Positions 1 to 64,000 of a stretch of DNA of 64,000 nucleotides are shown here, in pieces. The position numbers and the translations under genes were made by a program. Source of the stretch: a virus (taxonomy: Duplodnaviria > Caudoviricetes); the IMG/VR virus record IMGVR_UViG_3300027776_000009; one strand, 5' to 3'. Positions within the stretch are counted from its first letter, which is position 1; each line of letters starts with the position of its first letter. Below the pieces are notes generated by a model. That model made no database searches, was not told the DNA's origin, and saw only the letters and a program-made list of their open reading frames with translations.

Positions 1-371
1 ATTTCTTGCACCGCTGGTTGTTCAAACTCGTCCGTGAATGTGCCGCTAAAATGCGTGTCTTCGATTTTCACGAAAACAATGCTATCCCGAATGTCTTCCT
101 TCGGGAAAATGGAGCAGATAGCACTCAAAGGCACCGAAATGAAACGCGATACTCGGTTGAAACGCGCGCTAAATCGTAATCCATCATCTCCTAATTCATA
201 GTTGTGAACGGACCGCGGCGATATGTTCAGGGTAATGAAGCCATTCTGGACATATTCATCCGGAACTATGACATCCGGATGACCCGCGTCAACAACCACG
301 TATGGCGTCTGACCCCCTTCGCTGATATACCGGATTACGGCATCGATGATAAACGCACGTTTCGTTTTCAT
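1..371 (-). CDS. sspB: SspB-like ClpXP adaptor (stringent starvation protein B homologue), 3' end outside window
   Basis: Not in the ORF track. Manual translation from ATG at 371 (ATGA overlap with the stop of 368..871): MKTKRAFIIDAVIRYISEGGQTPYVVVDAGHPDVIVPDEYVQNGFITLNISPRSVHNYELGDDGLRFSARFNRVSRFISVPLSAICSIFPKE. This matches the SspB pattern TPxLVVD..V.VP.EY..G.I.LNI.PR.V.NLEL..D..RF.ARF......SVPL.A...I. Frame open to position 1. Confidence 0.88.
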   Translation of the reverse strand, partial: MKTKRAFIIDAVIRYISEGGQTPYVVVDAGHPDVIVPDEYVQNGFITLNISPRSVHNYELGDDGLRFSARFNRVSRFISVPLSAICSIFPKEDIRDSIVFVKIEDTHFSGTFTDEFEQPAVQE

Positions 372-871
372 GTTACGATCTTCCCTACTTCGTCATCCAG
401 GAAACGCATGATCAGATCCAGCAATTCGTTAGGGATTGCAAACCCGCGTGCCAAAGCGTATTCCGTGAAGTCTACCTCGAAAGCTGATCCAAGGTTTTTC
501 ACGTCGGTCTTCAGTCTTTGGTAGTTACTATCCAGTGCCGCAAAAGCCGCCGCCTGGGAGCGAAAGACCTTATCGCTACGATCATGCGCGGATTGCAGCA
601 CATTTGCAGCTTCTGCCATTTCATGACCCGTTGTTTCTAATTGCTTAGCAACAAGGGATACGACGTAAAGCTTCCTTTGCTCCAACGAGTAGTTGGGATC
701 GGAATCAGTCAGGATGTCCCGAATACTGGTTCCTCCAGGGTTCTCGTCAGTGGGACCAAAGCGGTGTTCTACGGCAGCGGATGCACCCGTCTCCTGCAAT
801 ACCTGTTTAAACTGCGCCAGAGCCCCCTTAAAGGCATAAACCGCGTTCATGTCTGTCATGATACTCTCCAA
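368..871 (-). CDS. hypothetical protein, helical/coiled-coil
   Basis: 167-aa ORF. GGAG Shine-Dalgarno lies just before Met5 (860), which is the probable start. Translationally coupled to sspB. Confidence 0.75.
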   Translation of the reverse strand: MESIMTDMNAVYAFKGALAQFKQVLQETGASAAVEHRFGPTDENPGGTSIRDILTDSDPNYSLEQRKLYVVSLVAKQLETTGHEMAEAANVLQSAHDRSDKVFRSQAAAFAALDSNYQRLKTDVKNLGSAFEVDFTEYALARGFAIPNELLDLIMRFLDDEVGKIVT

Positions 872-911
872 AAAATAGGTGGGCTAATTAGCCCACCTAG
901 GCTGTATGCCG
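870..911 (-). terminator. hairpin terminator (U-tract on - strand, TATGCCG on + side)
   Basis: TAGGTGGGC-TAATTA-GCCCACCTA with an A-run on the left and GTATGCCG on the right, just after the stop of 916..1356. Confidence 0.75.
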
Positions 912-915
912 CGCG

Positions 916-1356
916 TCAGGACGTGAAGGCAGCAGCGCCCGCTGCTTTCAACGCCGTGCGAACATGCGCTGCTTGCGCACTGGCCTTGGCCTTGTACGAA
1001 CTGGTCACCCAGCCGTAGTTGGTGATTGACGTGTCGCTCCCCGGCGCCTTGGTTTCGAAGGTGCGGTGAACCGTTACGCTCACTTTGTCGGAACCGACCT
1101 TCAGGGTCATGCTGGATTGCTCCAGTTCCTTGTCAGCCTTCATGGCTTCGATTACCAGTTCACCCGCTGCCAGCTCCGTCGCCGCCAGGAAGTCTTGGCG
1201 GTGACGTTGCACCTTTTCCACGGTTTCCATGGTCAGGTCGTTGCCAGTCAGGGTTTGGGCATAGAGGTCATCGGGGCGCTCGATGTTCGAGCCAGCCACG
1301 GTCAGTTTGGGTTTGATAGCATCAGCCATCGCGCGGACTTGAGCATTGATACTCAT
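916..1356 (-). CDS. hypothetical jumbo-phage protein, probably abundant
   Basis: 146-aa ORF with GGAG Shine-Dalgarno, strongly C/G-ending codons, its own promoter-like motif upstream (1454-1471) and a terminator downstream. Confidence 0.8.
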   Translation of the reverse strand: MSINAQVRAMADAIKPKLTVAGSNIERPDDLYAQTLTGNDLTMETVEKVQRHRQDFLAATELAAGELVIEAMKADKELEQSSMTLKVGSDKVSVTVHRTFETKAPGSDTSITNYGWVTSSYKAKASAQAAHVRTALKAAGAAAFTS

Positions 1357-1453
1357 GTTTTTCTCTCCGGAGGTTACGGTCGTTAATTGACCATGAAATG
1401 AGGCGTCTGTGTAAAAACTTAAGACACCGAAAGCAGTCTAGCTCTACTTCCAG

Positions 1454-1471
1454 TTAAGTAGTGTGTATGTT
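1454..1471 (-). promoter_or_regulatory. putative early (virion RNAP) promoter, variant
   Basis: Minus strand AACATACACACTACTTAA, nearly identical to 22171-22190 and related to the GATACATATCACTTAAG repeats. Confidence 0.55.
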
Positions 1472-1485
1472 TTTTGAATTAGGAT

Positions 1486-1521
1486 CATATCTCCCCACTG
1501 GGTAATTCCAGTGGGGAGATA
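1486..1521 (-). terminator. hairpin downstream of the protease gene
   Basis: ATCTCCCCACTGG-GTAATT-CCAGTGGGGAGAT perfect 13-bp stem, followed on the minus strand by a TATG-containing tail. Confidence 0.7.
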
Positions 1522-1527
1522 GAGGAT

Positions 1528-2307
1528 TTACCATTTGGCGGATGGGGGGAGATAGATGCGTGACGCCGGAGCAGTCGTCTTTTCACGGAACAGTCGCACT
1601 GCCTCATAGAGACGATCACGATCATCGCTTTCCATCCCGACACCGAACCGACCGCTGCGTACTTGCTCAGCAGCCGTCATCAGGGTATTGAGATCGAAAC
1701 TGTGACCATCAATGGACTCCAGACTCGGGGAGTTGTACTTGTGCGCCAGCGCAATACCGGGCTCGTTGACATAGTCCCACGTTACCAGCATCCGTACTGT
1801 CTTGATCATCCCACCCTGTGGTCCGGGTACATCGTTGGTCAGTGTACGCACCGAGAACGACGCATTCTGGTTAGGGTCTTTCAGACTTTCTTCCAGATAA
1901 GTTCCAAACGGACCCGAGGGTTTCACCAACCCTGTAACGACGACTTCGCGTTCTCCGTTCATAGCCACACGGTCTTGTTCATTCAACTGAATCCGGTTGA
2001 AGTAACAGCAGACTTGGGTTTCACGGATTTCCATAACCCGGCGAATGAAATCATTCTCCGTGCGAACGCTATCGCGCTTAGGGTGCCCGTATTCGCCCCG
2101 CAATGCGTTGGCGGCAATGCGTCGTTGAAACGGGGATGAGCTTTCAAACATATCTTTAACCGGACCCAGTGGGTAGAAGTCCTTGTGGTTGTTGGCGTAA
2201 TTGAACGCTCCCAACACCAATTCGTACCGCCCATCTGCATCCGGTTTCAGAATGCCTTTTTTACCTGAGTTTCTCAGGATGTTACTTTCATACGTGATAA
2301 CTGTCAT
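1528..2307 (-). CDS. prohead (head maturation) serine protease, phiKZ gp175-like
   Basis: LRGEYGHP (catalytic His), SFSVR (catalytic Ser) and TWDYVNEPG motifs of T4 gp21/phiKZ gp175-type proteases. C-terminal self-cleavage-type sites SLE and GME. Confidence 0.9.
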   Translation of the reverse strand: MTVITYESNILRNSGKKGILKPDADGRYELVLGAFNYANNHKDFYPLGPVKDMFESSSPFQRRIAANALRGEYGHPKRDSVRTENDFIRRVMEIRETQVCCYFNRIQLNEQDRVAMNGEREVVVTGLVKPSGPFGTYLEESLKDPNQNASFSVRTLTNDVPGPQGGMIKTVRMLVTWDYVNEPGIALAHKYNSPSLESIDGHSFDLNTLMTAAEQVRSGRFGVGMESDDRDRLYEAVRLFREKTTAPASRIYLPPSAKW

Positions 2308-2318
2308 GTGTTCCTCGG

Positions 2319-3053
2319 CTACATACGCAACAGGGATTCAATACCTTCCACCTTTTCACTGGGGTTAACCAGAGCCGACATCATCCCGTCGTCCATATAG
2401 GACCCTAGGAGTTTCGATACCGTGCTGGTGGCGCCATAGATGACGTTTCGGAACGCGATGTAGGCAGGCGGGACTTTCAGTGCGGCATCTTCGGTGAGCG
2501 TCTGGCGATAATAGATCGTGCGATCATCCCGGTGGCGCGCGATAGACCCCACGATCATTTCCAAGACAGCATTAGACGCATCCAGCCCCATCGCCGCATG
2601 CCGTTCCGAACTGATGAACAAGGTGCACATATCCTCGTACGAGAAGAATGCGGGAATATGTCCCTTAGCCACAAACTCATCGTACACCGGAAACACCAAA
2701 GTGTCATTCTTCACCAGATCCAAGTTACCGCAAATCTCAGCCCCCGGATCAAAGCTCAGCTCGTAGTAATCGTCTCCCTGAATCTTGATGATTGCCGTAG
2801 AGGAAGGGGTTACAGTCAGCATGGCAATCGCACTGGAGATACCGTACCGTGCCTGAGTTCCTTCCCCAACGACTATTGCGAAGATGCCAAGAATACGGAT
2901 CTCGTCACCCACTGTCATGAGCTTGTGCGTCTCATAACGACAAGGGACGTAGATACGGCACCCAGCCGTGGTAATCCATACCTTGCCGCCTTCAACCACC
3001 GGACACGCAGCGTTGATAGCCGCTGCATCACGCTTCAGCGCTGCAAAGTCCAT
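2319..3053 (-). CDS. conserved phiKZ-like protein (gp176-like by position)
   Basis: 244-aa ORF in the conserved block between the protease and the vRNAP beta gene. Confidence 0.7.
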   Translation of the reverse strand: MDFAALKRDAAAINAACPVVEGGKVWITTAGCRIYVPCRYETHKLMTVGDEIRILGIFAIVVGEGTQARYGISSAIAMLTVTPSSTAIIKIQGDDYYELSFDPGAEICGNLDLVKNDTLVFPVYDEFVAKGHIPAFFSYEDMCTLFISSERHAAMGLDASNAVLEMIVGSIARHRDDRTIYYRQTLTEDAALKVPPAYIAFRNVIYGATSTVSKLLGSYMDDGMMSALVNPSEKVEGIESLLRM

Positions 3054-3057
3054 GATG

Positions 3058-4533
3058 TTACCCTCTCACGATGACTTGTTTCACCAACCACGCAACCACA
3101 ATGTCAACCACAGCCAAGGTAGCCACTTCGTCGATTTCCAGATCGGGTTCACGTGCAGCCACGGCATCGATAGTCTCCAGAATCTGAAGACAGTCGCGGT
3201 AATCATACAGCGTCTTACAAACCACCCGACGAACGATCTGGTAGATATGGTCGGGGTCTTCGTGACGGCAGTGTGACAGTGCTTGATCCAGTTTCTGGTG
3301 GTAGGGAGCACGATCTCCCAGAATCTGATCCTCGTCCTTCATGCTGTTAATCAACGCAGTCATGACGTCACGCAGGGTGTTGATAATCACCACGATGCGT
3401 TCGTTGTACTGAGCACTGCGGACCAGTGCGGCACGACGACGCCATTGCTCCAGATACTTCTCAGCATTTTCCAACAGGAACTCGCCGTCGGATACGCGAT
3501 CGCTGATCGCGGCACCCATCAGGATTTCCGGAGCCCCTCCCTTGTCGAGCCATTCCAGATAGACGTCATTGTTGACCAGAATCTGACCCCCTTCGCTCCA
3601 GAACGTGCGATACTCAGCACCCGCGATCGGCCAAGAAATCACAAGACGCTTCGCTTCCTTACAGTTCTGACGCCATTCCATGACGTTGTTGATCGTGAGG
3701 CCCGCGCGGGCGATGACCGCAGTCATCATTTGTTCGTATGCACCCAGAGGCACATTGATATCTTCCATGACATTGGCCAGCATGTAGTGCGCCAGTGCAA
3801 AGATGATCAACGCGTTGGTGCGGTACACTTTCCCTGTCCCGTCCAGCCAGTCGTTGACGTTGAAGTTGGCGTCGTAAACACCCACCTCCGGCCGTGCAGC
3901 GAAGAAACCTTGATAGACCGAGAAGACCTGATCTTGCCCAATGGTGGCGACCCAATCCTTCAGCTCCTTATCCAAGCGGGATGACCCAGTGGTGAGCATG
4001 GCAACGACTTCGTCAGATGTCCGCTGCGGGTGCACACGAGGATCACCGATTTGTCCCAGCTTGGGGATGTCTTGGAAGGGTTCAACCAATGAAGCCAGCG
4101 ACGTCGAATCCCAGACCGGTTCGTACATATCCGGCGTTACCGCCATGGAATTGGCAATACGAGTGTCGCTATCTTTCAATGCCTGGTTGACCTGACCCAC
4201 GACTTCGTCAATCTGAGGTTTCACCACCGTCCGGGTGAACAGGATACTACCGCGGAGGCTATCTGCGGCCACCTTGATTTGGGCGTCCAAGCAAACTTGG
4301 TGTTCGCCAGTCCCAGCACGGTCAGTGAGCTCCACCTGGTCCAGCAGGATATTCAGCTTTTCTTCCACCGGTTGAGCCGATGCTTCCCAAGCGCGCGTAT
4401 CGACGATGGGGACATGTTGTTCAGCCACCAGATTACCGAGCGGGGTATTCGGGATCGGTTCCACGGTGACGTTGGCTGCCGTCAGGTTACGAACCATGGG
4501 TGCAACAGCGTTGATTACGGATCTGTTCAGCAT
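3058..4533 (-). CDS. conserved phiKZ-like protein (gp177-like by position)
   Basis: 491-aa ORF, AAGGA Shine-Dalgarno, tightly packed in the same operon. Confidence 0.7.
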   Translation of the reverse strand: MLNRSVINAVAPMVRNLTAANVTVEPIPNTPLGNLVAEQHVPIVDTRAWEASAQPVEEKLNILLDQVELTDRAGTGEHQVCLDAQIKVAADSLRGSILFTRTVVKPQIDEVVGQVNQALKDSDTRIANSMAVTPDMYEPVWDSTSLASLVEPFQDIPKLGQIGDPRVHPQRTSDEVVAMLTTGSSRLDKELKDWVATIGQDQVFSVYQGFFAARPEVGVYDANFNVNDWLDGTGKVYRTNALIIFALAHYMLANVMEDINVPLGAYEQMMTAVIARAGLTINNVMEWRQNCKEAKRLVISWPIAGAEYRTFWSEGGQILVNNDVYLEWLDKGGAPEILMGAAISDRVSDGEFLLENAEKYLEQWRRRAALVRSAQYNERIVVIINTLRDVMTALINSMKDEDQILGDRAPYHQKLDQALSHCRHEDPDHIYQIVRRVVCKTLYDYRDCLQILETIDAVAAREPDLEIDEVATLAVVDIVVAWLVKQVIVRG

Positions 4534-4545
4534 GATTGCGTTTCC

Positions 4546-4749
4546 TTATTGACGCGGCAAAGCCGCCAGTTTGGTATTCACCGTGTTCGCCACCAGATCC
4601 ATGAGGAAATCAGAATCAGGACCCACCACGCTCTCTCCGCGAATCGTAGGGGACAGTGCGTCGCCTACCAATTCCCGCACCACACCGCACGCTACTTCGG
4701 TCAGGTTCCCCAAAGTCACGTACGATCCAATCACCTTATCGGTATTCAT
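4546..4749 (-). CDS. small hypothetical protein
   Basis: 67-aa ORF with GAGGA Shine-Dalgarno. Fills the gap in a co-directional operon. Confidence 0.65.
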   Translation of the reverse strand: MNTDKVIGSYVTLGNLTEVACGVVRELVGDALSPTIRGESVVGPDSDFLMDLVANTVNTKLAALPRQ

Positions 4750-4769
4750 GCTGAATCCTCAGTAGTGTT

Positions 4770-4800
4770 AAAAATAGTGAGGGAGTTACCTCCCTCACTG
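4770..4800 (-). terminator. intrinsic terminator after vRNAP beta gene
   Basis: AGTGAGGGAG-TTAC-CTCCCTCACT stem, followed on the minus strand by ATTTTT. Confidence 0.7.
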
Positions 4801-4805
4801 TTGAG

Positions 4806-7800
4806 TCATCCTCGGTAGGCGGCAATCATTCGCTTACCGATCTCCACGGCCAGCGTGGAGGTGGTTCCAATGAGATCCCCGGAGTTCACAATCCGTTTAT
4901 CGAACGAACGATAACTGAACTTAGCATCCAGAGAAACCCCTTCATCTGTTTCCAGAACACCGGTAAAGACTTCCCCTACCGTCCCTTTCATCTGATTAGC
5001 AAAGACAAACTTATCAGCGACCCCCATGGGGTTAGGTCCAGTAATGTAAATCTTAATAACGGCTTGTTTATCATCAATGGGTTTCCCACTGACTCGCGTA
5101 CCGCGTTCAAGATTAGCTTCACCGACAGCTCGACGGAGTTCTTTATTGGTTCGGCGCATCTTGGTGTCCGATTGTTCAGCCAGTGTTTTCAGACTGGGTG
5201 ACATATCTTCGGTATCGCCGCAATAGACGACCTCAATGCGTTCCACCTTGCCAGGGTATTTGGCCTTGGGGGAGGTTTGTGATAATGACATCAGTGTGCT
5301 GAGTGCTTCATCACTGAAAATATCGGAATTACCGCCACTCGCGTGGTGGATAGTACATAAAATACTTTCAGTAGTGAGTGTTTCTCCGACTTTGACCAGA
5401 TTACGAACCTCTTTATCAAAATCGACCGAGACCTCACGGACACGAGTGATGGTGGTAGCCATCTTCTCCGCAAAGGATTCACTCAGTGCGCACGAATCTT
5501 CGAAGACCGCCTGGACCTCACAGAAGACCGTATAGGCCAATACACCGAACTTCAGCAAGACATTCTTGGGGTTCATGATGTCGGGTGTGTAATACATGCT
5601 GTTGTATAGCAGGATATCACTCTTCTTAAACTCATCCCCGACTTTGAACACCGTATCAAGCTGATGGGGCACGTCTTCACCATCCCACTTTCCGTACTGT
5701 CGCCCCATGGGAAAGCTATCCACCGCACCCGATGCATACTGGATCACCATCACGTCGTTCTGGATCGAGACGATCTTCCCGTCTTCTTTCGCAGCTTGTG
5801 AAAACAAGCGAGAGCTCCGCTGTGCGATTACGCGCTCGTAACCCGTACGTGTAGGCAGAGGAGTGTAACCAACGGCGTGAGTGGTGGCAGAGTTCTGGAT
5901 ATTACAGAAGTTCCCCCGAGTAGGCGAATCACGATCAACTGCTGGTGCTAGCATCACACTCGTACTTAGCATCTTAGCCGGATCCTTAACCGGGTCTTTG
6001 ACGCGCCGAGTCGTGCCACGCAGACTGTTGAAATTGGGATCTGCTGTCAGATAGGTGATAGTAGCCACTTCCCCGGAATCCACTGTAGCCTCAGAGATGA
6101 CCCCCATGGCGTTCTTGTGATACTTCCGCGAAGGTGCAGTCATGGAGCGGCTTGACCGACCCCCATGTCCTGAGTACACCACGACTTCTTGTTCCTTGAG
6201 CGCGTGAATAGGATTGGCATCCTTTACCGGCATCTTGGTTTCATCTTCACTGATCGCTGACCACACGGCGTATGGGTGCATGTCCACCATGGCGTTAGCC
6301 GTACTGGCCTTCATGCTGTAATCCGTCAGTGATCGCATGAGCTGATCGTAAAGTATCCCAGCAAACCGTTCATAGCCCTTGATTCGCATATGTTCCATGT
6401 CCATGGGGTCTGGACACGTATTGAGCGTAAGTTTCTTGGTCGCTGAAATGAAGAGTTCGAACAGTGTTAAGGGTTCATCCATTTCCACCAGCAACCCCCG
6501 GGTAATAGGATCCACCCAGAGGTTGAACATCAGGTCGATCTTACGGAGATGTCGTGCACGGATGTCCACATCGTTCAGGATGTTGGCGTAGACTTCGGGC
6601 TTGTCGAAATGATAGATGCTGTATCGCTTGATCTCGTTGTGGTACCGATTGAATCCTTGCATCAACAACGTCGCTACCGCATCACGTCGATCCAGAATGA
6701 GTTTCTCATCCTGAAACCGCACTACGTACTCCGTAGGACCCAAGGTCTCTCGCTCACCCACCAGGACCCGACGATGTCTTGCCTTAAGGGTTTTCAGCAA
6801 GTTTCCAAGACCTGCCTGCATGGCCAAGAGAATCCCCACAGGAATGTCTTTACCAAAGACGCCAACCTCCACGTAGTCCGTGGGACGTTTTTCCGAAGGG
6901 AGACCCAGAAAGGTATCCAGTTGCCCCATAGCACGTTTCTCATCCAGATTTCCCAGATGCGAAATGTGATAGAGTTCATTGTCAAAGTCCATGACAAGAA
7001 CCCCTTCGGTTCCTTTGGCGACCGGAATCAGTTCCCCCTTGCTTGCGAGTAATACATCCTTGACAACCTGGGCACCGAAGAAATCTTGACCGGCTTTGTA
7101 GTCAAAGTTAAAGGTGTATCCAGCCACTACAAATGACCGAATGCGTTGGGCGATGGCAGCATACGCCGGAGGAACAGCGTGATCCTTCGTGAAGCAGTTG
7201 GCAAACTTGATGTCAGACAGCGCGCCCTCCTGGTTCCCAATTCGGCTGATCTTAATGATCTGGTTACACAGCCACTGATCGTAACTAAACGCCACTCGTT
7301 CCGTTTTGCGAACAAACATCTTGCTGAAGTAACTTGTCAGAGAGACTTCGTCTGGCGCAGTTTTACGAATAGGGGAATCTCCGCGTTGCTTACGCAAACG
7401 GTATATTGTCCCCCCAGCCAGATAGGTTCCATCAGGCTTCACAATCGGTAGTCGGAAGCTAATGGTGTTCGGTTTACCAATCGCTGGGACCAATCGCACG
7501 GTGTGGATTTCGTAGGAATCCTGCATCGTATCAACGCGTCGGATATTGTAATCCTGCACGGCTATCCCAGCTCTTTGAACCGACATGACCGTCGAGACAA
7601 TGTCTTTCGGAAGAATGTTCTCGATATAGCGTTCATCGAAATGCTGAAGAGAGCAGGATCGCATGGAGTTATCCAACACTCCCGTCACTGGACCAATCAT
7701 CTCCGCGGTCTCCGGAACCTGGAGTTCCTCGGGTTTGATCTCCAGAAGATCCGTCAGTTTACCATCCCCGTAAGGGTTAGGTAGGGACTTATACCGTTGG

Positions 7801-9035
7801 CTAATAGCCACCAACCGTCCGTGCTCACCGGCTGAAAGTAATCCCTTCTTTACCAAAGACATCGCTTTGGTTTCCACTGCGTTGTCTATAGTGACTTCTT
7901 TAGCCACGTATCCCTGATAGACTCCTTCTTCTTCTTCAGGAGCAGCTTCTTCATCGGGAATAGCGTCCAGATCCTTATCGACCTGCTGAAGGACTTCCGC
8001 AGTATCCTGCGAGTCTTCCCCCAACAACTGGGAGGTGTCTTCTTTGTCGACTTCATTTTCAGGTAGCTTATCGGCTGCCTTCATGACTTCGTCTAGGGTT
8101 TTCGCAGGGGATGGATTACTGTCTTTATCTGCGGCAGGTGCTGCTTCCGTCACCGAAGCATCTTCAGTGACCACCGTAACGGATTCTTGCAATGACATAT
8201 TCATCCGAAGATAGAGCCGTTGCAGTTGTTCAGGCGTAGCCACTCCCTGTTTATTATCCGGCGTCTTTCGCATGCGCTCCAACAAACCCAGATTCAGCGT
8301 AGCCCACTTACCACCCACCAGCCACACCAAGTTCATGTATTCAACGGCTTCGCTCGGAATACGTGCCAGCGTAGACTGCGAGCGTTCTTCTCCCAACCAC
8401 TGCCACATGTCCGATAGGAAATAACTGCTTTCACCATGCAGGTTTTGGATCACGTTATTCTTACTGTGATCCTTAACCATGTTCAGTTGAGCAATACTGG
8501 GGAGTCGAACTGGAAGATCGACGCGTATGAATTGCTGCCGCCCGGTGTCTTTGGCGATCTCAGCAGCCTTGATCCAGACCATAGACATGGCATTCGCCCA
8601 ACGATCATACTGCATAATAGCCGCATGTCCCATGGGAAGATATCGGTAATGCTTCGCCAAGGGTGCGTAATTCACCACGTACAGCATCCGCTGGTTTCTC
8701 ACGGCTTGCGCATTACTCGCCAAACGCTTAAAGTTCTTGTAGCGCCGATGGAACTCTTGAACGTAGCTGGCATCATTGAACGTCCGAGAATGCGGCTCCC
8801 CACGGAGTCCCTGGATAGGCATATCCACAATGTGATCCACGACGATGTTGTTAGCGTAGCCATTCAGCAACTGATCGTCCGGACTAACCCCATCATCCTC
8901 TTCATCGGTAGTGACGTAGTGATACGCCGAATTGACTGGCAACCGCAGGGTTTCCAGATCGCTCAAGGGCGGTCTCAGCAACTGCGACACGTTCCGCATC
9001 CCGTGCTGGCGATAGAAAATCGCATACGTTTGCAT
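4806..9035 (-). CDS. virion RNA polymerase beta-like subunit (N-terminal/main part), phiKZ gp178-like
   Basis: 1409 aa. Beta-type motifs YSGHGGRS, GVISEATVDSG, DKFVFANQMKG (cf. GDK...G.KG). Adjacent to the beta' gene as in phiKZ-like phages. Confidence 0.9.
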   Translation of the reverse strand: MQTYAIFYRQHGMRNVSQLLRPPLSDLETLRLPVNSAYHYVTTDEEDDGVSPDDQLLNGYANNIVVDHIVDMPIQGLRGEPHSRTFNDASYVQEFHRRYKNFKRLASNAQAVRNQRMLYVVNYAPLAKHYRYLPMGHAAIMQYDRWANAMSMVWIKAAEIAKDTGRQQFIRVDLPVRLPSIAQLNMVKDHSKNNVIQNLHGESSYFLSDMWQWLGEERSQSTLARIPSEAVEYMNLVWLVGGKWATLNLGLLERMRKTPDNKQGVATPEQLQRLYLRMNMSLQESVTVVTEDASVTEAAPAADKDSNPSPAKTLDEVMKAADKLPENEVDKEDTSQLLGEDSQDTAEVLQQVDKDLDAIPDEEAAPEEEEGVYQGYVAKEVTIDNAVETKAMSLVKKGLLSAGEHGRLVAISQRYKSLPNPYGDGKLTDLLEIKPEELQVPETAEMIGPVTGVLDNSMRSCSLQHFDERYIENILPKDIVSTVMSVQRAGIAVQDYNIRRVDTMQDSYEIHTVRLVPAIGKPNTISFRLPIVKPDGTYLAGGTIYRLRKQRGDSPIRKTAPDEVSLTSYFSKMFVRKTERVAFSYDQWLCNQIIKISRIGNQEGALSDIKFANCFTKDHAVPPAYAAIAQRIRSFVVAGYTFNFDYKAGQDFFGAQVVKDVLLASKGELIPVAKGTEGVLVMDFDNELYHISHLGNLDEKRAMGQLDTFLGLPSEKRPTDYVEVGVFGKDIPVGILLAMQAGLGNLLKTLKARHRRVLVGERETLGPTEYVVRFQDEKLILDRRDAVATLLMQGFNRYHNEIKRYSIYHFDKPEVYANILNDVDIRARHLRKIDLMFNLWVDPITRGLLVEMDEPLTLFELFISATKKLTLNTCPDPMDMEHMRIKGYERFAGILYDQLMRSLTDYSMKASTANAMVDMHPYAVWSAISEDETKMPVKDANPIHALKEQEVVVYSGHGGRSSRSMTAPSRKYHKNAMGVISEATVDSGEVATITYLTADPNFNSLRGTTRRVKDPVKDPAKMLSTSVMLAPAVDRDSPTRGNFCNIQNSATTHAVGYTPLPTRTGYERVIAQRSSRLFSQAAKEDGKIVSIQNDVMVIQYASGAVDSFPMGRQYGKWDGEDVPHQLDTVFKVGDEFKKSDILLYNSMYYTPDIMNPKNVLLKFGVLAYTVFCEVQAVFEDSCALSESFAEKMATTITRVREVSVDFDKEVRNLVKVGETLTTESILCTIHHASGGNSDIFSDEALSTLMSLSQTSPKAKYPGKVERIEVVYCGDTEDMSPSLKTLAEQSDTKMRRTNKELRRAVGEANLERGTRVSGKPIDDKQAVIKIYITGPNPMGVADKFVFANQMKGTVGEVFTGVLETDEGVSLDAKFSYRSFDKRIVNSGDLIGTTSTLAVEIGKRMIAAYRG

Positions 9036-9036
9036 C

Positions 9037-10671
9037 TCAATCTCCCGTGTAATTCATAACGACCCGCCGGACGGATTCAATCGAAGGACTAGCCAAGAGA
9101 CCCCCTCGTGGATTAACATAGGAACTCGCCTTGTTAAGCAGTCGTTGGACTTCTTCTACAGCTTCGTCCGTGTAAAGCGCATTCCCCGACATGGTGTCAC
9201 CGTCGTGGTCACCCCCTGCCAATGCAAGACGCGACGGGTGTACTGACATAGCGTCATAGAACACCGGCTCGTCCATATTGGGGTATTCCAACGCGGTGTA
9301 CTCAGCATCCATTGGAATCCAGTTGTCATCCAATTCCCGTCTGGCTACGGCGCCCTCGGTGGTCTTGACGTAAGCATAGGAGTCGTAAATACTCCCCAGT
9401 CCCGTAATGGGGTAACGGGTTGGGACCAGTGGGATTTTAGTCCACTCCCGATACCCAGAGATATAAAGCAACTCTGTCAAGGTTAAGGGATGCACGTACT
9501 TCTTGTCAAACTTCGGATTCCCGACAGGTAATTCCGTGATGTCATTGAAGATCTTAAACGTGTTATCAGGACCTCGATACACCAATCCCAAGTAATACCC
9601 CCGATCCACCACAATGGGTTTGACACGGTTCTGGAAGGAGAAATAGCTATTCAGCACACCTTCCAATCCCGGAGTCGATGTCCACTTATCAATGGCTGAC
9701 GATGAAACACGAATGATTTCACGTCGCAAGGTTTTGGGGTTCACCAGCGCTACATTACCATCCTGACTGAAGACTCGACCGATCCAGCCATTTTGCAGCA
9801 TGTGAATGGTTTTTGGGAGCACAGACTTTGCCAACTGAAAGAGACCAATGAAGGTAGTATTCAATCCAGCGCCACGGCGTCCACCCAATATAGGCTTAGC
9901 AATCGGCATAGCCGTGATAACGTTCCGCGTTCCGTTATAGATCCGCCGACAGCCCCACTTCCCTAAGAAGAACCCACCCTTCCCACTCACGAGGGCATTG
10001 AAGTACTCGTAGATTTCCAGAAAGGTTTGTTGCATGGCGTAGCGCGTGTTGTTTTGCAGACGGTTATCCGTACTACTCACCACCGACAATGCGTTATTCG
10101 CCGCGAGGATGTTACGATAGGGGCCGTTAATATCGCCCTGCTTGGTTCTTCCGGATTCGTCCACCGATACATCCCGAAGACCCGCCGGAAGAATAAGCAG
10201 TTTGTCCAACAGCGCTCGTTCACGCCCCTTGACAATGAACTCGATTCGTAATCCACGAACATCCGAGTCATTGGTTTTGAACTGGATCTTATCCCAATAG
10301 TCCATGAAGAAGGTGAAGCCGGTGTCACCGTCGACTTGATCCGAAGGAACAAAGTCTTCCAGAGTTTCATCCCACGCCGCGTATTCCCGTCCTGAGAAGA
10401 TGCCGGCGTAAAGCTGCTTCAGACGGCAGAGTTGCTTGTAGTAAAACGGATGTAACAACGTGGTCTTCAAGTCGATATAGGAAAAACGTCGATCTCGTTC
10501 ATCGCTCCCAGGGCGACCAAAGGTCAGTACGGAGAACAACCCGTCTTCGTGAAAGGTTGAGGTGCTACCTCCTTCGAACATATCCAACGATCTTGTCGGC
10601 CGCAGATATTGCAGACGCTCCGGCGTCAGTTTGAGCAGTGCCACATTGGCAGGAATACTGGTACGTTGCAT
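9037..10671 (-). CDS. virion RNA polymerase beta'-like catalytic subunit, phiKZ gp180-like
   Basis: 544 aa. GLFS...FG, ILPAGLRD, GKGG...RR...R.VI and RYP motifs. Catalytic loop GGDHDGD at 9196-9216 (DxDGD). Confidence 0.92.
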   Translation of the reverse strand: MQRTSIPANVALLKLTPERLQYLRPTRSLDMFEGGSTSTFHEDGLFSVLTFGRPGSDERDRRFSYIDLKTTLLHPFYYKQLCRLKQLYAGIFSGREYAAWDETLEDFVPSDQVDGDTGFTFFMDYWDKIQFKTNDSDVRGLRIEFIVKGRERALLDKLLILPAGLRDVSVDESGRTKQGDINGPYRNILAANNALSVVSSTDNRLQNNTRYAMQQTFLEIYEYFNALVSGKGGFFLGKWGCRRIYNGTRNVITAMPIAKPILGGRRGAGLNTTFIGLFQLAKSVLPKTIHMLQNGWIGRVFSQDGNVALVNPKTLRREIIRVSSSAIDKWTSTPGLEGVLNSYFSFQNRVKPIVVDRGYYLGLVYRGPDNTFKIFNDITELPVGNPKFDKKYVHPLTLTELLYISGYREWTKIPLVPTRYPITGLGSIYDSYAYVKTTEGAVARRELDDNWIPMDAEYTALEYPNMDEPVFYDAMSVHPSRLALAGGDHDGDTMSGNALYTDEAVEEVQRLLNKASSYVNPRGGLLASPSIESVRRVVMNYTGD

Positions 10672-10739
10672 AGCCTCGTCCTATATGCAGTGAAGAGAGG
10701 GAATCTATATGACACGACATCTACTGGGGGAGTCCCTAT

Positions 10740-13700
10740 ATGGCTAACAGAGACGATATCGATCTTGGCGATCTGCCCTTTGATGACTTTGGTGATGAGG
10801 GGGAAGGCGGTTTTGGTGGCGGGCCGCAAAACAACAAAAAACGCAAGCCCGTCGAGCAGTTGGTTGGGACACTGAAAACGGGGTTAAAGGCAAACCTGTC
10901 CAGCCCTTCGTTTTACGGGAAGCTGCTAAAAAGAGCGCTTCCTAAGGAATACCAAACTCTGCTGGAAGCGGCCGACACAACGGCTGACAACCTCAAAGAA
11001 CTATACAATATTGCCGCCGATGAAGCTAAGCCTATTAAGGATGAGCTCAAACGCGGCGCACGTATCGCCCTTCCGGGCGCTGAGAAGGTTCTTCCCAAGA
11101 AGCTGACCGAAAAGCTCAAGAAACTGGTTGAGAAGGAGAGCAGTAGCTGGTCAGGAAGTTACGACGCGGAAGGTAACGAGATATCCGCCGGACTCTCGGG
11201 GATCTTCGTTGCTTATCAAGAAGCTCAGCAAAAGAAGGCTGAAGAAACGCGGTCGGAAGAACGCGTCCAGAACATCGCTCAAAACAAATTGCAGCAAGGG
11301 CAGTTATCATTACTGCTCGGGATTTCTAACTCCATTAATCGCATGGTCAGTTACCAAGACCAAGTGACTATGGCGTATCAAAAGAAAACCCTGGAGCTGC
11401 AATACAAACACTATTTTGCCACTCGGAAGCTGGTCGATCTCAATCAGCAGCAGCTCGGGCTTCACAAGAGTTCCTACGAGTTGATCATTAAGAACACGGC
11501 ATTGCCTGAAGCGGTTAAGATCCAGAATAGTGAACTCATGGGTCAGATCATGAAGGAGCGCTTTCTGTCTAGGGTGTCCGAACCCTTCAGTCAATTCACT
11601 GCCAACCTTCTCCCAAAAGTCATGAAGACGGCTTCCGGCCAGATCAAAGGATTTGCTGCCTCGCTCGGAACCAGCTTGAGTCAGATGATCGGTGGGCTGG
11701 AGATGGCGGCCAATATGAACAACGATCCCGACGTGCGGCAGGAAAATACCAACGAGGGTATTGGTGAGCTGCTTCGGTTTGCACTCAGAGGTCAGACCAA
11801 AAAACTGCAAGAGTTTCTGAAGGCGAATCCCAAGATTGCTAAAATGGGCATTAAGGGAACCCGGATGATCCGTAATGCGCCTGATACCGTAGTAGGTGCA
11901 CTGCGTGACCCTAAACGACTGGAGGGTACGGGTAAGGAAGTTGAGAAGAAAATGGTTGAGATGCGTAAGCAGCTCTACGGTCTCTTTGGACGCCAACCGC
12001 CCGGTCAAGAAATTGACCCTGTCACAGGTGAACCCACGGGATTAGGTAGTGGAAAAACTGGCGATGCCATCGACAAAATGATCGAAAAGATCTTTAAGTC
12101 AGTAGCATCCGACTTAGGAGTTCCAGTCCGTGATTCCAAAGTGCGTAAGGGGAATAGCGACCAGATGGATAAGGCGGCCTACTGGACGTTCCAAGCGGAT
12201 CGCACTTTGGTCGAAGTCATTCCAGGGTGGTTAGGAAAGATTCATCAAGAGCTGGCTATTACCCGCACCGGGAAAGCCGATACTCCGGAGATGGTCTACA
12301 ATCACCGAACTGGAAAGTTCGTGACGGTATCGGACGCGGGTAAAGCCGCGGTGGGTAATGTCTTTACCAAGAAGGATAAAGAAAAGATCGATAAGAACAT
12401 GGAATCCGTTCTGGAGCAGATCGATCCCGACAAGAAACTCAAAGCTCCCGCTCGTAAGGCCCTGGCGCGTTATTTACTCGATCGGGCGAATAACTTCCAG
12501 GACATGGATCTTGGCACCCTGGCCGCAGGCGCAGAGCGAGGGTATCCAGAAGTTCTCAAGCGGTACCGTAAAGAGATCTCCAAGTTCTTACAGAAGCGTT
12601 TTGAATACACTCCGGAAGGTAAAGAAGGAGAAAGTTCAGCACAGGCGCAAACCGATCTAATGCATACGGAAGGGCGTTTTGAACGACTCCGTGAAGAGCT
12701 TCCGGACTTCCGGCAAAGGATGGCAGGTGAAGCTTTCCAGAGCAATATTCGGATACTGGAAGAGCAAGGCTTGGTCGTCTATGATGCGGAAACCGGTACC
12801 TACAATGTCAACTGGAACAAAGCCTACGACGAGATCGATGGAGGGCTTCCGAAGCCCGGACGGCGTCGCACGAATCCGGTTCCGGCTAATCCCCCTCCCG
12901 CGTCTCGCGCCTTAGGCGGTCCGGTTCGTCGCAGTTACGCCAAAGGAAGTAATGGACCTATCCGGGGACCCGGAACCAGCACCAGCGACTCCATACCCGT
13001 GAACGTCTCGGATGGGGAAACCGTGGTTAATACCCCAGGGTCTCGGATACCCGGTGCTGCAGCCTTGCTCCGGTTCCTCAACACCATGGGAAATAAAGTC
13101 CGTGGAGTAGACTCCCCCGGGGTGGGGTACGGCGGTAATTCATCGACCTCTCCCGATCAAGCCCAGCAACTGCAAGACGCTATCGATAGACTGACGGAAC
13201 AAAACGCCGAGATGTCTCAAACCATGGCGTCATTGCTGGAGGTCGTCCAGCAGATCCCCAACGTTCCTCTGCAAACTGTCAATGTCGGTGAAGGTCTCGA
13301 TCCGGAAGATATCATTGGTGGACTATCATTGAGCGAACGGATTTCCATCAAGGGGGTTCGCGGGATCCGGAAAGCCGGGTCAGGGCTTCTCAAGGGTGGT
13401 AAGAAACTCATGAAGTGGGGGTCTGGCCGCGTCCGTAAAGGGGTCACAGGTGCCTTTGGACTGATCGGTTCGGCTAGCACTGCTGCACAAACACTGGGTA
13501 AGAAAGCTCTCAGTATGGCAGGGTTCGGACTCAAGAAACTGCAAGACGTTTGGATTGTGGGTGAAGAGCAACCTGTGCTCGCAGCGAAAGATATCCGCAA
13601 GGGTCGCTACGTTGATATGCTGACCAAGAAAGTCATCGAAATTCCGACAGACATTACGGGTCCCGTCATGGATCTGGAAACGGAAGAGCTTGTGATTACG

Positions 13701-16700
13701 CAGGCAGATTTCGATAAAGGCATTTACGGAAAACGGTCTAAGAAACTCCTTAAACGTGTGCTGGGTGCTATTGGTGGGCTGGCTAGTCTGGCTCGGAAAC
13801 CTTTTCAAGCGCTCTCCAAAGTGCTGACAAAGGGTAAGAAGCTGATTGGGAACGTCCTGCGCTATGGGGAAATCCCCCACGACATCTACGTCGCGGGAGA
13901 AGAAGAGCCACGGATCATTGCCAGAGTGATGCGGCAAGGTGGATATCGGCTGAAGTCTACGGGTAAAGTCGTCACCAAGATCAGTCAACTGACCGGCGCT
14001 ATTATCGATGAGGATAACAACACTGTCCTCACGGTTGAAGACATGAAGAAGGGTTTGGTGGACTCTAAAGGACGTCCTATCAAGGGTCTCATGTCGCGAA
14101 TTGCCTCCGGTGTCGCCAAGGTTGCTGCTATCCCCATTCAATTCGGCAAAGCCGCGTTGAAAGCGGCTGGGACGGGCGCGGATATGCTCAAGAAGATGTT
14201 GGGTGGCGGACTGGGTATGCTGAAGGGACTTTTCAGCGGAGCCGGCGTCAGTCTGTTTGGATCTACCAAACCTATCGTCTCCAAACTGGATGCTATCTAC
14301 AACGTACTGAACGATCGTCTACCCGCCAGTAAGAAAAAATCCAAATCCAACGACTCGGACGGAGATGGATTGCGCGACGGGAGCTGGCAGGAACAGGAGC
14401 AAGCCCGAGAAAAGGCCAAGAAAGAAGGTCGCTTTGGTAAACTCTTGGATGCCCTTAAGAGCGGGAAAGACAAAGTCAAGGAGAAAGGTGCTTCGATCTT
14501 CGATAGCCTGAAGAACATGCTGCCTTTGTTAATTGGTGGTGTGACAACTCTGTTTACGAAAATCAGTGGGACGGTGAAACTCATTACCAGCTTCTTGGGT
14601 AAAGGGTCTATCAAAGCCTTGATGAAGACTGCCAGCGTTGTGAAGACAGGAGCTAAGCTACTAAACTCCGGTGTAGGGAAAGCACTAACTTGGGGAGCAC
14701 GAGCGCTGCCATTCCTGGCTTCCGCGGGGAGTGCAATCGCAACAGGCGCTGTCGCTGTACTCACATCACCCGTAACGCTGACGGTTGCTGCCGCTGCTGC
14801 TGTTGCCTATGGTGGCTATAAGCTGTACAAGTACTACAACCAACCCAACACTCCCATCGCTAAGTTCCGAATGGCTCAGTATGGCTTCAATAGCGACGAT
14901 GAAAAGCGAGTCCCGAAAATCATCGAGTTGGAACAGGCGTTGCTGAAAGTGGTGCAAGTATCCGCCAGCGGTCCCGCCACCCTCGGCAAGGGCGTTACGA
15001 TGCAGACCCTGCTCCAGATCTTCGGGGTTAATGAAAAGGAACCCAAACAGGTTGAGAAATGGATTAGCTGGTTTACGGGACGCTTCAAACCGGTCTTCTT
15101 GTCTCATGTCACCGTTTACTACAACATGACCAAGAAGAAAGATATTACTCAAGCGGATAAAACTCTGAGTACCGCACAGAAGTTGGAATATCTCCCTAAG
15201 ATCAACTTCCCCTATAGCGGAAGCTCTCCGTATCTTTACATGATGTCCCCCTTTGGCGATGAAGACAAAGTCCCGCTGGACGATGATGATGACGTCAGCG
15301 ATGCTTATGATTCCGCCATCAGTCTAATCAAGCGCAATGCCAAAGCTAATGACGAAGCCTTGGCTAGTCAGAAGGGAGGTAAGGGCGCCACGGGTAAGGT
15401 GGAGAAGGATACCGGTGGGGTTTGGGACAGTACTAAGAAAGCTTTTGGTACGGCGTATGATGCTACCAAGAACGCGTTAGGTACCGCCGCTAGCGGTTTT
15501 GCCGCGGGTGGGCGTATGCTAATGAAGGGATACAATGCTGCCGTGGATGTTACATCTACTGCGATTGGCGATGCGGCCGCCGCTAATAAGGCGGCTGGGG
15601 GTGGCGTAGGCGGCGCTGCGTCAGCAGCACTGGCTTTTGGTAAATCCGTCAGTGGTCAAGTAGCCTCAGCGGTTGCTAAGGTGGATTCCAACGCGCTCTA
15701 TCAAAACGTACTGAAGTACGCCAAGATGGCTGGCGTAACAACTCCTGCTGGATTGGCCATGTATTTGGGACAAATGCACACGGAATCCGGTGGCTTCAAA
15801 GTAGTGAGTGAAAACCTGAACTACAAAGTTGACACACTAATGAAACTCTTCTCCCGCGCCAAGACAGCGGGTCGACCTGCGGTGGAACAAGTCGTCAAGG
15901 GAGGCCCTCCCGCGATTGCTGAGTTCCTCTACGGTGGCCGCATGGGGAATGATCAACCCGGTGATGGGTGGAAGTATCGCGGACGCGGACCTCTTCAACT
16001 CACGGGTAAGAGCAACTATTCCATGGCCAGTAAAGCACTGGGAATAGATCTGGTCAGTAACCCCGATCTGGTGACAGATCCCGACATCGGGGCTAAAACA
16101 GCCGCTTGGTATTTCAGCACACGGGTTAATGCTAACGCACTGAATAGCGGTGATCTGACTAAGGTCACCAAAGCTATCAATGGGGGGACCATTGGGTTAG
16201 ACCATCGTGGGGAGGCCTACAAAGCGTTTCTAGCGAAGGTTAATGCAGGCACGCTGGATAGTATTAGCAACGCCCCCGCTAAGGCAGGAACCGCTGCTAA
16301 GGCAGATGAAAAGGCGCCTCCGCCGCCTGGCGGTGCTGCAGCCGTCAAAACGTTAGCGCAGTCGGCTAAAGCACCAGGAACCCCTACGACGACCCCTACG
16401 GCAACTCCGGCGTCATCAGCGACCCCTGTGGCTACCACGGTTGGGTCTGCTGCGGCTAAGTCACCCACCTCACTACCTGCTCCAACTACGTCCCCTGGCA
16501 CAGCGCAAGTTGCTCAAGCTAAACAAAGCGAACAGCAACGCGGAACCGCCAGTAGCGGCGCAGTTAACATGGACGCAGTTGCCAACATCATGCGGGATCA
16601 ACTCAACGTCCAAAAGAGTATGGATGCTAAACTTGGAAACATTGACGCAACACTTCTGCGGATTGAGAAGTCAGGACCTGGTGGTAAGGCTGCCGGAGGG

Positions 16701-16760
16701 ACCCCTCCAGCACCCGCCGCACCTTCTGGTAAACCTCCGGTGTCAATGTTGAAAGTGTAA
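10740..16760 (+). CDS. tape-measure/tail-associated lytic protein (phiKZ gp181-like) with C-terminal GH19 muramidase
   Basis: 2006 aa, long helical Lys/Ala/Gly-rich body. Near the C-terminus, GH19 motifs AMYLGQMHTESGGF, DGWKYRGRGPLQLTGKSNY, AAWYF and TKAINGG. Divergent from the vRNAP genes as in phiKZ. Confidence 0.88.
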   Translation: MANRDDIDLGDLPFDDFGDEGEGGFGGGPQNNKKRKPVEQLVGTLKTGLKANLSSPSFYGKLLKRALPKEYQTLLEAADTTADNLKELYNIAADEAKPIKDELKRGARIALPGAEKVLPKKLTEKLKKLVEKESSSWSGSYDAEGNEISAGLSGIFVAYQEAQQKKAEETRSEERVQNIAQNKLQQGQLSLLLGISNSINRMVSYQDQVTMAYQKKTLELQYKHYFATRKLVDLNQQQLGLHKSSYELIIKNTALPEAVKIQNSELMGQIMKERFLSRVSEPFSQFTANLLPKVMKTASGQIKGFAASLGTSLSQMIGGLEMAANMNNDPDVRQENTNEGIGELLRFALRGQTKKLQEFLKANPKIAKMGIKGTRMIRNAPDTVVGALRDPKRLEGTGKEVEKKMVEMRKQLYGLFGRQPPGQEIDPVTGEPTGLGSGKTGDAIDKMIEKIFKSVASDLGVPVRDSKVRKGNSDQMDKAAYWTFQADRTLVEVIPGWLGKIHQELAITRTGKADTPEMVYNHRTGKFVTVSDAGKAAVGNVFTKKDKEKIDKNMESVLEQIDPDKKLKAPARKALARYLLDRANNFQDMDLGTLAAGAERGYPEVLKRYRKEISKFLQKRFEYTPEGKEGESSAQAQTDLMHTEGRFERLREELPDFRQRMAGEAFQSNIRILEEQGLVVYDAETGTYNVNWNKAYDEIDGGLPKPGRRRTNPVPANPPPASRALGGPVRRSYAKGSNGPIRGPGTSTSDSIPVNVSDGETVVNTPGSRIPGAAALLRFLNTMGNKVRGVDSPGVGYGGNSSTSPDQAQQLQDAIDRLTEQNAEMSQTMASLLEVVQQIPNVPLQTVNVGEGLDPEDIIGGLSLSERISIKGVRGIRKAGSGLLKGGKKLMKWGSGRVRKGVTGAFGLIGSASTAAQTLGKKALSMAGFGLKKLQDVWIVGEEQPVLAAKDIRKGRYVDMLTKKVIEIPTDITGPVMDLETEELVITQADFDKGIYGKRSKKLLKRVLGAIGGLASLARKPFQALSKVLTKGKKLIGNVLRYGEIPHDIYVAGEEEPRIIARVMRQGGYRLKSTGKVVTKISQLTGAIIDEDNNTVLTVEDMKKGLVDSKGRPIKGLMSRIASGVAKVAAIPIQFGKAALKAAGTGADMLKKMLGGGLGMLKGLFSGAGVSLFGSTKPIVSKLDAIYNVLNDRLPASKKKSKSNDSDGDGLRDGSWQEQEQAREKAKKEGRFGKLLDALKSGKDKVKEKGASIFDSLKNMLPLLIGGVTTLFTKISGTVKLITSFLGKGSIKALMKTASVVKTGAKLLNSGVGKALTWGARALPFLASAGSAIATGAVAVLTSPVTLTVAAAAAVAYGGYKLYKYYNQPNTPIAKFRMAQYGFNSDDEKRVPKIIELEQALLKVVQVSASGPATLGKGVTMQTLLQIFGVNEKEPKQVEKWISWFTGRFKPVFLSHVTVYYNMTKKKDITQADKTLSTAQKLEYLPKINFPYSGSSPYLYMMSPFGDEDKVPLDDDDDVSDAYDSAISLIKRNAKANDEALASQKGGKGATGKVEKDTGGVWDSTKKAFGTAYDATKNALGTAASGFAAGGRMLMKGYNAAVDVTSTAIGDAAAANKAAGGGVGGAASAALAFGKSVSGQVASAVAKVDSNALYQNVLKYAKMAGVTTPAGLAMYLGQMHTESGGFKVVSENLNYKVDTLMKLFSRAKTAGRPAVEQVVKGGPPAIAEFLYGGRMGNDQPGDGWKYRGRGPLQLTGKSNYSMASKALGIDLVSNPDLVTDPDIGAKTAAWYFSTRVNANALNSGDLTKVTKAINGGTIGLDHRGEAYKAFLAKVNAGTLDSISNAPAKAGTAAKADEKAPPPPGGAAAVKTLAQSAKAPGTPTTTPTATPASSATPVATTVGSAAAKSPTSLPAPTTSPGTAQVAQAKQSEQQRGTASSGAVNMDAVANIMRDQLNVQKSMDAKLGNIDATLLRIEKSGPGGKAAGGTPPAPAAPSGKPPVSMLKV

Positions 16761-16810
16761 CGGCATAAGCACTCTCCCTCCTAGGGAAACCTAGGAGGGA
16801 GTTATGCTGT
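16761..16810 (+). terminator. TATG-flanked hairpin after the tape-measure gene
   Basis: CGGCATAA...CTCCCTCCTAGG-GAAA-CCTAGGAGGGAG-TTATGCTG; no U-tract. Confidence 0.7.
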
Positions 16811-16818
16811 TGGGTTTA

Positions 16819-16860
16819 GGACAAAAAAGAAGGGTGTTAACTCACCCTTCTTTTTTGTCC
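16819..16860. terminator. bidirectional intrinsic terminator
   Basis: Perfect 18-bp inverted repeat GGACAAAAAAGAAGGGTG-TTAACT-CACCCTTCTTTTTTGTCC with U-tracts in both directions. Confidence 0.85.
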
Positions 16861-17052
16861 TCAATTGAGGACAATGTGCACACCGTGGGACAGAACCCAC
16901 ACGGTGAGGACACTGGCCGCCGCACAGGCGACCATGAAAAGAGCGGCGCGGAAGCGCCCTTGATCCGGCTTAATTAATTGATCCATCAGCCATACAAGAA
17001 CCGGCCCGCACATAATAGCAAGGCCCATAACAACTGGAAATGAATTTGGCAC
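16861..17052 (-). CDS. small two-TM membrane protein
   Basis: 63 aa with two hydrophobic stretches. GTG start with AGGAGG Shine-Dalgarno, its own promoter motif and a structured leader. Confidence 0.7.
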   Translation of the reverse strand: MPNSFPVVMGLAIMCGPVLVWLMDQLIKPDQGRFRAALFMVACAAASVLTVWVLSHGVHIVLN

Positions 17053-17057
17053 GATAA

Positions 17058-17071
17058 GTCCTCCTACGGAC
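17058..17071 (-). promoter_or_regulatory. SD-containing hairpin element GUCC-GUAGGA-GGAC (copy 1)
   Basis: Exact 14-mer GTCCGTAGGAGGAC, 5 nt before the start codon. Also at 17631-17644 and 33052-33065. Confidence 0.75.
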
Positions 17072-17085
17072 TGTGGGGTATAAGG

Positions 17086-17190
17086 GGTGCAAGTATCTCG
17101 TTCGCGTGATTGGCTCTCAGTCGTTAGCTGAGTAACTGGTCACAGACCCTCTGTCGTTAGCAGATGAGTCCTAGCGATTGATAACACTTT
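17086..17190 (-). ncRNA. putative structured 5' leader/ncRNA with twin CUAACGA-loop hairpins
   Basis: GGACUC-A-UCUG[CUAACGA]CAGA-GGGUCU and GUU-A-CUCAG[CUAACGA]CUGAG-AGC, enclosed by UAUC/GAUA and UCGC/GCGA pairings. Lies between a promoter motif and the 63-aa gene. Confidence 0.6.
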
Positions 17191-17199
17191 GTCCTTATT

Positions 17200-17217
17200 G
17201 TAGTATGTATCTGAAAA
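17200..17217 (-). promoter_or_regulatory. putative early promoter
   Basis: Minus strand TTTTCAGATACATACTAC, a member of the repeated motif family. Confidence 0.7.
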
Positions 17218-17230
17218 AAAGTGGATTCAG

Positions 17231-17260
17231 GCAAAAAGAAAAGGGAGCCCGAAGGCTCCC
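17231..17260 (-). terminator. intrinsic terminator
   Basis: GGGAGCC-TTCG-GGCTCCC followed by TTTTCTTTTTG on the minus strand. Confidence 0.85.
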
Positions 17261-17264
17261 GTGA

Positions 17265-17624
17265 TTAGTCGAGACCAAGATGCTTCTTGATCTCGGTAAA
17301 CCGCTTGCGCATCCATCGTGGGGCAGTCCCTTTAAGGACCTGTTCCATGACAATCGGCAGGGGAAAGTAGTGGACGTTTGGTGCGGCTCCTGTCCGCACT
17401 AAAGCGTAATAGGAGTGCATGAAACGTGTGGGTGGGGTTTCAGATTCAATAGCTTGTTTAATCTCCTCAAGACACACGTCATGAGGATCCCCATAATGCA
17501 GTGTAGCAGTACTCAGGTCGTCCTCGTACTGAGGAGCACCCGCTGCAAACAGGGGTCCGCTGCCGGAGTGGGTGACGGTGAAGGCGGTTTCACCTTCGGT
17601 ATACGTAGTTGTGAAAGTTGTCAT
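17265..17624 (-). CDS. hypothetical early protein
   Basis: 119 aa, AGGAGG Shine-Dalgarno. Monocistronic between a promoter motif and a terminator. Confidence 0.8.
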   Translation of the reverse strand: MTTFTTTYTEGETAFTVTHSGSGPLFAAGAPQYEDDLSTATLHYGDPHDVCLEEIKQAIESETPPTRFMHSYYALVRTGAAPNVHYFPLPIVMEQVLKGTAPRWMRKRFTEIKKHLGLD

Positions 17625-17630
17625 AGCGAT

Positions 17631-17644
17631 GTCCTCCTACGGAC
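17631..17644 (-). promoter_or_regulatory. SD-containing hairpin element (copy 2)
   Basis: Exact GTCCGTAGGAGGAC, 6 nt before ATG. Confidence 0.75.
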
Positions 17645-17677
17645 TTGGTTTAGGCGTCGGATGATTCCGACTCTCTA

Positions 17678-17699
17678 CTTAAGTGATATGTATCTGAAA
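17678..17699 (-). promoter_or_regulatory. putative early promoter
   Basis: Minus strand TTTCAGATACATATCACTTAAG; 21/22 identical to 33096-33117. Confidence 0.75.
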
Positions 17700-17758
17700 G
17701 AAATTGGACTTTACGGCGTCATTTATGAATCCAGAACAAGACATTCGGAGAGAAGACC

Positions 17759-19981
17759 ATGTCTGCTGATCCCGTAAAAGACGCTATTGGATTAAAACCC
17801 GATAGCGAGTGGGTACTGAGTACCTTCATGTTATCCACCGCTCACCTCCCGGCTAAGGTTCAGGAATGGCGGCTGCATACTCGTGCCAAACAAAAGTTCA
17901 CCGACACTCGTCTGGGGGGTAACTTTGCGATTAACCCACTCCCCAGTTATACCGAGAGTTGCGATATCAAGTCCAAAGGCTTGGATGGACGTGTCAGTAA
18001 TTCAGGTCGTACCTATCTGGGTATGGGTGACTTCTATTCTGAGCAGATTGATGACAACCAGCAATTGATCATGATGTCGTTCGGCGTCCCTGAATACAAC
18101 GGCATGATCAGTTTCTTTACAGGCTTCTTCAACAACGACGCAGCGCTCCTAGCCAATGAAGGTCGTGGATCTGTAAGTTACTATATTGGCCGTGCCGCTG
18201 GGTTCGTAATCTCCATGTCCGTGGTGATGGCTTTTCCCGTGTTATTGGGGTTCTGGGTAGCAAGACTGTTGCTATTCCGACCCAGTAGTAGCTACTACCG
18301 TTTCAAGGAAACCATGCCGCTCTTCTGGAACCGTTGCAACTTCATTGCTAACCAGATCGGTGTCAATATGGGGATCGTTCCCCGTATCTACAATTCAAAG
18401 ACTGGGGACAGTATCGAAGACACCAAACTGGACCAGAACGAGAAGTACATTGACTACGCTCACCGTAATGGCGATCCTGACATCTATCGCAAAGGCGGCG
18501 GGATCGATATCTACGCCGTTGCCACCCGCGCACAGCGTATGTCCAATGTTCGATATTCGGAACTGATTGCTCTGGAAGGTAAGGACAATGATCCGACTTC
18601 GATGGCGCAGGCTATGAAAACGTGGATGTATAAGCGAATCATGGACCCCTGGCCGGAGCAACGCATTGAAGACTATCTGGACGCGTATCACAGGAGTGCT
18701 TTGGGGGATAAAACCAACCTGCGCGATAACCCCATCGCTGCCAAAATCAACACGGATGTTTCAGAACTTCAGGCAGCAGAAACCCCCCCGGGGTCGGAAG
18801 CCCCCGCGGCTGAACAAACCCCCAATTACGGAGCCACTCCCTTACGCGATCGCTATATCCCTAACACCACCGGTGACGGGGAAGAGAAATCGCAAGAAGG
18901 CTATGGGCGTAAACCCGGTATGTTGGACTATTACAAAGCTCAGCAGCAAGATGGTTCACGATGGATTGGATACCGGGTCAATTACGAACCCAACATCGAA
19001 GAGAGCTTCTCCAATAGCACAGACACTCCGCAGATTGCGAATACCTTCAACGGTGCGTCAGGCGGCGCACGGGAGCTTAACTTCACACTGAGTGGAGGTC
19101 AAACCGGTCTAGGGATTGTAGACAGCGCGGTGACGGCTGTGAAGGACATGTTCAAGGGAGCTGTGGATTCTGTTGGAATGTCCGGACTCATGGCACTGGC
19201 AGGGGGTGGATTTGTAGACATCCCTAAACACTGGTCCAGTTCCTCGTCCAGTTTCCCGTCAGCCAGCTTTACGATCGAGTTACGGAGTTGGGCAGGTAAT
19301 AAGCAAGCTCGTTTCCAAAACATCATGATCCCATTGGCGACGCTTTTAGCGGCAGCCCTTCCAATATCCACAGGTCGACATTCCTACACTTCCCCGTTCC
19401 TGTGTCAACTGTTCTCACGCGGCCGCCAGCAAATCAAGCTCGGCATGATTACCTCCCTTCGTATCACACGAGGTACCGGAGAAATGGGATGGTCTCGTAA
19501 TAACGAAGTACTGGGCATTGACGTGACCTTCGAAGTTTCCGATATGTCCTCCATCATGCATGTCCCCATCGATAACGGCAGCCCCGGTCTTAAAGCTGCT
19601 GCTCAGGTTGTGGGCGGTGTTGGTGGAGCGATAGCGGGCGGTGCTGTGGCGGGTCCCTATGGTGCCGTGTTAGCAGGCGCCGCTGGAGCACAAGGGGCAG
19701 GGTTTGTAGCCGAGGGGGTCTCTAAAGTTATCGATGGAATCTTTACGGATGAAAACCCTTTCATGGATTACATGGCAGTTTTGGGAAATCTATCTACGGC
19801 TGACCAGATCTATCGCTCACGGAAACTCTTCTTGAATCTCACGCGGGCATACCAAGCCTTCGATACTCACTTCACGAAAGCTCACTTCGCCTCGTCGTTA
19901 GATGAGGGAGGTCCCTCACGCATCGTGGGTCATGCTTTTGGTATCTTTACTCGCAACAACAACTCGTTGGTGGTTAACTAA
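17759..19981 (+). CDS. virion structural protein (baseplate/tail-tip, phiKZ gp182-like)
   Basis: 740 aa downstream of the tape-measure gene. Contains FTDTRLGGNFAINP and YTSPFLCQ..GMITSLRITRG, reminiscent of tube-initiator/hub folds. TTTATG late-type motif upstream. Confidence 0.7.
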   Translation: MSADPVKDAIGLKPDSEWVLSTFMLSTAHLPAKVQEWRLHTRAKQKFTDTRLGGNFAINPLPSYTESCDIKSKGLDGRVSNSGRTYLGMGDFYSEQIDDNQQLIMMSFGVPEYNGMISFFTGFFNNDAALLANEGRGSVSYYIGRAAGFVISMSVVMAFPVLLGFWVARLLLFRPSSSYYRFKETMPLFWNRCNFIANQIGVNMGIVPRIYNSKTGDSIEDTKLDQNEKYIDYAHRNGDPDIYRKGGGIDIYAVATRAQRMSNVRYSELIALEGKDNDPTSMAQAMKTWMYKRIMDPWPEQRIEDYLDAYHRSALGDKTNLRDNPIAAKINTDVSELQAAETPPGSEAPAAEQTPNYGATPLRDRYIPNTTGDGEEKSQEGYGRKPGMLDYYKAQQQDGSRWIGYRVNYEPNIEESFSNSTDTPQIANTFNGASGGARELNFTLSGGQTGLGIVDSAVTAVKDMFKGAVDSVGMSGLMALAGGGFVDIPKHWSSSSSSFPSASFTIELRSWAGNKQARFQNIMIPLATLLAAALPISTGRHSYTSPFLCQLFSRGRQQIKLGMITSLRITRGTGEMGWSRNNEVLGIDVTFEVSDMSSIMHVPIDNGSPGLKAAAQVVGGVGGAIAGGAVAGPYGAVLAGAAGAQGAGFVAEGVSKVIDGIFTDENPFMDYMAVLGNLSTADQIYRSRKLFLNLTRAYQAFDTHFTKAHFASSLDEGGPSRIVGHAFGIFTRNNNSLVVN

Positions 19982-19982
19982 A

Positions 19983-20021
19983 CGCATAGACGTCCGGGGA
20001 GCAATCCCCGGACCTATGTCG
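19983..20021. terminator. TATG-flanked hairpin between convergent genes
   Basis: GCATAG-AC-GTCCGGGGA-GCAA-TCCCCGGAC-CTATGT. Confidence 0.7.
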
Positions 20022-20028
20022 TTGATGT

Positions 20029-21111
20029 TCAGCCAATGGCCGCGTGGGGATAAAACCCCTTTAGTAACTCCAGCACTGGACGCTTGGGAAACAATGGGGC
20101 GTAATGAATCAATACAGCGTGAATCGGATTCAGCGTCAGCACACGTTTCCCATCGCTGGACACTTGCTGATATACTTCCAAATCAGGAAACCAATCCCCA
20201 TTCCTCAACCCTTGATTCCAGTGCGTACTGATGCGAACTACCAAGTTGATCAATGCGTTGTACTCAACCATGGTGGGTTTAGAAACCCCGGTAGGTAGGC
20301 GGTAATTAGCCAACAAGAGTGCTATAATGTTCGGAACCTCGTGGAGAATAGCGCCAGCCGTCACCCCACCGTCCATGACCTTCGTCAGCCCAGCTACATC
20401 GCCGTGTTCAGCCAATTGTCTGGCCATGGACAAAAGAAACCGTTTCTTTTCCTCGGCCCCATCAATCTTAGCCACAATGGAGTCATAGAGTTCGGGTAGT
20501 CTCAGCTCGGACAACTTAGCCATAGCTGTTCCCAGCATTGCAAACTCATCCCCCAAATGAGTGATGTTGGCGACTTCACTATTCCCAGTGACCGTTTTCA
20601 GAAGCTCTAACGCCCCCGCTGCGGTTGTTGGATTCCCTTTGGATTTGATTTCTCCGGCAACCCCGTAGAGCACTTTGAACTTAGGGTTTTCATCCAACAG
20701 CGCTTTAGCGGGATCAACCGCACCCGGTAACCCAAGACCTCCCTTGATGATATCGGCATGCTTATCACTGAAGCCTACGGACTTTAGCAAATCCGTAACG
20801 ATGGGGTCCTTCAGGGTTGATAGTGACTGAAGCTTTGCTAAAGCCCCCGAGGTGGCGTCGTTGATTTTCTTGAGGGCTTCATCCTTGGTTAGTTCACCGG
20901 ACTGTAGCTTCTTAGCCAATGACAGTACATTGGCTTCATCCAACGTGGTGCTTACACCACCCTGTACTTGAGCAATGGCGTCTTTGACGGTGCTGGTAAT
21001 GGATTCAACAATGGTATTGGTGGGTTTAGCTTCGGTGGCCTTGTAGACATCCACCACAGCAACATCGTCCTTAGGACCCGTGGTAAAGGTCGTGGGTATG
21101 GTTTTTCCCAT
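20029..21111 (-). CDS. conserved hypothetical protein (possibly virion)
   Basis: ORF track gives 21135. ATG at 21111 (MGKTIP) has an AGGAG Shine-Dalgarno and avoids the upstream terminator tail. Confidence 0.75.
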   Translation of the reverse strand: MGKTIPTTFTTGPKDDVAVVDVYKATEAKPTNTIVESITSTVKDAIAQVQGGVSTTLDEANVLSLAKKLQSGELTKDEALKKINDATSGALAKLQSLSTLKDPIVTDLLKSVGFSDKHADIIKGGLGLPGAVDPAKALLDENPKFKVLYGVAGEIKSKGNPTTAAGALELLKTVTGNSEVANITHLGDEFAMLGTAMAKLSELRLPELYDSIVAKIDGAEEKKRFLLSMARQLAEHGDVAGLTKVMDGGVTAGAILHEVPNIIALLLANYRLPTGVSKPTMVEYNALINLVVRISTHWNQGLRNGDWFPDLEVYQQVSSDGKRVLTLNPIHAVLIHYAPLFPKRPVLELLKGFYPHAAIG

Positions 21112-21130
21112 GGTGGTGCTCCTATAGCGG

Positions 21131-21163
21131 CACAAAAAAAGAGAGGGGTTATCCCCCTCTCTC
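21131..21163 (-). terminator. intrinsic terminator
   Basis: AGAGAGGGG...CCCCTCTCT stem followed on the minus strand by a long T-run and GTG. Confidence 0.75.
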
Positions 21164-21168
21164 CCTCA

Positions 21169-21594
21169 TTAATCGCGTTCCTCGGTTTCTTCTGAGGTCG
21201 CAATAACAGATTCTCCATATTCCTTCAGGTGGGCCATGTCGACGCGGAGACTGTGTACGGTCTCCAGGTTATTTCTCCACCCGAGGTGTACTTCGAAGCG
21301 CACGTGTTTCGGTGTCATGATACGCAGGAACTTGAGGAACTTCTTCCACGTCATATCCGGTGCAGCAAGGTCTTTCATGATATTCCCTCGCTCACTGGAG
21401 CGCGCTTTGTTATCCGCGGGCACTCCGTTCACCGGATTATTGATATACTGCTGAATGCGGTCATTCATCAGCGACTCGGTAACCCCCAGATCGCGACAGA
21501 TGACACTAAACAGTTTCCCCAGTACGCCCGTTGCATCACGAAACCCTTTATCGGGCTTCTCCAGCTTCTCTCCCAAACTGTTTGCTTTACTCAT
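21169..21594 (-). CDS. conserved hypothetical protein
   Basis: 141 aa. ATGA overlap with the upstream ORF. Confidence 0.75.
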   Translation of the reverse strand: MSKANSLGEKLEKPDKGFRDATGVLGKLFSVICRDLGVTESLMNDRIQQYINNPVNGVPADNKARSSERGNIMKDLAAPDMTWKKFLKFLRIMTPKHVRFEVHLGWRNNLETVHSLRVDMAHLKEYGESVIATSEETEERD

Positions 21595-22145
21595 TCGCGT
21601 GCTGTTGCGTTCAGCAACCCTCTCAGTAAGTAGAGAAGGTCCTGATGGACAATCGCAAGCTTACGCTGGTAGTACCGCCCATATCTCCCTCCCCCGTAGA
21701 CGATTAAGGCGTTATTCAACTGTTGTAATCTATCCTGAAGAACCAATAAGAATTCCACAGGATCGACACGCCCCCCCATGTTGGACACCAGATAGGTATC
21801 CAGGTTCACCCGATGGACGTTAGCCAACTCGGCCAACATAGTATTTGGTACGTACTTCTGCGACTCCCCATCGCTCACCACCCCCTCTCTCACGAGATCA
21901 ATGAATGCATCCAACCACGCAATCAATTTCACCGCTGACGCCGACCGAAGATCCATTTCAATCTCTCTCAGGCGTCGATCACCCGCGTACATCCGTAACA
22001 GATGCGGACTAACACAGAGCGAGAACCCATGTAGCCATGCAATCGCATCGGCGCCCTCTTGGTAATCCGGGAGCTTAGTGAGTCGACGGTTTTGCCAAAA
22101 GGTGTACCAGACCCCAACCCAGTGTCTCACCCACCTTGAGATCAT
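21591..22145 (-). CDS. hypothetical protein
   Basis: 184 aa, GAGGAG Shine-Dalgarno, promoter-like motif upstream. Confidence 0.75.
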   Translation of the reverse strand: MISRWVRHWVGVWYTFWQNRRLTKLPDYQEGADAIAWLHGFSLCVSPHLLRMYAGDRRLREIEMDLRSASAVKLIAWLDAFIDLVREGVVSDGESQKYVPNTMLAELANVHRVNLDTYLVSNMGGRVDPVEFLLVLQDRLQQLNNALIVYGGGRYGRYYQRKLAIVHQDLLYLLRGLLNATARE

Positions 22146-22170
22146 ATCACTCTCCTCAACCGGAATCCCA

Positions 22171-22190
22171 TTAGGTAGTGTGTATGTATA
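22171..22190 (-). promoter_or_regulatory. putative early promoter, variant
   Basis: Minus strand TATACATACACACTACCTAA, matching 1454-1471. Confidence 0.55.
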
Positions 22191-22233
22191 TGTCCATGGA
22201 TATTATGACCCCTTCCCACCCGCGAGGTGAACT

Positions 22234-22686
22234 ATGTCGATATCCACAGACGCCCCGCTGAGCGACGAATCCATACTGGACTTTACTCAACGGCTGCGTA
22301 AAAGAGTTGTCAGTAAGCTAACCAACGATGGTGAAAGCTTACCTAATGACCCCAAAGAAGTCATCACGCTGAATACGGTTCTGGACTCCATGGATCGTAC
22401 CGCGCTGGGATCTATTCGATCCAAACGCGAGGCGCAGATTGACGATATGTCCAAACAAGCCGCCGCGTTGGTTCATGAGGTTCTGAAGAAAGCAGGTAAT
22501 GTCGATCTCTTCGCGGTCGCTGTTACCACGCCGCGCGCAGTACCTGAAATCCCCGATGACATGGCGGAACCAACCATTGTCCCCGGCGAGCTGGATGTCG
22601 GACTACAAACCATGACGGCGGATAGCTTCATGGCAGATTTCGAAGCCAAGAAAGCTGCCCGCAGTGACCAACCTCCCGAAGACTAA
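22234..22686 (+). CDS. conserved hypothetical protein
   Basis: 150 aa, GAGGTG Shine-Dalgarno, TTATG motif upstream, hairpin at 22691-22716 downstream. Confidence 0.8.
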   Translation: MSISTDAPLSDESILDFTQRLRKRVVSKLTNDGESLPNDPKEVITLNTVLDSMDRTALGSIRSKREAQIDDMSKQAAALVHEVLKKAGNVDLFAVAVTTPRAVPEIPDDMAEPTIVPGELDVGLQTMTADSFMADFEAKKAARSDQPPED

Positions 22687-22714
22687 ACTAAGCTCCCAGG
22701 GGATCCCCTGGGGC

Positions 22715-23527
22715 TTATGCCGTGGATTCCGTCATGCTAGTCACAATGGACTTTAGTCGCTCGGGGTCACTGAGACATCCTGTTCGGAAGTCTAATAGAC
22801 AAAAAGCCGACGGCGGGGTGAAGACGATCCCAATCAACTCCGCAAAGTTCCACTTCGTTGCGATAAACGGATCCAGAGAATCCCCGTTCGGCATCTGACG
22901 TTTAGTGGGGTCATCTACTCCGTCTTCCGTGATAAGTAATCCCGGTGTGATGAAACTCGAAGCCGGTACGCACACGGGCTTCTTATCCTTCGGGTAGACT
23001 CGAAAGGTTTCACGTAGCCACGTGTCCAGTGAGTAGGAAATCATCCCCACCCATTTTTCTTTTGCGATGCGTGACGTGGTCATTTCGTGCGGTGCTAAAT
23101 GTACTGAGGTAATAGGAGTGTGTAGCCCGGCACGTGTTAATACGGCTACCTGAAAGGCGTAGGTTTCATCCGCCGTCAGTTGGTAAGGCCATGTGTTAAT
23201 GATTATCTCCGCCCCATCAACCTCGGCATCTCCGGTGATTTCAGCCCGCTCCATCTCCTGAATCAGCATACTCAAGAAAGGGACCATCTCGGTAATAGTG
23301 CTTCGCTTGAGCGTGTTTACATCCCGATTCTCATACGCGATTTGATAAGCCGCGTTGTTGATTCCAGGATGCAACCGAGCAAACTCATCACTGCGTCGAG
23401 TCTGATAGCGGTGGAAGAGTTCAGGATCCGTTACAATCTCTTTGGCAATGTCGGGATACAGACCCGCGATCGTACCTAAGCGGGTATCCAGCAGTGCGTC
23501 GAGCTCCACAACCAAGCGCTGTAACAT
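22715..23527 (-). CDS. conserved hypothetical protein (degenerate HAD-like N-terminus)
   Basis: 270 aa. N-terminal LVVELDALLDTR resembles HAD motif I with the first Asp replaced by Glu. Confidence 0.7.
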   Translation of the reverse strand: MLQRLVVELDALLDTRLGTIAGLYPDIAKEIVTDPELFHRYQTRRSDEFARLHPGINNAAYQIAYENRDVNTLKRSTITEMVPFLSMLIQEMERAEITGDAEVDGAEIIINTWPYQLTADETYAFQVAVLTRAGLHTPITSVHLAPHEMTTSRIAKEKWVGMISYSLDTWLRETFRVYPKDKKPVCVPASSFITPGLLITEDGVDDPTKRQMPNGDSLDPFIATKWNFAELIGIVFTPPSAFCLLDFRTGCLSDPERLKSIVTSMTESTA

Positions 23528-23530
23528 GGG

Positions 23531-24103
23531 TTATTCCTCAGTACTGACACCAGTATAGGGAGCCACTGTGCTGATGTGGAGCCATTCTGTGGTCTCAATC
23601 CCAGCTAAATAAATCGCCACCGCCAGCGTCATCCAGGGATTAGCGGAAAAGACAGATCGCCACTGTGCCGGAGTGAGGTGGCGATCTTCAAGGCCTGTCT
23701 CCACATGGAATCGTTCATCGCCTTTGCTGATACTGCCCGGGTACATCGCAGACAGAGACTCCACGAAATCCTCATGCAGCAGTTTAATCAGCTCGGACAA
23801 CTTGCAGTCATGATCGACCCGACCCAGTCGATGGAAGAACTGCGTAGATGCCGACAGATACATCGCCATGAAATCATCATTCTCGGCAATGGTGTCCCAT
23901 ACCTCTTCGATGTCGGACTTGGAAAAGAACGCAGGGTAGAGAAACGATTTTCCCAACGCATCCCACATGTCCACCCACTTCCCTGCTTGTTCCGCTACGG
24001 AAAGTGCTTCTTCTCGATTGGCCACCATCATTCGACCACGGCTTTCAGCCATGACAACCGATACAGAGGCTAGAACCAACCCCTTTAGTGCTTCAGCAAA
24101 CAT
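23531..24103 (-). CDS. hypothetical protein
   Basis: 190 aa, tightly packed in the uvsX operon. Confidence 0.75.
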   Translation of the reverse strand: MFAEALKGLVLASVSVVMAESRGRMMVANREEALSVAEQAGKWVDMWDALGKSFLYPAFFSKSDIEEVWDTIAENDDFMAMYLSASTQFFHRLGRVDHDCKLSELIKLLHEDFVESLSAMYPGSISKGDERFHVETGLEDRHLTPAQWRSVFSANPWMTLAVAIYLAGIETTEWLHISTVAPYTGVSTEE

Positions 24104-24106
24104 GAT

Positions 24107-24787
24107 TTACTTCTCCGAGAAATTGCTTTCCAGATGCATCGCTCGCAATAAAGTGTCCAAGGTTTCCGTAGCTTTCACTGTGGTCCCCAGTTTATCCACC
24201 TCAGACATTTTGGCGTTACCGGTCGTGTTAATGAGTCGATCAATCTCCCGCATCCCCTTCAGGTCACCACCGCGGTACTTGATAAACTCTTTGATGACAT
24301 CCTCGTGCCCCGTGGAGTACAGCACCATGAGTTCCGGCATGGAGATAGAGCTGGCCTTACTGATAGGACCGGCAACCTGATCGGTCATTTCATCGACGTG
24401 TTTATTATCTTCCGGAACACTGATCTTGTTAATCAGTGTTTGGATTTGACGCCGCACGGGAATATGGAGACAGAGATACTTCTGGTTGGAGCGAGTGATC
24501 TGTCCCGTTTCAGGCTGCTCTGTCCAAATGTAGTGAAAAAAGGAAACCCCCATTTCCTTCGCGACGTCGAAGTTGTTCTCCGTCGTGATGGGGTGTTTGG
24601 TGAGGTTGTCCAAGATAAACGCTACGAAATCACGCCCTTCTTCCAGTGCGGTAATGTACTGGTCAAAGGTCTCGTCAGTCATTTCCTTAAAGAATGTCCG
24701 GTAGATATCACCGGTGCGATTGGAGGGGTCGATTTTATCGACCCATTGAAGACAGACAGCCTCAGCCGCCTTGCGATTACCTGCCAT
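24107..24787 (-). CDS. virion RNA polymerase beta C-terminal fragment, phiKZ gp149-like
   Basis: 226 aa. RRQIQTL..KIS...D.MT.QV.G..K..SISMPE and E..K.RGGD correspond to the beta C-terminal region (cf. TQQP.GG....GEME...E..T.KSDD). Confidence 0.8.
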   Translation of the reverse strand: MAGNRKAAEAVCLQWVDKIDPSNRTGDIYRTFFKEMTDETFDQYITALEEGRDFVAFILDNLTKHPITTENNFDVAKEMGVSFFHYIWTEQPETGQITRSNQKYLCLHIPVRRQIQTLINKISVPEDNKHVDEMTDQVAGPISKASSISMPELMVLYSTGHEDVIKEFIKYRGGDLKGMREIDRLINTTGNAKMSEVDKLGTTVKATETLDTLLRAMHLESNFSEK

Positions 24788-24816
24788 GAGTTATCCCCAT
24801 ACGCGGTGCGACGTGG

Positions 24817-26205
24817 TTACTTCAGCCAATAGGGTTTATATAGCCCTTTGCGCATCATCAGTAGGTCCCACGTAGACAAGAAAGGAATCGGATGTTTGTC
24901 ATTGTCAAACGTCCACCATCCCCGCGTATCCAGCAATTGATCCCAATTGTAACCTTTTTGCTTGAGATCGCTATAGAGTTCCGCGGGGTCACACAACATA
25001 GACCGGTCGATGTGGGTCCAGTAGTGAGACATCTGGAGAATCTCGGCTTGGATTTCAGCCGCTCGGCGCAGACGGTAATCGGAATCGAACTTGCCTCGAA
25101 TCGTAGTGCGCTGTAATGACGTTTCCGGGCACAGTGCTAAGGTGTAATTGCGGTCGGTACCCACAATCCCAAAACGCTCATGCTCATCCAGATAGACAAA
25201 GCATGACAGCGGACGATGTACCCCGTGAGTTTGACTCAGTACGATTTCATGAGTCATCCCAGTCAGTCCGTATTTACCGCGAACGCATTGGAACATGATG
25301 GTCATGAGATCCGTCAGACCCTCCACGTCCATATCCGGACCCTTGGGGTATTTAGGTTTTCCCGTCTTATCGTTCTTGAGTACTGTTGCCGCATGCGCTA
25401 CCCAGCAGTTGTTGGTCAACAGCGTAAACTTCTCCGGAACGTTTTTGAACTTGATCTTGGACTTCAGGAACGCTAGCTTCTTCTGAGGAGGCGATCGGGG
25501 ATCCAATGCATGTTCATCCCCCATATGTGCGGTTAACATGAAGTAAAGTCCTTGACGCGCAGCCAAGGTGGGCATTTCCAACATCATTTGAGTTTTGGAC
25601 CCCGCGTCCCGCAACGCTTCGGTGTTGCGATCACTGGCACCAATCCCGTTCTCGTCCTGGATCTTTAGCACGTTGGCCGAGCTAAACATCGAAAAGGAAT
25701 CAACGAAGATAGCACGCGGATGCAGGGTTTTAACAAAGCTCCCGTCGCGGTCGAGAAATGGTGTCGTACCCAACATGGCTTTGGTGGGTTTCAGACGATC
25801 TTCGGTTCCTTTACGAATGAGGTCATAAAACTCCGTCCCGTTGTACTCTGCTTTGTCCGTCAGTACGAACCGTCCACACGTGTCAATATCAACATCTTTG
25901 AGGAGGTTTTCACAACCCGCGGACAGCATGCGCTGACGGCGAACACTGGCAGATATCTCGGTGTCGTATTTGATTTCATCGCTCTCGTAACGATCCAGAA
26001 CCGTGATGAGCATATTGTCCGCAATGGTGGACTTAAAGACATTACCCCGCCCACCAATCCCGGTAATGTAGGTCAGGCCAGCGTTCAGCAGAGATTCTCC
26101 GTATTTACCCAGCTCATATCCACCGGTTGGGATATCAAAAGGAAACCCCAGATTGAACATGGGGCGCAACAAGGGAGAAGGACGTATGGTGGAGAGAAAG
26201 GACAT
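24817..26205 (-). CDS. uvsX: UvsX/RecA-like recombinase (phiKZ gp152-like)
   Basis: Walker A GRGNVFKST, YDTE, Walker B IFVDS. Likely start at MSFLST (26205). Confidence 0.8.
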   Translation of the reverse strand: MSFLSTIRPSPLLRPMFNLGFPFDIPTGGYELGKYGESLLNAGLTYITGIGGRGNVFKSTIADNMLITVLDRYESDEIKYDTEISASVRRQRMLSAGCENLLKDVDIDTCGRFVLTDKAEYNGTEFYDLIRKGTEDRLKPTKAMLGTTPFLDRDGSFVKTLHPRAIFVDSFSMFSSANVLKIQDENGIGASDRNTEALRDAGSKTQMMLEMPTLAARQGLYFMLTAHMGDEHALDPRSPPQKKLAFLKSKIKFKNVPEKFTLLTNNCWVAHAATVLKNDKTGKPKYPKGPDMDVEGLTDLMTIMFQCVRGKYGLTGMTHEIVLSQTHGVHRPLSCFVYLDEHERFGIVGTDRNYTLALCPETSLQRTTIRGKFDSDYRLRRAAEIQAEILQMSHYWTHIDRSMLCDPAELYSDLKQKGYNWDQLLDTRGWWTFDNDKHPIPFLSTWDLLMMRKGLYKPYWLK

Positions 26206-26301
26206 GGATGGATCCCCAATAGAGTTATTGTTACTACACACAAAAATGGTGGATTACGTTTATTTTTATGATCACACCCTATCCCCCTATTCGAGGTTAA
26301 C

Positions 26302-27156
26302 ATGCGTACCCCTCTTCCGTTGAACGACTCGTCCCTCGATGCGGACTATCTCGTGGTTTCCCAAGAAGCTGACTTCTTAGGAATTGGTAAAGCTACTGCT
26401 GGTTTTGCCAAGACCTTGAGCGGTTTTGTGTTCGATGTCAAGTCTCGTGTCGGCATGCTATTCAGTGGTCTCCTTCACCGTCAAGCCAGTAAGTTCCATC
26501 CGGATGGCTCGCTGGGTCGGGACATCATGAAGGCCAACTATGTTCAGTTGTCATCGATGGAGCTACCCGCGCCAACGGGTTTCAAAGGCCCGTGGACCGA
26601 TTATCTGGCGGCAGTAGCCGATGGCGTTGCGCTGATGGAAAGTTTCCGTAAAGACGTCTTGACGCCGACGAAGTTCTACTTCTCGCAACTGCTGGGGGCT
26701 CCCGAAATGCTGTCCTCACTGGCTCCTCAACAGGCGGAAAGTGAAATCAAAGACCGTACCTCCGATCGCAATGCCGTCATGGCACGTATCGCGCTGACGT
26801 TTGAACCCAACAGTAACTCAGAAGCAACGACCTTCGGGCGCGGCTTCCCGCGGTTATCGGACTGGACTCACTGCGCTGGGTTGGTGGAGACGTTGAACTA
26901 CCGTCTGGGGACGTGTGCTCCTGAGAGCATGCTCAAGGACGTCGAAGAAACCGTCAAGATCATGGAATTGCTGGCATTGCGAGTGAAGCAAGACTCCGAA
27001 CGCTACGCTGTCTCTGGTCCGCGAGCCAAAGCACTCTCGCAGCACTCCTTGAATCTGGGTAATGAGGCTCAGTTTTACACCTCGCTTTACTACCAACTGC
27101 AAACGATCACGGAATCATTCGTGAAGTCGACGGACGCCTTGAAAAAGGTAGTGTAA
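26302..27156 (+). CDS. virion head protein (phiKZ gp153-like)
   Basis: 284 aa, divergent from uvsX. N-terminal S-Q-E protease site, GAGGT Shine-Dalgarno, TTATG upstream. Confidence 0.65.
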   Translation: MRTPLPLNDSSLDADYLVVSQEADFLGIGKATAGFAKTLSGFVFDVKSRVGMLFSGLLHRQASKFHPDGSLGRDIMKANYVQLSSMELPAPTGFKGPWTDYLAAVADGVALMESFRKDVLTPTKFYFSQLLGAPEMLSSLAPQQAESEIKDRTSDRNAVMARIALTFEPNSNSEATTFGRGFPRLSDWTHCAGLVETLNYRLGTCAPESMLKDVEETVKIMELLALRVKQDSERYAVSGPRAKALSQHSLNLGNEAQFYTSLYYQLQTITESFVKSTDALKKVV

Positions 27157-27164
27157 GAACTAAC

Positions 27165-27203
27165 AGCATAGGCTCCGGGGATAGTCCCCGGAGCAGTATG
27201 CCG
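27165..27203. terminator. TATG-flanked hairpin between convergent genes
   Basis: CAGCATAG-GCTCCGGGGA-TAG-TCCCCGGAGC-AGTATGCCG. Confidence 0.7.
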
Positions 27204-27641
27204 TCAGACATGCCTCAACGAATTACAGGCGAACAAACGGATCACGTCTTTCCCCATATTTTCGTAGGTGTCATATCGCAGCCACGCAGGCGTCAGGTCG
27301 ACCAGCATCTTGCTGACTCGCTGAGCCTCGGTATAGGGTAAACACTGATCGCTGGAGTACTGTCCTATCTGAGAGACTACCTCCTCGGGCAATCGATCTC
27401 GACCCCAAACGACATTATGAAAGTGCGCGGGATAACTGAGTGCGTCTTCAGAGTCCGCTAGCCGCATGCTCTCATTGAGTTTTTTCAGGGTCTCGTCGTC
27501 AAACACCCCGTCTTGAACCAATTGCGCATGCAGCGATACCAGCATGAGAATACGCTTTCCCTTCTTGGGTAAGATGAAGCCCAGTACCAGGAAGCAGAAG
27601 TTTCTCAGGATCCGCCAGAATCCTGCTTGGATGTGTGACAT
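27204..27641 (-). CDS. hypothetical protein with N-terminal hydrophobic segment
   Basis: Probable start MSHIQAG at 27641 (AAGGTGG Shine-Dalgarno). The ORF-track start overlaps the RNase H gene. Confidence 0.7.
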   Translation of the reverse strand: MSHIQAGFWRILRNFCFLVLGFILPKKGKRILMLVSLHAQLVQDGVFDDETLKKLNESMRLADSEDALSYPAHFHNVVWGRDRLPEEVVSQIGQYSSDQCLPYTEAQRVSKMLVDLTPAWLRYDTYENMGKDVIRLFACNSLRHV

Positions 27642-27739
27642 ACACCCACCTTTTGAGTCAGTCGTATCAAGAATAGAACCGTAGTCAAAACGACGGTTCC
27701 GCCGTTTACAGGAGCGCTTTGTGCTTGCCCTCCCATAGA

Positions 27740-29311
27740 TTAAGCTGCAAACCACAGATTACTGTAAGAGGCTTCTCGAATGTAAAACTCATCCTTGGTC
27801 TCTACGACCACGCGGTAACGGAACCCCGGAACATCAAAGGTTTCCGGATTCGTGATCAGATAGACCCTAGGTGATAACTCATCAATCGAGGCAAAGAAGT
27901 TCCGCCCCGGCAGTTCAGTGCCAATCAGGAGCCGGAGGGAGGCAGTGCGTTCCTCACCCTTCCAGCAATAGTTGACAACAACATCCAGGTACTGCTTATC
28001 ACCCACCTTCAGTAGTGTCTTCGTTACCGGCGGTTTCTTCGGATTGGGTTGCGTAGTCTCATAGAGGACATCGGTCAGATCGGTCAATCGCGCCTGAGAC
28101 GGAAGGCTCTTGTTCACATACGCTCTTAGCCATCCTTCCAAAGGCTCCAGTTGGTTCATAGCGCGATATATCAACAAGGGTGGATCTGATACACGCACCA
28201 ACGCAGACTGAGTTCCAAAAATCACATTAGGAGATTCAGAGGGTCTTGAGATATAGCGGTGACCAAACTCCGTGAGTTCACGATGCGCCAGTCGTCCAAA
28301 CAAAGCATCCAGTCGACCAATGACGTAATGGTTTACTCCGCGCTCCCCCGTCTTCTTCAAGAAGTCCACAACCGTGTTGAGATATGCGGGTGCCGACTTC
28401 AGCATCGCAATAGCGTAGAAGGCTTTACTCTTAGCGACCCCCGCGTCTGAATCATCCGCTGTGCCAAAATGATTCCCCGTAAAAAAGAGCTGATGCTCCC
28501 CTATATGGACACTTGACTCGGGATCCAGATACCACAGCGGATCGGTCAAGAACGGATGCCGATCTGGGCTATGGTTCCAGTACCCCTTGGGTGAATAGTA
28601 ACGAACAATCCCGTCGGGATGACCGTTTTGTGTCCCGAAGATTCCGGAGGTCGCTAGGAAGTCCGCGTACCAATTCCCCATGGAGTCCGAGTGCCCCTTG
28701 ACCCACTCAAAACGAAAGCTCACTCCATTATTAATCAGCGTGCTGTAGAGCATGAGGGTTTCTCGCCACCACTGGTGATTCGGAACCATTGATCCGTCAC
28801 CGCGACGCCACCCCGCCTTTGCCCAGCGCGCTGCGCCGCCGTCAATACCACCCAGTGCATATTCGCTATCCAGTCGGAAGAATACTCGCTTGATCCCCAA
28901 ATGCTGGACAAGACGCAACGCGTGGTAAAGTGCAGCAGCTTCGGCTTCATTGTTAGTGGATGGAGCCATCAACCCACCTCTGGCTTCCAAATACTGAAGC
29001 ACAGTGACCGGTGGAGAGTCGCTACTCTTCGTGAGTTCTGATCCCTCACCCGTTGGCAACAAGCCCATGGCCGTAGGAACGAACCCCTTCCCCCCATGGC
29101 CCTGTTTAGGAGCATCGGTGTGATAGAGATAACCGAAGATCCCCCACCCTCCGTTTCCACGAGGCGTTGGTCGACAGCCGCCGTCTGTGTAGAAGACCAA
29201 CCCGAGCGGAGAATCATCCAACTTCAGTACGGCTCGCTGAGTGGATATATCCGTTTCCCACTGCGTAATATCGGGTAGCGTCAAACTCCCGCGTTGCTCT
29301 TGTGTAGCCAT
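27740..29311 (-). CDS. RNase H1 with C-terminal extension (phiKZ gp155-like)
   Basis: FYTDGGC, TNNEAE, LDSEY, WVKGHS and GNWYADFLA give the complete RNase HI active-site set. Confidence 0.92.
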   Translation of the reverse strand: MATQEQRGSLTLPDITQWETDISTQRAVLKLDDSPLGLVFYTDGGCRPTPRGNGGWGIFGYLYHTDAPKQGHGGKGFVPTAMGLLPTGEGSELTKSSDSPPVTVLQYLEARGGLMAPSTNNEAEAAALYHALRLVQHLGIKRVFFRLDSEYALGGIDGGAARWAKAGWRRGDGSMVPNHQWWRETLMLYSTLINNGVSFRFEWVKGHSDSMGNWYADFLATSGIFGTQNGHPDGIVRYYSPKGYWNHSPDRHPFLTDPLWYLDPESSVHIGEHQLFFTGNHFGTADDSDAGVAKSKAFYAIAMLKSAPAYLNTVVDFLKKTGERGVNHYVIGRLDALFGRLAHRELTEFGHRYISRPSESPNVIFGTQSALVRVSDPPLLIYRAMNQLEPLEGWLRAYVNKSLPSQARLTDLTDVLYETTQPNPKKPPVTKTLLKVGDKQYLDVVVNYCWKGEERTASLRLLIGTELPGRNFFASIDELSPRVYLITNPETFDVPGFRYRVVVETKDEFYIREASYSNLWFAA

Positions 29312-29359
29312 GTGTACGTACTCAATGCTTAGTCCATAGCTAATGAGACTCTGTGTTTT

Positions 29360-29668
29360 TTAATGACACAGGGTTTGCTGATGCTGCCGTAAATTATCCA
29401 AGGTCTTCTGAGCCTGCTTCCCATAATCGCGGAGCTCTTTGATCTTAGCGACCAATACGTCTTCGGTTTTCTCACGATCTTTAGCGATCACGTCCGTGAT
29501 CACAGGGACGTCAGGAACAGGTTCCAGCGTAGGAATACTCAGTGCCTGACACGATGTGGATGTTGGCGCAAAGGCGGGCTGTCCTGGAATAGTAATCATA
29601 ACGCAAGCCACCAATGTCATGGTGACTGCGGTGCTCATCAGAAGTTTCATCAGTACATATCTCATCAC
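29360..29668 (-). CDS. lipoprotein, candidate outer-membrane spanin (o-spanin)
   Basis: Signal peptide ending in lipobox LVAC, Pro-rich linker, coiled coil, C-terminal Cys. Confidence 0.6.
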   Translation of the reverse strand: MMRYVLMKLLMSTAVTMTLVACVMITIPGQPAFAPTSTSCQALSIPTLEPVPDVPVITDVIAKDREKTEDVLVAKIKELRDYGKQAQKTLDNLRQHQQTLCH

Positions 29669-30114
29669 GAGTTCCTATCACGAATAGCGTTCAGTTTGTC
29701 AGCAATACCTGATGTAGGCGGCTTCTTACCGGATCGACGGGGCTTTGCTTGATGAGTCGATGTCGGTGAAGTTGCCACCTTGGGGGTATTACACCGGATA
29801 GCTATTGCCGTCGCCAGCGTATTGCGACATTGTTCGTATTCTGCCATAATGGCGGCACTTCGACTTAAGTCAGCCTCCATGACCTTTTGCTCATTGGTGT
29901 AACCAGCGATGCGGTTTTGCGCATCAAAGTTTATTTCCAACAAAAGCATACTCAACACGAATAGAACCGTGTTCGTTATACAAAGGAATGCTGAAAACTT
30001 ATGGCGGCGCAGAAACCCCATTAGGGTGCTTCTGTTTAAGAAGATTTCCTTGAAGAACGACCATAGCTTCGGAGGGATGGGGTTAGGAGGGGGTGTTGCT
30101 GGCGGTGTAGTCAT
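29665..30114 (-). CDS. single-TM protein, candidate inner-membrane spanin (i-spanin)
   Basis: One TM segment (FSAFLCITNTVLFVLSMLLL), then a coiled coil with Cys residues. Stop overlaps the start of the lipoprotein gene. Confidence 0.55.
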   Translation of the reverse strand: MTTPPATPPPNPIPPKLWSFFKEIFLNRSTLMGFLRRHKFSAFLCITNTVLFVLSMLLLEINFDAQNRIAGYTNEQKVMEADLSRSAAIMAEYEQCRNTLATAIAIRCNTPKVATSPTSTHQAKPRRSGKKPPTSGIADKLNAIRDRNS

Positions 30115-30198
30115 GACGTGCTCGTATCTGGTTGAAAAATGGTCATACTATTTCTGCAAGATCTTATGACCTTTTCCAAACACCGTAGTGAGGATGTA

Positions 30199-31524
30199 AT
30201 GAACATTTTTAAGGCGTTTGCTTCCATCCCCGCAGAAGTCAATAACCTGCCGGGACAAGTGGCTACGTTTGGGGAACTCAGCCCCCTCTCGAAGACCTTT
30301 ACTCGGCTTCCGACGCTGTATTCAGCCCCCACCAATCCCGGATTTGAACTGGTGGGATTCCACGCTAAATCTGATGCCGGTATCGCCTTTACCCCGACAG
30401 GTACTCTGACGCAACATCAGTTGGATGTCGTGAGCTGGATTCTGAACGCGCACAACACCGGTTCTATTCCTGCCAACAGCAGCAAAGCCGCATTTATTCT
30501 GGCAATTGAAACCCAATTTCCCACGATCACCAACGTGGAAATTAACGAGATCCTGAACGGGACTCCGATCACTTCTCGTTTCCCGGACTTTGTCAAGTGG
30601 CGGTTTTCGGACAGTGGAACCGAATACGAAACCACGATATGGTTTGCCGACTCGCGTTTCCAATCCCAATATGATCAGTACGAGATTCTGCTGATTCCAC
30701 CCATCACTCCCATTGACAACCTCAACGCCAGTACCTCTGTCGTAACCGATCTCATCCAGGCGGTTGAACCCTCAGATATTCTGGCACAAGCAACTACACT
30801 GGCGGGTATCTATCCGTACACGGGTTTGGTGACACACAACGTTGTCTGGAACAATCCGGTTGCGCCACACAACACGTTGAACACAACGTGGTATGTGCTG
30901 GGCTATGGCCCTCTGGCTTTCGACGTTGATAACATCAAGAACGCCATTCGGGAATACATCACGACTCACACGGCTTTGCCGCCGGGTACGTGGAATGTCA
31001 TCTACGCCGGCTTGTACGCCGAGAACGAGTTTGTACTGATTCCCTTGTGGGGAGATATGGCAATTCCGGTTGATGGATTGGACGTTGCTATTTACGACGC
31101 CATCGTACGCACTGGGAATCTGAGCACCATTGCGACGGACTATCTCCCGTCCTCCTATGCAGATTCTGTAACGCTGAGCAGCTATCTCGCTGCCAATCTG
31201 GAAATCATCGCGTCCTACTGGCGTTCCATCATGATGGTCGGTGTCGGAAACCCCAACAATGTTGACGCCAATACCCGGCTGAGTATGCTGTATCCAGACT
31301 ATGCGTCCATCCAACCCAGCTCAGCAGACTGGATGCGAATGAGTGCGGGCACGCGTGATTTCGTATCGCAGTTGGTAGCGGGGTTGGAAGTGGCGTTGAC
31401 GATGACCAGTACGTCGGGTATCCCGGTGGGGTTTGGTCGAGCTACGCGGGATGGGAAGGTCTATACCACCTTTACCTACAGCGGGTACACGTACTTCATC
31501 CTCACCGCTGCTAGCTACAGCTAA
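30199..31524 (+). CDS. virion structural protein (phiKZ gp157-like)
   Basis: Likely start MNIFK at 30199 (GAGGA Shine-Dalgarno). N-terminal NN.PG.VA.FGELS motif. TTATG upstream. Confidence 0.7.
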   Translation: MNIFKAFASIPAEVNNLPGQVATFGELSPLSKTFTRLPTLYSAPTNPGFELVGFHAKSDAGIAFTPTGTLTQHQLDVVSWILNAHNTGSIPANSSKAAFILAIETQFPTITNVEINEILNGTPITSRFPDFVKWRFSDSGTEYETTIWFADSRFQSQYDQYEILLIPPITPIDNLNASTSVVTDLIQAVEPSDILAQATTLAGIYPYTGLVTHNVVWNNPVAPHNTLNTTWYVLGYGPLAFDVDNIKNAIREYITTHTALPPGTWNVIYAGLYAENEFVLIPLWGDMAIPVDGLDVAIYDAIVRTGNLSTIATDYLPSSYADSVTLSSYLAANLEIIASYWRSIMMVGVGNPNNVDANTRLSMLYPDYASIQPSSADWMRMSAGTRDFVSQLVAGLEVALTMTSTSGIPVGFGRATRDGKVYTTFTYSGYTYFILTAASYS

Positions 31525-31535
31525 GGGGTACACCG

Positions 31536-32195
31536 ATGGCTAAGCTAACTCCCCCCATACGTGCGCGTGGCGCGTTCCAGCTCAAAACCCCGTGGTCTGT
31601 TAACCCCAATATGGTCTACACCTGTGTGGCCATACGGGGGTTTGAAGATATCTACGAAACCGGGTTAGACGTTTACAAGACGTTCTACGAACCCATGGGG
31701 GTTACGAATGGTGCTGTCATTGATTCTTCAGTCTTTGACTTTGAAGTAGAAAGCGCCAAGAAGCCTAACATCATCACACTGCTGGGAGCTGACGGATCTA
31801 CAGTACATGTCCCGGACACATTCATTGCAGCGTATCCGGAAACTGCTGTGCCGCGATTCGTACGAATCGTGATTGCGGCTGAGCTCCCACCCTTGCTGGA
31901 AACTGCTAACCTCACAGCCGTCAAGGATGGTGTCCGTGATTACATTGCCCAACATTACGGCGCGTTACCCACCATGATGGAATGGCGTGCGCCGGTGGAT
32001 ATCGATCCTGTGAGTGTTGGTGCTACTACGCTCCAACAAGCAGCGGATAACTTAGAGACGATCCGTTTAGCTGCTATTACGGAACTGGATACGGATCGTG
32101 CGAAGTTGATCAAAGCTCAGAACGACAACGCGTTGTTACAAGCTCAAGTCACGGCGCTCACCACTATCCTGCAACAAAATGGATGGTTGCCGTAA
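31536..32195 (+). CDS. conserved hypothetical/virion protein with C-terminal coiled coil
   Basis: 219 aa, co-transcribed with the preceding gene. Confidence 0.75.
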   Translation: MAKLTPPIRARGAFQLKTPWSVNPNMVYTCVAIRGFEDIYETGLDVYKTFYEPMGVTNGAVIDSSVFDFEVESAKKPNIITLLGADGSTVHVPDTFIAAYPETAVPRFVRIVIAAELPPLLETANLTAVKDGVRDYIAQHYGALPTMMEWRAPVDIDPVSVGATTLQQAADNLETIRLAAITELDTDRAKLIKAQNDNALLQAQVTALTTILQQNGWLP

Positions 32196-32197
32196 GA

Positions 32198-32250
32198 GCA
32201 AAAAAAAAAGACATAGTTCGGAGGGAGCGTTGCTCCCTCCGAGTATGCCG
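32198..32250. terminator. bidirectional hairpin carrying both tail types
   Basis: TCGGAGGGAGC-GTT-GCTCCCTCCGA. Plus-side tail GTATGCCG; minus-side tail ACTATGTC followed by a long T-run. Confidence 0.8.
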
Positions 32251-32664
32251 TTAGATGACGGGTAGCCATGGAAGTGAGACAGTATCCATCCCCATCTTCT
32301 TCGCAGCGTAGTTTACCGTGGTGTCCTGAATCCCAAGGATCTCCGTGATGACGTCAAAGTGTCCTTCAACGTGTTCTTGGAGCTGTGCCAACAGGATCAT
32401 CAGTCCGTAAACCTTGGCATCGTGATTGCTCATACTCGGTAGCATGCCGGCATACAGAAACACCATGTCGCACAGATAACCCGGGAGGGTGCGAATCCCC
32501 ACCGACTGTTGGTAATCCGTGGCTGGTTCGTGCGAGAGTTTGTAGACAGGTCGTTTCTGTCCGTAATAGTGCGCCCCGGCATCCTTATCTTGGGGCATGA
32601 CAGCGTACGTAGGAGCCGGTATAATCTCCAGATTAACATCGGTTGGAAAACTATATATTGTCAT
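32251..32664 (-). CDS. hypothetical protein
   Basis: 137 aa, GAGGT Shine-Dalgarno. Confidence 0.75.
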   Translation of the reverse strand: MTIYSFPTDVNLEIIPAPTYAVMPQDKDAGAHYYGQKRPVYKLSHEPATDYQQSVGIRTLPGYLCDMVFLYAGMLPSMSNHDAKVYGLMILLAQLQEHVEGHFDVITEILGIQDTTVNYAAKKMGMDTVSLPWLPVI

Positions 32665-32673
32665 GATAACCTC

Positions 32674-32742
32674 GTTTAGGACAAAAAAGAAAGGGAGGAA
32701 AATCCCCCCTTTCTCCCTCCCACACTCTCACCTGTGGGAGGG
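32674..32742 (-). terminator. double hairpin with U-tract
   Basis: TCCCTCCCACA...TGTGGGAGGGA, then GAAAGGG...CCCTTTC followed by TTTTTTGTCCTAAAC (the same tail as at 16814-16830). Confidence 0.7.
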
Positions 32743-32749
32743 AAAGACG

Positions 32750-33046
32750 TTAGACCGGCGCGTCGCCGATCAGGTCGGCGGCAGGAGCACCGCCGACCTT
32801 CCAGATCGAATAACCAATGCCGGCGGCGGCGCCGACACCTACGCCAAGGGCGAAGGAATACTTACCTTTGTTGCGGGACACGTGTCCCTTGGCCTTGCCG
32901 AAGATGGATTTCTTAGCCGGTACCTTTGCCGCCACTTCGTCGACGCTCTTCAGGATATCGGTGACTTCAGTCACCGATGGAGCGCCATTGACGAAGTGGC
33001 GAATGGTTTCAGAACCGGCGTCTTGAGTTTGAGTTTGAGTAGTCAT
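32750..33046 (-). CDS. small early protein with C-terminal TM segment
   Basis: 98 aa with hydrophobic YSFALGVGVGAAAGIGYSIW. AGGAGG Shine-Dalgarno, its own promoter, biased codons. Confidence 0.8.
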   Translation of the reverse strand: MTTQTQTQDAGSETIRHFVNGAPSVTEVTDILKSVDEVAAKVPAKKSIFGKAKGHVSRNKGKYSFALGVGVGAAAGIGYSIWKVGGAPAADLIGDAPV

Positions 33047-33051
33047 GATGT

Positions 33052-33065
33052 GTCCTCCTACGGAC
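33052..33065 (-). promoter_or_regulatory. SD-containing hairpin element (copy 3)
   Basis: Exact GTCCGTAGGAGGAC, 5 nt before ATG. Confidence 0.75.
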
Positions 33066-33095
33066 GTTGGTTATGCAGATTATTCTGCTTGGTCC

Positions 33096-33117
33096 CTTAA
33101 GTGATATATATCTGAAA
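33096..33117 (-). promoter_or_regulatory. putative early promoter
   Basis: Minus strand TTTCAGATATATATCACTTAAG. Confidence 0.75.
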
Positions 33118-33170
33118 AAAATTAGGATCATGTTTTTTCACAGTGGGAGGTCTCCCTCCCACGGATCGTG

Positions 33171-33392
33171 TCACTGCCAGCGGAAATACTTGCACGGCTG
33201 TAGCACAAACGCAATATCATCCTCGTTCTCGTATCCTAAGAACCAGTCTCGGGCACCGCAGAGGTTCATTTTCAGATGTTGCCAGTAGGTACAGCGATAA
33301 TGACACGTGCGTTCATACACCCAACTCGGCATCAGGCCGAAGTAGAGGAAGTTGAAGATTGCGCGGATACGAATCGGAAGGGATGCTTTCAT
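33171..33392 (-). CDS. small hypothetical protein
   Basis: 73 aa, AGGAG Shine-Dalgarno, promoter motif 28 nt upstream. Confidence 0.7.
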   Translation of the reverse strand: MKASLPIRIRAIFNFLYFGLMPSWVYERTCHYRCTYWQHLKMNLCGARDWFLGYENEDDIAFVLQPCKYFRWQ

Positions 33393-33419
33393 GGGGTTTC
33401 TCCTAGTAAGTTCCCTTCC

Positions 33420-33436
33420 GTAATACGTATCTGAAA
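33420..33436 (-). promoter_or_regulatory. putative early promoter
   Basis: Minus strand TTTCAGATACGTATTAC; ends like the phiKZ early consensus TATATTAC. Confidence 0.7.
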
Positions 33437-33443
33437 TCCGGCA

Positions 33444-34094
33444 TCACAGAAAAGTGTGATTCTGAACACGCGCATGATGACGCAGCAACGCGAAGTATTC
33501 CGTCAACGCAAAGAGATCGATCGTAATAACAAACCTTACATCCAACTGCTGAAGGACAAAGAAGTAGTTACTGTTGTCAAACGATGTTTCGCCCGCGCGC
33601 AGTATCTCACCCGATTCGACATATCCATAGCCAAGCTGAATCAGGGATTTCCACAGAAGCATCCCAAGCAGCGATAGTCCAGCGACGCCATCGTTCGCCA
33701 CATCGCCCCCGTTAAACCTAGAATACCATTGACGATAGTCCTGAGCCAGATTATCGAACGCGCTTTGGCTTTGCATGACGTTATAGTCGTACGGATATTC
33801 GAAGATCTGTTCCAACGTCATAAAGGGAACCCCGGGGACAGGGGTTGGGAAAAGCGCTCCTTCGTGACAGATAAATGTCGTGGTGACTTTTCCATTATCA
33901 CTACGGATATTACCGTCCAAGATACACATTCCTTCGGCAGAAAACGTTTCTTCGGCGTTCTCAATAAATGTCGTAATGACATCGAGAGAGGGTGTAACGT
34001 GGTAGAGTTCTTGGTGCTTGTTCAGCCGCTCCTTAAACCGCTGCATTGGCTTCACGGTTGCGGTGTTGAAAGATTCTACATTGGTGTTCGTCAT
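33444..34094 (-). CDS. hypothetical protein (probable paralogue of 34162..34881)
   Basis: Likely start MTNTN at 34094 (GGAGG Shine-Dalgarno). C-terminal NSNYFFVLQQLD...I.ID. Confidence 0.75.
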   Translation of the reverse strand: MTNTNVESFNTATVKPMQRFKERLNKHQELYHVTPSLDVITTFIENAEETFSAEGMCILDGNIRSDNGKVTTTFICHEGALFPTPVPGVPFMTLEQIFEYPYDYNVMQSQSAFDNLAQDYRQWYSRFNGGDVANDGVAGLSLLGMLLWKSLIQLGYGYVESGEILRAGETSFDNSNYFFVLQQLDVRFVITIDLFALTEYFALLRHHARVQNHTFL

Positions 34095-34118
34095 ACAGCC
34101 TCCAAAAAGAAATAAGAT

Positions 34119-34161
34119 GGCATAGGGTTCGAGGAGGGAGTGCCCCCTCCTCGAACTCCCA
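34119..34161 (-). terminator. hairpin followed by TATGCC
   Basis: GTTCGAGGAGGG-AGTGCC-CCCTCCTCGAAC, then CCTATGCC on the minus strand. Confidence 0.65.
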
Positions 34162-34881
34162 TCAGTGCAGCATTTCCACATTCACTTCCGCTGGAGGCGG
34201 TGGGAGCTCCTCAGCATCGTCGTCAGCTTCGCACATCTGAATCAGAACCGCCATAGCGGCCAACTCACGATAATCCACCAGGATATCCAGTTGCAAATCC
34301 CAGCGCTGGAGCGTCACCATGAAGTAGTTTTTGTTCTCTTCATGAGGACCCATGGTGCTGATTTGCCATTCAGCAATCACGGTTCTGGCTTCACTCATGG
34401 CAGCAATCGGACCCAAGATAAATTGAGGCAAGTCCATCAGGTCCGGTCCATCCGGCTGGTTAATGTCGGTCAACCACGCCGTGAACGACTCAACCAAGGC
34501 GTCCACACCCAAAGAGCGATCCGCCATATTTTCCGGACTGCGATATGTCTGCACCGCGCTGATCACACTGCGCAACCGCAGCTCGTCATCACCTTCAGTC
34601 GACATCATGCGCCACACGGTAATGCTGGCATTGGTGGGGTTAACCGCGGACTGCGCCACAGCGTAGGCCATCAGTGGAGCAATGCTGCTCAGCCCCACGC
34701 TTTGCGCGAAGATGGAGAGCAGATCACTGAGCCACTGATATACCGGTCGCATGAAGTACACTGCTGCTGTATTAACCGCGACGCGTTCACGTCGGGTCTG
34801 AAGAGAAACACCAGCATCTTCGTTGATGAAAGGGATAATCTGGCGATTGCCGACGGTTTTGGTTTCAACAGGTGCGTTCAT
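34162..34881 (-). CDS. hypothetical protein
   Basis: 239 aa, ATGA-coupled to the upstream ORF. C-terminal NKNYFMVTLQRWD...I.VD. Confidence 0.75.
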   Translation of the reverse strand: MNAPVETKTVGNRQIIPFINEDAGVSLQTRRERVAVNTAAVYFMRPVYQWLSDLLSIFAQSVGLSSIAPLMAYAVAQSAVNPTNASITVWRMMSTEGDDELRLRSVISAVQTYRSPENMADRSLGVDALVESFTAWLTDINQPDGPDLMDLPQFILGPIAAMSEARTVIAEWQISTMGPHEENKNYFMVTLQRWDLQLDILVDYRELAAMAVLIQMCEADDDAEELPPPPAEVNVEMLH

Positions 34882-35756
34882 TGTTCAACTTCCTGAGTGG
34901 GTTGGGTATTCAGACGAGCATCGTGCTCATCCATGGCCAGACGGATTTCATCAGCCAAGGCGTCCGACGTGATCGCTTCGGAGGGTTCTTGCGAAGCCTT
35001 GGCGCGGGCGTCTTTACGACGTTGACGCACCCGCTCCCGATAGCGGTCAAACTTTTCCTTCTTCGCGGGGGACAGCTTTTTCTTCGGTTTGGGGACTGAT
35101 TCAGATTCCGCCGGAGCTTCGTCTTCCTTAATTTCCGGCGGAAGAATACTCTCCTTCAGCTTGGCAGCTTCGTGCAAGAGGTACTGACTGGGGCGCAGCA
35201 TGTCGCGGATCACGTTCAGCAAGGTTTCCACGCGTTCTTGGGAATAAGAACCCGGTGGCAAATGGCGTGAACACCAGCGATCCAGATCGTCACGACCGGT
35301 AAAACCGTACCGCGGTGAGAGCGTTACCCGACGGCTACACTCGTCCACATGCTTACGCAACAGATAAATGACGTGACGGATCGCACGGGTCTTGTGCCGT
35401 TCCTTGGAAACCATGAACAACAGTGCCTGGTCTTCCGTCATTCCATCGCTGAGCAGCACCTTGTACTGCCCCTGATTCCAGAGCTTGCGCGTCCAGGGAG
35501 TATTCGGCATCAGGAAGATAGACCCCACAGCACCGGGTTCCGCGCGGCCAGCATAAATGGCCATCCACCCACCCGGGAGCTCCGGGATAACCATGTCTGA
35601 CCGCCAGAGTACATCCGTAATCAACCGGAAACCTCCTGACTGACCACGTTCATCCAGTTCGTCCGGAGTGTACTTTGCCAACAGATCCAAGGCTGTCGGC
35701 CAGACAATGCCCGTTGCCTTAATCGACCGCATTTGGTCATGCATTGATCCACGCAT
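34878..35756 (-). CDS. hypothetical protein with basic/acidic C-terminal tail
   Basis: 292 aa, GAGGA Shine-Dalgarno. Confidence 0.75.
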   Translation of the reverse strand: MRGSMHDQMRSIKATGIVWPTALDLLAKYTPDELDERGQSGGFRLITDVLWRSDMVIPELPGGWMAIYAGRAEPGAVGSIFLMPNTPWTRKLWNQGQYKVLLSDGMTEDQALLFMVSKERHKTRAIRHVIYLLRKHVDECSRRVTLSPRYGFTGRDDLDRWCSRHLPPGSYSQERVETLLNVIRDMLRPSQYLLHEAAKLKESILPPEIKEDEAPAESESVPKPKKKLSPAKKEKFDRYRERVRQRRKDARAKASQEPSEAITSDALADEIRLAMDEHDARLNTQPTQEVEQ

Positions 35757-35852
35757 ATCAGTTTCCTCTTGTTAGTATTGGGTTTTCACCACGTTGTGCC
35801 ATGCTGCACTTACTATAGTGCTACTGTGTAAACTTCTACACAGACACAGTCC

Positions 35853-35872
35853 CTTAAGTGATATGTAATTTC
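35853..35872 (-). promoter_or_regulatory. putative early promoter
   Basis: Minus strand GAAATTACATATCACTTAAG(GGAC), followed by leader hairpin CTGTGTA..TACACAG. Confidence 0.65.
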
Positions 35873-35924
35873 GTCTTTTTCGGTTGCGTAATGATATAGA
35901 CCCTTACGCACAGGAAACCCCATC

Positions 35925-36515
35925 ATGCCCCCTATGCTACGCCAGCGAGTGCGTGTGTCACTCGAAAATGAAAAAGATATTGGTCAGGAAGTTCTGGAGC
36001 TGGAATATACGTTCTACGGTAAGATCCGAGACTTTACTGAACTGAGCAAAGCTTTTCGTAAAGAAGAGCACGAGCAATGGATCCTTCCGATTGGTGATGA
36101 AAATGCTCCTGTCAGAGCGCGCTTGCGAGCGGTTGATGGGAACGATTTCCTCTTGACCACCAAGACCAAACGCGATGGTCAACCCGGTGTCTTGGAAATC
36201 ACGGAAGTGATTCATCACGCTATGTTTAAGCAATTGACCAAGGTCGCTATTGATGGGTACAAGAAGACCCGGTACGTTTTCCGTGTCCCCAATTCGGGAC
36301 TCCTGTGGGAAATCGATGTCTTCCAAAACCAACAAGGCAGCCCCCATGTCTGGGTGAAGATCGATCTGGAGGTCAAGTCAGCCGAGGATAAGATCCCGCC
36401 ACTGCCCGTCCAGTTTGATGATTTGATTTTGGTAAATGGTCCGCGTTGGGATAAAGCCCAAGAGGACTTTGTCGATAACCTGTGGGATAAGGAATGGGCT
36501 AAAATTGCTGCCTGA
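35925..36515 (+). CDS. CYTH/triphosphate tunnel metalloenzyme-like protein
   Basis: ELEY (ExE), RARLR, LTTK, KKTRY, WEIDVF and IDLEV occur in CYTH order. N-terminal S-L-E maturation site. Confidence 0.7.
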   Translation: MPPMLRQRVRVSLENEKDIGQEVLELEYTFYGKIRDFTELSKAFRKEEHEQWILPIGDENAPVRARLRAVDGNDFLLTTKTKRDGQPGVLEITEVIHHAMFKQLTKVAIDGYKKTRYVFRVPNSGLLWEIDVFQNQQGSPHVWVKIDLEVKSAEDKIPPLPVQFDDLILVNGPRWDKAQEDFVDNLWDKEWAKIAA

Positions 36516-36526
36516 GGAGTGACATT

Positions 36527-38569
36527 GTGGGATTCTTTCGCCGCGCTATCGGAATGATCACTGTAGAAGAAGTGGGTGGGGTCATTACGGTGTATAACGT
36601 CCCCACCCGTACCATTCATAAGGACATCAAAACCATCTGGGCGACCAGCCGCATTGGAAGCTATCTCTTTATTGACTTTACCGATTCCTCGTTCCGCATT
36701 CCGAGCTTCTTTGCGTTGGAGTTCGAGAAAATCGTTGAGACAATTCTGGCTTCTAATGCCCGAGATTCTTCACCCAGAGCCCTGCGTCGGATTCTGGAAG
36801 AGCTCCGGGAAAGTACCTGGCTGGCGCGCATCAATCAACCCCATGTTCCTCCGTTGGATCTGACGCATCTCAATGAGATCAAGTTTGACTTGCTGCCGCA
36901 TCAGATGGACTTTCTGAAGCGATACATGTACATCAAACCCCGTTACAACCTACGGGGCGCGCTGCTGATGGTACCGCCTGGAGGTGGTAAGACGATTTCA
37001 GATATCTCCATTGCCGTGTGCGCCAAAGCGGAGATTGTCTACATCGTCTGCCCGAAGAATGCTGTTAATGAAGTCTGGCGAAAGACACTGCTCAATGACA
37101 TGTCGGTCCCTCAGACTGTCTGGGTGGCTGCTGATGGGAAACCCCTGGATCCCGAAGCTCGGTGGCATATCTTCCACTACGAGACCCTGAATCAAGCCGT
37201 AGCGCTGACACAACGCGCTCATGGAAAACGAGCCGTGGTCATTCTGGATGAGTCCCACAACTTCAACGACATCAAGTCGCTACGTACCGATCTCTTTTTG
37301 ACTCTGTGTCAGAAAGCAGAACCTACGGACATCGTCTGGGCGTCGGGGACTCCGGTGAAAGCCATGGGTCACGAAGCGGTTCCTCTGCTGCGCTCAATTG
37401 ACCCGCTCTTTACGCCTGATGTAGAGATGCGATTCAAGAAGATTTTTGGTGCTGACTCTAGTCGTGCCTTGGACATCCTGAACCATCGCTTGGGGATTGT
37501 TTCCTTTAAAGTCCCTAAGTCGAACTTCATGTCCGAGAAACCGATCATTAATGATGTCACGGTTACGATCCCCAATGCGGTGCGGTATACACTGCCGTAC
37601 ATCAAAGAGGTCATGATCAAGTACATCAAAGAGCGTATGGATTTCTACACCAAGAATCGTCCGCAGTATGAAGCGATGTACTACAACTGTCTGCGTGACT
37701 ACGAGCGCACGATCCGGTCCTCGGATGAGCGTGAGAAATACCGCGTCTATACGGACAACGTCAAGACCTTTATCAAGTACGGATTTGACGCGCGTACCAT
37801 GGGACCTCAGGCACTGTACTGTAACCGCTTTGAAAAGGAACACATCCTCCCGGTGTTGTCGCAATCTCAGCGTAAACCTTTCATTGACGCGAAGTCTGTC
37901 GTGAAGTACGTGGAGCTCAAAGTACGCGGCGAGTGCTTGGGGCGTATTCTGTCCAAAGAGCGCGAGCAGTGCCATATCGAAATGGTAGCTAGCGTGGACT
38001 TTGAACAGTACATTGACACGGCAGAAAAGAAGACGTTGGTCTTTACCAGCTATGTGGGGGTGGTTGACACAGCACATGCGCGTCTGCAAGGTCTTGGGTA
38101 CACGCCGCTGCGTGTCTATGGCGATACAAACAGTGAGCTCCAGAGCATTGTCAAGCAGTTCAAAGAGAATGAGGATATCAATCCCCTCATCGCGACGTAT
38201 CAATCTCTCTCCACGGCTGTTCCTTTGATCATGGCGAATAACCTGATCATGTTGAACTCCCCGTTCCGTTACCACGAGCAAGAGCAGGCTATCTCTCGCT
38301 GTTTACGTTTGGGTCAGGACAAAACAGTAACGGTCTACCGCGTGTTCTTGAATACGGGTAAGGTCCCTAATCTGTCTACTCGATCTGAAGACATCAACGA
38401 GTGGAGTCGACAGCAGGTGGACGCTATTATTGGGATTGACAGCAGCACTGATATGGGTTTCGGTATGGAAAGTATCGAAGACAGTCTTTACTGTGTTGAT
38501 CCGCCCCATGTGGAACCTGTTACAGGTCAAGCATCTGACTACCGTAAGCCAGCATCCGCTAGCTGGTAA
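36527..38569 (+). CDS. SNF2/DEAD-like SF2 helicase (phiKZ gp203-like)
   Basis: PPGGGKT, ILDESH, ASGTP, LVFT and EQAISRCLRLGQ helicase motifs. Confidence 0.9.
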   Translation: MGFFRRAIGMITVEEVGGVITVYNVPTRTIHKDIKTIWATSRIGSYLFIDFTDSSFRIPSFFALEFEKIVETILASNARDSSPRALRRILEELRESTWLARINQPHVPPLDLTHLNEIKFDLLPHQMDFLKRYMYIKPRYNLRGALLMVPPGGGKTISDISIAVCAKAEIVYIVCPKNAVNEVWRKTLLNDMSVPQTVWVAADGKPLDPEARWHIFHYETLNQAVALTQRAHGKRAVVILDESHNFNDIKSLRTDLFLTLCQKAEPTDIVWASGTPVKAMGHEAVPLLRSIDPLFTPDVEMRFKKIFGADSSRALDILNHRLGIVSFKVPKSNFMSEKPIINDVTVTIPNAVRYTLPYIKEVMIKYIKERMDFYTKNRPQYEAMYYNCLRDYERTIRSSDEREKYRVYTDNVKTFIKYGFDARTMGPQALYCNRFEKEHILPVLSQSQRKPFIDAKSVVKYVELKVRGECLGRILSKEREQCHIEMVASVDFEQYIDTAEKKTLVFTSYVGVVDTAHARLQGLGYTPLRVYGDTNSELQSIVKQFKENEDINPLIATYQSLSTAVPLIMANNLIMLNSPFRYHEQEQAISRCLRLGQDKTVTVYRVFLNTGKVPNLSTRSEDINEWSRQQVDAIIGIDSSTDMGFGMESIEDSLYCVDPPHVEPVTGQASDYRKPASASW

Positions 38570-38592
38570 CTTAACCCCCTGAGGAAAGTATC

Positions 38593-39942
38593 ATGAGCAA
38601 CAAACTGTATTACAAGCTTGGCTTGGAAGAGTTGACTGATCCTGTCGAAGACACACCGGTTGACGAAGTCGGTACCGTTGAGGCTGCTGCTGAAAAGCAA
38701 ACCGATATCCAGACCGACCTGGGAGATATCGAGAAACTGCAAGATGACAACGAAACTCTTCAGCAAGCTGCCGTCGCGCTTGAAAATGCTTTGAAGAATG
38801 GTCATCCCGCAGAATCACTGACATTCATCCGTCAAACCATTCATCGCATTGACAACCGCTGGGGTATGCACCACCGCATCGCGTCCATGGAAAGTGCGTC
38901 GAGCGATGCCGAACTGATTGCTTCGATGGAAAGCGCTGTTGTGGACGGTATCAAGAAGACCGGCAAGGCTATCTGGGAAATGCTCAAGCGCGTTTGGGCG
39001 AAGCTAAAGGAATGGGTCGGGCTACTGATCGAGAAAATCGGTAATGGCGGCAAGAAGTTGGGCGCCAAGCTCAAGCGTTCCAAGGAACTGGTTGAGATTG
39101 TTCCCAAGGAAAAAACTCACGAAGTTGATTACGCTCTGCTTGAACAAGCTATTGGTGAAAGCACAGTTGCACGCACACTTGAAATGTTCAATGTGGATGA
39201 CGCTGGTGGGTGTGGGGGTGTAGCTGTACTGGAGCATATTACAGCGAACATTGATTCGGTAATCAATGCCATGACAGGCTCTTTCTCACTGCTTTGGCTT
39301 CTTGCTAATAAACTCAAACCGTCATCTACGGTCGAAGACGCCGGCGAAATCGTGACTGAATACGTCGACGACGTGTTACCACGACGGTACACAGGCGAAA
39401 GTAGTTTGAAGGCAGCACTTGGTGCTCCGGACGTCTGGATTTTACATCCATTGTTGTCAATCGGTTACGGTGGTGCAGTGATCAATGGTGGTGACTACGG
39501 TAAGCATAACCCCACTCCCCCGACACCTAGGCTTATGATCCATAAGACCAACTACTACGACAGAATATCAAAGGAGATACCTGACCAAGCTGCTGTTGCT
39601 AAGCGTTTGATTATTACCTCACCAGCCGACATGGTCAAAGTCGGCGCCGCTCATGAGAAGTTTACTGAGGTGGTAAAGAACGCGGTTGAGCATTGCGATA
39701 AGATTTATCGCGAGCATAGTGCTAAATTAGCCACGTTCTGCGATAGTATTCCAGAAGGTAGCAATCTCTCGCTCAACAGCTACCTGCGGAAACTCATCAG
39801 TGAATCAGGATCATCCGTCACATCGCTGTTTAGCAGTCTTGCTGGTTACCAGGCAGTGGTTCTGCATATGACAGAAACTTATGTTATTGTCATGAACCGC
39901 TATTGGGAACTCGTGGCAAAAAAGACCAAGCCGACGGAGTAA
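38593..39942 (+). CDS. internal head protein with cleaved propeptide
   Basis: Acidic N-terminus with GLE, ALE and two ASMES sites, followed by the amphipathic IKK...IWE.LKR.W helix typical of phiKZ-like inner-head paralogues. Confidence 0.8.
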   Translation: MSNKLYYKLGLEELTDPVEDTPVDEVGTVEAAAEKQTDIQTDLGDIEKLQDDNETLQQAAVALENALKNGHPAESLTFIRQTIHRIDNRWGMHHRIASMESASSDAELIASMESAVVDGIKKTGKAIWEMLKRVWAKLKEWVGLLIEKIGNGGKKLGAKLKRSKELVEIVPKEKTHEVDYALLEQAIGESTVARTLEMFNVDDAGGCGGVAVLEHITANIDSVINAMTGSFSLLWLLANKLKPSSTVEDAGEIVTEYVDDVLPRRYTGESSLKAALGAPDVWILHPLLSIGYGGAVINGGDYGKHNPTPPTPRLMIHKTNYYDRISKEIPDQAAVAKRLIITSPADMVKVGAAHEKFTEVVKNAVEHCDKIYREHSAKLATFCDSIPEGSNLSLNSYLRKLISESGSSVTSLFSSLAGYQAVVLHMTETYVIVMNRYWELVAKKTKPTE

Positions 39943-39968
39943 CGTTAAGGTCGTGTGTTTTACGTAAC

Positions 39969-40004
39969 AGCATAACGGGAGGGGCAATTGCCCCTCCCTA
40001 TGCC
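39969..40004. terminator. TATG-flanked hairpin between convergent genes
   Basis: GCATAAC-GGGAGGGGC-AATT-GCCCCTCCC-TATGCC. Confidence 0.7.
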
Positions 40005-42482
40005 TTATGAGATTTCCACATGTTGGTTGTAGGTCTGTGGTAGGTTCAAGATGTTGGCTGTGTTAGTCACTAACACCTCGACCCCTTGGAACGCCCCGTG
40101 CATGTGAAAGTAGTGAGAGATCATAAACAATTGCGAACACCGTTTGGTTTCCACAAACTGTTTAATGAACATGATGATGTTGGAGCGATGCAGTTCATCA
40201 AAGGTGATAGCCACCTCATCCAGATACAGAGGGTGATCCTCTAGACCCGAATACAGACTAACCACCAGCTTGAAGGCTAGATTAACCATCGCTACTTGAG
40301 ACGCTGACCCGTGCTTAATGTCGCCGTCGCGCTGAGTCTTCCCTTTAACTGAGAAGGGGAACTCGTAGGTCAGTTCGGACTTACTGTCTTCAGGACACGG
40401 GAGTACTTTCAGATCCGATGTCCACACCTGTGCAATGATAGCATTGAGTTGATCGGTAAAGACCTCCACAAACCCCTTCATCATCTCAGCGATCAATCCA
40501 TCAGTCGGCGATAGTTCCTTAACCAAAATAGCGTAAGCCTCTTGGTTCTTAACCGCTTCGTCGTAGCTACGCTGTAAATCCGCCACTAAAGTAGCCGCAT
40601 TACGCGCCTTATTGAGGGCGGCTTCCGCAGTCGCCAACAGGATCTGGTTTGAATGTATATCCTTGTCCAATTCTGCATTACGAATCGCTCGTACCAAGTC
40701 ATGTAAGGTTTCATCAAGCGTATCGTGCTGAACATTCAACTCATCGGTCTTAGCCTGTATGAATTGAACCCAGCGACGATAGTTCAGGACCTCATCGAGT
40801 TCGGCTTGTGACATCTCAACATCGATAAGATCTTCCTCCAGAGAACCTAAGAGTTCGGCAAGATACGATTCCAACTGTCCCGACTTAGCTGTCTCGGTGG
40901 ATCGCAGTTGGTCCACAGTGGTCCGTATATCCTTGATCTGGTGCGCAATGTGATCAGCATCTATCAAACGCGATAAATCAGCTCGCCAGGCAACAATCGC
41001 AGCAATACCTGCCTTAGGTGAGGCACCTCGATCCCATACCGACCCAATCGCTCCCCACAGAGACTTCAGAGCGGGGTGTTGTCGGATGATTGCATTGAGA
41101 CGATTGACGCATTCCCGATACATGCGGTGTTCATCGAAGAATGTCGAGAGCGACGTTTGCTCCTTCTCCAACCGTGCCGTTGTATTCTCATTATCAATCA
41201 AGTAATCACGAATGCTCTCAACATCGCCATTGTTGACACCGGGTTTCCACAGGTAGCCACACTTGGGGCAGTTGATGTGCTCGATCTTTTCAAGATGCAT
41301 CAGTCGGTGCTCAGCTTTAGTACCATCACGTCGCAGTTGATCAAGACGCAATCCAAGGCTATCAAATGCCTGCTGAGCCTCCTTAACCGCCTCTTCTGAG
41401 AACCGATACCCGCTGTTTACTGGCATCGTGCTCAGGATGTCGTTCAGATCGATCTGTAAGGCCTCTGTTTCGCGTAATAACTGTTCAGCCTGAGGTAGGT
41501 AGCGTCTGTCCTCAGGCAGGGCTTCTAGGGCCTCTGCGTGAGTCTTAAGCAACGCAGCGAGTTTCTCCTCAAGTTCCTGAACGTTTCCGGCAGACGCCAT
41601 CTTTAGCGTTTCAACGGCCTGATGGATTCTACCCGCTTCGGTTTGTGTCCGTTCACAACGCGCTTTGGACGCACTCAGATGCTCACGCAGTCGGAGCTCA
41701 TGCGCTGCCATATTGTGAAACCCTACCTGTCGCAGCCCAACGGGGGTTGCTTTATGTTGATTCAATATGGCATCCGCGAGTTTTTCACACTCACGCAGGG
41801 TTTGCTGATAGAGATTTTCAGCGCGCTGGAGGGGTGGTACGTTAGGTTCTCGGGATCCTAGATAGATGTTGAGTTCACGTACCAGTGTTCGTGTCTCTTC
41901 TTCCATCTTAGCAATGTCTTCTAGCGAGGGGAGACGAGTTACTTCCTCAGCCAAACGCTTAGCCAGATGTTTTACCACGCCTTTGGTATCTCGATGGATA
42001 GTCCGCAGCCGCTCCCAAATCCCTAAGGCATAACTCATATCGCTCCCAGAGAGCCTCATCAGCCACGACCGACGCTCCAAAGCAGGCATTAGTGTAAAGC
42101 TATCGATGTCCAGTAGGACATCCATGAGTTTCTGATCCAGACCCAAATGTTCCTGTATGAGAGCTTTCTGAACCGTTGCGGTTCGTCCGGGATTTAGAGC
42201 TTCCCCATTACGCGTAAACGTATGACTTACTCCTTGTGTAAAATCAGACAGGAGTACGTACTGACTTCCCTTATCCGTAAACTCGATTTGCTTACACCCC
42301 CCGGGGTGATAGTCCGCTTTGTTAGCCGGCATCGGAGTCAACTCACGAAGCAAGGTGGTTTTACCCGATCCGTTGGTTCCAATAATCAATTGATGGACTG
42401 CCTCGGGTCGGTAGTCAACTTCATGGATCCCCATGAGGTCCAGCCAAATATTCCCTTTCAGATAGAGTCGTGTAATAATCAT
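40005..42482 (-). CDS. sbcC: SbcC/Rad50-like ATPase (phiKZ gp165-like)
   Basis: Walker A GTNGSGKTT, coiled coil with CPKC zinc hook, signature GSASQ, LYLDE and ISH. Likely start MIITRL at 42482. Confidence 0.9.
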   Translation of the reverse strand: MIITRLYLKGNIWLDLMGIHEVDYRPEAVHQLIIGTNGSGKTTLLRELTPMPANKADYHPGGCKQIEFTDKGSQYVLLSDFTQGVSHTFTRNGEALNPGRTATVQKALIQEHLGLDQKLMDVLLDIDSFTLMPALERRSWLMRLSGSDMSYALGIWERLRTIHRDTKGVVKHLAKRLAEEVTRLPSLEDIAKMEEETRTLVRELNIYLGSREPNVPPLQRAENLYQQTLRECEKLADAILNQHKATPVGLRQVGFHNMAAHELRLREHLSASKARCERTQTEAGRIHQAVETLKMASAGNVQELEEKLAALLKTHAEALEALPEDRRYLPQAEQLLRETEALQIDLNDILSTMPVNSGYRFSEEAVKEAQQAFDSLGLRLDQLRRDGTKAEHRLMHLEKIEHINCPKCGYLWKPGVNNGDVESIRDYLIDNENTTARLEKEQTSLSTFFDEHRMYRECVNRLNAIIRQHPALKSLWGAIGSVWDRGASPKAGIAAIVAWRADLSRLIDADHIAHQIKDIRTTVDQLRSTETAKSGQLESYLAELLGSLEEDLIDVEMSQAELDEVLNYRRWVQFIQAKTDELNVQHDTLDETLHDLVRAIRNAELDKDIHSNQILLATAEAALNKARNAATLVADLQRSYDEAVKNQEAYAILVKELSPTDGLIAEMMKGFVEVFTDQLNAIIAQVWTSDLKVLPCPEDSKSELTYEFPFSVKGKTQRDGDIKHGSASQVAMVNLAFKLVVSLYSGLEDHPLYLDEVAITFDELHRSNIIMFIKQFVETKRCSQLFMISHYFHMHGAFQGVEVLVTNTANILNLPQTYNQHVEIS

Positions 42483-42544
42483 TGCCGCCTTCCTCATAAC
42501 GCACATAGGTGGAGGCAATCTGTCTTTTTCTACAGGAGCATCAC

Positions 42545-43558
42545 ATGCAGCTCTCTAAACTCCATTGCTATTCCGTCGGATACGCTGTTGAAAACAAAGC
42601 CCTGTCGTCTTGGGATCTGGAAGTCTATCCCGTCGAGGTGCTGGGGTATGCGGAAGGAGAGGTCTCTGCGGATCGAGGTGAAGATACCGCCGAAGGCGTC
42701 GACGCCTTTGGGCAGAAATACAGCGTCCGTGTGGAGATGTCTCACTCCATTAAAGCCCGCTGGCTCAGCTTTGAAAGTAATCGCAAAACCCCACCCGATG
42801 TACGAAGGGGGGAGAAGGTCTACATTTACCGGTTTGCGGATGTCGACAAGTACTATTGGATGTCGGATAAGGAGTCTGAGTACCTCCGGCGTTTAGAAAC
42901 CGTGGTTTATGCGATCAGCGCCACGCGTGATGAAGCCACTAAGGTCCTGACACCTGAAAACACCTATTACTTGGAAATGTCGTCGCACACCAAGCAGATT
43001 ACACTGCATACGTCCAAAGCAGACGGGGAACCGTTTGCATATACGTTTCAATTCAATCTGAAAGAAGGTGCTGTTGTCTTGGAGGACGATGACGGAAACT
43101 CGTTCCAACTGGATAGCGCTGAGCGCCAGTTAACCCTGAAGAACAAAGACGGAAGTATGCTGGATGTCAATAAGCGTGATATCCTGATCGAAGCTCCGGA
43201 CTCTGTGACGGTGAAAACCAAGGCGTATAACGTCATCTCGGACACGATTAAGCGAGTGGTCAAGAGCTCAATTACCGATGTGACTCCGCTTTATCAGGCG
43301 ACTATTGTCCAGACTAACTTCACGGGTAAAGTGAATGTAGCGGGTCTGACCTCGCTACTGGGTGGGATTACCACCGCGGGTAGCGCAGGTGCTGTCACAG
43401 CAACCATTAGTATCCCGATTACCATGACAAGCACAACCACTATGTCGGGTAATGCTGCGGTGAGTGGTACCTTCACGGTCAACGGCATCGATTGTGGTAG
43501 CACCCATGTCCACGTGTCTGCCGCCCCGGGTTCTGATACATCTGCACCAAAACCATAA
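42545..43558 (+). CDS. baseplate central spike protein (phiKZ gp164-like)
   Basis: OB-fold-like N-terminus (TPPDVRRGEKV), beta-repeat body, C-terminal H-x-H (THVH) metal-binding apex. Start MQLSK with AGGAG Shine-Dalgarno. Confidence 0.8.
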   Translation: MQLSKLHCYSVGYAVENKALSSWDLEVYPVEVLGYAEGEVSADRGEDTAEGVDAFGQKYSVRVEMSHSIKARWLSFESNRKTPPDVRRGEKVYIYRFADVDKYYWMSDKESEYLRRLETVVYAISATRDEATKVLTPENTYYLEMSSHTKQITLHTSKADGEPFAYTFQFNLKEGAVVLEDDDGNSFQLDSAERQLTLKNKDGSMLDVNKRDILIEAPDSVTVKTKAYNVISDTIKRVVKSSITDVTPLYQATIVQTNFTGKVNVAGLTSLLGGITTAGSAGAVTATISIPITMTSTTTMSGNAAVSGTFTVNGIDCGSTHVHVSAAPGSDTSAPKP

Positions 43559-43559
43559 C

Positions 43560-43595
43560 GACATAGGAGGGGCGAAAGCCCCTCCGGTTATGTCC
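43560..43595. terminator. TATG-flanked hairpin between convergent genes
   Basis: GACATA-GGAGGGGC-GAAA-GCCCCTCC-GGTTATGTC. Confidence 0.7.
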
Positions 43596-44835
43596 GTCGT
43601 GTCGATTGCAGTTTGAATAGCTCCGGTTTGGCTTTCCATGGCAAATTGGGATCTTCGGTGATATGCGCCACGGACAAGATTTCCCGAATCGTAGAGTCGT
43701 GTGCATAGTGCTTCTGTAAGCCCAAGCGCGTGCGTATAACCCACATGCCTCGCTGACCCACCCGCATGTACTCAATCATCTTTCCTGACTGCGTACGGAG
43801 CGGATAGAGGGGTTCTGATGGATGCTCGTAGACTCCCGGTGTTGTTGTCTCACCCACGGGAATGGTTTCCCAATGCAGGTCTGGAGTATCAACAATAATC
43901 AAGAACGTGAGTGCGTGTGTGAGCAAGCTGTCAATAAAGGCTGCAGTTCTTAGTTCGGGATACGCCAGCGACCCCGGGCGATGAGTAGATTCTGCCTCGG
44001 AAAAGAGCGGGAGTTTCAAGCGTTCTCGCAATTCAAAATACCGAGCACTCCAATCCATATCGGTGAAGTTCAGGCGGATAATACCGTTCTCTTCGGAGAT
44101 GACATCGATAACGCGATCCTCAACATGTAGGTAACCCCCCAAGGACACCATGATGCTCTTATTCGACAGAGGTTGCCCAACTGACAAATAGACCACCCGA
44201 GATGGGTCTGTTCCCGCATATGTCAACCGCATCTCTGGTGTAATAGGGATCTGCTCAACATCCCCCAGATTAACCATGCTCCACACCCCCACATCATTCC
44301 CTGCAAACTCATCGGGCTGTGCGGCTCCATGTTTAACCAAAATACGCTCTTCACCGTACGGAACAGTCCGATGAAGTAACCCATTCACTGTGACCAACGC
44401 CTTTGTTTGCAGCTCTATTGGATCGATATAGCTTTTGTAGATCAAGAGATCGTCGTACGTTTCACCAGCAAGCTTTGGCGTGTCTGGGTGTGTACTCACC
44501 ACCTTCTTGATTTTAAACTGCTGTTGCCACGCATCTGCATAAAGCGCGCTGCCAGTCGTGTAAACAGGCTCAGTCGATAACTCTGGTAGTGCACCATCCG
44601 GTATGGAGAGGAGCCAGTCTTCCAGCGCGAGGTTCAGATAGCGTGCAGTGGTAGCACGAAAGGCGTTGATGTCTACGTATCGTTCCTGCGCATTTAAGCC
44701 TGGACAAACGACGACCAAATGCCCGTTACTGTAATTCAGAAACAGAGCAGATAACGTCACTAGCGACAGATCCGTGGGTTTCCACGTCTGATTTTTGCCA
44801 CGGAGTTTTGCCGTGGCGCTAACGTATTGATACAT
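43588..44835 (-). CDS. virion structural protein
   Basis: 415 aa with LVTVNGLLH and SLGGYLH internal repeats, seen in phiKZ-like baseplate proteins. GGAG Shine-Dalgarno. Confidence 0.65.
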   Translation of the reverse strand: MYQYVSATAKLRGKNQTWKPTDLSLVTLSALFLNYSNGHLVVVCPGLNAQERYVDINAFRATTARYLNLALEDWLLSIPDGALPELSTEPVYTTGSALYADAWQQQFKIKKVVSTHPDTPKLAGETYDDLLIYKSYIDPIELQTKALVTVNGLLHRTVPYGEERILVKHGAAQPDEFAGNDVGVWSMVNLGDVEQIPITPEMRLTYAGTDPSRVVYLSVGQPLSNKSIMVSLGGYLHVEDRVIDVISEENGIIRLNFTDMDWSARYFELRERLKLPLFSEAESTHRPGSLAYPELRTAAFIDSLLTHALTFLIIVDTPDLHWETIPVGETTTPGVYEHPSEPLYPLRTQSGKMIEYMRVGQRGMWVIRTRLGLQKHYAHDSTIREILSVAHITEDPNLPWKAKPELFKLQSTRRT

Positions 44836-44911
44836 GGTAAACTCCGGTCTATGTTATGACTGCCCCTGAACGGGCCCATATTCTTAAGTTTGCAAAGAGA
44901 GTGAGGTGGCT

Positions 44912-46711
44912 ATGCCATTCCCTGTACCGTTTCTTTATCCGTACGATCCGACGGGTACGCAAGCCTCAAATAAGATCACGGCTGAACACCACGTGGTCAC
45001 ACCGCCTGTGAACAACGCTAAGGCAAACTTCATTGTGCCGACCGCCTCTCCATTCTTCGGAGACTCCATGGTAGTTCGCACAGGTCCTCTTCCGACCGAC
45101 CCATTGCTGGTCCGGGGAGTGGATTACGATTTGGTGCTCCAATTCATCGAAGCATCGAACGTTCTCTATACACAGATTTACGGTGCGATTGTTTTTAACG
45201 ACCATGGCTTCAATCAGGACGTTTATCTGACCTACCAAACCATGGGGGGTCCGTACGTTGCCAATGACTACACCTTCGTGGAAAACTTTGACCAGTCCCT
45301 TTACCATATCCGGTTGGTTTCATGGACTCAGATCGTAGGATTGACATCCGGCTTTCCTCCGCTTCCGCACCCTACCCCGGCACCTGATCTGACCGGTATG
45401 GCGGAATTGGTTGCCAAGATTGAGCAACTCATTACAGTCATCACGGCGAATGGTTCAGTAGCGGGTCTATCTTCCGCATTGACAAACCACTTGTCCACCC
45501 TTAGTGGCGCACACGCCCCTAGTGCTGTGGGGCTTGGGAATCTACCCAACTACGGTGTCGCAACACTGTCGGAGTTGCTAGCTTGGGCAAACAATAAACT
45601 GGTTGTACCAAGCCTGCTGCAAGGGCTCTTGCTTCCTCAGAATCCCACGGCTGGAAAAATATTAGTGGGAGATGGCGCTGGGTTTGTGCTATCGGATCTT
45701 GAGAATGCACAACCTCGCAGCAATGCGTTCATGTACATGAGTACGCTGATTGATCTGAAACTCTGGGTGCGCAAGCCTGGACTGAAGATTGAAGGAGTCA
45801 TGCGTTTCGGTGATGCCGCGTTAAATATTGCTAGCTTAGGGCTCGGGACGACCTGGTTGGTCTACGCGTTCTGGACCGGAACTGCGATCCAGCTTGAAGT
45901 CAGCACAACAGATTACGCAACTAGCCCGACAGATCCTGATGTCTTTATCAAGATTGGGGATCCGACTCGTACCTTGGTTGGAATGATTTTCAAGAACGAT
46001 GATAGCATGTGGCACACCCGTTCCGTCTATGTAGACAACCGGCAATACACGGCACTGTTGACTGACCCTTATACCCATCCCGAATGGATTAAGCCCTATG
46101 AAGGGAAGAAGTTACCGGCGGATTATCCTTACTGGACAGGAACCAGTTCCGAGTGGTCAGATCCAACGAGTGTTAGCAACGTTACGGATATGGAAATCCC
46201 TGTGCTGATGTTTGCCAACGAAATCGTTCGAGTGCGCTATAACGCTAACATGAACTACAGCACCTTGGGAGAGGGATCTCCCGCTCAGGGCACCTTCGAT
46301 ATTGTTACACAATTGACCACCCCCACGGTTCCTAGAAGCAGTTCTCCGGAAGTTATTGGTGCTCGCCATACACTCAATCACCCTTACGGCAGCAGTGAGG
46401 ACACGGTCTACTACACGGAAGCCTCGGGGGTCGTTGAGTTGTATGGTGCGAATAACTCACGAGTCTGTTACGTTACGATGCGAGCTGCAAAGTCTGTAGA
46501 TCCTGACGCTGCCGGGAACATGAGTAACTGGAACAGCATCTTTGCATACTACGCACCGTCGTCCTATACATGGCTGTATCACAGCTTGGGTTTCAAACGT
46601 AACAACGGTGTGTTCGGCTCACCCCTGATCAGTAGCAAGGAACATACCTATCTTGCCATTGAGCACGATGTTGAGAGTTTCAACCTGCGGGCGTTTGCTA
46701 ACCATTTGTGA
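44912..46711 (+). CDS. tail fibre-like virion protein (phiKZ gp145/146 family)
   Basis: N-terminal YPYDPTG...N.I..EHH, P..SPFF and YQTMGG module, then H....VGLGNL.NY fibre repeat. Confidence 0.7.
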   Translation: MPFPVPFLYPYDPTGTQASNKITAEHHVVTPPVNNAKANFIVPTASPFFGDSMVVRTGPLPTDPLLVRGVDYDLVLQFIEASNVLYTQIYGAIVFNDHGFNQDVYLTYQTMGGPYVANDYTFVENFDQSLYHIRLVSWTQIVGLTSGFPPLPHPTPAPDLTGMAELVAKIEQLITVITANGSVAGLSSALTNHLSTLSGAHAPSAVGLGNLPNYGVATLSELLAWANNKLVVPSLLQGLLLPQNPTAGKILVGDGAGFVLSDLENAQPRSNAFMYMSTLIDLKLWVRKPGLKIEGVMRFGDAALNIASLGLGTTWLVYAFWTGTAIQLEVSTTDYATSPTDPDVFIKIGDPTRTLVGMIFKNDDSMWHTRSVYVDNRQYTALLTDPYTHPEWIKPYEGKKLPADYPYWTGTSSEWSDPTSVSNVTDMEIPVLMFANEIVRVRYNANMNYSTLGEGSPAQGTFDIVTQLTTPTVPRSSSPEVIGARHTLNHPYGSSEDTVYYTEASGVVELYGANNSRVCYVTMRAAKSVDPDAAGNMSNWNSIFAYYAPSSYTWLYHSLGFKRNNGVFGSPLISSKEHTYLAIEHDVESFNLRAFANHL

Positions 46712-46737
46712 TAAGTCGGTTGTAAGGAGTTTTACAC

Positions 46738-48726
46738 ATGCCATTTTCCCCTTTTGGATACCCCCTGGATTTGACAGGGGTAGCTCCCACAAACGCGATT
46801 GTGGGAGATGTCACCACGTTCACCTCACCCGAGACGCGTGCCTTTGTTCCCTCCGCCGGACCGTTCTATGTCTTCAACATGGTTCTGCGAAACAGCGTCA
46901 CCGGCATTATCTTAGCACCTAAGGTCGACTATTTGGTAGAGTACTTACTCCCCGAACCTAGTATGGCCTCAGGTAAGGAGGTCGGCGGTATTATCCGGGT
47001 CATTAATACAGACGTCCCTGGTGTTTCCATGGATTATCACGTCATCGGTGGGTCTTACGGTAATACCGTAACCATGTTACAGACCTACCTGGATGATAAC
47101 CCCATTCTTCCCATCAATCCTATCTGGGGGGAAATCCCTGACGCCCCTGTGCAATACCCGCCCGCGGCGCATCTCACTGACATGAAGACAGTGTTTGGAC
47201 TGGGTCCTCTGGTTAATGTCATTGAGGGGGTCCGGCAGGCACTGCTCAGCGGGGATCAAGCAGCATGGGGAGCGGTTTACAACTATCTGAACCTCAGGTT
47301 AACCGAGGAACATCTCTCCATATTGAGTGATGTAACAGCGCTTCAGCGCCCTGTCCCCATGGGTCCTGTAGCAGGTCAGGTACTGATGTCGCTTTCCCCG
47401 ACTCCTGCTACGTACGGCTGGGGGGATTACGTCCCCATTCCTCCGGGGTCGGCCAAGGTGCTTATCTCTACAGGTACCGCTCGCGGAGACTGGGTGTGGG
47501 GAGATCCGTCAGCGGCGTCACTTCCGACACCTCCGACCACCGGTCAGGTCCTGCGGTCCACGGGCAACATGCCGGGGGATTGGGATTGGTCACCGAGCGG
47601 AATCGAACCTCGGTTTGATGTCTTCATGTACGCGGTTGATGAAGACCATATTCGGATTGCGCCTCGTAACGGAGGTTACTTCTGGGTCAATGGGGTTAAC
47701 CGTCAATTGGTGAACCCTATTACCCTGACGCTAACACTCAGCACGGATATGGTGCTGTACTCGGTCTTCCTACAGTGGAACGGAACAGAACTGGTTCCTT
47801 ACGTTGTTAATGTGCTGAACGCTACGGATACCCCTCGTATGGGGCCTAATGGCGTTGTTTGCAGCTACGATACCAACATCGACGTGTATCACTACAACAC
47901 TGTCTTTGTAGGTCACTATATTCGCATGCCTAACTCGGTTGAGCTGACCTATCCTAATATGGGGAAGCTCTACGTCCGCAGTTATCACCACGACGCCGGC
48001 ACCACCGTTGCAGGTTCCATTCTGGAAGGAGCTACCCTGAAGCGCGGTCCACGACCGTTTTCACGCAATGGAACACGGCTCGATACCGCACTCTATCTGG
48101 GGGAGCGTTTGCAAGGTGTTGCAAACGGTGACTGGGGAGTAGGGTGGAACTACGGCGAAGTTCCCTATCTGGGTGATAACGGTAATTTAGGAAACCCGCC
48201 GTATGACGCGGGTCCTAGTACTGAAATGGTCCTCGGAACGATTGTCTGGCCCTTTGAACAGATCCGAGTGGCAGGGCATTTCAACTGCTACGCCTCTAAC
48301 GACGTGGACTCACTCATCGCCTTACGAACATGGGGGTTTGGTCACCACACCTCCGGCACCCCCACCATTGGATGGGCAACCATACTGGAACGCGCTGGGT
48401 TGGGTTGGGATGACTACGATGGCCACGGCTCACGGATTCATAAAGGATCTTTAGAAACCGTGTTCTGTACAGACATGGTGTATACGGACTCTGGTGAGGA
48501 CTATACCGCTAGGCACCATCTGGCGTCTTTCCGAATCTTTGACATGATCTGGAACGATAAGGTCTACATGCATGGTCAAGGTGATGCCGCATGGAGCGGG
48601 TCTGTTAAAGGCGCTGGTGCTTCACGACTCATTGTCCAACCCATCACACTGACACGCTGCCTCACAGAAACCACCTGGCCGGGCAACACTGGCTTGGGTC
48701 TTGAAATCGGACCCGCTTTCTATTAA
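46738..48726 (+). CDS. tail fibre-like virion protein, paralogue of the preceding gene
   Basis: N-terminal YPLDLTG..TN.I, P.AGPFY, YHVIGG and P.QYPP..H. Three GQVL...W repeats. Confidence 0.7.
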   Translation: MPFSPFGYPLDLTGVAPTNAIVGDVTTFTSPETRAFVPSAGPFYVFNMVLRNSVTGIILAPKVDYLVEYLLPEPSMASGKEVGGIIRVINTDVPGVSMDYHVIGGSYGNTVTMLQTYLDDNPILPINPIWGEIPDAPVQYPPAAHLTDMKTVFGLGPLVNVIEGVRQALLSGDQAAWGAVYNYLNLRLTEEHLSILSDVTALQRPVPMGPVAGQVLMSLSPTPATYGWGDYVPIPPGSAKVLISTGTARGDWVWGDPSAASLPTPPTTGQVLRSTGNMPGDWDWSPSGIEPRFDVFMYAVDEDHIRIAPRNGGYFWVNGVNRQLVNPITLTLTLSTDMVLYSVFLQWNGTELVPYVVNVLNATDTPRMGPNGVVCSYDTNIDVYHYNTVFVGHYIRMPNSVELTYPNMGKLYVRSYHHDAGTTVAGSILEGATLKRGPRPFSRNGTRLDTALYLGERLQGVANGDWGVGWNYGEVPYLGDNGNLGNPPYDAGPSTEMVLGTIVWPFEQIRVAGHFNCYASNDVDSLIALRTWGFGHHTSGTPTIGWATILERAGLGWDDYDGHGSRIHKGSLETVFCTDMVYTDSGEDYTARHHLASFRIFDMIWNDKVYMHGQGDAAWSGSVKGAGASRLIVQPITLTRCLTETTWPGNTGLGLEIGPAFY

Positions 48727-48732
48727 TCCACA

Positions 48733-48768
48733 CGGCATATAGGCGGGGTAATCCCCGCCTATATGCCC
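48733..48768. terminator. TATG-flanked hairpin between convergent genes
   Basis: GGCATATAGGCGGGG-TAAT-CCCCGCCTATATGCC, a perfect 15-bp stem. Confidence 0.75.
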
Positions 48769-49235
48769 TATACTCCAAAGTACTTCCGAATCATCTTTAG
48801 CACCAACTCCCAAATAGCGCCTAACCCATCCCACACGATTCCCTGATGATCGTTATGAATATCCGCGTAGGAGATAAACATGATCGTTCCGCCTAGGGCA
48901 AGTACCACGGAAACCAACGCGGTAATAAACCCAAAGGTTACGTAGGGAAGATCTGCTAGCTCTTCTTGCCGCTCATCGGATTGCCGATAGGTATCCAGAT
49001 ACTGGATAAACTCTTGGGTTTCCGGCGTTGAGAGAAGACGTTTCTTCAGCACCGTCTTACACACCTCTTCATCCAGGCAAGATAGCCAATCGCGGATATC
49101 TTCACCTGTCATACTCAGATGTATCGGGGGATTTAGCTTCAGTCCCTCGTTGAAGCGAGAGACCGCGTAATCTCCGTACTTGATATCGCCAATGCGAATG
49201 TCTTCTAAAATCATGGCAATGTTTAACAAGTTCAT
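48768..49235 (-). CDS. membrane protein
   Basis: 155 aa with a TM segment near the C-terminus. ATGA-coupled to ruvC. Confidence 0.7.
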   Translation of the reverse strand: MNLLNIAMILEDIRIGDIKYGDYAVSRFNEGLKLNPPIHLSMTGEDIRDWLSCLDEEVCKTVLKKRLLSTPETQEFIQYLDTYRQSDERQEELADLPYVTFGFITALVSVVLALGGTIMFISYADIHNDHQGIVWDGLGAIWELVLKMIRKYFGV

Positions 49236-49786
49236 GAGAGACGCCTCCTCAACATCTGAAACGTAGAGTATCCGATAGCGATAGCGTCTACGGCGTGTTC
49301 AGTGAGCTCCAGATAATTATCAGGAAGCAGAAGATCGGGAATACGCTGTAAAGCCGCACGAGTTAAATATTTATCGTTAGCCCCACCTTTTACCCCCACG
49401 TCGTTTTTAGCGACGGAAGGTTCGATAAGGTGTAGACGCTGGTGGTCATCATAGCGACGTAACGCGGTTCTTGTCGCACCAATGCAGAGCGTTAAGATCT
49501 CGTAGGGTTTGGGTTGTTGTTTGAAATACGCACTTTCGCAGCTTACTAACCCAGGTTTCCAAGCGTCAAAGAATCGATAGAGTGCGTCTTCTAACTCCCG
49601 CAAGCGCTCAACAGTCGGAGGTTCGTCTAAGTCCATACTCAGCGTGCGAGCACGGTGTATGCGATGCATCCTGAGTGTATACGCATCCAACACACGCATG
49701 GTGTCTAAACCCGTATTAAACTCGTATGCACATGCACCGCAAAAACGCGAGCCCGGATCGATGGACACTGCTCGCACGTAGCGCAT
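49232..49786 (-). CDS. ruvC: RuvC-like Holliday junction resolvase
   Basis: SIDPGS, VSCES, P...K..VG..G...K and HAVDAIAIG. Confidence 0.88.
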   Translation of the reverse strand: MRYVRAVSIDPGSRFCGACAYEFNTGLDTMRVLDAYTLRMHRIHRARTLSMDLDEPPTVERLRELEDALYRFFDAWKPGLVSCESAYFKQQPKPYEILTLCIGATRTALRRYDDHQRLHLIEPSVAKNDVGVKGGANDKYLTRAALQRIPDLLLPDNYLELTEHAVDAIAIGYSTFQMLRRRLS

Positions 49787-49787
49787 G

Positions 49788-50708
49788 TTAGATGCTCACG
49801 CCAAACAGCGGTTCAGAAGTCCCAACATCGATCGGAACACTGAGCCCACCCAGGAATGCTTGAAGCGGGTAAATCGTGGTAATGTGTGCTGCAATCTGTA
49901 CACCGGCGGCTTCGTAATACGTATCCGGAGTGACGGGGGTAGTCACCTGCGGAGCACCGATATCGTTGGGGTACTTATCTGTCACCGCTTTCTCAACCCC
50001 GGTGCAGAGTCCCATTTCGGAGATGACTGCGTAATTGGCGTCTCCGTAAAACAACGTCACAGCATCGATGATTGCTTGGACTTCAGCAGGGGTAAAGGAT
50101 ACGGTCATGACAGCAGAAACCCGCATGTAGCTACCGTCGTTAGTGGTTCCGATATCGGGCAATGCCGGACGACGGTCGTTTACAGTCGGTGCAAACGGCG
50201 TAGTAACAGAAACTCCACCCGTGACCGTTGTCAGTGTGGTTTCTACAGCGATGGTGCCTGTATCGATGACTCGACCGAAATAGACGGCGTATAGTACACC
50301 GTCCCGATACAAGGTCTTCCGCAGACGGTACTTTTCCCGTTCCAAAGAGGTGAGATCCGAAGTTACCGGCCGGGCAATAAACGGAATCATCCCATAGAGA
50401 CCAGAATGCCTGGCTTTATGCGGCAAGGTATCCTGAGTGGGGGGTGAACCCACGGGTCCTGTAACGTTGTAGTGCGCTTTGTTACCAATAACCAGATAAC
50501 GGGTTGTCAGAAACTGGGTGTCGTCAGCGGGATTGTAATCCGCAAAGACTTCCATTCCAGCGGTGACTGGTGAAGGTTGGTACGGAACCGCCAGAGGGTC
50601 GTTCAACGCTTCTGCTACCGAAGCATTCGTGGGGATGTCGTGATTCAGTTTCAGCAGCAGTGCGGTTTGCACTTGGCTTCCGTAGACGGAACGGGTAATG
50701 GTTTGCAT
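49788..50708 (-). CDS. virion structural protein (baseplate, phiKZ gp139-like)
   Basis: 306 aa. YLVIGN, H......LY..IPF..R....DL...ER.KYRLR and AVISE.GLC.G. Confidence 0.65.
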   Translation of the reverse strand: MQTITRSVYGSQVQTALLLKLNHDIPTNASVAEALNDPLAVPYQPSPVTAGMEVFADYNPADDTQFLTTRYLVIGNKAHYNVTGPVGSPPTQDTLPHKARHSGLYGMIPFIARPVTSDLTSLEREKYRLRKTLYRDGVLYAVYFGRVIDTGTIAVETTLTTVTGGVSVTTPFAPTVNDRRPALPDIGTTNDGSYMRVSAVMTVSFTPAEVQAIIDAVTLFYGDANYAVISEMGLCTGVEKAVTDKYPNDIGAPQVTTPVTPDTYYEAAGVQIAAHITTIYPLQAFLGGLSVPIDVGTSEPLFGVSI

Positions 50709-50808
50709 AATGAATCCTACAAAGCAGGTGATGGGCTACAAAGAATTACGGCTGCATAGTAATTTCTGACAGCATGGAGCTACCCATGCTGTCAGAAAGA
50801 CTCGCGTG

Positions 50809-51063
50809 TTACGGTTTACTTTCGTCGGGGACAGGTTCATCTTTCGCAACGACAGCATTACCTTGCTGGATAATGCGCCCCACGAGAATTGCCAGACCGA
50901 TGTACTTGACCCAGCCTTCCGGCAGATACGCCTGAACAACCGGGAGGTTTTCTTCCAGCACCTGAAGCACAATCATGATCGTGGTCAGTTGCACGCTGAA
51001 ATACTTCCAGCTTTGTTTCCAGTCAGAGACCAGTTGAAAAGCGGGAGGAGTTACCTTAGCCAT
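50809..51063 (-). CDS. putative holin
   Basis: 84 aa from MAKVT (GAGGT Shine-Dalgarno). LV.DWK..WK..SVQ start, two TM segments, RII.Q. Immediately downstream of the endolysin. Confidence 0.65.
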   Translation of the reverse strand: MAKVTPPAFQLVSDWKQSWKYFSVQLTTIMIVLQVLEENLPVVQAYLPEGWVKYIGLAILVGRIIQQGNAVVAKDEPVPDESKP

Positions 51064-51073
51064 AATAACCTCT

Positions 51074-51496
51074 TCAGATAGGAATGGTCTTGAGTTGAAA
51101 GTGCATGCCGTCGGGTTTGCTCCAGACACCGCCCCAATCGAAACCTGCGTCCGTGAAACACTTCACAAACCCCGGAGAGAGCGTAGGTGACTTACCGAAG
51201 CCGTTCCATGCCGCGTTGACGTCAATAGCAACCCCCCAAGAATGGAGAGACGGACTGGCTCCTCCGCGTTTCTTGCGGATATTGAAGCAACCATCCCACG
51301 TACGCAATTCCTTGACAAAACCCGTCCGGATAAGGTTACGAAACGCCTGCTCCAGCGGCTTCACCATATCCCGGTTGCAGTACACGCGCTTGGGGATCAC
51401 ACCGATTTCCAATTCCGTGGGGACATCCCAAACCGTCATGAACTTCTCGGTTTCGGGGGATCCGTACTTCTTTTGACACTGAGCTGATGTCAGCAT
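51074..51496 (-). CDS. endolysin, M15-family zinc peptidase
   Basis: FN.R...G...SLHSWGVAIDVN, F.WGG.W and DGMHFQ zinc-binding motifs. Confidence 0.88.
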   Translation of the reverse strand: MLTSAQCQKKYGSPETEKFMTVWDVPTELEIGVIPKRVYCNRDMVKPLEQAFRNLIRTGFVKELRTWDGCFNIRKKRGGASPSLHSWGVAIDVNAAWNGFGKSPTLSPGFVKCFTDAGFDWGGVWSKPDGMHFQLKTIPI

Positions 51497-51511
51497 GATA
51501 AACTCCGTAGG

Positions 51512-54500
51512 TTAAGGAAGTTGACGAACAGCCAACCTGAAATTGGACAGGGTTAACACCCCGGTGATTTCAACGATAGTCCCTTGAACATTGAATTGAT
51601 CATTGGGGTCCAGCGTAACGTAACGCGAGAAACTGACTGGGTATTTCGCGAGCGTATCGGCGCAGTACACCGAGATATCAAACACCTGATCGCCCCCAAA
51701 GTCCAAATGAATAATCCCGGTAGCAACCCCTGCGGGGATACTCACCTCGGCGTATAAGGACACCTCGTAGCGCCGCCGGAAAATCTCCATGGTGTTTGAA
51801 CGAATGTACGTTCCTGCCCGGGTAAAGCCCTTCCCGTGAGTTTGTGCGGACGCTGACGTCATGTCTACCAGTGTGTTCGCCGTGCTTATCGTCACCGTGA
51901 CATCATTGACATCGTGATACTCCGTCAAGAAGCACTCATTCTCAACATCGACCGAGTGATCACCCAGATGATCGTAGGCAGCCCCAGCAATGCTGAACAT
52001 CTTAGCGGGTAGGGGGCTATATGCATCACCGGGGTAGACAGACACATTCCGCAGCCGGAGTTTTCGTGCAGGGATATTATCATTGGAGGTGTAGATGGCG
52101 TCAAAATCAATGACTCCAGCGGGAGGAGAAACTCCGGTGTACCGCACATCCATATTGGATAAAGTTAACCGCCCATCGGAATCATTCATGTAAACTGACA
52201 TGAACGCGGTATCGTTCGCGGTCCCCTGCACCCCATCGACGATAACATCACCGTAGGACGTCATGCGTATTGGGTTCGTAATCGTGTTACAGACAATATT
52301 CTTGGCAATAATGCCTGCACCACCGGCTAAGTCCAAGGGATCCGTGGTGTCAAACACGAGGTTCTCAAGTCGCGTATATGCTTGAGACCCCGTGTTAATA
52401 ACCGCCGGAGAGCTCCCGTCGGCAGAAAGAGTCAGGTCACGAAGAGTCAGTATTGCGCCCAACGGGGTTGATATGATGGTGCCCGAGGTGCTTCGAATAA
52501 CCGCATTTGGAAGCCCCATGATTTCCACCCGCTGACCAGATACAGAGTTGCACCGAAGCATCTCGATACCTAGATTGACATCGCCAACAACCAAATACTT
52601 ACCCGGCTCAACCAACCACGTGTTTGTGTCGACCAGATTGGTCGAGAAATCACCCAACCGCCTCACCAATTTTACATTTGGGTAAAGGCGTTTCAGGGCG
52701 CCGTATAACGGGTTCAGTTGGACGTAATTCTGATAACCCGCACTGACGGCTCCGCTGGAGTCGTACTTTACGTTAGCCAAATCTTCGTAGTAGTTGACTT
52801 CAATACACGGAAGACTTGGATCGGTTCTTGGTAACAGCAACCCACTCGGATTTCCAGCCCCTAACTCGATTGCTGAGTTATCAGCAATATCAATAACGAC
52901 GGCTGACGTCATGGGGTCCAAAGAATTTCTCTGGAACTCCGCCACAATGTAGTTGTCATGCCCTATGCGTATTCGTCCGCCAGTGTCCGCGTTGACGCCA
53001 TTATTGAAGAAAATGGAGCAGTTTTCGTGTACTCGCAAGCAGTCGCTTACAACATCACCTCCAGCCCAGGCTGCGGTCACTGTCGCCCCTATGTTTACCA
53101 TGGGTGAAAAGGCATCAGCATTGTATCGCAGTTCGCCAACAAAGGAATCCAGCATCAAGCCATCTACCTTGCAATCGAACCAGAAATGCGACAGCCCAAC
53201 CCCCCATTGAAAACTGCTGTGGGGGGTAACTGGGTGCGTGTAGGCGCGATATGTGGACAAAGTAATGTTGTTGGCAAACAACGCGTAAACCTTGTTGGGC
53301 GTTATATAACCAAGGTTGGCACGAGTCAGCGATAGTTCCCCATACTGACCGGTAAAACCGCGATCATCAAGAACCAGTCTCTTCTTAAGAGAGGGGGGTA
53401 ATGTGATCAGGTACTCATACGCTGCATCGAATGTCGCAAAAGAAGCGGAGGCCGGAAGAGCTTGCTGAGGACTAACGGTGTGACAATACACCACGACTTC
53501 GCTCGTGCTTTGCTGTGCACGTTGTGCAAGAGTGGTTACGCCGGCGATGGCTGCGTTCAGGTTCTGCTCTATGGTTTGCTGACTGCTTAGCAATTCCGCA
53601 GATACAGCATCCTCGTCCATGTACAGCGTAAATGAAGGAGTACCCGTCACGCTGTCAATATAGACAATTGCACTATCCCCTACCGTGTGCCCATAAGGCA
53701 TTGGTAAGATCAGTGGCGTAAAGAGAGGGTCCAGCCACGTTTTCAGCAGCATTCCTTGGGCGACATTAGGTGGGAAAACCGCGTGGGTAACAATATCAAC
53801 CGCTGGCTGAATCGGCTGCCCTGGAAAGTAGTTATCCCAGTTTGGCTGAGTCAACCCTGCGGTTCCCGCAGTTGTGCCAGAAACCGCATAGCTAGGCGCG
53901 TCAAGCGTCAGCCGCGGAGTTATCCCGATAGGCTCGTACCCGTTTCCAACATCTAGCGTAACTACGACGTAGAACACTGCCAGCTCTGGATTAACGGGTC
54001 CGTCCGTATAGATGTTCGTGGTAACAATATCGTGCTGGGTGTTATCGGGTGACACGCTGACTGCTGCGAACGAGAGCTCGTTTGTCGTACGACCCACAAC
54101 AAGCAGTGTCTTACGCCCCAACTCAACTGCCAGATTCTGCGTACTGATGTTGTGATAAATCTGCGATCCACCACCCGGATAAGGGAAGGAGTTGTCAGCA
54201 ATCGAAGTATCAAGCGTTGTCTGTTGGTTTTGTCCGAATGCAGTATCAGTAATGAGTGCCGATATACCCCCAACCCCTGCTCCCGTGTAAGCATCGCGTA
54301 ATGCAGTAGCGGAGTATGACGCTGGAGCAAGCATCATACCGACTTGATAGACTGCGCCGTTTGGTGCTGTGGTAATCTCCCATCCAAAACGAAATGTTTT
54401 GGATGCAGTAATGAAATCTGTAACAAGATCTGTTTTGACAACCCCGAAACCGGCTGATCCATACCCCAGGGACGGTTCGGCTCCGGTCACATCAAACACG

Positions 54501-54784
54501 AACTCACCAGTCTGGCCGTCAACAATAATATCGACGCTATCAATGACAGATGCTGTTAAAATCGTTGTGTTAATAGTGGGAGTAATGTCCCACAGAGGAA
54601 TGGTCTGACTACCTCCTCCTCCTCCTCCGGTGCCTAACTCAACAATACTTTCAACACCGTTGTCCTTCTTGATAAACATTTTACCATCATAGGTATTGAT
54701 GGCTACTTCACCCAAGGCAATATCCCCAACGGTGGGAATTTTTCCGGGGACTGAACTACGCTTTAAACGAACGGGGGTTGCCAT
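51512..54784 (-). CDS. large fibre/receptor-binding protein with beta-helix-like C-terminal half
   Basis: N-terminal VRLKRSSVPGKIP....LGEVAINTYDGKMF fibre-joint domain, Gly linker, beta-rich repeats (LTLRDLTL, TRLENLVF, LTLSNMDV, LRLRNVSV). Confidence 0.75.
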   Translation of the reverse strand: MATPVRLKRSSVPGKIPTVGDIALGEVAINTYDGKMFIKKDNGVESIVELGTGGGGGGSQTIPLWDITPTINTTILTASVIDSVDIIVDGQTGEFVFDVTGAEPSLGYGSAGFGVVKTDLVTDFITASKTFRFGWEITTAPNGAVYQVGMMLAPASYSATALRDAYTGAGVGGISALITDTAFGQNQQTTLDTSIADNSFPYPGGGSQIYHNISTQNLAVELGRKTLLVVGRTTNELSFAAVSVSPDNTQHDIVTTNIYTDGPVNPELAVFYVVVTLDVGNGYEPIGITPRLTLDAPSYAVSGTTAGTAGLTQPNWDNYFPGQPIQPAVDIVTHAVFPPNVAQGMLLKTWLDPLFTPLILPMPYGHTVGDSAIVYIDSVTGTPSFTLYMDEDAVSAELLSSQQTIEQNLNAAIAGVTTLAQRAQQSTSEVVVYCHTVSPQQALPASASFATFDAAYEYLITLPPSLKKRLVLDDRGFTGQYGELSLTRANLGYITPNKVYALFANNITLSTYRAYTHPVTPHSSFQWGVGLSHFWFDCKVDGLMLDSFVGELRYNADAFSPMVNIGATVTAAWAGGDVVSDCLRVHENCSIFFNNGVNADTGGRIRIGHDNYIVAEFQRNSLDPMTSAVVIDIADNSAIELGAGNPSGLLLPRTDPSLPCIEVNYYEDLANVKYDSSGAVSAGYQNYVQLNPLYGALKRLYPNVKLVRRLGDFSTNLVDTNTWLVEPGKYLVVGDVNLGIEMLRCNSVSGQRVEIMGLPNAVIRSTSGTIISTPLGAILTLRDLTLSADGSSPAVINTGSQAYTRLENLVFDTTDPLDLAGGAGIIAKNIVCNTITNPIRMTSYGDVIVDGVQGTANDTAFMSVYMNDSDGRLTLSNMDVRYTGVSPPAGVIDFDAIYTSNDNIPARKLRLRNVSVYPGDAYSPLPAKMFSIAGAAYDHLGDHSVDVENECFLTEYHDVNDVTVTISTANTLVDMTSASAQTHGKGFTRAGTYIRSNTMEIFRRRYEVSLYAEVSIPAGVATGIIHLDFGGDQVFDISVYCADTLAKYPVSFSRYVTLDPNDQFNVQGTIVEITGVLTLSNFRLAVRQLP

Positions 54785-54805
54785 ATGGCTGACTCCTGGC
54801 TATTT

Positions 54806-54848
54806 AGCCGTCAAAAAATCCAGAGGGTGGCTGGGCCACCCTCTGGAC
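54806..54848 (-). terminator. intrinsic terminator inside the fibre operon
   Basis: TCCAGAGGGTGGC-CCA-GCCACCCTCTGGA (13 bp) followed by TTTTTTG on the minus strand. Confidence 0.8.
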
Positions 54849-54860
54849 ACGTGTAAAGGG

Positions 54861-55838
54861 TCAGAAAGAACCGCCGTCGATAGCACCATTAATCCAATCA
54901 GTTCCGTCAAACATCAACACCTCACCAGTAGCGGGAGTATTGATGACAACATCGTCAAGATCGTCAATGACTACAGTCTGGCCTTCCCAGAAGCCGTCTC
55001 CGGAATACCGGAGGAATTGACCGGTAGTGCCGGGAATCGTTTCCCCAGGATCAACGTTTTCCCAAGAGGAAATGGTGGAGTTCCACCGCAACAAATGGTT
55101 ATTACCGATAGCCGTAAGACTCACGTTGGAAAGATTTTCCAACGGAGTAGCCACGATCAGCGCGTTAACATCGTCTGTAAAACCGGCGATCGCATTGGTA
55201 TCCAGCGGGATATTGGTCCAATTGGTACCGTCAAAACTGAGGACGTCACCCGCGATCGCCCCAGTGATAACACCGAGGTCACTGATAGCCGCCGGAACGT
55301 TAAGAACCCCCGACCAATCCACAGAACTCGCAGTCCCCGCGGTGTACTCCACGTAACCATCCGCTTGGTCCAGTTTGGTGTCATCCACCACGAAATAAAG
55401 AAGACCAGTGGCAGTTTCTTTGACAGTATCGCCAACCTGAACTTCGGCGGTAGTCAGTGCGTAACGGGCCGCGGTGTTAACCACCGGCACCAGTCGCTCA
55501 ATGGCGGCCGCAGGCAGGCGCGCAATGTTCAGCGTACCACTGGTGATGTTGGATGCGTTGGTTGTGTCGACGTTCTGAACGTTGCCCAAGCTGATGGTCG
55601 ATTTGGTAATAACGACAGCGCCTGTTTCGCCGTTGACGCTGTCCACCGTGTTGACCTGGGCGCCATCGGCGATTCCCGCCAGTTTATCGTGGTCGGCCTT
55701 ACCGCCGATACCGTAGACGTTGCTGCCGTTACCAATAAAGAGTGTGCCGCTGGCGTGGCTATAAGCCAGCTCGCCGTCTTGCAGGGTAGCGGGGGCGGCG
55801 GTGACGGCGCTGCGTTTGATGCGAATAACGTTGGACAT
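54861..55838 (-). CDS. fibre subunit with N-terminal KRS joint domain and C-terminal DGGSF
   Basis: IRIKRS....P..L.DGELAY....LFIG; V.SVNG.TG.V; SLGNVQNVD; four L.DL.DV....G.VL.(F/W)DG..W.N-type repeats; ends IDGGSF. Confidence 0.8.
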   Translation of the reverse strand: MSNVIRIKRSAVTAAPATLQDGELAYSHASGTLFIGNGSNVYGIGGKADHDKLAGIADGAQVNTVDSVNGETGAVVITKSTISLGNVQNVDTTNASNITSGTLNIARLPAAAIERLVPVVNTAARYALTTAEVQVGDTVKETATGLLYFVVDDTKLDQADGYVEYTAGTASSVDWSGVLNVPAAISDLGVITGAIAGDVLSFDGTNWTNIPLDTNAIAGFTDDVNALIVATPLENLSNVSLTAIGNNHLLRWNSTISSWENVDPGETIPGTTGQFLRYSGDGFWEGQTVVIDDLDDVVINTPATGEVLMFDGTDWINGAIDGGSF

Positions 55839-55879
55839 GATGGTGCCTTTTAAGGAAACGTTGGGGTGATGAAAGGTGT

Positions 55880-56239
55880 TTAGTAGGTTCCGCCGTCAAG
55901 ATCTTGATTACCGTAGTATTTCCAAAGACCGGCGAAATCGTCAACAGATGGAGCGGGGATAGCCGTGGGTGAACCTAAAATCGCCAGCCAGTTTTTCTGG
56001 GGGTCGAAGGTCGTGGTGAAGCCGGTGCCGACGGCGTCGTCGGCATACCCAATGTAAATGAAGGTATTGACAGATGCAAGGACCGTTCCACGGAGCTCCT
56101 CGATATCGATTCGATAAACTCCAGCGTCAGAACCCACTGGTCGTTGAACAAATACCAGATCCGTATCTATCAACCCTCCTGGTAATGGACTGAGTTGTTT
56201 GACGTCCTTGGTATTGGCCAAGGGTATGGTGTATGACAT
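55880..56239 (-). CDS. small fibre adaptor ending in DGGTY
   Basis: 119 aa with YI.YADD..G..F motif; C-terminus LDGGTY. Confidence 0.75.
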   Translation of the reverse strand: MSYTIPLANTKDVKQLSPLPGGLIDTDLVFVQRPVGSDAGVYRIDIEELRGTVLASVNTFIYIGYADDAVGTGFTTTFDPQKNWLAILGSPTAIPAPSVDDFAGLWKYYGNQDLDGGTY

Positions 56240-56240
56240 A

Positions 56241-56771
56241 TCAATCGAGCCTCATAAAGTAACCACCGAGATCGAGGAGAGTCTGGTCATCCACTCGCAG
56301 TATCAACGAATCATCAGGAGGTAATGCTAAGTGCATTAATAAAACCGTGGCTTCACCTACCCATCCTATACTGCCCGGAGATGCGGTAAAGGTGTAGTCT
56401 CCCAGTCCGACCAGAGATTCATTAAGAACATCCTCAGTCTCTAGATTAATCCCGCACTCTTCCAACAGTACGGGAAGGAGCTCGTGTGATTCAGTTAGCC
56501 CAGGTCTGACCAGTTCGGGCCAGGTCTCCCCAATGGCGTCAGTCAGGTCAATTCTCCGATAAAACAGAGTTCGTTTACCCGAAAAACGTTGGGTGTCTGT
56601 AGGCCTTATCGTGATCTTCGTATTACGCGGATCGTAAGACGAGTTCGGGAGCGGGTTTTCAAATACCAGATCGTCCACCGTAAACGGCTGTCGATTCTGT
56701 GGATTGCAGGTGTTGATGTTGATGACGAGCCTAACACGCCCGGTCAGTGACAGATCGGTCCCATCAGACAT
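56241..56771 (-). CDS. virion adaptor protein (paralogue of 62494..62997)
   Basis: NT.I....Y.R.DL...SHELLP.L...GINL...D...E.L...Y...A.P.S.G..G shared with 62494..62997. Confidence 0.75.
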   Translation of the reverse strand: MSDGTDLSLTGRVRLVININTCNPQNRQPFTVDDLVFENPLPNSSYDPRNTKITIRPTDTQRFSGKRTLFYRRIDLTDAIGETWPELVRPGLTESHELLPVLLEECGINLETEDVLNESLVGLGDYTFTASPGSIGWVGEATVLLMHLALPPDDSLILRVDDQTLLDLGGYFMRLD

Positions 56772-56800
56772 GGTTTGCTCCTATGGTGTAAGAATCAAGA

Positions 56801-56871
56801 CATGCTGCGGGAGCACTCGCTCCCGCATTATGCCGCCGTACCCACCTCACACAGAATGTGCCTACGGTGGC
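56801..56871 (-). terminator. tandem hairpins in the intergenic gap
   Basis: TGCGGGAGC-ACTC-GCTCCCGCA flanked by CATG/TATGCCG, plus GCCGCCGTA...TACGGTGGC. Confidence 0.55.
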
Positions 56872-56876
56872 GCCTA

Positions 56877-59800
56877 TCAGAAGTTGTCGTCGAAGTAGTG
56901 GGCTACCGTTTTCACGGTAACCGGATTGGCTGCCTCACTATCGTGAAAAATCAACCATCCAGCACCGCTGGCGACTTTGACAACCCCCGTCCCGGTGAGA
57001 GGATTACCCGCGGGTGTATAGTCCAGGATAGCCTGGAGTGGGGATCCGCTGCCAATCAATACCTTGGTGTCACCGATGATTCCCGAAGAGGTCAATCCCG
57101 AGAACTTCGGGCTGTAATACCCTGTGTTTGACGGATCGTCACCAACGATCAGGACACGACGAGCTTCCGTATAGCTTAGCATCATGTCGTACCACCCGTT
57201 TTCGTTGGCTCCAGAGGTTCCTCGTGCTAAGATTGAAAAGGCTGAGGTACTACTAGAGACCGTTCCAACCAGTGTTCCGTTGTAATACGCCGACAACGTA
57301 GTGCCAACTCGCGCGATGCGGCACTCGGCGTCAATGGATGGAGTCGTGATAACGCTACCCACGAGAGTGGCGTTATTGTAGACTTCCAAATTACCGGTGG
57401 TGGCGTTGTACTGAAAACGCAATGTTCCGGTGCTGTAGTCATACGTGGTGGCGCCAGTTGCTACCCCCAGAGCTTTTTCCTGACCATTACCCTCGAAACT
57501 GATCCATTTGAAGCGTAGATCGAAATCTGAGTTAGCCGGGATCAGTTGGTCCGCTACGAGGTGTCCGCTACTATTACTCGTCTGAGCACGGTGGATCAGT
57601 AGTCCCTTATTTTGGAGACAGCGGAACATAACCCCGTTAGCAGCCGTGTCTTTACCGTCCGCATCCGGCGAAGCGGGTGAGAACGTAACAGGTTCATCAA
57701 CACGGGTACCTAAGGGAGTGGTCGGAACAGTGTCTATCTGAGTAAGTGGGGCAGTGGCGTCTGTGGTGTATGCGAAGTTGCAGCTATACGTCGTCCCATT
57801 GTCTTTCATGAGCCCCAGTCCAAGCGTTCCGATCCAGTACTCATTAGCCACAAACGACGTTCCACTCACTCCATTGCTAAATGAGATTCGCAAGCCATTC
57901 ATATCTGGTGCGGTTTCGAGACTCGCGTGGACATCTCTCGCACCCGCGTGATCACGCACCCAGGCACCGCCATCCCAGCCGTACTTCTTCCAGAACGCAC
58001 TTTCATACGTACTGTATTTCGCATGGGTTGGCGGTAGCATGAAGGGGGTTACCCCGTAGGCGTCGGCCTGATCACCCTCGTAGGAGAAGAACATATTGCT
58101 CCCAGGGAGATAGATCAGCGGGCGACACAAAAGCCCCGTGGTATCTCCCGAGTACGCGCTGAGTTCCGTTGTTGCCGACGTGATCCCGGTGCGTACTGCA
58201 AACTCACAGTTCGCATTCCCGTTCGACAGATAGGTACCATTGGTGAACGACGCAATCCCGCTTGTCTTGGTGAACACGCTCGGAAAGTTACCACTATATC
58301 CTGCAACATGAGATGACAGGAAGCCTTTGTTTCCACCAATAGTCGCAGGGACTGCACGACATTGTGCGGAGGCGGTTTCAGGACCATAGAGGTAACTGGC
58401 CTGCATATTGTTGGCACCGTATTGGAACCTCAACATGGTCCGGTCATTACCCAGTGGGTTTGACACCCCCGCCACCCACCATCCGTCGACACAGCGAATG
58501 GAGTCAGAGATCCGCAATAGGTTAGCCAGAGTCCAGGTAAACGAGGTGTAGTTCACGCCATTGGTCGTCGGATTAACCGCAGTACCTAACCCCGTCGACC
58601 ACCAGACGTACCCCAATCGGAAGCCACCGCTAGTGACCCCTCCGGCCAATACCGACGAGACAAAGAGAAATTGATCGTCTCCGACATTATCCGGATCGAT
58701 AATCATCGCTGATACGTTTGACCAATTGCTGTCCGTAATACCTGCGTAGGTAAATGTAGGCGATCCGGTGGTTGGGTTATGGACGCTCCAGGAGAGCGCG
58801 CCAACGGCTGCATCGGGGTTGGATAGTTTACACAAGCCACCATCGTAGAGAACCCAAAGAGTGCCTGCAGTGTCATTCTTGGCACAGATTTGATACACCT
58901 TATTCGTCACACCCGCCGGAGCTGGGATCTGCTCGACCGTATCCAGTGCGGGGTTAATACGCCACAGTCCGGTATCAGCGCAACCAATGTAGGTATAGCC
59001 CTTGGTGCAGTCGCCATCGGATACTGCGGTAACAGGCAACGCTGGCGAGGTGTTCGCATTGAAGAGAAGCTTTGACCCCCGCAGTACATCGTAAATTGCA
59101 ATCCCGTTCTTTGTACGATTGCATTCAAATGCGGCTACATAACGAGTTGCGTCAGGACTACGATACGTTACACCGCCCCACTTGGTATTGACCTCGTAGG
59201 CTTGGTCTTGCGCGATTCCGCGGAAGGTGTTTCCACCCGCGCGAGTCTGAGGTAGGAAAGCGGTTCTGGGGATCCAGAGATTACCCGCAAAACCCGCAAT
59301 GAAGTCAAAAACCTCGACTTTGTATTTAGCCGGAGTCGAGAGGTCTCCGGTGTCGGTGACTCGAACACGAAACAGTTTCTGATAATGAGGATCAGTCCAG
59401 TTGTCCACGTTCAGCGTCAAAGAACCTGACATCGTTGCAAGATTACTGGTGTCTTGCAGAGGTCCTGCGGGTGTATTTCGCTGAGCGTAGGTATTCTGTC
59501 GAGGATCGAGTACATCGGGAAGGACTGGTTGATACACGTAGCCCTTGCTCATGGTTGTCGGCGTCGAAGCCGCCGACTCATAGCCGGCGTCTCCCATCCA
59601 GAGATGCTTCATGAACAGCCCCATGGTGTTAACATGAGCGGCAGGAAAGGCTAATGAATGCTGGAATGCATTTCCAACACCGATAATGTCAGTGCTACCC
59701 CAAGGTCTCCAGAGCGACACGCTAGAATCCGTGAGTACATTTGAAGCTTCCGTGCCTCCCGATATACGCCCACCATGTAGTGTCATCGGAGAAATATCGT

Positions 59801-60476
59801 CCAATTGATAGGCTGACGATGTCAGTGATCCCCGCAATCCTCGGTAGTTGAAGTATACGCTATTGACAGCATTGCAGACCTTGGTGAACAAACCGCGCAA
59901 ATCTTCATACACACGGGGAGACGTACGCTGGTTAGACGAGTCTACAACGGGATGTAGAAAGAGGCGATACGTCACACTGAGCTGCACGTCCGTGTTCTGA
60001 GTACACGGTGTACTCAAGCGCAGTATGGTTAACTTGGAATTGCTCTCGGAATTAACCGTGTGCGACGAGTAGTCGTCCTTGGTCGTATAGAGTCCCAATA
60101 CGCGAATAGTCCGCGCTGAACCAACGGGTGCTGGAATCAGGAAATTGAAGGTCACTACATCCGGATCATTGACCGTAGCGCCGGGTGTGTAGGTGGGGAA
60201 ATCTTGGTTAACGTTGACGTTACCATCACTGCCGCACCATGCGTTCAGTCGCGTCGGCTTAATGTCAGCGGACCTGTAAAAGAGCTTCCACCGCGCAGAG
60301 GACGAATGATTCTGACTGGTAGCGTCCCGTTTAGTCGGGATACTGAAATCACCGATCAGTGTAAACATCCGTTTGAACGCAGGTAAGCAGATATCATTAC
60401 ACACCGGCGGCCCAACCGGTTCTTTTCGCCCATCGGGGTAGATATATTCCAAGAACGCCGATCCAACAATTTTCAT
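56877..60476 (-). CDS. large beta-rich virion protein (putative fibre/receptor-binding)
   Basis: Likely start MKIVGS at 60476 (GGAGGT Shine-Dalgarno, just after the upstream stop). Propeller-like middle and lectin/SPRY-like C-terminal segment (RIARVGTTLSAYYNG). Confidence 0.7.
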   Translation of the reverse strand: MKIVGSAFLEYIYPDGRKEPVGPPVCNDICLPAFKRMFTLIGDFSIPTKRDATSQNHSSSARWKLFYRSADIKPTRLNAWCGSDGNVNVNQDFPTYTPGATVNDPDVVTFNFLIPAPVGSARTIRVLGLYTTKDDYSSHTVNSESNSKLTILRLSTPCTQNTDVQLSVTYRLFLHPVVDSSNQRTSPRVYEDLRGLFTKVCNAVNSVYFNYRGLRGSLTSSAYQLDDISPMTLHGGRISGGTEASNVLTDSSVSLWRPWGSTDIIGVGNAFQHSLAFPAAHVNTMGLFMKHLWMGDAGYESAASTPTTMSKGYVYQPVLPDVLDPRQNTYAQRNTPAGPLQDTSNLATMSGSLTLNVDNWTDPHYQKLFRVRVTDTGDLSTPAKYKVEVFDFIAGFAGNLWIPRTAFLPQTRAGGNTFRGIAQDQAYEVNTKWGGVTYRSPDATRYVAAFECNRTKNGIAIYDVLRGSKLLFNANTSPALPVTAVSDGDCTKGYTYIGCADTGLWRINPALDTVEQIPAPAGVTNKVYQICAKNDTAGTLWVLYDGGLCKLSNPDAAVGALSWSVHNPTTGSPTFTYAGITDSNWSNVSAMIIDPDNVGDDQFLFVSSVLAGGVTSGGFRLGYVWWSTGLGTAVNPTTNGVNYTSFTWTLANLLRISDSIRCVDGWWVAGVSNPLGNDRTMLRFQYGANNMQASYLYGPETASAQCRAVPATIGGNKGFLSSHVAGYSGNFPSVFTKTSGIASFTNGTYLSNGNANCEFAVRTGITSATTELSAYSGDTTGLLCRPLIYLPGSNMFFSYEGDQADAYGVTPFMLPPTHAKYSTYESAFWKKYGWDGGAWVRDHAGARDVHASLETAPDMNGLRISFSNGVSGTSFVANEYWIGTLGLGLMKDNGTTYSCNFAYTTDATAPLTQIDTVPTTPLGTRVDEPVTFSPASPDADGKDTAANGVMFRCLQNKGLLIHRAQTSNSSGHLVADQLIPANSDFDLRFKWISFEGNGQEKALGVATGATTYDYSTGTLRFQYNATTGNLEVYNNATLVGSVITTPSIDAECRIARVGTTLSAYYNGTLVGTVSSSTSAFSILARGTSGANENGWYDMMLSYTEARRVLIVGDDPSNTGYYSPKFSGLTSSGIIGDTKVLIGSGSPLQAILDYTPAGNPLTGTGVVKVASGAGWLIFHDSEAANPVTVKTVAHYFDDNF

Positions 60477-60477
60477 C

Positions 60478-61482
60478 TCAACCTCCAAGGTTTCCACCCG
60501 CCACTCGTGTGACGGTGTATGCATTATTCACCACACCGGACTCGAACTGACCTACTGTTTCGTCCGTTCCAGAGACCGTCTCTAACCGATAAACCACTCG
60601 GATGAGAGCGTAATCGTTAATGATGGTACCTGTTTCAAATTGCAGTGGCGTATCTGTGTATTCCAAGGTATCCTGACGATACACCACGCGGGTCAACGAG
60701 TAGTCGTTGACCAAGCTACCCGTTTCAAACTGCGACAAGACATTGTTAGCGGCGGCTAATCCGTCATAATCCGCCCAGCTATCGTAGGCGGTTTCATTGT
60801 CTCGTCCTGGGCGTCTGTATATCGCTCCAAACCTTAGCCGTGCAGGGAGATCTGTTACAACCTCTTTGGGTTCTGATGCTAAAAACGTTTGCACGAGAAC
60901 CCAACTACTGCCGCCCCATCGCTCAACAATCACTCCGACGTATCTGGCCTCGTAATTCTGACCGATCTCGTCCGGAGTTTGGTGTGCGAAGGCGGGCTCG
61001 GGAATCTGCAGCGTCGACCCTGCACCACTTAGACTAAATCCGGCGTTGTGTGGTATGGTGTCGTCAAACACCCCGGCATAGGTAACGTAGTGTTTCCACA
61101 CCAGTGCGGATGACGGATAGAGTACGTCATTAATCACGGTTCCGGTGCTATAAGTCTCTGCGTCACTTGCCGGAGTGGTGTAGATGACAACGTCCCTGTA
61201 GCTTTCCATGGGGGTGTTGCGATCTACATAAAAGCGAAACACCTTATCGGTCCCGGGTATTCCACCCGGGAGATAATAGGCGGCAGTGGCTGACGTTGGA
61301 AATAAGGAAACGATAGGAGTACCTGATATCTGAACCCACTCGGTTGTGTGCTGATTCAATTCCCCAATAACAGAAGCTTCTAGATATACCACGGGGGTGC
61401 ACACCGCAGACTGGTTCTCCCCCGCGGACTGAATAACTACCACCTGTCGCGTCAGGTGACCTACCATTAAAATCTGCGGCAT
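60478..61482 (-). CDS. virion protein with Ig/PKD-like N-terminus and three C-terminal repeats
   Basis: SAG.NQ....W.QISG.P (PKD-like). QFE(T/S)G...N.Y...RV repeated three times. Confidence 0.7.
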   Translation of the reverse strand: MPQILMVGHLTRQVVVIQSAGENQSAVCTPVVYLEASVIGELNQHTTEWVQISGTPIVSLFPTSATAAYYLPGGIPGTDKVFRFYVDRNTPMESYRDVVIYTTPASDAETYSTGTVINDVLYPSSALVWKHYVTYAGVFDDTIPHNAGFSLSGAGSTLQIPEPAFAHQTPDEIGQNYEARYVGVIVERWGGSSWVLVQTFLASEPKEVVTDLPARLRFGAIYRRPGRDNETAYDSWADYDGLAAANNVLSQFETGSLVNDYSLTRVVYRQDTLEYTDTPLQFETGTIINDYALIRVVYRLETVSGTDETVGQFESGVVNNAYTVTRVAGGNLGG

Positions 61483-61516
61483 GATTCCTCCGACTCAGCG
61501 AGTGTTTATCCTGAAG

Positions 61517-62494
61517 TTATTCATCAAAATAAGGACTGGTGTACGGAACGTAATCCCCTAAGAGATTCAGCCGAATCCATGACAGATCCACGGACTTTGT
61601 TGTTAACTTGAAGACCAAGATGTCCCCCTTTTCAAACACTAATCGCTCTGACGGAACTAGCGCTTCTGCATCATTGAAGACGAGGGTCCCCGGCATTCCG
61701 GCGCCTACGGCTACGGTGTTAAAACTGATAGTCCCAACCGCTGTCATCGTACCGGTTACCCCCTTGGTCTTGTAGATGGTAACCACGTTGGGTTCAGTGA
61801 TATTCCCATTACAGAGGGTCCTATGAAGAACCGCCGGGGGCTTAAGACGATCATTCGGGAGGGTGTGTTGTAACGGGATTTCAAAATCCCGAATCGCAAT
61901 GTAACTCCCGATCTCTTGATCCAGAAACAACGGAGCACTAGCGCCAGCCGTTAGTTCCAAGTGATCAATGTCCTGGTCCATTTTGATTCGGACTAAACGA
62001 AGTACGCCGCCTACCTTCTCAGCAAAGTTGTTCCCAGAGGTAAAGTTGCTAATAACAACCCACAAACTACCTTCATGGTAGAGAATATCCGGGGGGGTTA
62101 TTTGGTCATCAACCGTACGCTCCGTGAAGAAAGCCGTTGTAGGTTTCCACAGTTTGACCTGACCAAACGCCTGAAGTGTATTGCTGACCTGAGTCAAGCT
62201 ATTACTGACCTCGGTCACCGCGGCTGTGACAAACTCTGTCGTAGCGATTTGGGTGTTATTGGTTCCGGGATCCGGCGTCGGGGCCTCTGGAGTACCGTTG
62301 AATGAAGGAGAGTCGATAGGCGCAAGACCTTCACGGGCAGCTTGTATCACCATGTCGACGCTGACTTCCTGATCTCTTTCTTCAGCGGGGGCGGTCGCAC
62401 GATACAATAACAAGGTATCGGTGAGTTGCAGCTCCGTCGCAATCGGTAACTCTCCTTGCGTTACAGTGTTCGTAATGGGAATCGAGCCAGCCAT
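61517..62494 (-). CDS. tail fibre protein
   Basis: APIDSPSFNGTPEAPTP..GTNNTQIATTEFV, the P2 gpH-type fibre motif. Confidence 0.75.
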   Translation of the reverse strand: MAGSIPITNTVTQGELPIATELQLTDTLLLYRATAPAEERDQEVSVDMVIQAAREGLAPIDSPSFNGTPEAPTPDPGTNNTQIATTEFVTAAVTEVSNSLTQVSNTLQAFGQVKLWKPTTAFFTERTVDDQITPPDILYHEGSLWVVISNFTSGNNFAEKVGGVLRLVRIKMDQDIDHLELTAGASAPLFLDQEIGSYIAIRDFEIPLQHTLPNDRLKPPAVLHRTLCNGNITEPNVVTIYKTKGVTGTMTAVGTISFNTVAVGAGMPGTLVFNDAEALVPSERLVFEKGDILVFKLTTKSVDLSWIRLNLLGDYVPYTSPYFDE

Positions 62495-62997
62495 TAGCTT
62501 CTCCTCAGGTATAAGTTACCGACTTTGATTAAACGTTCATCGACAGTGCGGATCAAGGTAAACCCCAAATCACCAGTACCTCCTAATTGAATCTGAACGT
62601 CGCCAATAAAGCCTAAACTATCCGGCGTGGCCTTTAGTACATAGGCGGTATCCGTCAGGTCTTCATCGACGATGTCTGAAGGGGTGAGGTTGATTCCGTA
62701 ATCTGTCAAGATAGCGGGTAAGAGCTCATGTGAACGAGTAGCGCCTTCGACAGTCACCACGGTATCTTGGGCGATCAGATCACTTAATGCGTCTCGGGTG
62801 TACTCCATGACTAGGTTATTGCGAATCCCGTAGATGTCATAGACCAGGATCTGCACCCGCGTGTTATTACCCTCGGACACCCAAGGAGTTGGGTGCATGA
62901 TTGACAATGTGTTTAGATCCAAATCCTTTTGGAACTTTCCCGCGATGAGCTTGGCACGTATCCGCTCTTCTGCGGTCAGTAAGTAGTTTTCAGCCAT
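62494..62997 (-). CDS. virion adaptor protein (paralogue of 56241..56771)
   Basis: NNTRV...YTRD.L...SHELLPAIL..YGINL..DIV.E.L...Y.L.A.P.SLGF.G. Confidence 0.75.
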   Translation of the reverse strand: MAENYLLTAEERIRAKLIAGKFQKDLDLNTLSIMHPTPWVSEGNNTRVQILVYDIYGIRNNLVMEYTRDALSDLIAQDTVVTVEGATRSHELLPAILTDYGINLTPSDIVDEDLTDTAYVLKATPDSLGFIGDVQIQLGGTGDLGFTLIRTVDERLIKVGNLYLRRS

Positions 62998-63007
62998 GAG
63001 AGTCCCC

Positions 63008-64000
63008 TTAGATCAGTGTGACCTGCGAGGTCATGTCAATACGTAGCAGCGGAGCTACACCAACGGGATGAATATCTTGGGGGGAGACTACACTCATGGG
63101 TAGAGTGATCCGTCCCGCTCCGTACGCTTCTGGTTTGCGATACCGCAACGGCTTAAACCCGCTCACGATGGGTGGGTTTGTAGACATGCTGTACGCATAC
63201 TGAACACTATAACTGCTGAATTGTTTCATGATCTCAATCACAGCTTCCTGAAGACGCCGAAGTCTGAGACTACTATCATCCACGTTTCCGGTTCCATTAC
63301 GGACGAGTTCAGCCGCGAGTTGTTTGTAGAGCGCTTTCCGATCCGGACTGTCCTCGATTTCGGCGACACTGACACCATTCGTCGTAAACCAATCGGCATA
63401 GGACACTCCCGCACCTAGCTCACAAGGGAGATTATCCCAATACAGCTTATGGAAAGCTTCCTCTGCTTCCCCACGTGCCACCGGATCACCAAACTGTGTA
63501 ATCGAGAGATACCGTTCCTCCAACCGTTCGTGAAATTGGAGCGCTTTCTGAAAGAAAACGGTGGTGGATGTAAAGGTGTAAGTCGGATCCCCACTGAGCA
63601 TCGTGGTTAAGAAACTGTCACTGATATCGTTGGACGTCACCACTGCCTTTAGCTCAGCCAGTGTAGGTTTAGCTGCGAACAGCGGATGCGGAATAACGCC
63701 GACTCCTCGGGGAATGTTGTGTACCCGTATCGTAGGAATATCGATCAACGGATTATCCGTGTTGGCGCGATTAAAGCAGTAGACGGCTAAAATGAGCGCG
63801 TTCAGCGGAGTGAGCTGAAGTCTGTCTCCCGTAGCGGGATTCGTGGCAAACACAGAGCCGTTAAACGTTCCACGGGAGGCACAAAAGATCCAGAAGTGCG
63901 CAATAAAGCTCGACAGCGGGAAAATACGCATATCCGTATCGTCCAGCATTTCGGACTCTATTAACTTGACGGGGTACTTATCTCGCCCGGTTCTTGTCAG
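63008..64000 (-). CDS. large baseplate-type virion protein, C-terminal part (5' end outside window)
   Basis: Frame is open from 64000 through the ORF-track start at 63949. K..ESEM.D and Q.A...IM.QFSSYSVQY resemble the phiKZ gp128-like family. Confidence 0.65.
   Translation of the reverse strand: MTRTGRDKYPVKLIESEMLDDTDMRIFPLSSFIAHFWIFCASRGTFNGSVFATNPATGDRLQLTPLNALILAVYCFNRANTDNPLIDIPTIRVHNIPRGVGVIPHPLFAAKPTLAELKAVVTSNDISDSFLTTMLSGDPTYTFTSTTVFFQKALQFHERLEERYLSITQFGDPVARGEAEEAFHKLYWDNLPCELGAGVSYADWFTTNGVSVAEIEDSPDRKALYKQLAAELVRNGTGNVDDSSLRLRRLQEAVIEIMKQFSSYSVQYAYSMSTNPPIVSGFKPLRYRKPEAYGAGRITLPMSVVSPQDIHPVGVAPLLRIDMTSQVTLI

What the first reader, a model, noticed from the sequence alone, without database searches (positions are those of the whole stretch)
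17086..17190. Structured leader RNA with two hairpins sharing loop CUAACGA and a bulged A
Seen (minus strand, between the promoter motif at 17200 and the 63-aa membrane gene): arm 1 is GGACUC-A-UCUG[CUAACGA]CAGA-GGGUCU; arm 2 is GUGA..GUU-A-CUCAG[CUAACGA]CUGAG-AGC..UCAC. An outer stem UAUC-AA-UCGC / GCGA-ACGA-GAUA closes both. The stems differ in sequence but keep pairing, while the 9-mer GCUAACGAC and the 5' bulged A are kept. This internal covariation is what a duplicated binding site looks like. Related leaders here (17624, 33046) are only about 50 nt, so this ~105-nt element is an addition. Inference: a bivalent protein-binding RNA (operator, antiterminator site, or a decoy for a dimeric host or defence protein) made immediately after infection. 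I do not recognise it as a known family.
Basis: partly seen in the sequence, partly recalled or inferred. Interest (0 to 1): 0.78.

Follow-up and report, generated by a model that had tools for sequence, protein, structure and literature searches.

The report
Twin-hairpin leader RNA of jumbo phages
About 100 nt ahead of a small phage membrane-protein gene fold into two hairpins with identical loops; nine related phage sequences keep this fold through compensating mutations, so it is a real, undescribed RNA element whose binding partner is unknown.

Summary
On the minus strand, 17191-17089 folds into an outer stem enclosing two adjacent hairpins. Each hairpin has a 7-nt loop CUAACGA, a closing G-C pair and a 5' bulged A.

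The window comes from an uncultured phiKZ-like (nucleus-forming type) jumbo phage. I recovered eight further variants of the element from metagenome contigs. In the nine-sequence alignment, 96% of cells pair and 9 of 32 pairs show compensatory double changes. No shuffle out of 500 reached the observed covariation score.

Both loops, both bulged A's and two U.G wobbles never change. The neighbouring coding DNA is only 40-77% identical. No Rfam family matches the element.

It always sits 16-40 nt upstream of a Shine-Dalgarno hairpin. It precedes unrelated genes: a 58-63-aa two-helix membrane protein in most phages, and a 96-aa protein with no membrane-like sequence in one. In that one case it lies inside an operon rather than just after a promoter.

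My best reading (about 45%) is a modular cis-acting operator with two equivalent sites for a dimeric, sequence-specific RNA-binding factor. Expression, timing and the partner are untested. Other notes of this scan describe the same stretch of the same genome (e1-5751133).

The parts
17232..17260 (-). Intrinsic terminator of the upstream 119-aa gene (GC hairpin plus U-tract)
   Evidence: Read. Nearly invariant in homologues, with compensating changes in its stem.
17200..17220 (-). Promoter-like motif: a T-run followed by an AT-rich block (TCAGATACATA core)
   Evidence: The core occurs exactly at 17204 and 17687, and with one mismatch at 33105 and 33424, all on the minus strand before genes. It is conserved in L055, L056, L062, L069 and L071. 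The architecture resembles phiKZ early promoters (T-rich upstream, AT-rich block near -10; PMC7598289, PMC8244752). Its activity is inferred.
17089..17191 (-). Whole structured element: an outer stem (17191-17180 with 17099-17089) enclosing hairpin 1 and hairpin 2
   Evidence: RNAfold and the RNAalifold consensus. Covariance model R1 scores it at 127 bits. Outer stem: 87% of cells paired, 3 pairs with compensatory changes. The same three-way shape appears in L072 with a different outer-stem sequence.
17144..17171 (-). Hairpin 1: 6-bp lower stem, bulged A (17165), 4-bp upper stem, loop CUAACGA (17160-17154)
   Evidence: 98.9% of cells paired in 9 variants. One lower-stem pair is A-U, U-A or G-C. 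The upper stem, the loop, the bulged A and a U.G wobble are invariant.
17106..17143 (-). Hairpin 2: 4-bp basal stem, internal loop, 3 bp, bulged A (17133), 5-bp upper stem, loop CUAACGA (17127-17121)
   Evidence: 100% of cells paired. The basal stem has four different sequences that all pair. The upper stem has two covarying pairs. The loop, the bulged A and a U.G wobble are invariant.
17072..17088 (-). Variable A/C-rich spacer between the element and the ribosome-binding hairpin
   Evidence: Poorly conserved in sequence and length, 16 to about 40 nt.
17058..17071 (-). Shine-Dalgarno hairpin (4-bp stem, hexaloop carrying the AGGA core)
   Evidence: The exact 14-mer occurs 3 times in the window, against 0.5 expected. 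It follows the element in all homologues with downstream DNA, with a covarying stem in L062.
16861..17052 (-). 63-aa gene for a small protein with two hydrophobic helices (GTG start)
   Evidence: ORF. Homologous 58-63-aa proteins follow the element in L055, L062, L069 and L074, at about 50% identity. No significant Pfam or PHROG family.
16823..16858 (-). Bidirectional intrinsic terminator ending the cassette
   Evidence: Read: a hairpin flanked by an A-run and a T-run. It is conserved with compensating stem changes in L055.

Best explanation
The element is a conserved, modular, cis-acting RNA structure carried in the mRNA ahead of small accessory genes in one lineage of phiKZ-like jumbo phages.

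Shown:
- Two adjacent hairpins are kept by selection, usually closed by an outer stem.
- Their identical 7-nt loops, closing G-C pairs, 5' bulged A's and U.G wobbles are invariant while the stem sequences change in a compensating way.

Inferred:
- The two hairpins are equivalent docking sites for one sequence- and shape-specific RNA-binding factor, most simply a homodimer of phage or host origin.
- Binding sets the translation or stability of the gene downstream.
- That gene's Shine-Dalgarno sequence sits in its own hairpin 16-40 nt further on.
- In the window the transcript probably starts at a phiKZ-type early promoter about 5-10 nt before the outer stem.
For: Structure:
- RNAfold gives the described fold.
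- The nine distinct variants are the window, L055, L056, L062, L066, L069, L071, L072 and L074.
- In them 96% of cells pair, against 28-53% when the partners are slid.
- 9 of 32 pairs have changes on both sides.
- The covariation score is 0.217 against 0.086 in shuffles, reached by 0 of 500 shuffles.

Selection:
- The element is 87-100% identical between the window and L055, where flanking coding DNA is 40-77% identical.
- A stretch of the upstream gene that is identical in protein is only 70-80% identical in DNA. The conservation is therefore not recent transfer.

Strand: the conserved G.U and U.G pairs exist only in the minus-strand RNA. The element lies in mRNA sense between a promoter motif and a ribosome-binding site.

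Specific recognition: the loops, bulges and wobbles are invariant in both hairpins in all nine variants, while the junction nucleotides and spacer vary.

Modularity: the same element plus the same Shine-Dalgarno hairpin precedes an unrelated 96-aa protein in L072, directly after another gene's stop codon. In L056 it sits next to the gp182-like gene.
Against: - No binding protein has been identified.
- The bulged A lies 4 bp from the loop in hairpin 1 and 5 bp in hairpin 2, so the two sites are not strictly equivalent.
- With no linker between them, the hairpins may stack end to end, which would put the loops far apart.
- The element is 16-40 nt from the Shine-Dalgarno hairpin, so direct occlusion of the ribosome site is not evident.
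- Only nine variants from one narrow lineage were found. Several share haplotypes, so the independent substitution events are fewer than the counted cells.
Confidence: 0.45

Rival explanations
1. A purely structural element with no dedicated partner. It would be a stable fold that protects the mRNA from 5'-end-dependent decay, or that serves as a processing site for host RNase III or RNase E. In an operon it would insulate the downstream cistron.
For: The sister leaders at 17624 and 33046 also carry a simple hairpin soon after the promoter motif, suggesting a general use of leader hairpins. The outer stem begins a few nucleotides after the inferred start. In L072 the element lies between two cistrons, where phage processing sites often lie.
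Against: A stabilising fold needs pairing, not sequence. Yet 14 loop nucleotides, two bulged A's and two wobble pairs are invariant in all nine variants while the stems change. Neither hairpin offers the roughly 20 bp of regular duplex typical of RNase III sites (established knowledge). The outer stem is the least conserved helix, with 87% of cells paired.
Confidence: 0.2
2. A trans-acting RNA rather than a regulator of its own gene. It would be a decoy or sponge that titrates a dimeric host or defence protein, for example by mimicking a tRNA anticodon arm. Alternatively it would be a small RNA processed from the leader.
For: The element is far more conserved than the proteins it precedes and precedes unrelated genes, as if the RNA were the selected product. 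The loop has the generic anticodon-loop signature: pyrimidine, U, three bases, purine, A. In hairpin 2 it sits on a 5-bp stem (sequence reading plus textbook tRNA knowledge). The surrounding cassettes are accessory insertions absent from relatives.
Against: - No terminator or obvious processing signal separates the element from the open reading frame.
- It is always coupled to a Shine-Dalgarno hairpin and a gene.
- The would-be anticodon AAC is not a normal bacterial anticodon (knowledge).
- ARAGORN finds no tRNA-like gene in the window.
- The exact hairpin-1 18-mer is absent from the representative genomes of 185,579 species.
- No second copy occurs in the window or in any fetched locus.
Confidence: 0.15
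3. A ligand-sensing or tertiary-folded RNA (riboswitch-like three-way junction) in which the conserved loops and bulges make intramolecular contacts or bind a small molecule.
For: The three-way-junction shape with two hairpins and 7-nt loops resembles the outline of the purine riboswitch. Conserved bulged A's and wobble pairs are common tertiary-contact elements (knowledge).
Against: The junction strands vary in sequence among the nine variants, so there is no conserved junction pocket. The two loops are identical and cannot form Watson-Crick loop-loop pairs. No expression platform (terminator or anti-Shine-Dalgarno alternative) is conserved, and an alternative 5' hairpin has no covariation support. 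No Rfam riboswitch matches.
Confidence: 0.07
4. A DNA-level signal: two palindromic operator sites for a DNA-binding repressor just downstream of the promoter.
For: Each hairpin is an inverted repeat in the DNA, located 30-80 bp downstream of a promoter-like motif.
Against: A dimeric DNA binder reads the symmetric half-sites. Here the half-sites vary and covary, and the asymmetric 7-bp centre is invariant. Conserved G.U and U.G pairs and asymmetric bulges have no meaning in duplex DNA. The L072 copy has no promoter motif upstream.
Confidence: 0.03

Closest known systems
E. coli thrS translational operator (two anticodon-arm-like hairpins bound by the ThrRS homodimer)
   Same: An mRNA leader with two hairpins that present the same recognition loop on different stems. 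A symmetric dimer binds them and controls translation of the downstream gene. The loop here also has a generic anticodon-loop outline.
   Different: The loops do not carry a threonine anticodon. The downstream genes are small accessory phage genes, not a synthetase. The nearer hairpin is 30-60 nt from the Shine-Dalgarno sequence rather than abutting it. No partner is known.
Coat-protein operator hairpins of RNA phages MS2 and PP7
   Same: A hairpin with a 5' bulged A a few base pairs below a sequence-specific loop. The stem sequence is free to covary. The binder is a protein dimer that represses translation.
   Different: Those are single hairpins that contain the replicase start codon, with 4- or 6-nt loops of different sequence. 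Here there are two hairpins with 7-nt loops, far from the start codon, in a dsDNA jumbo phage that has no such coat protein.
HK022 put RNAs and lambda nut/boxB sites
   Same: Phage-encoded stem-loop RNAs, two stem-loops in put, located just downstream of early promoters or between genes and acting in cis.
   Different: Those act on host RNA polymerase to suppress terminators. Here the element-bearing genes whose 3' ends could be read are each followed by their own strong terminator, with convergent genes beyond it in the window (gp181-like) and in L072. boxB loops are 5 nt and come with a boxA sequence, which is absent here.
CsrA/RsmA dual-site targets
   Same: A homodimer bridges two hairpin-loop motifs 10-60 nt apart in a leader, one of them often at the Shine-Dalgarno sequence.
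   Different: CsrA needs GGA in the loop, and the twin loops lack it. Only the separate Shine-Dalgarno hairpin carries GGA.
Purine-riboswitch-type three-way junctions
   Same: An outer stem plus two hairpins with 7-nt loops.
   Different: The junction nucleotides are not conserved, the loops are identical rather than complementary, there is no conserved expression platform, and there is no Rfam match.

Membership tests
Any Rfam 15 family | A covariance-model match at or near the gathering score | tested here: not met
   No match overlaps the element even at E up to 10, in the window, in L066/L069/L071/L074 or in L072.
thrS-type operator (anticodon-arm mimicry) | Loops carry the cognate tRNA anticodon, and the leader precedes the synthetase gene | tested here: not met
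   The central loop triplet is AAC. The downstream genes are a 58-63-aa membrane protein or a 96-aa protein with no family.
thrS-type operator (anticodon-arm mimicry) | Two hairpins with the same loop on different stems in one leader | tested here: met
MS2/PP7 coat-protein operator | A single hairpin enclosing the start codon, with a 4- or 6-nt loop of defined sequence and a bulged A at fixed distance | tested here: not met
   The loops are 7 nt and the start codon is 54-90 nt downstream of the hairpins. The bulge lies 4 bp from the loop in hairpin 1 and 5 bp in hairpin 2.
Processive antitermination RNAs (put, nut) | Located upstream of terminators that must be read through to reach downstream genes | tested here: not met
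   In the window, the terminator at 16823-16858 is followed by the convergent gp181-like gene. In L072, the 96-aa gene ends in its own terminator before a convergent gene.
CsrA/RsmA binding site | A GGA motif in the hairpin loop | tested here: not met
   The twin loops read CUAACGA in all nine variants.
Type III antitoxin or CRISPR-repeat mimic (RNA anti-CRISPR) | Near-identical direct repeat units whose stems are conserved in sequence, next to a toxin gene or matching a host repeat | tested here: inconclusive
   The two units share only the 9-mer and about 46% of their flanking positions by eye. The stems differ and covary, and no ToxN-like gene is adjacent. The host and its CRISPR repeats are unknown, so repeat mimicry cannot be fully excluded.
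Riboswitch-like three-way junction | Conserved junction nucleotides forming a pocket, plus an alternative expression-platform fold | tested here: not met
   The junction columns vary. The alternative 5' hairpin pairs in 72% of cells, no better than shuffles.
phiKZ-type early transcription unit | A T-rich tract and an AT-rich conserved block centred near -10 of a mapped early start site | tested here: inconclusive
   The motif is present and conserved, and its architecture matches the descriptions in PMC7598289 and PMC8244752. No start-site or timing data exist for this phage.

The most novel reading that the evidence does not exclude
The twin hairpins are anticodon-arm mimics: a 7-nt loop with pyrimidine-U at its start and purine-A at its end, on a 5-bp stem in hairpin 2. 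A nucleus-forming jumbo phage would display them in tandem to capture a dimeric tRNA-binding host protein, such as a class II synthetase, a tRNA-modifying enzyme or an anticodon nuclease of a defence system. The purpose would be either to regulate the downstream gene or to disarm that protein.
Probability: 0.1. Interest if true: 0.85.

Novelty: new variant of a known kind. Interest (0 to 1): 0.55.

Why it matters
Post-transcriptional control in nucleus-forming jumbo phages is almost unexplored. Their mRNAs are made by phage polymerases inside a protein shell and translated outside it, and few cis-acting RNA signals have been described.

This element is a covariation-supported RNA family with two invariant recognition loops. 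It is portable between unrelated accessory genes and is coupled to a shared Shine-Dalgarno hairpin. It therefore points to an unidentified sequence-specific RNA-binding factor and to a small translational regulon.

If the partner is a host or defence protein, the element would be an RNA-based takeover or counter-defence device. If it is a phage protein, the pair would be a compact orthogonal RNA-protein tool.

The limits are real. The phage is uncultured, its host is unknown, and the family is so far confined to a narrow lineage.

Tried and rejected
- **Whole genome:** none is held for this window, so other copies outside the 64 kb could not be sought.
- **Named phages:** DNA similarity gave no match. 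Model R1 found nothing in phiKZ, 201phi2-1, RTH11, FLC9 or pEa_SNUABM_54. That search had no positive control in that route.
- **IMG/VR scans:** the twin 9-mer pattern returned 54 loci. All were coding or tandem direct repeats, none hairpins. The hairpin-1 18-mer and a degenerate hairpin-2 pattern returned nothing.
- **Species genomes:** no hit for the twin pattern or for the 18-mer.
- **Homologue searches:** a search with the 63-aa protein found only itself. A related-loci search with the gp182-like protein and with the L072 96-aa protein in IMG/VR found nothing.
- **Candidate binder:** I considered the upstream 119-aa protein because of its invariant basic C-terminal helix. It has no Pfam or PHROG family. 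The AlphaFold model was poor (pLDDT 63), so I ran no fold search. The Atlas gave nothing. The element also occurs without this gene (L056, L072), so the link stays a weak lead.
- **Strand by energy:** comparing sense and antisense minimum free energies was not decisive. The strand assignment rests on the wobble pairs and the gene context.
- **Switch idea:** an alternative 5' hairpin has no covariation support.
- **Trans target:** a search for a complementary loop found one hairpin at 50133-50147 (+), which is compatible with chance.
- **Literature:** full-text search for the loop sequence and for jumbo-phage structured leaders found nothing relevant.
- **Larger contigs:** scanning the whole contigs behind the Logan, ENA and JGI loci was not possible.

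Full report
**What the window is.** The 64-kb window encodes:
- a 1409-aa phage multisubunit RNA-polymerase beta-like protein (phrog_3148);
- a 2006-aa tail lysin like phiKZ gp181;
- a 740-aa protein like phiKZ gp182.

The gp182-like protein is at most 38% identical to any named phage. The hits are phiKZ, 201phi2-1, PhiPA3 and Xanthomonas, Burkholderia and Erwinia jumbo phages. The source is therefore an uncultured phiKZ-like jumbo phage with about 51% G+C. No whole genome is held for it. Related contigs come from sewage and activated-sludge type metagenomes.

**Check of the observation.** On the minus strand the layout reads as follows:
- the 119-aa gene (17624-17265) and its terminator;
- a promoter-like motif (17220-17200);
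- the structured region;
- an A/C-rich spacer;
- the 14-nt Shine-Dalgarno hairpin (17071-17058);
- a GTG-initiated 63-aa gene (17052-16861) for a protein with two hydrophobic helices;
- a bidirectional terminator.

The energy is -31.2 kcal/mol, z = -2.9, and 1 of 200 shuffles is as stable. A longer construct folds the same way. The loop plus its closing pair, a 9-mer, occurs exactly twice in the window on both strands, 33 nt apart.

Within the window alone this is suggestive but not overwhelming. A loose version of the pattern arose in 8 of 60 simulated windows.

**Relatives.** Homologues of the gp182-like protein led to a 91% relative (L055) with the same two reverse-strand cassettes. They also led to 55% relatives (L059, L060) in which the gp181-like and gp182-like genes are simply adjacent. 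The same adjacency holds in phiKZ, 201phi2-1, RTH11, FLC9 and pEa_SNUABM_54. The cassettes are therefore an insertion specific to this lineage.

Further variants came from three routes:
- Homologues of the 119-aa protein gave L062, L066, L069, L071 and partial copies.
- A pattern scan of JGI metagenomes gave L072 and L074.
- A covariance model built from these (R1) picked up L056, an 81% relative.

R1 found no second copy in the window or in any other fetched locus at E up to 10.

**Evidence that the fold is selected.** In the nine-sequence alignment (A5):
- 96.0% of cells form standard pairs, against 28-53% when the partners are slid by 1-3 columns.
- 9 of 32 pairs carry changes on both sides.
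- The covariation score is 0.217 against 0.086 ± 0.014 for shuffles, and 0 of 500 shuffles reach it.
- Hairpin 1 is 98.9% paired and hairpin 2 is 100% paired.
- The basal stem of hairpin 2 has four different sequences, all of which pair.
- One outer-stem pair runs through A-U, G.U and G-C.

L072 folds into the same three-way shape with a completely different outer stem.

Between the window and L055 the promoter and element are 87-100% identical. The 63-aa gene is about 50% identical in protein. The part of the 119-aa gene that is identical in protein is only 70-80% identical in DNA. The conservation is therefore purifying selection on the nucleotides, not recent exchange.

The conserved G.U and U.G pairs exist only in the minus-strand RNA.

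**What is invariant and what is not.** All nine variants keep:
- both loops and the closing G-C pairs;
- both 5' bulged A's;
- a U.G wobble at the second pair below each bulge;
- the whole upper half of hairpin 1.

The junction strands, the spacer and the outer stem vary. This argues for recognition of the hairpins themselves by sequence and shape. It argues against a junction ligand pocket and against a role that needs only stability.

One caveat concerns equivalence: the bulge lies 4 bp from the loop in hairpin 1 and 5 bp in hairpin 2.

**Context tells function class.**
- The element is always followed, 16 to about 40 nt later, by a Shine-Dalgarno hairpin and a start codon.
- In most variants the gene is the small membrane protein.
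- In L072 the gene is an unrelated 96-aa protein, apparently soluble by sequence. There the element starts about 25 nt after the stop codon of another gene, with no promoter motif or terminator between them. L072 is a jumbo-phage contig judged by its PHROG families.
- In L056 the element follows the promoter motif directly beside the gp182-like gene.
- Each element-bearing gene whose 3' end is held (window, L055, L072) ends in its own terminator. This makes antitermination unlikely.
- Autoregulation by the downstream protein is unlikely because the proteins differ.

The element thus behaves as a portable cis module placed ahead of accessory genes.

**Promoter and timing.** The motif is a T-run followed by an AT-rich block. 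It recurs at 17687, 33105 and 33424 and is conserved in relatives.

Reviews and dRNA-seq of phiKZ describe early promoters as a conserved AT-rich block near -10 with a T-rich tract upstream. They give typical 5' UTRs of 31-40 nt (PMC7598289; PMC8244752). Early expression from a virion-polymerase promoter, and an unusually long leader of about 140 nt, are therefore reasonable inferences. I could not test either.

**Comparison with known systems.** No Rfam family matches any variant, and full-text searches found no description.
- The closest working analogy is the thrS operator, in which two anticodon-arm-like hairpins bind the ThrRS dimer.
- Single-hairpin analogies are the MS2 and PP7 operators, which have a bulged A, a specific loop and a free stem.
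- The CsrA, nut/put, riboswitch and repeat-mimic models each fail at least one defining feature (see the membership table).
- The loop has the generic anticodon-loop outline. This keeps an anticodon-arm-mimic reading open at low probability.

**Verdict.** The element is a real, previously undescribed structured RNA family restricted, so far, to one lineage of uncultured phiKZ-like phages. The fold and its selection are shown. The mechanism, a two-site operator for a dimeric RNA-binding factor that controls translation or stability, is inferred at about 45%. The rivals are a purely structural or processing role (about 20%), a trans-acting decoy or small RNA (about 15%), a ligand or tertiary RNA (about 7%) and a DNA operator (about 3%).

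Noticed in passing
window 17058-17071, 17631-17644, 33052-33065 (-); L062 just before the 58-aa gene (starts 3580, +); L072 ~2775-2790 (-): The Shine-Dalgarno hairpin (4-bp stem, hexaloop with the AGGA core) is identical before three window genes. It covaries between phages: the stems are GUCC/GGAC, GGUC/GACC and GUUC/GAAC. This suggests a shared translational-control hairpin on accessory genes.
   Followed up: partly
window 16761-17758: Two reverse-strand cassettes are inserted between the gp181-like and gp182-like virion genes: the 119-aa gene, and the twin-hairpin leader plus the 63-aa gene. These two virion genes are adjacent in phiKZ, 201phi2-1, RTH11, FLC9, pEa_SNUABM_54 and the 55% relatives L059 and L060.
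   Followed up: yes
window 17265-17624 (-): The 119-aa protein has no family. Its C-terminal 45 residues, including a basic helix, are invariant in 7 homologues while the N-terminal half diverges. Every homologue with downstream DNA is followed by the twin-hairpin leader. The AlphaFold model had low confidence (pLDDT 63).
   Followed up: partly
window 50133-50147 (+): A small hairpin has a 7-nt loop exactly complementary to the twin loops. It lies antisense inside a minus-strand ORF. About 0.15 such hairpins are expected per window by chance.
   Followed up: no
window 16760-16806: After the gp181-like stop there is a GC-rich hairpin without a U-tract, followed on the minus strand by a TATGCCG-type motif. 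phiKZ late promoters centre on TATG. The same pattern is reported elsewhere in this genome by other notes of the scan.
   Followed up: no
L023, L027, L049 (IMGVR_UViG_2974549713_000001, 589 kb): A very large viral contig carries several arrays of 37-48-nt direct repeats that begin with the same 9-mer as the twin loops. They are direct repeats, not hairpins, and are unrelated to this element.
   Followed up: no
L055, L071 (5' part of the element): In these two variants the minimum-energy fold replaces the outer stem with a 5'-terminal hairpin. That hairpin has no covariation support across the nine sequences.
   Followed up: yes

What the first reader, a model, noticed from the sequence alone, without database searches (positions are those of the whole stretch)
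51512..56771. Candidate plug-and-socket polymerising fibre: anchor, initiator, self-repeating subunit, tip
Seen: four consecutive genes. The 119-aa protein ends LDGGTY (C-terminal motif only). The 325-aa protein begins with an IRIKRS...P..L.DGELA...LF domain and ends IDGGSF (both motifs). The 1090-aa protein begins VRLKRSS...P....LGEVA.N..DG.MF but lacks the DGG tail (N-terminal motif only). A 13-bp U-tailed terminator sits right after the 325-aa gene, and that gene's 5' half uses visibly more C-ending codons than its neighbours; both point to higher expression. Known: KRS...GE.A domains start joined segments of long phage fibres. Inference: DGGx(F/Y) is a plug that docks into the KRS domain. 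The middle protein could then chain head-to-tail n times between an anchored initiator and a terminal adhesin, giving a pilus-like filament whose length is set by the subunit ratio through terminator read-through.
Basis: partly seen in the sequence, partly recalled or inferred. Interest (0 to 1): 0.85.

Follow-up and report, generated by a model that had tools for sequence, protein, structure and literature searches.

The report
Snap-together tail fibre of jumbo phage
Four neighbouring genes of an uncultured giant phage encode pieces of one host-binding fibre that very probably clip together end to end through a short tail peptide and a matching cap domain, as in phage T4, but nothing shows that the middle piece chains onto itself.

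Summary
Four minus-strand genes (176, 119, 325 and 1090 aa) carry the stated end motifs. The 13/14-bp hairpin plus U6 after the 325-aa gene is the strongest of only three such terminators in 64 kb. The gene's 5' half has the highest C-ending codon share in the window.

The plug-and-socket idea is well supported. In 136 unrelated phage loci, 92% of genes just upstream of a cap-domain ("KRS...GE.A") gene end in a DGGx[FY]-like peptide, against 1% of other ORFs. T4-like gp36 (ends DFGYY) followed by gp37 shows the same layout. A 3:3 model of the 325-aa tail with the 1090-aa cap scored 0.82 (best control 0.00), with the tail lying along the VRLKRS strand.

Self-polymerisation and length control by terminator read-through are not supported, and not excluded. 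None of 76 equivalent joints elsewhere has a terminator. Other phages keep the two joints distinct in sequence. The codon bias stops at a module boundary, which suggests mosaic origin.

The 176-aa "anchor" is a DUF7941 protein, a family shown in November 2026 to form head-to-tail filaments in phage Goslar.

This scan has noted the same connector on other DNA at least eight times. I found no paper describing the plug.

The parts
56241..56771 (-). 176-aa DUF7941 protein: N-terminal globular domain plus tail, without the family's C-terminal domain. Probable peripheral-baseplate or filament module that carries the fibre.
   Evidence: Pfam PF25613, 82.4 bits (cut-off 27), profile positions 6-151 of 276. 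phrog_2935/1037 virion structural protein. Family biology from PMC13742148.
55880..56239 (-). 119-aa adaptor. It has a lineage-specific N-terminus (1-55), one copy of the widespread 'YADD..GxGF..DFAGLW' fibre repeat (about 56-116), and the C-terminal plug LDGGTY (codons 55883-55900).
   Evidence: Relative P0122 (77% identical) ends DIDGGVY. The 137-aa relative P0268 ends DIDGGTF and has a second, internal VIDGGTY.
54861..55838 (-). 325-aa connector. It has a type-A socket (residues about 1-46, nt 55701-55838), a small trimerisation-like domain (about 112-170), four 'G.VL.FDGT.W.N'-like hairpin repeats, and the plug IDGGSF (nt 54864-54881).
   Evidence: Pfam Mtd_N E 5e-4, below cut-off. Fourteen of the 15 relatives that start with the socket also end in [IV]D[GC]G.F. 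Monomer model and fold search. Interface residues 304-325.
54812..54848 (-). Intrinsic-terminator-like hairpin (14-pair stem, loop CCA) plus T6, placed 13 nt after the 325-aa stop and 27 nt before the 1090-aa start.
51512..54784 (-). 1090-aa distal fibre protein. It has a type-B socket (residues 1-51, nt 54632-54784), then a poly-Gly linker and a long beta-rich body. It has no plug and is presumed to be the receptor-binding end.
   Evidence: PHROG tail fibre and long-tail-fibre distal-subunit N-termini, E 1.6e-11 to 5.8e-5. tblastn of residues 1-55 hits 884 phage records, including T4-like gp37 N-termini. B-socket HMM E 2.9e-22. Interface residues 1-11, 15, 17-18, 21-22, 28. No Pfam or PDB match for the body.
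62494..62997 (-). 167-aa DUF7941 paralogue that heads a second, parallel fibre module (context only).
   Evidence: PF25613, 60.3 bits. 29% identity to the 176-aa protein, E 1e-14.
61517..62494 (-). 325-aa protein of the parallel module. Its N-terminus resembles that of the 119-aa adaptor and it has the same fibre repeat at residues 54-109. It has no plug.

Best explanation
This is a segmented receptor-binding fibre of an uncultured phiKZ-like jumbo phage. It is encoded piece by piece in assembly order.

The 176-aa DUF7941 protein ties the fibre to the peripheral baseplate or to a DUF7941 filament (inferred). The 119-aa adaptor presents the C-terminal peptide LDGGTY. The 325-aa connector receives that peptide in its N-terminal trimeric cap of about 45 residues (related to T4 gp37-N and Mtd_N) and presents its own peptide IDGGSF. 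The 1090-aa distal protein receives that peptide in its cap and ends the chain, because it has no tail peptide.

In the model, the last seven residues of each chain of one trimer lie as an extra strand along the V/I-R-L/I-K-R-S strand of the next trimer's cap. The joint is of the same kind as gp36-gp37 in the T4 long tail fibre. The default reading is one trimer of each piece per fibre.

The strong terminator ends the transcription unit after the connector gene. The distal gene and the endolysin gene behind it then depend on read-through or on an unrecognised promoter (inferred).

What is shown: the motifs, the synteny rule, the homology of the caps and the model score. What is inferred: actual binding, trimer state, the 176-119 link and the stoichiometry.
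For: Phage type: split RNA polymerase beta subunits, phrog_3148 and phrog_2986.

Cap homology: PHROG and tblastn hits to gp37-type N-termini. The socket of the 325-aa model aligns to Mtd 1YU0 residues 5-48, Z 3.9, rmsd 2.6 A over 41 residues, which is weak.

Synteny rule: 160 of 178 unique joints in the first survey. 266 of 288 upstream ORFs against 54 of 5197 background ORFs. 183 of 230 unique plug-ending ORFs are followed at once by a socket gene.

Cultured examples: T4-like VR5 gp36 ends ..DFGYY and gp37 follows. Vibrio phage 1.208.B has 174 aa ..IDGGAF, then 160 aa ..IDGGSF, then 689 aa. Ralstonia jumbo phage RsoM2USA has 572 aa ..IDGGTY, then 1258 aa.

Published: trimeric gp36 binds the N-terminal region of gp37 (PMC3004832).

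Socket classes follow position. Type A (GELAYS) proteins carry their own plug in 96 of 101 cases. Type B (GE.A.N) proteins lack one in 48 of 55. The layout anchor > A+ > B recurs 25 times.

Complex model: residues 190-325 of the connector x3 with residues 1-62 of the distal protein x3 scored 0.82, best of 3 controls 0.00. That mark was reached by 58 of 80 solved complexes and 2 of 110 mismatched pairs. Partner pLDDT was at least 83 and the runs shared at least 93% of contacts. No PDB chain matches the socket profile, so the pass is unlikely to come from memory.

DUF7941 assignment. Family biology.
Against: There is no experimental binding or virion data for this phage, which is known only from metagenomes. 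The model's score says nothing about affinity or about which of several similar sockets a plug prefers. Both plugs here are of the canonical DGG[TS][FY] form, so the visible motif alone does not enforce the order 119 -> 325 -> 1090. The link between the DUF7941 protein and the 119-aa adaptor rests on adjacency and a duplicated gene pair only. Cultured chimalliviruses with DUF7941 arrays show no plug/socket chain beside them. The body of the 1090-aa protein has no family or structure match. About 20% of plug-ending genes in the survey are not followed by a recognisable socket.
Confidence: 0.7

Rival explanations
1. First reader's model. The 325-aa connector, having both socket and plug, also joins onto itself. 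Fibres would then contain n copies between the 119-aa initiator and the 1090-aa cap, and the terminator would set a high connector-to-cap ratio and thereby the fibre length.
For: The A socket of the connector accepts a canonical plug (LDGGTY from the 119-aa protein), and the connector's own plug (IDGGSF) is also canonical. Only 7 of 83 anchor plugs feeding A sockets in other phages are canonical, so this phage lacks the usual visible distinction between the two joints. The contact strand is nearly the same in both sockets (IRIKRS and VRLKRS). The terminator is the strongest in the window. The connector gene has the highest C3 of 48 genes. Chimalliviruses do build open-ended protein filaments, though from DUF7941 proteins (PMC13742148).
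Against: None of 76 unique middle-to-next joints in other phages has a hairpin+T-run terminator, so ratio control is not part of the general design. Elsewhere, plugs feeding B sockets are DGG[TS][FY] in 49 of 50 cases, and anchor plugs feeding A sockets in only 7 of 83. In every locus with both joints the two plugs differ, which points to selection for ordered, distinct joints. Fibre length elsewhere is varied genetically, with middle proteins of 62-870 aa and chains of up to four distinct genes. The codon bias covers only the N-terminal half, which is the part shared at 55-65% identity with many other phage fibres. GC is 57.6% there against 52.0% in the rest, which fits a mosaic origin. The model interface also uses residues 304-316 and socket residues 15-28, which leaves room for specificity outside the motif.
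Confidence: 0.12
2. The polymerising element is the DUF7941 part, not the connector. The 176-aa protein (N-terminal domain plus tail, like Goslar gp23) joins head to tail into filaments at the peripheral baseplate. The 119-325-1090 chain is then a receptor-binding end-piece, with one trimer of each protein, hung on such a filament.
For: The 176-aa and 167-aa proteins are DUF7941 proteins lacking the C-terminal domain. Goslar gp22 forms filaments in negative-stain EM, and gp23, which has the same truncated layout, is present at about 2140 copies per virion (PMC13742148). Each of the two paralogues here is followed by a gene with a similar N-terminus plus the same fibre repeat.
Against: There was no test of self-association or of binding to the 119-aa protein here. 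DUF7941 filaments are chains of single protomers, while the plug/socket pieces are presumably trimers, so the geometry of the junction is unexplained. DUF7941 arrays of SPN3US, LucasX and Xoo-sp14 have no plug/socket genes beside them.
Confidence: 0.25
3. Shared stalk with exchangeable tips. The 119-325 stalk is made in excess, and its canonical plug can take any protein with a B socket. These would include fibre proteins encoded elsewhere in the roughly 195-kb genome, and the 1090-aa protein would be only one of several tips.
For: The plug is canonical and B sockets are near-universal in their contact strand. The terminator uncouples stalk and tip expression. Some phages carry several socket-bearing fibre genes per locus, and some carry orphan plugs.
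Against: Within the 64-kb window only two sockets were found. The rest of the genome could not be searched because no genome is held.
Confidence: 0.1
4. The end motifs are generic folding or trimerisation signals of fibre proteins and do not contact each other. Gene adjacency would merely reflect clustering of fibre genes.
For: There are no binding data. About 20% of plugs have no adjacent socket.
Against: The plug sits almost only on the gene immediately upstream of a socket gene (92% against 1%). It is at the extreme C-terminus in nearly all cases. Terminal (type B) proteins lack it. The complex model places it on the socket with controls at 0.00.
Confidence: 0.04

Closest known systems
Phage T4 long tail fibre, gp36-gp37 joint (distal half-fibre)
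   Same: The distal protein starts with the same KRS...GE.A.N..D.K cap. The partner is encoded immediately upstream and ends in a D-x-G-x-aromatic peptide: VR5 gp36 ends ..DFGYY. Published work says trimeric gp36 binds the N-terminal region of gp37 (PMC3004832).
   Different: Here there are two such joints in series, and the middle protein has both ends. T4 gp36 has no cap and is held by the monomeric gp35 knee. No gp34, gp35 or gp38 relatives are present. The proximal end is a DUF7941 protein of a chimallivirus, not gp9/gp34. The papers I read do not describe the plug peptide itself.
DUF7941 filaments of Chimalliviridae (Goslar gp22/gp23; phiKZ gp126/gp127), PMC13742148
   Same: The 176-aa and 167-aa proteins belong to this family and have the gp23-like layout without the C-terminal domain. 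The family is associated with the peripheral baseplate and joins head to tail by strand addition.
   Different: In Goslar, host-recognition domains are fused to DUF7941 modules. Here they would be separate polypeptides attached through an adaptor and plug/socket joints. Neither polymerisation nor attachment was tested here.
Bordetella phage BPP-1 Mtd (Pfam Mtd_N, PDB 1YU0) with tail fibre Bbp9
   Same: It has a small N-terminal trimeric cap at the start of a distal receptor-binding protein, and the upstream-encoded fibre protein ends in a Gly-Gly peptide (..ADLGGIA). There is a weak structural match of the socket to 1YU0 residues 5-48.
   Different: Mtd has the QFRGG...RE..VDTD variant of the cap. 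The Pfam score of the 325-aa protein is below the curated cut-off (20.4 against 26.3 bits). Caps of this variant in my loci are not preceded by DGGx[FY].
Donor-strand joining of chaperone-usher pilus subunits (analogy only, from my own knowledge)
   Same: A short terminal strand of one subunit completes or extends a sheet of the next. A subunit with both donor and acceptor can in principle polymerise, and a subunit lacking one of them ends the chain.
   Different: The subunits are unrelated. Pili use monomeric Ig-like subunits and need a chaperone and an usher. Here the units are trimers and self-joining is unproven.

Membership tests
T4 gp37-type N-terminal cap (socket), type B | N-terminal domain of about 50 residues homologous to the start of long-tail-fibre distal subunits | tested here: met
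   1090-aa residues 1-56: phrog_17885 E 1.6e-11, phrog_35830 / 19966 / 1699 'long tail fiber protein distal subunit'. tblastn to 884 phage records including gp37 homologues. HMM of 27 B sockets E 2.9e-22.
T4 gp36-gp37-type joint | The partner protein is encoded immediately upstream and ends in the conserved D-G-G-x-aromatic peptide | tested here: met
   The 325-aa protein ends IDGGSF, 76 nt upstream of the 1090-aa start. Rule: 266 of 288 against 54 of 5197. VR5 gp36 ends ..DFGYY.
T4 gp36-gp37-type joint | Physical binding of the upstream trimer to the cap | tested here: inconclusive
   Only a model: score 0.82, best control 0.00. The mark was reached by 58 of 80 solved complexes and 2 of 110 mismatched pairs. 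Partner pLDDT at least 83; contacts agree at 93% or more. No experiment.
T4 long tail fibre as a whole (gp34-gp35-gp36-gp37, gp38/gp57A) | Proximal rod gp34, monomeric knee gp35, and chaperones | tested here: not met
   No PHROG or Pfam hit to these in the four genes or their neighbours. The proximal gene is DUF7941 instead.
Pfam Mtd_N (PF18454) | Score at or above the curated gathering cut-off | tested here: not met
   325-aa protein: 20.4 bits against a cut-off of 26.3, E 5e-4. 1090-aa protein: no hit. The fold match to 1YU0 is Z 3.9 only. It resembles the family but is not a scored member.
DUF7941 (PF25613) | Score above the gathering cut-off | tested here: met
   176 aa: 82.4 bits. 167 aa: 60.3 bits. 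Cut-off 27.
DUF7941 (PF25613) | Head-to-tail filament formation and baseplate association | not testable with these tools
   Known for Goslar gp22 and modelled for phiKZ gp126/gp127 (PMC13742148).
Sequence shows no obvious barrier.
   The phage is uncultured. Public runs hold it only as contigs, which cannot give expression or copy number.

The most novel reading that the evidence does not exclude
In this phage both plugs are of the same canonical form, and the connector's socket demonstrably takes that form. The 325-aa connector could therefore add onto itself, or be skipped. That would give fibres with 0, 1, 2... connector units, with the distribution set by the stalk-to-tip ratio that the terminator imposes. 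It would be a length-variable, concentration-programmed tail fibre.
Probability: 0.12. Interest if true: 0.8.

Novelty: new variant of a known kind. Interest (0 to 1): 0.55.

Why it matters
If the plug-and-cap joint is real, the order in which separately encoded fibre proteins assemble can be read straight from sequence. That holds in T4-like phages, marine podoviruses, jumbo phages and, here, a chimallivirus. It would help annotate the many 'hypothetical' small fibre genes. It explains how fibre modules are swapped between phages without breaking assembly. It also offers a compact connector (a roughly 7-residue tail plus a roughly 45-residue cap) for engineering receptor-binding proteins.

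For chimalliviruses, it suggests how separate receptor-binding proteins could be hung on the recently described DUF7941 baseplate filaments.

The survey also shows two plug dialects: canonical DGG[TS][FY] for type-B caps and variant forms for type-A caps. This hints at a specificity code that keeps joints in order. This window is one of the few cases where that distinction is missing, which makes it a good test case for whether such fibres can vary in length.

Tried and rejected
- No whole genome is held, so further socket or plug genes of this phage outside the window could not be sought.
- megablast of the region against 50,697 phage records found no match.
- Expression test: public runs hold the phage only as Logan contigs. 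One 10-17-kb contig of a roughly 94%-identical strain spans the whole region in two metatranscriptome runs. This cannot show transcript ends or levels, so it gives no information on read-through.
- The monomer AlphaFold2 model of the 119-aa protein was unusable (mean pLDDT 45).
- The monomer model of the 325-aa protein was only locally confident (mean 56.7), and its fold matches are weak, all with Z of 5.6 or less.
- jackhmmer of the 119-aa protein against 102 anchor proteins of other loci found only itself. Anchors share only the plug.
- A search for fused joints (an internal socket behind a plug) found none among 391 retrieved proteins.
- The 1090-aa body has no Pfam hit even at E 5 and no PDB sequence match. 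The ESM Atlas gave only a sub-threshold lead to pectate-lyase-like beta-helix proteins (0.83).
- Single-linkage clustering to count independent lineages collapsed because of shared fibre repeats. Greedy clustering was used instead.
- A first alignment of all both-motif proteins was too diverse for the search for related loci.
- A promoter for the 1090-aa gene was not identified. The generic sigma-70 scan was at chance level (11 found, 10.6 expected), and the leader motif noted elsewhere in this genome is absent upstream of the gene.

Full report
**Where we are.** The window comes from an uncultured phiKZ-like jumbo phage. It encodes split RNA polymerase beta subunits (phrog_3148 and phrog_2986, E = 0 and 5e-187) and many phiKZ-type virion proteins. 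It has no near DNA match among 50,697 phage records. Near-identical sequence occurs in wastewater, activated-sludge and freshwater metagenomes of several studies.

**The observation.**
- The four ORFs lie on the minus strand exactly as described, and the end motifs are as quoted.
- Downstream of the 1090-aa gene lies an M15 endolysin gene.
- The hairpin after the 325-aa gene has 13 Watson-Crick pairs plus one G-U, a 3-nt loop and a T6 tail. The intergenic RNA folds at -40.7 kcal/mol, z -6.8.
- With a stricter scan (stem of 9 pairs or more plus a T-run), only three such sites exist in 64 kb, and this one is the longest.
- The codon remark is also right. C at third positions is 0.48 in the first 160 codons, the maximum of 195 windows (mean 0.291, sd 0.045), and 0.31 in the rest.

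**What the ends are.**
- The first ~55 residues of the 1090-aa protein match the N-termini of tail-fibre families, including 'long tail fiber protein distal subunit'. By tblastn they match 884 phage records, mostly T4-like gp37.
- The 325-aa protein gives a sub-threshold Pfam Mtd_N hit.
- Among relatives of the 325-aa protein, 14 of the 15 that begin with the KRS...GELA domain also end in [IV]D[GC]G.F, although their middles differ completely. The exception sits on a 1.6-kb contig.
- Both ends are therefore conserved as a pair, independently of what lies between them.

**The rule across phages.**
- I fetched 136 viral contigs that hold a cap-domain gene. I called all stop-to-stop ORFs and located caps with two HMMs.
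- Of 288 ORFs ending within -45 to +160 nt of a cap gene on the same strand, 266 end in [DNSE][GACS]G.[FYW] (optionally plus one residue). The rate among other ORFs is 54 of 5197.
- The rule holds at three clustering levels.
- Conversely, 183 of 230 unique plug-ending ORFs are followed at once by a cap gene.
- The loci were found through the cap, not the plug, so ascertainment does not create the association. Many loci are related, however.
- Cultured phages show the same layout. T4-like VR5 gp36 ends DFGYY and gp37 follows. Vibrio podophage 1.208.B has three genes in series. So does the pair in Ralstonia jumbo phage RsoM2USA.
- The published T4 assembly pathway states that trimeric gp36 binds the N-terminal region of gp37 (PMC3004832).

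**Two cap classes.**
- Type A (I.IKRS..P..L..GELAYS..LFIG) marks middle pieces: 96 of 101 have their own plug.
- Type B (LKRS....P....L..GE.A.N..D.K.F) marks mostly terminal pieces: 48 of 55 have no plug.
- The window follows the commonest full layout, anchor > A with plug > B without plug, which was seen 25 times.
- Other layouts include 62-78-aa proteins that are nothing but a cap plus a plug, and chains of up to four distinct genes.

**A structural test.**
- I modelled residues 190-325 of the connector and residues 1-62 of the distal protein, three copies each, with my own alignments.
- The score was 0.82 (runs 0.81, 0.82, 0.88). The best of three controls scored 0.00.
- That mark was reached by 58 of 80 solved complexes and 2 of 110 mismatched pairs in the tool's calibration, which holds only roughly here.
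- Partner pLDDT was at least 83, and the runs shared at least 93% of contacts.
- The interface is formed by residues 304-311, 316 and 318-325 of the connector and residues 1-11, 15, 17-18, 21-22 and 28 of the cap. The closest pairs run I320-G323 against V5-R9, and F325 against K8, S10, P17 and D21.
- The tail peptide therefore lies along the VRLKRS strand.
- No PDB chain matches the cap profile, so recall of a solved complex is unlikely.
- This supports docking but does not prove it, and it cannot rank alternative partners.

**Does the connector polymerise?** I could not model the self-joint because only one complex job was allowed.

Indirect evidence leans against polymerisation:
1. None of 76 unique middle-to-next joints elsewhere has a hairpin+T-run in its spacer. 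Ratio control by a terminator is therefore not part of the system's general design.
2. Plugs that feed type-B caps are DGG[TS][FY] in 49 of 50 cases. Anchor plugs that feed type-A caps have that form in only 7 of 83, and are usually DAG.F, SGGSF or NGGSF. In every locus with both joints, the two plugs differ. This looks like selection for joints that can be told apart.
3. Length is varied elsewhere by the size and number of distinct genes.
4. The codon bias covers only the N-terminal half. That half is the module shared at 55-65% identity with many fibre proteins, and it has a GC of 57.6% against 52.0% for the rest. A mosaic origin explains a half-gene pattern better than expression level does.

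Evidence in favour:
- This phage is one of the few in which the anchor plug (LDGGTY) is canonical, like the connector's own plug (IDGGSF).
- The contact strands of the two caps are almost the same.
- No barrier to self-joining or to skipping is visible in the motifs.
- The terminator is real and rare.

I put the polymer reading at about 0.12.

**The anchor.**
- The 176-aa protein is a DUF7941 member (82.4 bits). It matches only the N-terminal half of the profile.
- A paralogue of 167 aa heads a second module upstream.
- Each paralogue is followed by a protein with a similar N-terminus and the same 'YADD..GxGF..DFAGLW' fibre repeat.
- The element of this locus with published precedent for open-ended polymerisation is therefore the 'anchor', not the connector. 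Whether it binds the 119-aa adaptor is untested.
- Cultured chimalliviruses with DUF7941 arrays (SPN3US, LucasX, Xoo-sp14) have no plug/socket genes beside them. The combination seen here is therefore unusual.

**Known or new.**
- Multi-polypeptide fibres and the gp36-gp37 joint are textbook knowledge. Three-gene fibres reminiscent of T4 were also noted in marine podoviruses (PMC4819975).
- I found no paper that names the C-terminal plug. No paper in the library holds the plug strings in a phage context. The T4 fibre papers and the tail-fibre atlas I read do not mention it.
- This scan has reported the same connector on other DNA at least eight times. My survey was made before I saw those notes, and it agrees with them.
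- What this window adds: a chimallivirus context with a DUF7941 anchor; a passing complex model with clean controls; the two plug dialects tied to cap class; and a case where the dialects are not distinguished.

**Verdict.** The docking and the chain order are supported. Self-polymerisation and read-through length control are unsupported but open. This is a new variant of a known kind of fibre joint.

Noticed in passing
window 55353-55838 (5' half of the 325-aa gene) versus 54861-55352: There is a sharp change of composition inside one gene: C3 0.48 against 0.31 and GC 57.6% against 52.0%. It coincides with the end of the module shared at 55-65% identity with many unrelated phage fibre proteins, which suggests a recombination joint.
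   Followed up: partly
window 54696-55853, + strand: A 385-aa open frame lies antisense to the 325-aa gene. It is most likely a by-product of the strong C-ending codon bias and not a gene.
   Followed up: no
window 876-899 and 4776-4799, - strand: These are the only other strong hairpin+T-run terminators in the window. One follows a 146-aa gene (916-1356) with the second-highest C3 (0.377). The other follows the 1409-aa RNA polymerase beta gene.
   Followed up: partly
window 56877-62997, - strand: A second, parallel fibre module: 167-aa DUF7941 paralogue, then a 325-aa adaptor-like protein with the same fibre repeat, then 334 aa, then 1215 aa. It has no DGG plug or KRS cap, so a different and unknown kind of joint must link these pieces.
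   Followed up: partly
protein P0268 (137-aa relative of the 119-aa adaptor): It carries two plug motifs 13 residues apart, an internal VIDGGTY and a terminal DIDGGTF. This looks like a duplicated tail.
   Followed up: no
L003:3304-3540, L005:2057-2251, L024:1742-1939, L028:3355-3555: These are proteins of 64-78 aa that consist of nothing but a cap domain and a plug. They sit between a 74-177-aa anchor ending in DAG.F and a fibre protein of about 600-700 aa. They would be minimal 'washer' segments.
   Followed up: partly
L003:3583-6313 and the same layout in L005, L024, L028, L050, L064: Long type-A proteins ending W[ST][ST]A[LI]DGG[QT]F are not followed by a cap. They are followed by a helical 183-251-aa protein (MGNEKY.NYY..) that itself ends in KDGGSF and feeds a type-B cap. 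The partner of the first plug is unknown.
   Followed up: partly
L138:4480-7546 (Vibrio phage 1.208.B, MG592578): Two successive joints have almost identical plugs (TIDGGAF and TIDGGSF) and almost identical type-B caps. This cultured phage would be a practical system for testing whether such joints are specific.
   Followed up: no
window 54612 and 54819: A roughly 94%-identical strain in two wastewater runs differs by a 3-nt deletion in the poly-Gly linker behind the 1090-aa cap and by a 1-nt deletion at the 3' foot of the terminator stem.
   Followed up: no
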